A stretch of DNA of 26,611 bases, taken from NCBI RefSeq assembly GCF_004010195.1, contig NC_057759.1:5269047-5295657 (forward strand), read 5' to 3'. Positions within the stretch are counted from its first letter, which is position 1; each line of letters begins with the position of its first letter. Below, piece after piece: positions 1-26,611 of the stretch. This DNA is from Chiloscyllium plagiosum (Eukaryota). Under the pieces are notes generated by a model. It was not told where the DNA came from. It did not search any database and was given only the letters and a program-made list of their open reading frames with translations. The translations under genes were made by a program, and so were the position numbers.

Positions 1-150
1 TTGGGATGTAGACTCAGGTCTGATATGGAGAGATTTTTCATCAGGATGGAGAATCGAAGGTCTTAGGGAAAAATGATCAGATTGGCCATGAACTCATCAA
101 ATGGCTGTGCAGAGTCGATGGGCTGAATGACCTACTGCTGATGCCATGCT
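1..150 (+). mobile_element. CR1 LINE 3' tail fragment
   Basis: gatcagattggccatgaactc..aaatggctgtgcagagtcgatgggctgaatgacctactgctg resembles the CR1 3'UTR stem-loop tails at ~13595-13660, ~18190-18259 and ~18780-18852. Confidence 0.7.
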
Positions 151-214
151 TTAACGTGAAGGCACAGGCTTTCATTTCTTCAGTGGTTATGCATAATACA
201 GCTCATTTGTTGAG

Positions 215-1327
215 ATCCCGTAGTAGGTTTTTGTACAAAATATGGAGTTTCTATATTGAAGGTGATTTACTGGTTTGGATCAGAAATTGGCTAGCTGAAA
301 GAAGGAGGGTGGTGGTTGATGGGATGTATTCATCCTGGAGCTCAGTTACCAGTAGTGTGCCATGAGGATCTGTTTTGGGGCCGCTGCTCTTTGTCATTTT
401 TATAAATGACCTGGATATGGGCATAGAAGGATGGGTTAGTAAATTTGTGGATGACAGTAAGGTAGGCAGAGTTGTGGATAGTGCCAAAGGATGTTGTGGT
501 TTACAGAGGGACATAAATAAGATGCAGAACTGGGCTGAATAGTGGCAAATGAAGTTTAACGCAGAAAAGTGTGAGTAGTTTATTTCAGAAGAAATAACAG
601 GAATGCAGAGTACTAGGCTAATGGTAAAATTCTTGTCAGTGTAGATGATCAGAGAGATCTCGGTGTCCAGGTGCCTAAATTCCTGAAAGTTGCCATCCAG
701 GTTTATAGGTTGTTAAGAAGATATGTGGTGTGTTGGCGTTTATTGGTAGGGGGATTGAGTTTTGGAGCCAGGAGGTCATGTTGCAGCTGTACAAGACACT
801 GGTAAGATCCCACTTGGAGTATTGCATACAGTTCTGGTCACTGCATTACAGGAAGGATGTGGAAGCTTTGGAAAGTGTTCAGAGGAGATTTAGTAGGATG
901 TTGCCTGGTTGGAAGGAAGGCTTTACGAGGACAGGCTGAGGGAACTGAGGCTGTTTTCGTTGGAGAGAAGGAGGTTAAGAGGTGACTTAATCGAGATTTA
1001 TAAGATAATCAGAGGGTTAGATAGGATGGACAGTGAGAGCCTTTTCCCTCAGATGAAGGCTAACACGAGGGGAAATAGCTTTAAATTGAGGGGTGATAGA
1101 TAAAGGACAGATATTAGGGGTAGATTCTTCACTCAGAGAGCAGTAGGGGCATAGAACACCGTCTGCAACAGCAGTAGACTCGCCGGCGTTAAGGGCATTT
1201 TTAATAGGCATTGGACATACATATGGTTAATAATTGGTTAGATGAGCATCAGCTTATTTTTGCAGGTCGGTGCAACATCGCGTGCCGAAGAGCCTGTACT
1301 ATGCTGTAACATTCTATGTTCTATGTA
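215..1327 (+). mobile_element. CR1 LINE, 5'-truncated, decayed ORF2 (RT C-terminal half) plus 3' tail
   Basis: Translates to WIRNWL..VTSSVP(*)GSVLGPLLF, KFVDDSK (FADD motif), LYKTLVRSHLEYCIQFWS, RRRLRGDLIEIYKI; ends in ttctatg repeats; stops and frameshifts present. Confidence 0.95.
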
Positions 1328-1329
1328 CT

Positions 1330-2130
1330 TGTTTGTGTCAGTACTTGAGTAAAAACGTGTGAATCTGTGTGCATGAGCGAGTGTGTGCATGCGTAAGTGT
1401 GGATGTGTGAACAGCAGTACGCTTGTGTGCGTGAGAATCTGCATTTGAGAGTGTACCGTGAGAGAGTGGAGTCCGTGTGTGTGCGCGCGTGAGAGAGTGG
1501 AGTGTGTGTGTTTGCGTCTGTGTGTGAGAGAGTAGAAGGTTATGGGTGTGCACGTTTTGTGAGAGAGTGTGTGCAAGAGTGTGGCTGTGTGTGTCTGAGA
1601 GGGAAAGACACAGACAGAGATGGAACAGGTACCGATCAAGAAAAGCAGAGAAAATGAGTGAGAGGGAGAGAGACAGGCAGCCAGAGACACAAGAAGGCTA
1701 AAGAAAGAGAGGGAAGCAGGGACAATGGTGGAGAGACAGAGCGCGAGAGCGAGAGCGAGAAAAAAAAATGGAGAGATAAACAGAAAAAAAAAGGTAGGGA
1801 GATCGAGGACCGGACGAGCGCGAGATAGACAGAGTCAGCAGGAGTCAGATGGAGGAAGAAGAGAGATGGTAATTAAGAGATCAGTTTTCGCAGAGAGAGA
1901 GATTATGAGTGAGAGGGATAGCAAGATACAGAGACAGATAGGATGGACAAAGAGCGAGTATGTGTGGGAGCAAGAAAAAAAAGGGGGAAACAGTTGGGAG
2001 ACCAAAAGAGAAAAAGGGAGAGGAGAGAGAAAATAGGGAGGTGGAGGGATGGGGAAGGGAGAGGGGACAGAGAGAGGGGGAGAGAGAGGAGGGAACACAG
2101 ACAGATTCAGAGAGAGACACAGGGAGTGAG
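1330..2130. repeat. Degenerate (GT)n/(GA)n microsatellite-rich low-complexity tract
   Basis: Dinucleotide and purine-rich composition; ORFs here are HT/RE/SL compositional artefacts. Confidence 0.9.
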
Positions 2131-2299
2131 ATGTTCTCAGGGCCTGTGTGTACTTCCCACTGTGAGCAGAGAGTGAATGTTGAATTTATTGAAAAAAACA
2201 GGAATAAAAAGGGCTGGGCCCTGCAATTAATGCAAGGCCCATCCAACAATGTCCATGCCCTGTGAAGTATATAAAAAGACACATCAATTGCTAATAACA

Positions 2300-2420
2300 T
2301 TCTGTTCAAAGCGTCCATTCAGCCCCTCAAGCCTCCTATACTCTTCAATAGAATCACGGTTGATTCTGTTTCTCAAAGCCATATTCCTCATTTTGTCTTC
2401 ATTCCACTTGGTTCTTTTCA
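2300..2420 (-). mobile_element. CR1 3' tail fragment
   Basis: ccattcagcccctcaagcct..ttcaatagaatcacggttgat is the reverse complement of the CR1 tail motif seen elsewhere in the window. Confidence 0.6.
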
Positions 2421-2424
2421 AAGC

Positions 2425-2550
2425 TGAGTGCGTGAGAAAGAGTGTGTGAGAGAGGGTGAGAGAAAGAGTATGCGAAAGAAAGAGAAAGAATGTGTAAGAG
2501 AAGACTGTGTGAGGGAGTATGTGTGCGTGTGTGCGAGTGAGAGAGTGAGC
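2425..2550. repeat. Degenerate (GA/GT)n microsatellite
   Basis: gagagagggtgagagaaag..gtgtgcgtgtgtgcgagtgagagagtgag. Confidence 0.8.
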
Positions 2551-2719
2551 ATTTGGCTGGGAAATGCCAGCACTCATGTGCACTGCTGTCTGTACAGAAT
2601 CTGGACAGGATTCTGCTTCTGTTCACATTCCCATTGTACATTGAGCTGAGGGCAGGCTGAAGGACAGATTTATCACTTGCACCAACCCCGAAATGGTGAT
2701 AAAACCTGGAGGTACATAC

Positions 2720-2750
2720 CGAGTAGTAGGAGAGCAGAGAAGATCTCCAT
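2720..2750 (-). CDS. Putative first coding segment (signal peptide MEIFSALLLL+) of an unidentified secreted or membrane host gene; exon 2858-2720
   Basis: Minus strand: branch-like CTGAC (~2891-2887), pyrimidine tract, CAG acceptor (2861-2859), 108-nt leader with in-frame upstream TGA, Kozak gtgATGG, ATG GAG ATC TTC TCT GCT CTC CTA CTA CTC G then GTATGT phase-1 donor; non-repetitive context. Confidence 0.6.
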
Positions 2751-2899
2751 CACACTGCCCTGTCTGATCCGGGTGTGTATTCAGTTAGTGACTCAGTCTG
2801 CTTGTCTGATCCTGCTGGTGGCTGGAGAGCAGGGGCGAAGTAGGCACAGCCAGAGAGTCTGAGAGAGATCGAGGTGGGAGACAGTTGTCAGTCACCCAG

Positions 2900-3325
2900 A
2901 ACTTCCTTCACCACAACTCCCTCCCTCTCCCCCACTCTCAATACTCATTACACTCCATTCCCCTTCCTGGTTATAAACCTCAGCCCTCAATGCGCTCAAC
3001 AATCCAGGCTCGACAGCCCTCTCTGGTAAAGAATTCCATACATTTACTCCTCTTGGAGAGAAGAAATTCCTCCTCACCAACTGCACAGAAGCCAGCTCAC
3101 TCCCCCCTGTACAATTCTTGGGGTGAAACTGGATTGGCCATTACTCCCCATCTCTGTTTCCAATCTGACCTATCCCATTGTCCTGAAACAGTGACCTCTC
3201 ATTCTAGATTGTCCACATGAGGAAACATCCGTTCTCTGTCTTCTTTGACAATCCCCCCTTTTGCGTCTTACATCCCTCAGTTAGATGTCCTCTCTTCCTT
3301 CACAACTCCAGACACTATAGGCCTA
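2900..3325 (-). mobile_element. Old CR1 ORF2 C-terminal fragment
   Basis: RRNFFSPRGVNVWNSLPERAVE matches the CR1 C-terminal FFxxRVVxxWNxLP motif. Confidence 0.85.
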
Positions 3326-3460
3326 ATGCATGTCCTATGCCATTTTCTTTTTCAAGACCAGGGCCTCGATAATTCTCATCTTTCACGGAGCCCTACTGCG
3401 GCCAGGAACGTGCCCTGAAGCCTCATTAACTCCAAAGGATTCCTAGTCCATTCATTCATC

Positions 3461-5043
3461 GGAAGATTTGGCAGATGAATGCATGGCTGCAGACTGATGC
3501 ATGGGGCAGGAATTCTGACTCTTGGATGATTGAAGTAGCAGTGACATGTACAAGAAGGATAGATTATATCTAAGCTGCAGGGGGACCAATATTTTGTGTA
3601 AGTGTGTTCAGGAAGAATTTCTCACGCAGTGTATAGATGACTCAACTAGAGAACGGGCAAACTTAACCTCCTCTTAGGAAATAAGGCAAGGCAAGCCTTG
3701 GAAGTGTTAATGAGGGACCACCTTGGCACCAGTGACAAAAATTCCATTAATTTTCCAATAGCTCTGGAAAAGGAAGGGTCCACAAGTTAACGTTCTAAAT
3801 TGGGGCAAGACCAAATATGATGGTCTTAGACAGGAACTTTCAAGAGTTGATTCAAGGAGGCTGTTTGCAGGCAAAGGGACGTGTAGTAAATGGAAGGCTT
3901 TCAGAGGTGAGTTAATGAGGGTTCAAGGACAGAATATTCCTGTCAGCGGTAGAGTACTTTGGATGCCCAGAGCTATAGAGGCCCTGGTCTTGAAAAAGAA
4001 GGCATATGACATGTATAAGCAGCTGCCAACCAGTGAATTCCTTGAAGAGTACAGAAGCTATCAGAGTATGCTTAAGAGAGAAATCAGGAGCACAGAAAGG
4101 GGACATGAGATGGCATTAACAGATAAGGTAAAGGAGAATCCAAAGATATTCTACATGTACATGAAGGAAAAAGAGTAACAAGGGAGAGAATGGGGTCTCT
4201 TAAAAATAAATAAGGTCATCTGCAGGCAGAGCAACAAAAGATGGGTGAGATTGTAAATGAAACTTTCTTGTCAGTATTTTCCATGGTGAAAGTTATGGAG
4301 TCCAGGAAACTTGGGAAAATAAATTGTGATGTCTTGAAGGGTGTCCATATTACACAGGAGGAGCTGGAGGAATTCTTAAAATGTATCAAGATAAGTAAAA
4401 TCCCGGGACCTGATGGAGTGTGTCCCACAATTTTTTTGGAAGGCTAGGAAGGAAATTATGGTGACCCACAAAATTTGGCTAATGATGTGACATTATTTAA
4501 GAAAGGTTGCAGGGAAATGCCTGCAAACTACAGACCGGTGAGACTAATGGCTGTGATGGCTAAGTTGTCAGAGGGGATTCTGAGAAACAGAATCTATAGG
4601 CATTTGGAAAGGTAAGTATTCATGTGGAGTAGTAAGCATGGCTTTGTGCAAGGGAAACTGTATGTCATGAATTTGTTTGAGCTTTTTTGAAGGAGTGACC
4701 AAGAAAGTAGATTAGGGATAGATGTCGTGATAGATATTGTTTACATGGACTTCAGCAAGGTCTTTGACAAAGTACTGCATGTTAGATTGTTGAGTAAGGT
4801 TAAATCTCAAGTGGTCCAGACAGAGCCAACCCATTGGATACAGAATTGTCTTAACGGTAGAAGATGGAGAGTAGTGGTAGAGGGCTGTGTTTCAGAATGG
4901 AGGCCTGTGACCACCTATGTGCCACGGGAATTGATGTTGTGTCCACTATTATTCATCATATCCATAAATGGTTTGGATGAGAAAATAGGATGTATAGTTA
5001 GTCAGTTTCCAGATGACACCAAGATAGGTGGGAGAGAACTGTG
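3461..5043 (+). mobile_element. CR1 LINE with internal deletions: ORF1 C-terminus joined to ORF2 (late endonuclease to RT)
   Basis: 3461-3595 reads MNAWLQ..DMYKKDRLYLSCRGTNIL (cf. ORF1 end at ~26100-26240), then KCVQEEFL, KENPKIFY, PGPDG, NYRPV, DIVYMDFSKVFDKV, FPDDTKIGG. Confidence 0.9.
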
Positions 5044-6844
5044 AAAAGCGTTATCTAGGAATCTCACTTAGAGGAGTCTTGTGTCTGGCCCTGGCATTCC
5101 TTGTGCGATTTCACCATTCACCTCCCTGGGTCAGGAATATGAGATTTAACTTGGTGCAGAGTCTTCTCCCCATTAGCAATTCAACTGGAGCTGTCCCTTT
5201 AGCTGCAATGACAGGTAGTTTAATCATCAAATGGAAGCCGATACAGTTTAGTATCATGTGAAATTGCAGGCTATTTCTATAAGCCTGCCTTCTAAGTTTA
5301 GATTGCTCTTTCTGTCAGACATTTGGACGATGACTGCTATGCAGCTGTCCTTACATGCCAAATACCATTCGACTCTAGGAAATACTCAAATTCCTTGCTG
5401 GTAAATGATGGCCTATTGTCCATGACTAACACGTCCAGGAATCTGTGTGCTGCAAATGATGCTCGCAACTTGTCAATTGTAATCCTGGTGTTTGACGAAT
5501 TAATTCTCTTCATGTGCAGCCACTTTGAATGGGTGTCCACAATGACAAAAAAACATACAAAGCGCCCATGAAAGGACAGGCATCATCGGCAAGTAACCGA
5601 GTCCAGGGTTTACCCGATCATTCCCATGAATGGCAGTAATTTTTGTTCTTGTTGACACTCTGAGCACAGCCACACTGATGTAGCAATGTCAGCATTCAAT
5701 CCTGGCCAACAGACAGAACTTCTCACCAACATCTTCATTGTGTGAGCCCCTGGTGGAGTTCAGCCAATATCTGGGAGGGGAGACTCAGTCTTGCTCCCCA
5801 TAATAGTATTCTGTCCTCTCCGGTGATCTGGTCTTGCCGTGTCCAGAACCATTTCAATTCCTGTTGTGATGGCCCTTTTGTTTTGCCATCGCCACCAGCT
5901 GTTTCAGTTTTGCCAGAATGGAACCTTTATGTGTCCACAGTCCTCAGCAGTGATCAGAAGGGTGACCAGAAAGTTAAAATCCAGGGCAGTTTCTTCCAAG
6001 GGAGACACTGCCAGTGGTGTATCCACCAGAGAGATATTCCTCAAGGCACCCACAGTACCATTTGGCTTCCCAGACAATGTTCCGACTTGTAACTGCATAC
6101 TCAGAATAAGAGCTCACCACTGAACTTGACCTGAGTCTGTGGGCGGCATGGTCCTGTCCTCATTAAGTAACTCTGGCAGGAGTTCATGATCCATTACTAC
6201 CACAAATTTAGATCTGCAAAAGGTACTGATGGAACTTTCTCACACCAAAGATAACTACTATCTGGGTGTATCAGCCAATGTCTGGGAAGCGCATGCTAGC
6301 AGGCGTTCCTCTCTGCTGGATTCACCAGTAACCCAACACTATCCCTGATACCGTACAGGGATGCATCGCATGTCAGCACCACATCTAGCTTATGATCATA
6401 GTGTGCCACACCTTAGATAACAATAGTGTTTTTATTTTCACTTCCCTAAAGGCAACATCTTCACCATCAGGCCATTTCCTAAGCTGATCCTTTTTCTATA
6501 GCAAACATAAGGATGCTTAGACAGAGGCAAGGTGATATTTGAATTTTCTGTAATATCAACACAGGGAAAGACCTATGCTCTGGTACAGGTGTGAGAGCCA
6601 AGCACCTTTGATCTCCCTCACATCATCTTCCACTGGACCTAACTCAATCTTGTTGATGCTGTAGTGCAAGTAGGTCACTTGTGGTGCCTGGAACACTAAT
6701 TTTTCCTTCCAAAGGCAGACCCAGTAGGTCCAAGATCTGTAAATCAACGAGGTAAAAACAATGACTGCAGATGCTGGAAACCAGATTCTGGATTAGTGGT
6801 GCTGGAAGAGCACAGCAGTTCAGGCAGCATCCAAGGAGCTTTGA

Positions 6845-6880
6845 AATCGACGTTTCAGGCAAAAGCCCTTCATCAGGAAT
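6845..6880 (-). ncRNA. Minimal hammerhead ribozyme motif (PLE)
   Basis: ATTC-CTGATGA-A-GGGC-TTTT-GCCT-GAAAC-GTC-GATT: intact CUGANGA/GAAA/UH core, helix II, palindromic helix III. Confidence 0.8.
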
Positions 6881-7019
6881 AAAGGCAGTGAGCCTGGAGC
6901 GTGGAGAGATAATGTGGAGGAGGGTGAGGGTGGGGAGAAAGTAGCATAGAGTACAATGGGTGAGTGGGAGAGGGGATGAAGGTGATAGGTCAGGGAGGAA
7001 AGGGTGGAGTGGATAGGTG

Positions 7020-7358
7020 NNNNNNNNNNNNNNNNNNNNNNNNNNNNNNNNNNNNNNNNNNNNNNNNNNNNNNNNNNNNNNNNNNNNNNNNNNNNNNNNN
7101 NNNNNNNNNNNNNNNNNNNNNNNNNNNNNNNNNNNNNNNNNNNNNNNNNNNNNNNNNNNNNNNNNNNNNNNNNNNNNNNNNNNNNNNNNNNNNNNNNNNN
7201 NNNNNNNNNNNNNNNNNNNNNNNNNNNNNNNNNNNNNNNNNNNNNNNNNNNNNNNNNNNNNNNNNNNNNNNNNNNNNNNNNNNNNNNNNNNNNNNNNNNN
7301 NNNNNNNNNNNNNNNNNNNNNNNNNNNNNNNNNNNNNNNNNNNNNNNNNNNNNNNNNN
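7020..7358. other. Assembly gap (339 N)
   Basis: Run of N; lies where the PLE GIY-YIG domain would be expected. Confidence 1.
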
Positions 7359-8940
7359 TGGGTTGTAGGGGGGCGTGGACCTGACCAGGTAGTCACGGAG
7401 GGAACGGTCTTTGCGGAAGGCGGAAAGGGGTGGGGAGGTAAATGTTCATTATTGGTCTTCCCACTTATTAGCAAATCATGCAGATAAATGGAGACCTTGG
7501 GTAGATCTTGCAAACTGTTTTCCATTATGTTCTGGAAAAAGACTTGGGTTAAGGTTACCCCAAAAGGCCATCTCATATACTGATACAAAGCCTTATAGGT
7601 ATTAGTTGTAGCATAATTAGGGAATCCTAATCTAACCGCAACTGCATGTATTCATGGTTGATGTCCAGCTTCGTCAAGAACAACCCCAGCAAACACCCGC
7701 CCACCCCAGCTAGTTTTGCATATGAATCCTCCAGGCAAGGGATTAATTGTTCTGAGACTTCTCTGAAAAGTTTTCAGGTATTTAATTAGGACTTCGCTCC
7801 GGCAGCCATTTTCTAATCAAAATATGTTTAGCCAATCAAGTTGAATCTTTCTCACCCAATTCCACCCCACCGTAAACTTTTGCTACAGTAGTAACTCAAC
7901 CAGCAACTTCTCATAAGGGACCAGAACTGAAGTTGTACCCTTAAACAGTAGGCGTTCCCCAGTATAGGTTCTCAGCCTGGCCGAGATCTTCCACAAACTT
8001 TGGTAAAAATTGGGTCCACAATCAATGATACAGCCACATGACAGCGACCTCCATTAGACCTGTGTGACTATTTAATGAGACATTTATTTTGGTTGGTTCA
8101 GGTTTGGATGTGAATCAGCAATTTAATTGTTCTAAACCAGCTGCAGGTGGACTTTCAAAAGGTGTGTACACTCCTGGATACTGGACTATGAGTTCTCTAA
8201 GTGGGACCATTTTGCTGTCTCAATGTTGTGTGCCAGCAGAAATTAAAAGGGCCAGTCAGCCTGGATCCTTGAGAAAATTCTAACCATTTAGTCATGGCTT
8301 TGTTTAAGTTTTTGCTGTGGGTAGACTGAAGGGGTCTTCTGCTTCAAATAGGTCCTGAGTGTGGCTGTCCAATTGCTCTCACTCAAGCCATGTTCATTAA
8401 GGTCAGTCAGCCTGGCGAGGGTACCCACTTCAGTTGGCATACTCTGTAAATCAAAAGCTGCACATGCTGCATTTTCTAATGATAAAGCCAATTGTGGTGC
8501 CAGTTTGAAATCTAGTTGGACTTCAGTGAGTAGGTGCTTTTGCATGGTCACATCATTAATCCCACATACTAATCACCTCTCAGCATCTCACAAGGGTTAA
8601 TCCAAAATCACATGCCTCTGCCAGTGTCTCAGTGTCTCAGAATTAGTGGAGGCTGTGGTCATCATGTTGCTTAGCTAAATCTGTCAACTCATGAAAGGAT
8701 TGAGTATCTGCTGCCTCCTGGAAAGTTAGGTACCTAATGACCAAAAGAGCTGTGGTCCACACTGTCGGGAGAATTACTTATTGCTCTTCATCTGCCCCAA
8801 TTTCATCATATCCACATACTGTGCTCAGTCTTTGGCAGGAACTAACAAATCAAGCTTCCCAAATAGCGGTTTGATGCCAGAAATGTTTACACTAATTCAA
8901 AGTCAACTATAAAGTGAATCACTTCAGGGGTATGCTTTTC

Positions 8941-8951
8941 CCTTATCACCA
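8941..8951 (-). promoter_or_regulatory. Primer binding site, probably tRNA-Ser(GCT), CpG-decayed
   Basis: TGGTGATAAGG 1 nt after the LTR-terminal CA; differs from TGGCGACGAGG (complement of the tRNA-Ser GCT 3' end) only at CpG positions. Confidence 0.65.
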
Positions 8952-8952
8952 C

Positions 8953-9190
8953 TGAAATAACTGCATGAAGACTGGTATCCTATCACCAAGTCACTCTTTA
9001 CTGACACATGGATAGTATACAGCACTGAACCAGCTAGCACTGAGCCACCTCCCAAAGTGAACAGAAGCTCTGATATTCCTGTTTATATCTGTCATCCAAG
9101 TCTCCCTAACTGGACCAAACTAAGAGCCCAATCAGGGAACTCAGATTCTATGAGGTCCACCTGGCTGACCTTCTTCCAAACATTATAAGA
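8953..9190 (-). repeat. 5' LTR of the Gypsy element
   Basis: Minus strand runs TCTTATAATG (TG decayed) to TATTTCA; internal TATAAA (~9089-9084) and AGTAAA; followed directly by a PBS-like sequence and gag. Confidence 0.7.
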
Positions 9191-9259
9191 GATGTCTATG
9201 AAAACACAACAAGGAGAATCTCCCTGGCTAAATACTGTCAGATTTCGAAGTACATGTTT

Positions 9260-11890
9260 CAAAACTATCAGTGCAAATTGAAAAAAAATCAGGTCAAAAA
9301 GCAGAACTCAACAAGAAAGCAAAATCACCAGTGGTTGGGAAAGATGGTCAGTGAGTGCTGTCTAATTCAAAACTTAAGGCAGACAAAGTGGCAAAATATT
9401 TAGGCAAGTCAGAGAAAAGGACATGTTTCAGGAACACACAGATGGTGCTTAAAGCAGAGAAGTCTTTTTGTGAAAATAAAAATGTGCAAGAAGAGCTTTT
9501 ATGGATATGTAAAAGGAAAGAGAGAAGCAATCTGTAGGAAATGACCTAAAAACTATAGGATTTTCGAAGATGGTCATTAATTCTTAGCCACATTACTGGT
9601 AAAAAGGAAGGAGTGTTGTGCATCTTAAAAGTATTAAGGGAGATAAGTCCATGGGCCTTCTGAGACAGGTGAGTGAACAAGTTGCTGGAGTATTGACAGA
9701 TATCTTTGTATCCACTTTGTTCACAGGTAAGGTCCCAGAGGACTGGAGAATAGCCAATGTAGTTCCCATTCTTTAAGAAATTGCAGGCCTATGAGTCTTA
9801 TGTTGATGATAGGGAATTTAGTGGAAAAGATGTTCAGGGACAAGATCTGTACGCATTTTGAAGCGAATGGACTTATTACTCACATACAACATGTTTTTTT
9901 TCCTCGCGGTGAGTTCATGCCTCATTAACTTGATCGGGTTTTTGAGAAGAGGTCAAAGATGATTGATGAGGGAAAAGTCCATATTGTCTATATGGACTTC
10001 AGTAAAACCATTGACAAGATCCCTCCTGGCAGACTGGTTCAAAAGGTGAAGTTACATGGTTTCAACGGTGAACTGGCAAGGTGGATACAGAACTGGCTTA
10101 GTCATAGGAGACAGAGAGTAGCAAAGGAAGGATGCTTTTCGGAGTGGAGGCTTGTGACTAGCGGTCTTCCACAGGGATCGGTGCTAGGACTTCGTGATCT
10201 ACATAAATGAGTTGGAGGAAAACATGGTAGGTCTCAGTAATAAGTTTGCAGACAGTACAGAGTTTGGTGGAGTTACAGATAGTAAACAAGATTGTCAGAG
10301 GATAGAGATCAGTAGGAAGCATGGGCAGAAAACTGACAGATGGAGTTTAATCTGGACAAAAGTGGGGTGATTTGTTTTGGTTTGTCATGTAGAGATGGAA
10401 AATATACAGTGAATGGCAGAACTCTGAGCCAAATTGATATGTCGGGAGATCTGGGTATGCAGGTCCACTGATCACTGAAGGTGGCAATGCAGGTAGATAA
10501 CATGGCCAGACAGGCTGCCCAAAATAATTCATTTATAATGAACTTCAATATAGTGGCCATAAATTAAAGCATGCTGGGAAATGGAAACCAACCATAATAA
10601 AAGTGACTGTGTCAGTCCGCACACTGCAGAATGCAGACAGACTGCAGCTGCCCACAGACAGTTTGCAAACAAACCTGACAGCTGCAGACCCTGCAACACA
10701 CACCTGGAGTTGGGCGCTGAATCGGACAATGGAATGTCACCATCGGGATGATCAGGAGCATTGAGTCATTTGCTAGACACAGAGGCGCACAGTTCCATTA
10801 TTTGGAGGGGCTATCTGCACACAGCACCTACCATAATGGACATCGATGAGCCAACACCTGGCTGGGTCTGATTGAACAGGGTACTCGAACCTGGTCAATC
10901 CATTAGCAGGTCCCCAAGTCCCTCCCAAAAGGGCGTGAAGGTTTGGAATGACGAGAATCGCCATAAAACCCCACTCAGTGTGGTAAATCGAGAATAACCA
11001 TTGCAAGTGAAGACACATCCAAGACAACTGGAAGGCGAGAAGGACATCGCCACATGGAGCTCAGCCAGGTTCTAGTGTGGTGATATATGATCATACAAAG
11101 TTAAGGTAAAGCATAAGATAGTTTGTGGTGTGTCTTGTTAGCTTCTAGTATACTTTGTTGTCCTAATATTAATTGCGTCAAATAAATGAGTATTATTATT
11201 AAGAGTCAATTCACAGTTCTTCTGCTGATTATAAGAATTTAAACACACCGTGTTGCAGGTGCAGCAATAAGATGGTTAAAAAGGCCTATGGCATGCTTTC
11301 CTTTCTTGGAAGGTGCACTGAGGATAACAATAGGCAAGTTATGCTGCAGCATTAGGCCACACTTGGAATATTGTGTAGAGTTCTATTCACCACACTACCA
11401 GGAGGATGTGAATGTTTTGGAGAGGGTATAGAAAAGGTTTACGAGGATGTTGGCTGGTAAGTGGGATTTTAGCTATGAAGGAAGGTTAGATAGACTGGGT
11501 TTATTTTCACTGGCACGCAGGACGTTGAGGGGCGACTGGATAGAAATTTATAAGATTGTGAAAAACATGGATAGGGTGAAAGGTATGATGCTTTTCTCTC
11601 CTAGATCAATTCTACGAGACATAGGTTCAAAGTATTGGGGGATGGTGGTGGAGAAGTCTAAAAGAGACATGTGAGGCAGATTTTACACACAACGGGTAGA
11701 GAGTGCCTGGAATGCATTGCCAGAGGAGATGGTGGAAGCTGACAAATATCAGCATTCAGGAAGCTCCTGGGCAAATGCATGAATGAAAGGGAATGCAGGG
11801 ATACAGATTAGCATAGAATGGCAAAATGTGTTGGTGCAGGTTTGGAGGGTTGAAGGACCTGTTCCTGTGCTGTATTGTCCTTTGTTCTTA
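9260..11890 (+). mobile_element. CR1 ORF2 plus 3' tail, split by an insertion at 10501-11266 (9260-9600 may be a separate older copy)
   Basis: SFYGYVKGKR, TGKVPEDWRIANVVP, VYMDFSKTIDK, GLPQGSVLG, RGDWIEIYKI, WNALPE; tail ends tttgttct. Confidence 0.9.
10501..11266 (+). mobile_element. Probable solo LTR (unclassified) inserted in CR1
   Basis: Flanked by ATAA (10497-10500 and 11267-11270) with the CR1 collinear across it; ends in CA; TATA-like CATAAAA ~10962 and AATAAA 11181-11186; 5' end is CATGG rather than TG. Confidence 0.55.
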
Positions 11891-11919
11891 ATGCACTTAA
11901 TGTTTCCAGGTGACCTTCA

Positions 11920-12750
11920 TTCACTGTTCCAGGATATAGATCAAGTATTAGTGATTTGTCTCCCTTTAACATCATTACATAGCCCAGCACCATTTCCTTC
12001 CTAATCACTTTTGCCCTTTCACTCAACTCCTGGTTCTCTAACATTTCTGGGCACTTATTTGAGTCCTCTTTTGTGAAGACAGAAGTATAATACAAGTCCC
12101 AACCTTCTGCCACTTCTTTGTTCCTAGTATAATTTTACTTGGATTCTGACTGTACTCGATTGACTTTTATCTTTATAGACTCGTTGTTCTCACATATTTC
12201 TAGATGTTTTTACACTAGAATTTCTCCTACACTCCCCTACACTATTTTCCACCCTTGAGCATTTATTATCTTTCTCTGCTGATTTTTAAAATGCTCCTAA
12301 TCCTTAGGTTTGCTGTTTTATTTTCTCAAGCAATTTTACGTTTCTTCTCTTTGGTTCTTTACTCTCCGGAATCAATTTTTGTAACTAATAGCAAAGCCAC
12401 CTTTCCTTTTTCACTTGCGTCAGACAGGAATGAGTAATTCCGAGGGTGCTATATTTAAACATGAACCATTCCCTATCCAACATTAACCACTTTAATATGA
12501 TTCCATAATCCATCCTTGCCAATTCGTGTCTCTTATACCCAGAGTTCCTTTTATTTAGATTCAGGACGCCAGCTTCTAGTTCAACAACTTGACCCTTCAA
12601 CTTGATGAAGAATGCTGTCATATTATGGTCACATTTCCACAAAGGATCTGTACATAACAAGCTTGTTAATTCATCATTTCTCATTGCAAAGTATCCCAGC
12701 TAGAACAGCTTGTTGGCTAGTTGGTTCTTCAAGATTCTGATCTAAAGAAC
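11920..12750 (-). mobile_element. Old CR1 ORF2 fragment (endonuclease end and tether)
   Basis: DPLWKCDHNM (SDH motif), YYTSVFTKED, LKGDKS..LYP. Confidence 0.8.
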
Positions 12751-12777
12751 CATCTCTTTCTCAATCACACACACAAA

Positions 12778-12874
12778 CTTCAAGAAGGCAGCTCACCACC
12801 ACACACAAGTACAACTAAAGATGAGCAATAAATACTGGCCAGCCAGCAACACTCACAACTTAGACATGAATAAA
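12778..12874 (+). mobile_element. 3' terminal fragment of another shark LINE/SINE family
   Basis: ttcaagaaggcagctcaccaccac..gagcaataaatactggccagccagcaac..atgaataaa; family recalled from memory, not searched. Confidence 0.55.
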
Positions 12875-13009
12875 TGGCAAACACACACACATTCATGGAA
12901 ATAGTTCACTACTTTGTTTTGTCCAATCCAAACGCAAATTAAAGTCACCCAGCATTACAGATGCACCGTTACTGCAGAAATCTCTGATACTTTGCTTAAT
13001 GCCACAATA

Positions 13010-13660
13010 TGCTTGCAGGAAGGCTAATAGAATGTTAACATTTATTACAAGAAGATTTGAGCACAGGAGCAGTGAAGTTTTGTTTCAAACACACCGGACT
13101 TTGGTTAGGCTGTACTTGCAGGACTGTGTGCAGTTTGGGTCTCCTTATCTCAGGAAAGATGTTATTTCCACATGGTCAGAGGGCCATGAAGATTCACCAG
13201 AATTGTCCCCGAGATGGGGACAATGTCGTATGAAGAGAGCGCGAGCAAACTGGGCCTGTACTATTGAGGAATTGGACGGATGAGCGATGACATAATTGTA
13301 AATACAGTAACACTACTCTTAAAGGAAGGGACAGGGTAGATATAGCTATATTGTTTGCCGTTTGGGGGTAACTAGAGCCAGGCAGGATTTTAAAACAAGT
13401 GGGACTTTGGCCTGAAATTACAGTTTATTTTGTTTTGCTTGGTAGTTTGTAATCCTTCAGAATTCTGTACCTGCACGGGGCTAGGGTCAGTTATTACTGT
13501 GCATGTTGAAGGGGTAGAGGCTGAGAGATTTTTGATTGCTAATCGTTAACTGGGTTAATGGGAATGGGGTGTGTAAATTGAATTGAAGGGCTCAATCAGC
13601 TGTGATCATATTCAATGGGATGGCAGATTCAAGGGGCTGAATGGGCCACTCCTGTTCCAA
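13010..13660 (+). mobile_element. Old CR1 3' fragment
   Basis: RKANRMLTFITRRFEHRS..LVRLYLQDCVQFGSPYLRKD; tail gatcatattcaatgg..aggggctgaatgggccactcctgttcc. Confidence 0.88.
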
Positions 13661-15169
13661 CATCTCTCTCTTGAGAAAGCAGAACTTCCTGTTTCTTTTC
13701 TCAGAATTATACTCAAGTACTTTCCATCCCTAATTGTGAAACTCTGCTTGGAAATGCACAATTTATAGACTTGTCTGCTCAAAGGCTTGTTCTCTGAATG
13801 AATGCTGTGGTTAGGAAAATTTACTGTGTGAGATTAGACCCCAGCTGTCCTTTGTCTCAAGGAGGAACTGAAGATTTGAAATGACTGAGTCAAGCCTCAT
13901 TGAATCAAGTATTTTTAGTAAGAATATCTGACAAAAATGTGTTTCTGTAAATTACAGCTTCAACACAATGTACTTTAACTCCTGGCCTGGAAAATCAGCA
14001 TTAACAAAGCTTTTATTTCATGTATACTCCAGGTAAGTTGGAGTCTCAGTGAAGAAATTATGTATGCGAGGAAAGATTGGATAGGATAGACGGATAGTTT
14101 GGGTAGGATAGATCAGATATATAGACAGACAAATAATATTTTTCCTGGTAAAACTTTGAGCATCATGTTTTTATAAGATTAAGTTATGTTGCAGTAAATA
14201 CATCATTATTGAAAGAACTACCACAGGAGTACACGCCCATCAAAATTGCACCATTCATTAACACTGTCACTGTGAGCCCTGGTTTAATATGCATATTCAC
14301 CCTTCGTGTTTATCCTGTTGGGAAGGATTTGTTGCTGAATATAGTGCTAAGAATGGAGTTACACTCAGTGAGATTTAAAAGTAAAAGTTCAAATCCAAAA
14401 CATTGAATCTTAAATTGTGTGTGAGAAAAAATGCACTAATTAGACAACAACAGTATACAGCAACTCTAATGAGAGACTGGTCAAGTAAAATACTGAAATG
14501 CTACACCATCTGACAATGTATCTTAGTGAACTTGTGCCAGAATTCAGACACTTAATAAATCATTTGGTGAGCTACTTACTGTTTTGATGGAATGGGAGAA
14601 TCCAGCTAATGTTCACATCACAGAAAGGGATAGGTGTCAATTATTTCCAGAAAAAGGAACAGTCCTGAAGCTAGCAGCCTCTCCAACAGAGTGTGTGAAT
14701 TGCACTGACAAACTCTAAGAGTCTGCACATTACTTCCTTATTTCTACACTTCCCTCTTTTTTAAAGCTTTTAAAAGGACTTGCACTGGGTCAGTGGAGTG
14801 CCTTTTTCTTCCTCAAGATGCGTGAAAGCAATGTTGCAATTGTTTGATTCATTGGAAAGAAGAGAAAATGTGCAAGGAAGTAAATCCGTATTGGTATTGC
14901 AGATGGGTGGGTATCAATGTTTCTTGGAAATGAATCTCACTCCCCAGCATGTGCAATAGACAGAACTGTGTCTGGAACATTATGTTTTTCAAAAAAAAAA
15001 AGAGCGAGGGCCCAGTACTATATTCTAGATGTGTTACCGCTGACAGAGGGAATGTCTCATTGGAGGCAACATCTCAACATTTATGGGATACACATTTATG
15101 TGATTGCCATGTTGCAGAGAGAGAGAAAATAGATAAAATGCACCAGTACAAGCTCCAAGCTTTGAGTGA

Positions 15170-15714
15170 TGGCATCAGTGTGGTTGCTTTCGACATTGGT
15201 GGGCTCAGTGCAAGACTCGAGGTGGCAGCATTGGCATTGGCTTTCAACAGCAGAGAGCCTCTGCAGTCGATGGAGAAGACAGCATCTGTGGTTGGTGTCA
15301 GATAGGTGCAGCAATGATTTAGGCCTGAATCCATACTCTGGGTAGATCAATAGGAGCAGCAGTTCCTTCAGTGGCGGTGTGGGCGACCCAGTGTGGGCTC
15401 TCCTGGAATAGACTGTGTGGACAAAATGTGGCATAGAGGAGGAGATCAGGCCATTGTAGCAAGTGCTGTTGCAGGGTGGCTAAAGACTTTCAAAAGACTG
15501 TAATATTTGACTTTCTGCTTTATTTCTGCATTTTTCTACTTCATATAAAGAACTACTGTAATATCTAACTCTTAACTTTGTTCTTTCTTTTTATCTTGTT
15601 CTTATGATTCTGTACCTATGTATTTATACCTGAGATGGTGCCTTGTGTGGCAACATTACATACTTTTCACTGTTCTCCTGTACTTGGGTACTTGTGACAA
15701 CAAAATCTAAATCT
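15170..15714 (+). mobile_element. Probable non-autonomous retroposon with Rex1/Babar-type 3' tail
   Basis: GC-rich body, T-rich linker, terminal ttttcactg..gtacttgtgacaacaaaatctaaatct; 5' boundary uncertain. Confidence 0.5.
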
Positions 15715-15784
15715 GTGAAAGGCAATGTTAAAACAGATTTGGGTGTCCCTTGTATACCCGCCATTGAAAGTAAGTATGCAGACA

Positions 15785-16640
15785 GAGTCATAGAGTTATA
15801 CAGCACAGAAACAGCCCCTTTGACCCAACTCATCCACGCTGACTAAATATCCTAAACTGATCTTGTCTCATTTGCTAGCATTTGGCCAATGTCCCTCGAA
15901 ATAATTTTTATTCATGTACCCATCCAGAAGCCTTGTAAATGTCGTAATTGTAACCATCTCCACCAACTCCTCTGGCAGCTCATTCCATACACTCACCACA
16001 CTCTGAATGAAACAGTTGCCCCTTAGGTCACTTTTAAATTTTTCCCCTCTCATCTTCAACTCTTGCCCTCTAGATTGGGCCCCCCTACCTCAGGAAAAAA
16101 AACTTTGGATGCAAAAGCTATCCATGCCCTTCACAATTTTACAAATCTCTATGAACACCCTGGTGTACATGAAAAGGGAGGAAATAGAGAGATATGAATC
16201 CTGTAAGTGAAGACAGTTTTAGCATGGAATGGCAAAATGTGTTGGTACAGGCTTGGAGGGCTGAAGGACCTGCTCCTGTTTTTTGTTGCCCCTCACCCTC
16301 TGACACTCCAGGCAAAACAAAAGCTCCAGTCTATTCAGCTCCTCCCTATAGCTCGGGACCTTCAACCCTGCCAGTTTTTTCTGAACCCTTTCAAGGTTAA
16401 CAACACCCTTCCCAGAGCAGGGAGATCAGAATTGAAAGCAGTATTCTAAACATGGCCTCACCAATATCCTGTACAGCTGCAATGTGACACTCAGTATTCT
16501 GACCGAAGAAAGCAAGTCTGCCAAACACCTTCTTTACCACCTTGTCAATGTACAACTCCACTTTCAAGGAACTATGCACCTATACCCCTTGGTATCTTTG
16601 TTCAGGAACACTCCCCAGAATCCTACCATTAACTGGATAA
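15785..16640 (-). mobile_element. CR1 3' fragment containing a nested + strand CR1 tail (~16157-16290)
   Basis: DKVVKKVFGRLAF; KFKSDLRGNCFIQSVVSVWNELPE; nested tail nearly identical to ~11810-11880. Confidence 0.88.
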
Positions 16641-17185
16641 ATTCAGCCCAAGTCCAGATGCAGGAAACAGTAAAGAAACTGCATATTGACCTTCATAGTG
16701 AGAGGATTAGAGTACAGGAGCAGGGATGTCTCGCTGCAGTTTCACAGTGCATTGTTAAGGCCACAGTTGGAAGATTGAGTACAGTCTTGGTCTCCTTATC
16801 TGAGGAAGGATGTTCTTGCTCTAGTGGGTGTGCAGTGAAGGTTTACCAGATTGATTCCTGAAATGGCAGGACTGATGTACGAAGGAGATCGAGTAAGTTC
16901 AGATTATATTTGCTGGAATTTAGATGAATGAGAAGTTGTTGTACATTATATAAGCACTGCTGCCTCACAGTGCCAGTGATCAGGTTCGATTCTAGCCTCG
17001 GGCAATATCTGTTTGGAGTTTACATATTCTCACTGTGCATGCGTGGTAATCCCACAATCCAAAGATGTGCAGATTAGATGAATTGGCTATGCTAAATTGT
17101 CCATGGTGTTCAGGGATGTGTAGGTTAGGTGCACAAAGTTAAAAAATCACACATCAGGTTATGGTACAACAGGTTTAATTGGAAA

Positions 17186-17220
17186 CACTAGCTTTTGAAG
17201 CGCTGCTCCTTCATCAGGTA
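17186..17220 (-). ncRNA. Minimal hammerhead ribozyme motif (decayed)
   Basis: TAC-CTGATGA-A-GGAGC-AGC-GCTTC-AAAAGC-TA-GTG; catalytic G12 changed to A. Confidence 0.7.
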
Positions 17221-17660
17221 GTGGTGAAACAGGATCATAAGACACAGAATTTATATCCAGCGATTACAGTGTCATACAGCGATAAGTAAATCTGGATTAA
17301 GTCTTTCATCTTTTAGAATGGGTTGCAAATTTCAGTTCATTAATATGCAATCCTAGAACTTCTTTTAAGTCAGCTTCTGAAGATCATGTTATAAAATTTT
17401 ATAAAAAGAAGCGACATTTCAACTCAGACAATTAAAGTTGTGATGTCAGGGTCTGTCTGTATCCCAATCCTGAGCCAGTCAGGTTCGATTTCCAAAGTGG
17501 AATTTACAAAAGACATGTATTAACTGCCTTCATTGAACCGAAACATGCACACGTTCTAAAAGATGACAGACTTAATAATCCAGTTTGCTCAATATATCAC
17601 TGCATGACCCTGTAATCTACTCATATAAATTCTGTGTCTTGTGATGTTATACACCACAAC

Positions 17661-17695
17661 CACCTGATGAAGGAGCAGCACTCGGAACCTCGTAC
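17661..17695 (+). ncRNA. Minimal hammerhead ribozyme motif (decayed)
   Basis: CAC-CTGATGA-A-GGAGC-AGC-ACTCG-GAACCTCGT; GAAA/helix III degenerate. Confidence 0.6.
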
Positions 17696-18549
17696 TTCCA
17701 AGTAAACCTGTTAGATCATAACCTGGTGATGTGTGATTTTTAAATTTGTCCACCCTAGTGGCTCCACCACATCATAGGTTAGGTGCATTAGTCAGGAGGA
17801 AATACATTGTAGGGGAATGGGTCTGGGTCGGTTACTCTTCGGAGGCTCGGTGTGGACTTGTTTAGCCGAAGGGCCTATTTCTACACTGTACGGATTCTAT
17901 TCTAAAAACATTCGAACAAGACTGTGGAAGCAGGAAAGATGTCCCAACGACCAACGGGATTCCACAAGCAGGAGTTACAGCTTTAGGATAAGGGATAAAC
18001 CTTTCAGAACTGAGGAGAAATGCCTTCACCCAGAGCGAGTGAAGAGCCTGTGGGATTCACTCCCACAGAAAGTAGCTGAGGCCAAACGATTGTGTTTTCA
18101 AGAAGGGGGTAGATATGCTCTTGTGGTTGAAGGGACCAAAAGATGTGGATTGGGGGAGGGAGTGTATGCAGAATTCGGGAATTGAGCTCAATGATCAGCC
18201 ACAATCCTATTGAGGGGCCAAATGGCCTACTCCTGCCCCTACCTTCTGTGTTTCTGTGATTTTTCTTTATAAATATAGCCAGGAATTAACACCTCTGATT
18301 TCCAACAGCAAAAATGTCTCAGTGTTTCCAAATAAATTTCACACATCCTCAAAGACAATCCTCACACACTCTTCAGTGCAATTATGAAGAAATACAATAT
18401 TTATCCTGCAGGGGAGGACAGTGTTGATTGCTTACCAAATGGATTATGGTTGGAAAAGGTGTTGCAATTGAGAATGCAGCCACTGATGCTGATTGACTTA
18501 AATAGCAGATATTGCTTCAGTTTTACACAACATTAATTGGTTAGGGTGT

Positions 18550-18852
18550 TGTTCTAGTAAAGCACAGAGGACACAGTCTCAGGATAAAATAATGCAGATT
18601 TAAGTCTAAGTCTGAGATGAGGAGGAATTTCTTCCCTCAGGGGTTGTGAGTCTTTGTAACTCCTTGCCACAGACATCTGTGGGGGCCAGAGTCCTTGTGA
18701 ATATTGAAGGCTGAGACAGATTCTTGATTAGTTTGGGAAATCAAGGGAAAGGGCAGGAAAGTGGACATCAGCAATATCAGATCAGCCATGATCCTACTGA
18801 ATCGGACCAGGCCTGAGAGGCCGAATGGCCTCACTTCTTCCCATTTCCTATG
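18550..18852 (+). mobile_element. CR1 3' fragment
   Basis: EMRRNFFPQGVVSLCNSLPQ; tail gatcagccatgatcctactgaat..ggccgaatggcc. Confidence 0.88.
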
Positions 18853-19372
18853 GGCTACCAAATTAGTACCAGCCATTTTGTTCCTTTGTGATAGCCACAT
18901 TATGTGACCAAAATCTCCTTTTTATCTCCAGGAAACTAGGCCCTGGGTAGTGCATGCACAAAGGTTTGATTGTTATACACAATAGGAATGCTACATTGTG
19001 GCAAGCTGTGTCTGAAATTCTGACCGAGCAAGGGACTAACGGTATTCATGTGTTTGAATTCATTGGAAACTGTCAGTGACAGTGAACAAGAATCACTCAG
19101 CAGTTACTGAGTTCATCTCCCCTAAACAGTCAGCCAGCAGCAATCTTCATCCGATCAAGTCTTTTTAGTGACATGAACCTCCTCAATCACTTTCTCCTGC
19201 ATGGCCCCAACTTCCCAGGCTTGCAGTCAGCACTAGGTATAATGCAGCCCCTTCACTTGCTCAGACTATCAGAGATCCAGATTACTCACAATATTGTTTC
19301 CTGTGACTCTAGTTCCACTGTCACATGGATAACTGCTGTTCACCAGGACATAAAGATTTTAAAAAATGATTC

Positions 19373-19449
19373 AAGGGAGTGATGTGCCATTGGAGGGTCA
19401 GGGCTGAGAGAGTGCCGCTCTATCGGAGGGTCAGTGCTGAAGGAGTGCC
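19373..19449 (+). repeat. 33-bp period minisatellite (~2.3 units)
   Basis: ggagggtcag at 19392 and 19425; unit approximately gagtgccgctctatcggagggtcagtgctgaag. Confidence 0.7.
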
Positions 19450-20967
19450 CATAATTCTGTTCAACTTTGGCAGCAGTATGGATTCTTTATCTCATCAGTA
19501 ACCCCTATCCTTAATGTTACCTATGATGCTAATCGCCTCATTGCAATTCAATTTCCCTGTCAATTGGCAATTATCAAATGTTCTGCTCACTCCTCTGATG
19601 CTTCCGATGTCACTAAAGGCAACAACGCTGCTGACGCAGCTGCTAAGAAAGCAGCTCTTGAGCAAAAAGACATGGATACTAAAATGACGAATAGGAAACC
19701 AAAGAGAGACTCTCCTACTGCCTCTTCTGACACCCCGACCATGCCTGATCTAAAGCAAACAGGGGGATGCTTCTGATGAGAAAAGATAAAGATGGATGAA
19801 TCATGGTTATTATCTGAATAGTTATCATAAGCGTTCGGTTACGCCAGTTGGACAGACACATCTGCCTGACTCACTTTTGCCTATTCTAGTTGATTATGTT
19901 CATACGCACACACGTGTATGTATGGAGGGAATGGTGGATAGAATTCTCCAATCTTGGTGGAATTCCAACCTGCAAGAAAAAGCAGAACAAGCAGCTGCAA
20001 ATTGCCTAATTCGTCAATAGTATAATCCCGGGAAAGGAATAAAGTGTCCACCAGGTGAAACTCCTTTGCCAAGTGCACCTTTTGATACTATCCAGTTAGA
20101 TTTTATAGTTACCTAGATGCCATGATTATAAGTATTGCTTAGTGATAATCGATCTATTTAGTAATGGATTGAAGCTTATCCCTGTACTGACTGCACAGCA
20201 ACATACTACTTGTAAAATTCTGTTTAGGAAAATCATACCCAGATTTGGAATACCAGTAACTGTCTCTTCTGATAATGGCCCCCACTTCTGTGTGGAGCTA
20301 AACAAGGAACTATGTAAGAGCTTGAATATGACTCAAAACTTCCATTGTGACAACCATCCCCAAGCAGTGAGAATTGTAGAAAGAGCCAATGGTACCCTAA
20401 AAGGTCAGCTAAGCAAATTGGTAGAAGAAACAGGCCTTAATTGGCTGCAAGTATTCCCAATCGCCCTTTTTAATATGAGAACCAGGACACAGAAAAAGAC
20501 AGGATTCTCGGTGGTTGAACTAATACATGGAAAGCCCCTGAGGACTCCCTGGTTTGTACCATTAACTGCCCAACACCTTGTTGAGGTACATTTCATGGCA
20601 GAAGAGATGCACAGGTACCTTTTTAAGCTAACCAAAGCACTATGGTCTTAGAACAAAAAAAAAGAAAATTTACAGCCCAGGAACAGGCCCTTCGGCCCTC
20701 CAGGCCTGGGCCGATCCAAATGTACTGTCTTATCCTCAACAAGTCAAATAAACCTAACAGATACCAAGGAAGGAAGAAGAAAGAGCTCCAACGTTTAAAG
20801 ACACTGAGCCTGGTGACTACATTCTATTAAAGACTTTATGCGTGGAAATTTGGGACCCCCGGAAAGGTCCTTATCAAGTTCTTCTGACAACTGAAACTGC
20901 AGTAAGGGTAGAAGGATGCTCAACATGGGTCTAAAAAGGACATTGCAAGCTTGTAGCCCCCTCGTAG
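19450..20967 (+). pseudogene. pol: Endogenous retrovirus pol 3' part (RNase H + integrase), class I, epsilon-like
   Basis: LWQQYGF..AIIKCSAH..KGNNAADAAAKKAA (RNase H); CLIRQ zinc-finger remnant; PFDTIQLDFI, IDLFS, IPRFGIP..SDNGPHF, HPQAVRIVERANG (DDE core); PGDY..GPYQVLLTTETAVRVEG..WV..HCK (GPY/F C-terminus); frameshifts and stops. Confidence 0.93.
20651..20726 (-). mobile_element. 76-bp CR1 3'-tail insertion in ERV integrase with 6-bp TSD
   Basis: TSD GTCTTA at 20645-20650 and 20727-20732; removal restores KALWSYPQQVK; same tail family as ~23931-24006. Confidence 0.9.
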
Positions 20968-21570
20968 TTCTAGTGTTAGTACTGATACAGGCATCCGATG
21001 AAAGTACATGCGTCCAAGTGTAACCAACCCATCTGTGATATCTCAGACCAGCTAAAACTCCAATGTGACTGTATAAATGAAACCTGTACTAATACCATTG
21101 GAAGTTATGAATGCAGTTGCCCAGCTGAAACTCATTTAAATTACTCACATTGCATATTCAAACATCACTCTCGACCTTATTGTCATCCTTGCAACACTTC
21201 TATGCCAGTCAACATGAGATAGCACAATTCCATAACCTCGTCCATTCCGTCAACTGAAAATTGCTACCTTGAGATGCTTGTCTGTTCCCTTTTCAAAATG
21301 AACCATACAGACTGCAGTATTTAACACATAGTACAGAAATCACCAAACCCTAAGGCATCTATTGCCATGAGACTGACCACTTATACCTTCTTCATGGAAC
21401 CTACCGCCACTGACAGAAATACCTTTACACGTTTCCTGGATTCAGAAGCTACAGTAATTAAGACAAGCTGGAAAGCTGAAGAAAGATCAAAAATACTATG
21501 CACTCCCAATCCTCCTGTTACTAATGGTTTCTTTATTCAAGCTAAACCCCCTGAACTATGCTCACTCTTC
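20916..21570 (+). pseudogene. env: Env-position glycoprotein N-terminus: signal peptide + EGF-like domain + Cys-containing ectodomain, 3' truncated
   Basis: ATG at 20916/20925 overlapping the IN end: MLNMGLKRTLQACSPLVVLVLVLIQASDESTC; one frameshift ~21010-21019 into a frame running to 21570 with two stops (21220, 21322); four N-glycosylation sequons; TM subunit absent, so env identity is positional. Confidence 0.7.
21034..21153 (+). other. EGF-like domain (calcium-binding/Asx-hydroxylation type) coding segment
   Basis: CDISDQLKLQCDCINETCTNTIGSYECSCPAETHLNYSHC; 21085-21120 exactly fits C-x-[DN]-x4-[FY]-x-C-x-C. Confidence 0.8.
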
Positions 21571-21668
21571 AGGAATCCTGAGGAAGGGCTTATGCCCAAA
21601 ACGTCGATTCTCCTGTTCCCTGGATGCTGCCTGACCTGCTGCGCTGTTCCAGCAACACATTTTCAGCT
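21571..21668 (+). mobile_element. Short PLE terminal fragment (related to the terminal part of the 6745-7437 PLE)
   Basis: cctgaggaagggcttatgcccaaaacgtcgattctcctg..ggatgctgcctgacctgctgcgctgttccagca aligns with the reverse complement of ~6798-6880. Confidence 0.85.
21573..21610 (+). ncRNA. Minimal hammerhead ribozyme motif (G12 to A)
   Basis: GAATC-CTGAGGA-A-GGGC-TTAT-GCCC-AAAAC-GTC-GATTC: perfect 5-bp helix I and 4-bp helix II. Confidence 0.75.
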
Positions 21669-21669
21669 A

Positions 21670-24006
21670 TAAAGATATCTGTCAGGGCCCCAGCTCTTTC
21701 CTCTCTTTCCTCCCCGAGCAACCTGGGATAAATCCCATTCGGTTCTGGGGATTTGTCCACCATAATAACCTCTAGCCTATCCAACATATCTTCCCTACTT
21801 ACGTCAACATGATCCAGAGTAATAAAGCTTCTACCTCTAATCTCAATAGTCATCATGTTCCTCTCCTCCGTGAACACTGATGCAAAGTAATAATTCAGAA
21901 TCACACCCATTTTCTCAGGTTTGACACACGGCCTTCCTTCCTTATCCTTTAGTGAACCAATCCTTTCTATAGTTACCCGCCTGCTTCTTAAGAATGAAAT
22001 GCTTTGGGATTCTCCATAATACTGCTTGCTGAAGCTATTCCATGACCCCTTTTAGCCTGCTTGATTCATCGTTTAAGACTGGTCCTACTCTCCCAATATT
22101 CCTCCAGGGCCCATTCTGTTCTTAGCTGCCTGGACCTCTTGTACACTTCCCTTTTCCTCTTGGCTAGTCGTACGATTTTTTCTGTCATCCACAGTTCATG
22201 ATTCTTGCCTTTTCTATCCCTTGTTTTCAATGGGACATGCCTATCCTGCACTATCTTCAACCTATCTTTGAAAGCCTCCCACATATCAAATGTGGACATC
22301 TCTTCAAATAGCTGTGTCCAATCCCCATTTCACAGCTCCTGCCTAATTTTGATATAATTGGCCTTGGCCCAATTTAGTACACTTCCCTTCGGACCACTCT
22401 CATCTTTGTCAAAGAGTATTCTAAAACTTACAGAATTGTGGTCACTGTTCCCAAAGGAATTCCCCACCGCAACTTCTACCACCTGACCTGGCTCATTCCC
22501 CAACACCAGGACCAATATGGCTCCTTCCCTTGTCGGACTATTGACATACTGCTCTAGAAAACTCTCCTGGACACTTCTTAAAAATTCTGCCCCATCCAGA
22601 TCTTGGACACTAAGTGTATCCCAGTCAATGTTGGGAAAATTAAACACAGGTGAGGCGCCGGAGGAATGCAGGGTTGCTAATGTTGTCCCCCTGTACAAGA
22701 AGGGTATTAGGGGTATTCCGGGTAACTACAGACCAGTGAGCCTGATGTCAATGGTGGAAAAGTTGCTGGAGAAGGTACTGAAGAATAAAATCTATTTATA
22801 TTTCAAAAAGAATGGGCTTATTGGTGATAGGCAACCTGCCTTTGTGTGGGGAAATCATGCCTTACCAACTTAATAGAGTTCTTTAAAGGAAGTGACCAAG
22901 TTGTTCGATAAAGGAAGGGCTGCGCATGTCATACACATGGACTTTAGTAAGGCATTTGATAAGGTCCCCCATGGTAAACTAATGGAGAAAATGAAGTCAC
23001 ATGGTATGCAGGGTGTTCTAGCTAGGTGGATAAAGAACTGGTTGAGCAACAGGAAACAGAGAGTAGTAGCTGAAGTGAGTTTCTCGAAAAGGAGAAAGGT
23101 GACTGGTGGTATTCCACAGGGATCAGTGCTGGGGCCATTGTTGGTATGATCAGCAAGTTTTCAGATGACATGAAGATTGGTGGAGTAGCAGAAAGCATAG
23201 GGGACTGTCAAAGAATACAGGAGAATATAGATAGACTGGAGAGTTGGGTGGAGAACTGGCAGATGGAGTTCAAACCAGGCAAATGTGAGGTGATGCATTT
23301 TAGGAAGTCTAATTCTAGAGCAAATTATACAGTAATTGGAAGAGCCTTGGCAAAAAATGATGAGCAGAGAGATCTGGGAGTTCATGTCCATTGTACGCTG
23401 AATTTTGCTGCACAGGTGGTCAAGAAGGCATATGGTATGCTTGCCTTCATCATACAGCGTACTGCGTATGAGTTGGCAGGTCATGTTAAAATTCTACAAG
23501 ACATTGTTTCAGCCACATTTAGAATACTGTGTCCAGTTCTGGTCGCCACATTACCAAAAGGGTGCAGAGAATGTTTACGAGGATGTCGCCTGGTATGGAA
23601 AGTGTGAGCTATGAAAAGGAGTTGAGTAGGTTAGGATTGTTTTCATTTGAAGGTAGGAGATTGAGGTCTACAAAATCAAGAAGGGTATAGGCAGGGTAGA
23701 TAGAGATAAGCTTTTTCACAGGGTGACGCATTCAAGGTGAGAGGTGAAAAGTTTAAGGGGGATATACATGACAATTACTCTTCACAGAGGGTGGTAAGTG
23801 CCTGAAACGCATTGCGAGCAGAGGTAGTAGAGGCAGGCAGGCAAATTCATTTAAGATGGCTCTGGACAGATGCATGAGTAGGTGGGGAGCAGAGGGACAC
23901 AGATGCTTAGGAATTGGGCGACAGATTTAGACAGTGGATTTCAATCCATTCAGGCCTGGAGTGCCAAAGGGCCTGTTCTTGGGCTATAAATTTTCTTTAT
24001 TCTTTA
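21670..24006 (+). mobile_element. CR1 LINE with inverted 5' segment (21670-22644 minus, 22640-24006 plus)
   Basis: Minus part runs FNFPNIDW..GNSDHN..AGALTDIF; plus part starts LNTGEAPEE and runs through RT (FSDD) to the tail. Confidence 0.92.
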
Positions 24007-24225
24007 TTACATTTGCCTTCCTAACCGCCAACTAAATCTGCCTGATAACCTGAAGAGAATCCTGAACTCGGACTCCCAAGTCCCTTTGTGCTTCAGATTC
24101 CCGAAACCTTTCCCCATTTTAGGAAACAGCCTCTGCCTCTATTTTTCTAATCCCAATGCATACCCTCCCACACTATCATCCATCTGTCAACCGAAACCTT
24201 AACAGGATCCTGAACTCGGACTCAT
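24007..24225 (-). mobile_element. Short rearranged CR1 ORF2 fragment
   Basis: Reverse complement resembles the CEV.HW..KN..E.QRDLGV..RKANV region of ORF2; internal duplications. Confidence 0.6.
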
Positions 24226-24750
24226 CCCTGTGGGATATAGGTAAAGTAGTGTTACTTCTGCTATCACAACTACTTATGCAACGTAAATGAACTCGCACCA
24301 GTGTATAATTGTTTCAACCAAGAGCTGAGTCAACAAGAATGAAAACTATGTGAAGGAAATACATAATCGTTTTTGTATTAGCTAAAATGTGCATACAAGA
24401 ATGAAACGTGCCTGCAAATAGATGGTAGATGTTATGGACAAATAGATAAGGTGCTGTGAGGGGAGGGGGTTAAGCTAGATATGCCTGCACAAACAGTAGC
24501 TATAAGCATCTATTTCCCACTTCTGCAAAAACAAGAACAAACCACAATCAAGAAGTCATGAGGTCATAAGATCAAAACAAGGAAGGGAAATAGATGGTAG
24601 TGAAGGAGGATATACCTAACAATGGACCACAGCAGGATGTGGTCAAAAGGCCTTGTGAGGCCAGAAAAAAGCATTTTGTCACAGACAAGGCCGGATAAGG
24701 CAAGAGGTAAACAGGAGTAATGGGCCCAGATCTTAGAGAAGTGGAAGATG

Positions 24751-25136
24751 AGTGGGAGCAGCGGCCGAGTTGAGGTGAACCCGGGAGACTACAGCTAAGG
24801 TAAGAGTTTTTTTCAAAATTACTTACCTGTAGCGGGCATCGGTGTTTTGTTTTCTCTCTCCTTCACAGAAAGAGCGGGAGCAGCAGAGGAAGTGACGGCA
24901 AGCAGAGGGGCAGCCGGGAAGGAGAACTGTGAGTATAGATACTCACTGTTTCACCACCAACGGTCATTTCAGTGGGAGCAGCGGCCGAGTTGAGGTGAAC
25001 CCGGGAGACTACAGCTAAGGTAAGAGCTTTTTTCAAAATTACTTCCCTGTAGCGGGCATCGGTGTTTTGTTTTCTCTCTCCTTCACAGAAAGAGCGGGAG
25101 CAGCAGAGGAAGTGACGGCAAGCAGGGGGCAGCCGG
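24751..25136 (+). repeat. Tandem 220-bp 5'UTR monomers (1 full + ~0.75)
   Basis: agtgggagcagcggccgagttgagg starts at 24751 and 24971; near-identical over ~166 bp. Confidence 0.95.
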
Positions 25137-25352
25137 AGACCCGGAAGCAGTTAGTGTAAGCTTAGCTGGGTCAGTTTTTTTCCCCTTTAAAAGCGTGAAG
25201 GAGAGAAACCCGAGGCACTACACGGGTAGTGCCTCCCACCCGCCCTCCTCCTCTAACCTAATAATAACATCTATTGTGGCAAGCAGGTAAGTGCTGAATT
25301 TTGCTTGTATTATTTAGACACAGTTTTTGTTTAAACAGTTAGCTTTAGAGGG

Positions 25353-26279
25353 ATGGCAGTGAAGGCAGTGCAATGTTCCTCCTGCAACATGTATGAGGTG
25401 AGGGATGCCATCGACGTCCCTGCCGATTACACTTGCAGGAAGTGCACCCACCTCCAGCTCCTCCAAGACCGTGTTAGGGAACTGGAGCTGGAGTTGGATG
25501 AACTTCGGATCATTCGGGAGGCAGAGGGGGTCATAGATCAGAGTTATAGGGAAGTAGTAACCCCAAAGATGGCAGATAGATGGGTTACAGTGAGGGGGAC
25601 TGGGAGGAAACAGCCAGTGCAGGGACCTCCTGCGGCCATTCCCCTCAAGAACAAGTATACCGTTTTGGATACTTGTGGGGGGGATGACTTACCAGGGGTA
25701 AGTAACGGGGCTCAGGGCTCTGGCCCGGAGCCTGCCCCCGTTACTCAGAAGGGAAGGGTGAAGAAGAGCAGAGCAGTAGTAATTGGGGACTCGATAGTTA
25801 GGGGCACAGATAGGCGGTTTTGTGGGAACGAGAGAGACTCACGTTTGGTATGTTGCCTCCCAGGTGCAAGGGTACGTGATGTCTCTGATCGTGTTTCCCG
25901 GGTCCTGGAGGGGGAGGGGGACCAGCCCGAAGTCGTGGTCCATATTGGCACCAACGACATAGGTAGGAGGAGTGCCGAGGATGTTAGACAGGCTTTCAGG
26001 GAGCTAGGTTGGAAGCTCAGAGTTAGAACGAACAGAGTTGGTGTCTCTGGTTTGTTACCCGTGCCACGTGATAGAGATTCGAGGAATAGGGAAAGAGAAC
26101 ACTTAAATGCGTGGCTACAGGGATGGTGCAGGAGGGAGGGATTCCGGTTTTTGGATAACTGGGGTTCCTTCTGGGAACGGTGGGACCTCTACAAACAGGA
26201 TGGTCTACACCTGAACCTGAGGGGCACCAGTATCCTTAGTGGGAGGTTTGCTAGTGCTCTTGGGGGAGGTTTAAACTAA
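25353..26279 (+). CDS. CR1 ORF1p, 308 aa: N-terminal zinc finger, coiled coil, SGNH/GDSL esterase domain
   Basis: CSSC..CRKC; LQDRVRELELELDEL; SGNH blocks IGDS, PGA, HIGTND, DGLH; uninterrupted. Confidence 0.95.
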   Translation: MAVKAVQCSSCNMYEVRDAIDVPADYTCRKCTHLQLLQDRVRELELELDELRIIREAEGVIDQSYREVVTPKMADRWVTVRGTGRKQPVQGPPAAIPLKNKYTVLDTCGGDDLPGVSNGAQGSGPEPAPVTQKGRVKKSRAVVIGDSIVRGTDRRFCGNERDSRLVCCLPGARVRDVSDRVSRVLEGEGDQPEVVVHIGTNDIGRRSAEDVRQAFRELGWKLRVRTNRVGVSGLLPVPRDRDSRNREREHLNAWLQGWCRREGFRFLDNWGSFWERWDLYKQDGLHLNLRGTSILSGRFASALGGGLN

Positions 26280-26350
26280 CTCTGCAGGGGCATGGGAACC
26301 CAGACTGTAGCTTTAGGGTGCAGGACCTAGAATGTAGGGAGGTTAGGAAC

Positions 26351-26611
26351 ATGGCATCAATGTCCAAGGAGGGTGCCTGTAAACAGGAAAGTGGCTTGAA
26401 GTGTGTATACTTCAATGCAAGAAGTATACGAAATAAGCTCGGTGAACTTGCAGCGTGGGTTGGTACCTGGGACTTCAATGTTGTGGCTATTACGGAGACA
26501 TGGCTAGAACAGGGACAGGATTGGCTGTGGCAGGTTCCAGGATTTAAATGTTGTGGGGGGGGCGGAGGTGGGGGTAAAAGAGGGGGAGGTATGGCATTGC
26601 TTGTCAAAGAT
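26351..26611 (+). CDS. CR1 ORF2p N-terminus (APE endonuclease), partial; frame open from 26255
   Basis: LKCVYFNARSIRNK..VVAITETWL..KRGGGMALLVK; no stop to the window end; -1 frame relative to ORF1. Confidence 0.92.
   Translation, partial: MASMSKEGACKQESGLKCVYFNARSIRNKLGELAAWVGTWDFNVVAITETWLEQGQDWLWQVPGFKCCGGGGGGGKRGGGMALLVKD

Follow-up and report, generated by a model that had tools for sequence, protein, structure and literature searches.

The stretch of DNA analysed (the window, 26,611 nt) contains at 19445-21570 a copy of about 2.1 kb of a class I endogenous retrovirus that is truncated at its 5' and 3' ends and segmentally duplicated. Comparison with related copies in the same genome indicates, with a probability that we place near 0.75, that the family descends from an infectious retrovirus with a pair of host EGF modules in the surface subunit (SU) of its envelope protein (Env), and that the copy in the window is a deleted, chimeric remnant of it. 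Apparently new here are the host-type EGF modules fused inside the SU of a class I gamma-type Env.

The retroviral copy in the window

The features of the copy are listed in Table 1. Homology with sister copies begins at 19445, beyond which the sisters extend further upstream. The Pfam scan of the window revealed an rve domain (PF00665) on 20109-20648 with an E value of 6e-10, and the solved chain nearest to the integrase (IN) was 2m9u, Integrase p46. The C-terminal domain of IN is interrupted by one internal stop at about 20932, and the short repeat inserted upstream of it matches 23929-24004 in inverted orientation. A preliminary description of this DNA had an env gene starting within the last integrase codons, which was borne out by two ATGs ahead of the end of the IN frame at 20965-20967, the second of them being the Met common to most copies; the overlap recurs in sister copies. 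The hydrophobic leader that it proposed reaches a best 11-residue Kyte-Doolittle mean of 3.16 and has a presumed cleavage site near 20994. The single frameshift between leader and EGF-like stretch was located at about 21005; since leader and EGF share one frame in sister copies, it represents decay of the window copy alone. Also as described, the continuing frame holds two stops (Table 1) and four N-glycosylation sequons (21076, 21139, 21193 and 21301), and the exact motif C-x-[DN]-x4-[YF]-x-C-x-C was counted once in the window, where 200 shuffles gave an expectation of 0.01. The EGF matches to Pfam within the window were below cut-off (hEGF, E 1.3e-4; EGF_CA, E 4.2e-4).

Downstream of the break, 21666-23555 is 88-89% collinear with post-LTR flanking DNA of four copies on contig C50 (L031-L034). 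This indicates that the copy in the window arose by segmental duplication of one insertion there, and that it has lost the remainder of env and the LTR. The positions of CxxC and CX6CC lie beyond this break, and the window copy lacks a polypurine tract and paired LTRs.

Table 1. Features of the endogenous retrovirus copy and its 3' flank (window coordinates).
Feature	Position	Strand	Evidence
Truncated 5' start of proviral fragment, RNase H remnant	19445..19776	+	PF00075, E 2.8e-4, below cut-off
Integrase N-terminal region with catalytic core, disrupted by frameshifts and stop codons	19777..20650	+	
Short repeat inserted within IN	20651..20727	.	Gap in alignment with sister copies, where it is absent
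Integrase C-terminal domain, class I type	20728..20967	+	MLVIN_C PF18697, E 4.6e-7, above cut-off
Env leader overlapping the end of IN	20916..21002	+	ATGs at 20916 and 20925, hydrophobic core
First half (four cysteines) of N-terminal 8-Cys tip domain	21019..21075	+	Aligns with tip of long copies up to the junction
Second half (C3-C6) of calcium-type EGF	21076..21153	+	Exact Asx-hydroxylation motif
Start of SU core, ending just before the CxxC region of SU	21154..21570	+	Stops at 21220 and 21322
Common short repeat where the rest of env and 3' LTR were lost	21576..21668	.	
LINE-derived flank common to four other copies on contig C50	21666..23555	.	

Long and short copies of the family

A DNA search of the 3.56-Gb assembly with the window returned at least 44 matches with 78-90% identity from the 40 scored of 133 candidates. 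The segment following IN, for which locus-specific junk had to be considered, is present in sister copies at this same identity of 78-90%, in a frame separate from that of IN. The 30 best loci of this search, picked by their likeness to the window, constitute the short set. When the EGF peptide of the window was compared with the genome, a second set of copies was revealed in which the two halves of the peptide match about 600 nt apart. A 541-nt block peculiar to these long copies matched 25 family loci alone (80-91% identity, 25 of 25 candidates scored), and 10 of the 25 were read as the long set. In the EGF-peptide search roughly 70 of 147 rows run across the junction of the short form (counted by eye), versus the 25 long loci, and a first look at LTRs gave 1272 candidates of the short type versus 404 of the long type, figures that are based on 40 scored each and are not copy numbers. 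A pair of LTRs 9.8 kb apart on contig C37 brackets RNase H, IN and an EGF match, the stretch L062 gave RNase H and IN only, and in sister copies env is followed by a polypurine tract and then an LTR.

A gamma-type Env

Twenty stretches downstream of short copies revealed the SU core and a gamma-type TM. The CxxC of SU was found in 15 of these 20 short and 6 of the 10 long copies, the fusion-peptide word in 12 and 6, the ISD in 12 and 6, the CX6CC of TM in 15 and 5, and the membrane anchor in 10 and 2; the family TM also has a heptad repeat. The downstream parts of an Env that the preliminary description sought (fusion peptide, ISD, CX6CC, TM, polypurine tract and LTR) are thus present in sister copies. 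For the furin site that it also sought, the canonical R-x-[KR]-R was seen at the SU/TM boundary of only 5/20 short and 0/10 long copies. A basic cluster at this boundary was seen in 9/20 short and 6/10 long copies. One of three TM-bearing ORFs scanned exceeded the cut-off for TLV_coat (E 2.5e-7), and an SU-TM ORF scored 0.96 with TLV_coat clusters by Atlas features.

Leader, EGF and SU lie in one frame in natural ORFs, as do SU and TM, which upholds the env identity of the gene and speaks against a separate secreted accessory ORF of the epsilonretrovirus type, the EGF stretch being part of env. By a strict pattern, a frame without stops joined leader and motif in 7 of the 30 short copies and in 1 of the 10 long ones, as the preliminary description would have it. 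The stop-free stretches leader-EGF-SU and SU-TM occur in different copies, and none of the 30 copies examined (20 short, 10 long) is open from EGF to ISD; every copy that was read is broken. The predicted Env of the family is a gamma-type class I fusion protein.

Tip, stalk and EGF pair of the long form

The SU of long copies is composed, in order, of a signal peptide, an 8-Cys tip of about 85 residues, a Thr-rich stalk, an EGF module, a calcium-type EGF module and an SU core of about 330 residues with CxxC, followed by TM; the leader, SU and TM are the same as in short copies. The stalk, about 67 residues long, contains 33% Thr and 48% Thr+Ser+Pro, and ten sequons were counted in one ORF of 350 residues. 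The tip gave weak EGF_STAB1-2 matches only (E 0.05-0.08) and no BLASTP similarity to the EGF pair; an EGF origin of the tip is not shown. Two AlphaFold2 predictions of the EGF-like domain were of very low confidence (pLDDT 34.6 and 35.5).

Each module of the pair has six-cysteine EGF spacing, giving twelve cysteines in host register, and alignments to uromodulin EGF I-II and to NELL1 (E about 1e-4) keep this register through both modules. Of seven long ORFs covering the pair, four scored 35-43.8 bits with EGF_3 against a cut-off of 28.5, two were below it and one had no match. The EGF_CA cut-off of 27 bits was reached by none of the long ORFs, the best scoring 22.3, and the C1-C2 loop of the second module is long. 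The significant EGF match that the preliminary description called for was accordingly found in the long form, although the window itself falls below the Pfam cut-offs. An acidic calcium motif precedes C1 of EGF2 in 7/10 long and 0/20 short copies. The exact hydroxylation motif is present in 3/10 long copies, with Y at the aromatic position in 8/10, and in 11/30 short copies, with Y in 11, F in 4 and H in 12 (not found in 3). The word C-x4-[ST]-C between C2 and C3, a consensus for O-fucosylation, occurs in EGF1 of 5 and EGF2 of 8 of the 10 long copies. ErbB-ligand EGFs, such as EGF and the poxvirus growth factors, have G-x-R-C in the last loop. This motif was in neither module when translations were read by eye, so that growth signalling of the ErbB type is unlikely, and the signalling role first suggested for the EGF is not favoured. 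The pair may have bound a receptor.

A convergent likeness to EGF in a Cys-rich viral SU, locus-specific junk or an adjacent host exon could be invoked in view of the sub-threshold matches of the window, the low-confidence models and the failure to find a donor. These explanations are scarcely credible against two tandem modules with all their cysteines in host register and a score above the EGF_3 cut-off, found at one and the same position in dozens of proviral copies scattered through the genome, and intronless versus host matches that resemble single exons.

The deletion junction

The difference between the two forms is a single junction, common to 30 of 30 short copies and positioned between C2 and C3 of EGF2 (about 21076 in the window). 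The distance between the junction sides is 543 nt in 3 of the 9 long copies measured, later indels altering the others. The two sides are identical at 10-13 of 18 bases, with cysteines in register, a homology that was the top match within 1.5 kb in two of three copies tested and is modest evidence. What was removed is the stalk, EGF1, and C1-C2 with the acidic calcium motif of EGF2, the C1-C2/calcium motif being present in 0/20 short copies. The short form, as read from the alignments, is an in-frame loss of about 543 nt that joined the tip directly to cysteines C3-C6 of EGF2. With the junction inside EGF2, the preceding cysteines of the window belong to the tip; hence, of the stretch originally taken as EGF, 21076-21153 is EGF-derived, and 21019-21075 comes from a different N-terminal domain. 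Likewise, the proposed capture of a host EGF into SU was upheld as to a host-like EGF within SU, but not as to a whole module at the mature N-terminus. The sub-branch to which the window copy belongs is further distinguished by a second deletion, which took about 440 nt from SU, and copy L054 carries a third.

Phylogeny and polarity

A tree of the shared env segment was constructed from 28 rows, with L041 and L058 left out as incomplete. Long and short copies formed separate star-like groups (support 100/100) with a median tip length of 0.076. The tree is unrooted, and polarity is read from the junction, which cuts through a module found complete and host-like in the long form alone; on this ground the long form is most probably the ancestor and the short form derived. 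The opposite polarity, in which the long form gained a 543-nt block, is allowed by a tree without outgroup whose groups are reciprocally monophyletic with similar tip lengths. It is nevertheless very improbable, as the module is complete with its calcium motif in the long form alone and is host-aligned across the junction, and an insertion would have had to complete the half-module exactly in register.

Selection

Net dN/dS between the groups was obtained from pairwise counts with one of the four C50 duplicates kept and rows of less than 40% coverage dropped; values are for kappa 4 with 1000 bootstraps, and kappa 2 and 6 gave a similar picture. Of the EGF modules, the comparison covers the shared half of EGF2; EGF1 and the stalk exist in the long group alone, within which dN/dS is about 1. 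For all env the ratio was 0.36 (share of bootstraps with dS<=dN, 0.000), indicating purifying selection on env between subfamilies in the kind of dN/dS test that the preliminary description had proposed, and for IN it was 0.16 (0.000). Within env the ratios were 0.43 for leader and tip (0.044), 0.48 for SU (0.003), 0.30 for the end of SU and TM (0.000) and 0.13 for the half-EGF2 (range 0.10-0.14; share 0.014), the last being the lowest in env and based on 26 codons. Within groups, dN/dS was near 1 for the longer regions (0.79-1.10), indicating decay after insertion, and two short regions scattered from 0.62 to 3.3. That env and the shared EGF half stayed constrained during the divergence of the master lineages is indicative of an infectious mode of spread. 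Co-option of a copy by the host was considered but finds no support, given the within-group ratios of about 1 and the finding of no copy open from EGF to ISD.

Between sub-branches of the short group (13 versus 3-4 copies) dN/dS was 0.87 for env (0.74-0.94; bootstrap share 0.39) and 0.07 for IN (0.06-0.08; share 0.09), which at this low power is suggestive, and not significant, evidence that env was relaxed in the short branch after the deletion. These values bear on whether the short form was itself a working Env, its tip and half-EGF chimera folded as one EGF-like N-terminal domain. In favour of this are a deletion that preserved both reading frame and cysteine register, an alignment of the window's chimera, along much of its extent, with fibrillin cbEGF modules, the greater number of short copies, and the possibility that some of the purifying selection measured between groups acted after the deletion. 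Such a role is still quite improbable given the low-power sub-branch ratios of env set against those of IN, the second deletion in SU of the window's own sub-branch and the loss of C1-C2 and the calcium motif of EGF2. The short form is more likely to have been a passenger than a working Env.

Proposed origin and role of the EGF pair

The long-only block matched family loci alone and no diverged host DNA corresponding to it was found in the same genome, indicating a capture that is old or was made from another host. The pair is intronless and the host EGF matches L063-L065 look like single exons; an intronless, host-like pair suggests capture from a spliced host mRNA. As candidate donors, a host cbEGF array (L061) had no specific resemblance to the pair, and the small host matches L063-L066 were three generic EGF exons and one without EGF, none specifically like it. 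Atlas led to SUSD1 at 0.80, below threshold.

The history that we favour begins with an exogenous, infectious ancestor which most likely captured the EGF and calcium-type EGF pair from such an mRNA before entering the germ line. SU would have been secreted with a heavily glycosylated front end, and purifying selection would have maintained the pair, like the remainder of env, during divergence of the master lineages, for which the evidence covers the shared half. By analogy with the EGF pairs and mucin stalks of host surface proteins, on which the idea is modelled, pair and stalk may have formed a rigid, glycosylated and possibly calcium-stiffened arm holding the tip off the virion and shielding the core or aiding attachment, a role that we advance tentatively and at slightly less than even odds.

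Were the pair instead a module for binding or host mimicry, whose engagement of a cell-surface partner depended on calcium or O-fucose, the O-fucosylation words of both modules and the lowest dN/dS in env for the shared half-EGF would find an explanation. The pair, however, lies behind tip and stalk and not at the distal end, the lineage without most of it spread more widely, and the arginine motif of ErbB ligands is absent, so that a binding module in place of a spacer is unlikely. The broader proposal is doubtful that a natural infectious vertebrate retrovirus built an EGF and calcium-EGF pair, O-fucosylation sites included, into its Env and relied on it in attachment, in tropism or to mimic its host; if true, the virus would be a natural counterpart of engineered ligand-display Envs, with SU evolving by the import of folded host domains. 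In that case the Thr-rich stalk, and possibly the 8-Cys tip as well, may have been imported together with the pair as a single portion of a host surface protein.

Returning to the favoured history, an in-register deletion between the two similar 18-nt words would have removed the stalk, EGF1 and half of EGF2. The short lineage then spread further than the long one, probably through copying inside cells or by complementation and with env under relaxed constraint. All copies would have decayed neutrally after insertion, and the window copy, after its duplication on C50, would have lost both ends.

Relation to known systems

The gamma-type Envs of endogenous retroviruses in anamniotes, including cartilaginous fish, have been surveyed and classified on the basis of TM (Chen et al., bioRxiv 10.1101/2021.11.23.469661). 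In the part of that report available, the only captured gene is OGFr, within the Pol ORF, and S4 Fig marks non-viral motifs; the term EGF is absent from its text, and its figures and supplements could bear on the novelty of the present arrangement. As far as that source describes them, its Envs resemble the present one in class I pol, covalent-type Env, fusion peptide, heptad repeat, ISD, CX6CC and anchor, and the family may be one of its lineages. Among crocodilian elements, CrocERV29 carries KIT ligand in an ORF of its own, located between pol and env, and in CrocERV31 nectin3 takes the place of env, according to the portion of the article available (PMC4299795). Both are described there as intronless captures of a host surface protein or ligand at the pol-env position under purifying selection, in which they are like the present family; they differ in using a separate ORF or replacement of env, whereas here host modules are in frame inside the SU of an otherwise complete Env. 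Engineered chimeras of EGF and Env in vectors also place an EGF-type domain in the N-terminal part of SU, and the accessible part of the report states that an ErbB ligand was used and that EGFR binding gave no entry support (PMC3182074). Those constructs are artificial. In the present family the modules occur naturally, belong to the uromodulin/fibrillin type and lie inward of the tip domain.

No natural EGF-bearing Env was found in the literature searched, a scope with subscription journals largely outside it. In the parts available, five articles (PMC4422223, PMC8672886, PMC6001957, PMC12386078 and PMC4299795) contain no mention of an EGF domain, PMC12813294 mentions EGFP only, and in PMC11905727 EGF appears only in a reference title. 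So far, the arrangement has been found in print only for engineered vectors. Protein-collection searches for relatives of the Env gave none among 171, 853 and 7 candidates, and another returned three EGF-repeat proteins only. Phage records and viral contigs also gave no relative, a weak result since these sets are poor for vertebrate endogenous retroviruses.

Host pairs of the uromodulin EGF I-II, NELL1 and SUSD1 type resemble the retroviral pair in the short C1-C2 spacing of the first module and the acidic and hydroxylation motifs of the second, but the similarity is weak, the retroviral loops are longer, and none is established as donor. The best solved-structure matches to the TM ectodomain were filovirus GP2 chains (E 2.6e-12), ahead of syncytin-2 (4.5e-7). 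Filovirus GP has a mucin-like domain, and the likeness comprises a GP2-type TM and the Thr-rich stalk in the surface subunit of the family. The present locus differs in being retroviral with IN and LTRs, and the sequence similarity concerns TM; we know of no EGF modules in filovirus GP.

Known retroviral captures are separate ORFs, replacements of env or insertions in pol, whereas here the captured modules are fused within the SU of a constrained Env. This suggests that Env can evolve through import of domains from host surface proteins, to which surveys based on RT or TM are blind. Within one genome the family preserves a record of its later history (the deletion in register, a switch of LTR, what looks like relaxed constraint on env, and broader dispersal), which makes it a testable case for the link between loss of env and amplification. 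IN followed by EGF_3 provides a concrete marker with which other fish and amphibian genomes can be screened.

Occurrence in other sequence collections

In a single-cell run, about 2% of which was examined, 21 reads of the family were found, 20 of them less than 90% alike and none over the EGF region. For a second run, RNA as the source is a guess. Contigs from further organisms B and C cover the long-only block; joints matching the first deletion were found in organism B and joints matching the second in both B and C. If these labels denote distinct species, the long block and the deletion joints predate the split of B and C.

Relationship between the long and short subfamilies

Across all copies, the net synonymous divergence between the long and short subfamilies was 0.19 in env versus 0.09 in the integrase region. 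Since the two values differ, the results hint that pol and env lineages have recombined. Reading of the proviral 3' ends (loci L031-L060) revealed that the LTRs differ between the subfamilies and that the polypurine tract preceding them is common to both. The LTR of some short copies is about 0.9 kb longer, with one piece in common with the long-type LTR. In a third deletion form, at L054, both EGF modules are retained, and the tip, the stalk and the hydrophobic core of the leader are missing. Among solved structures, the ectodomain of the transmembrane subunit was matched better by filovirus GP2 chains (E 2.6e-12) than by syncytins or MLV.

Host-looking EGF arrays

Tandem calcium-type EGF modules free of introns were found at two loci of contig C9 in the same assembly (G000), where they make up open frames (899 and 734 aa) that appear to belong to the host. 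Such modules are mostly encoded by one exon each, and the intronless tandem frames are therefore unusual.

Duplication cluster and other mobile elements

On contig C50 of G000 the provirus together with its LINE flank is common to at least five copies (the window and L002-L005) with 85-92% identity, scattered across about 5 Mb of the 8-Mb contig, an old segmental duplication cluster. A young CR1/L2-type LINE seems to begin near the end of the window, with only its 5' part inside: an uninterrupted 314-aa ORF, in which PF13472, a GDSL esterase domain, is matched at E 4e-13, is followed by a second ORF extending past the window end, and a direct repeat lies directly upstream of the first. The Gypsy-type fragments, recognized by eye from integrase-, RT- and gag-like words, enclose an N gap. 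A large imperfect palindrome, probably a MITE-like element, also occurs in the sequence flanking L039 and L043.

Coordinates of the features described
Feature	Location	Detail
Gypsy-type LTR retrotransposon fragments	window about 5300-8600	minus strand
N gap	window about 7020-7370	
Imperfect palindrome	window 17128-17759	
Direct repeat	window 24751-24909 and 24971-25129	159 nt, 98% identity
LINE-like 5' end	window 25335-26611	
EGF array (L061)	G000:C9:28625600-28628400	
Second EGF array	C9:28620012-28620848	
Transmembrane subunit ectodomain	L042:1840-2358	
Third deletion form	L054:1113-1180
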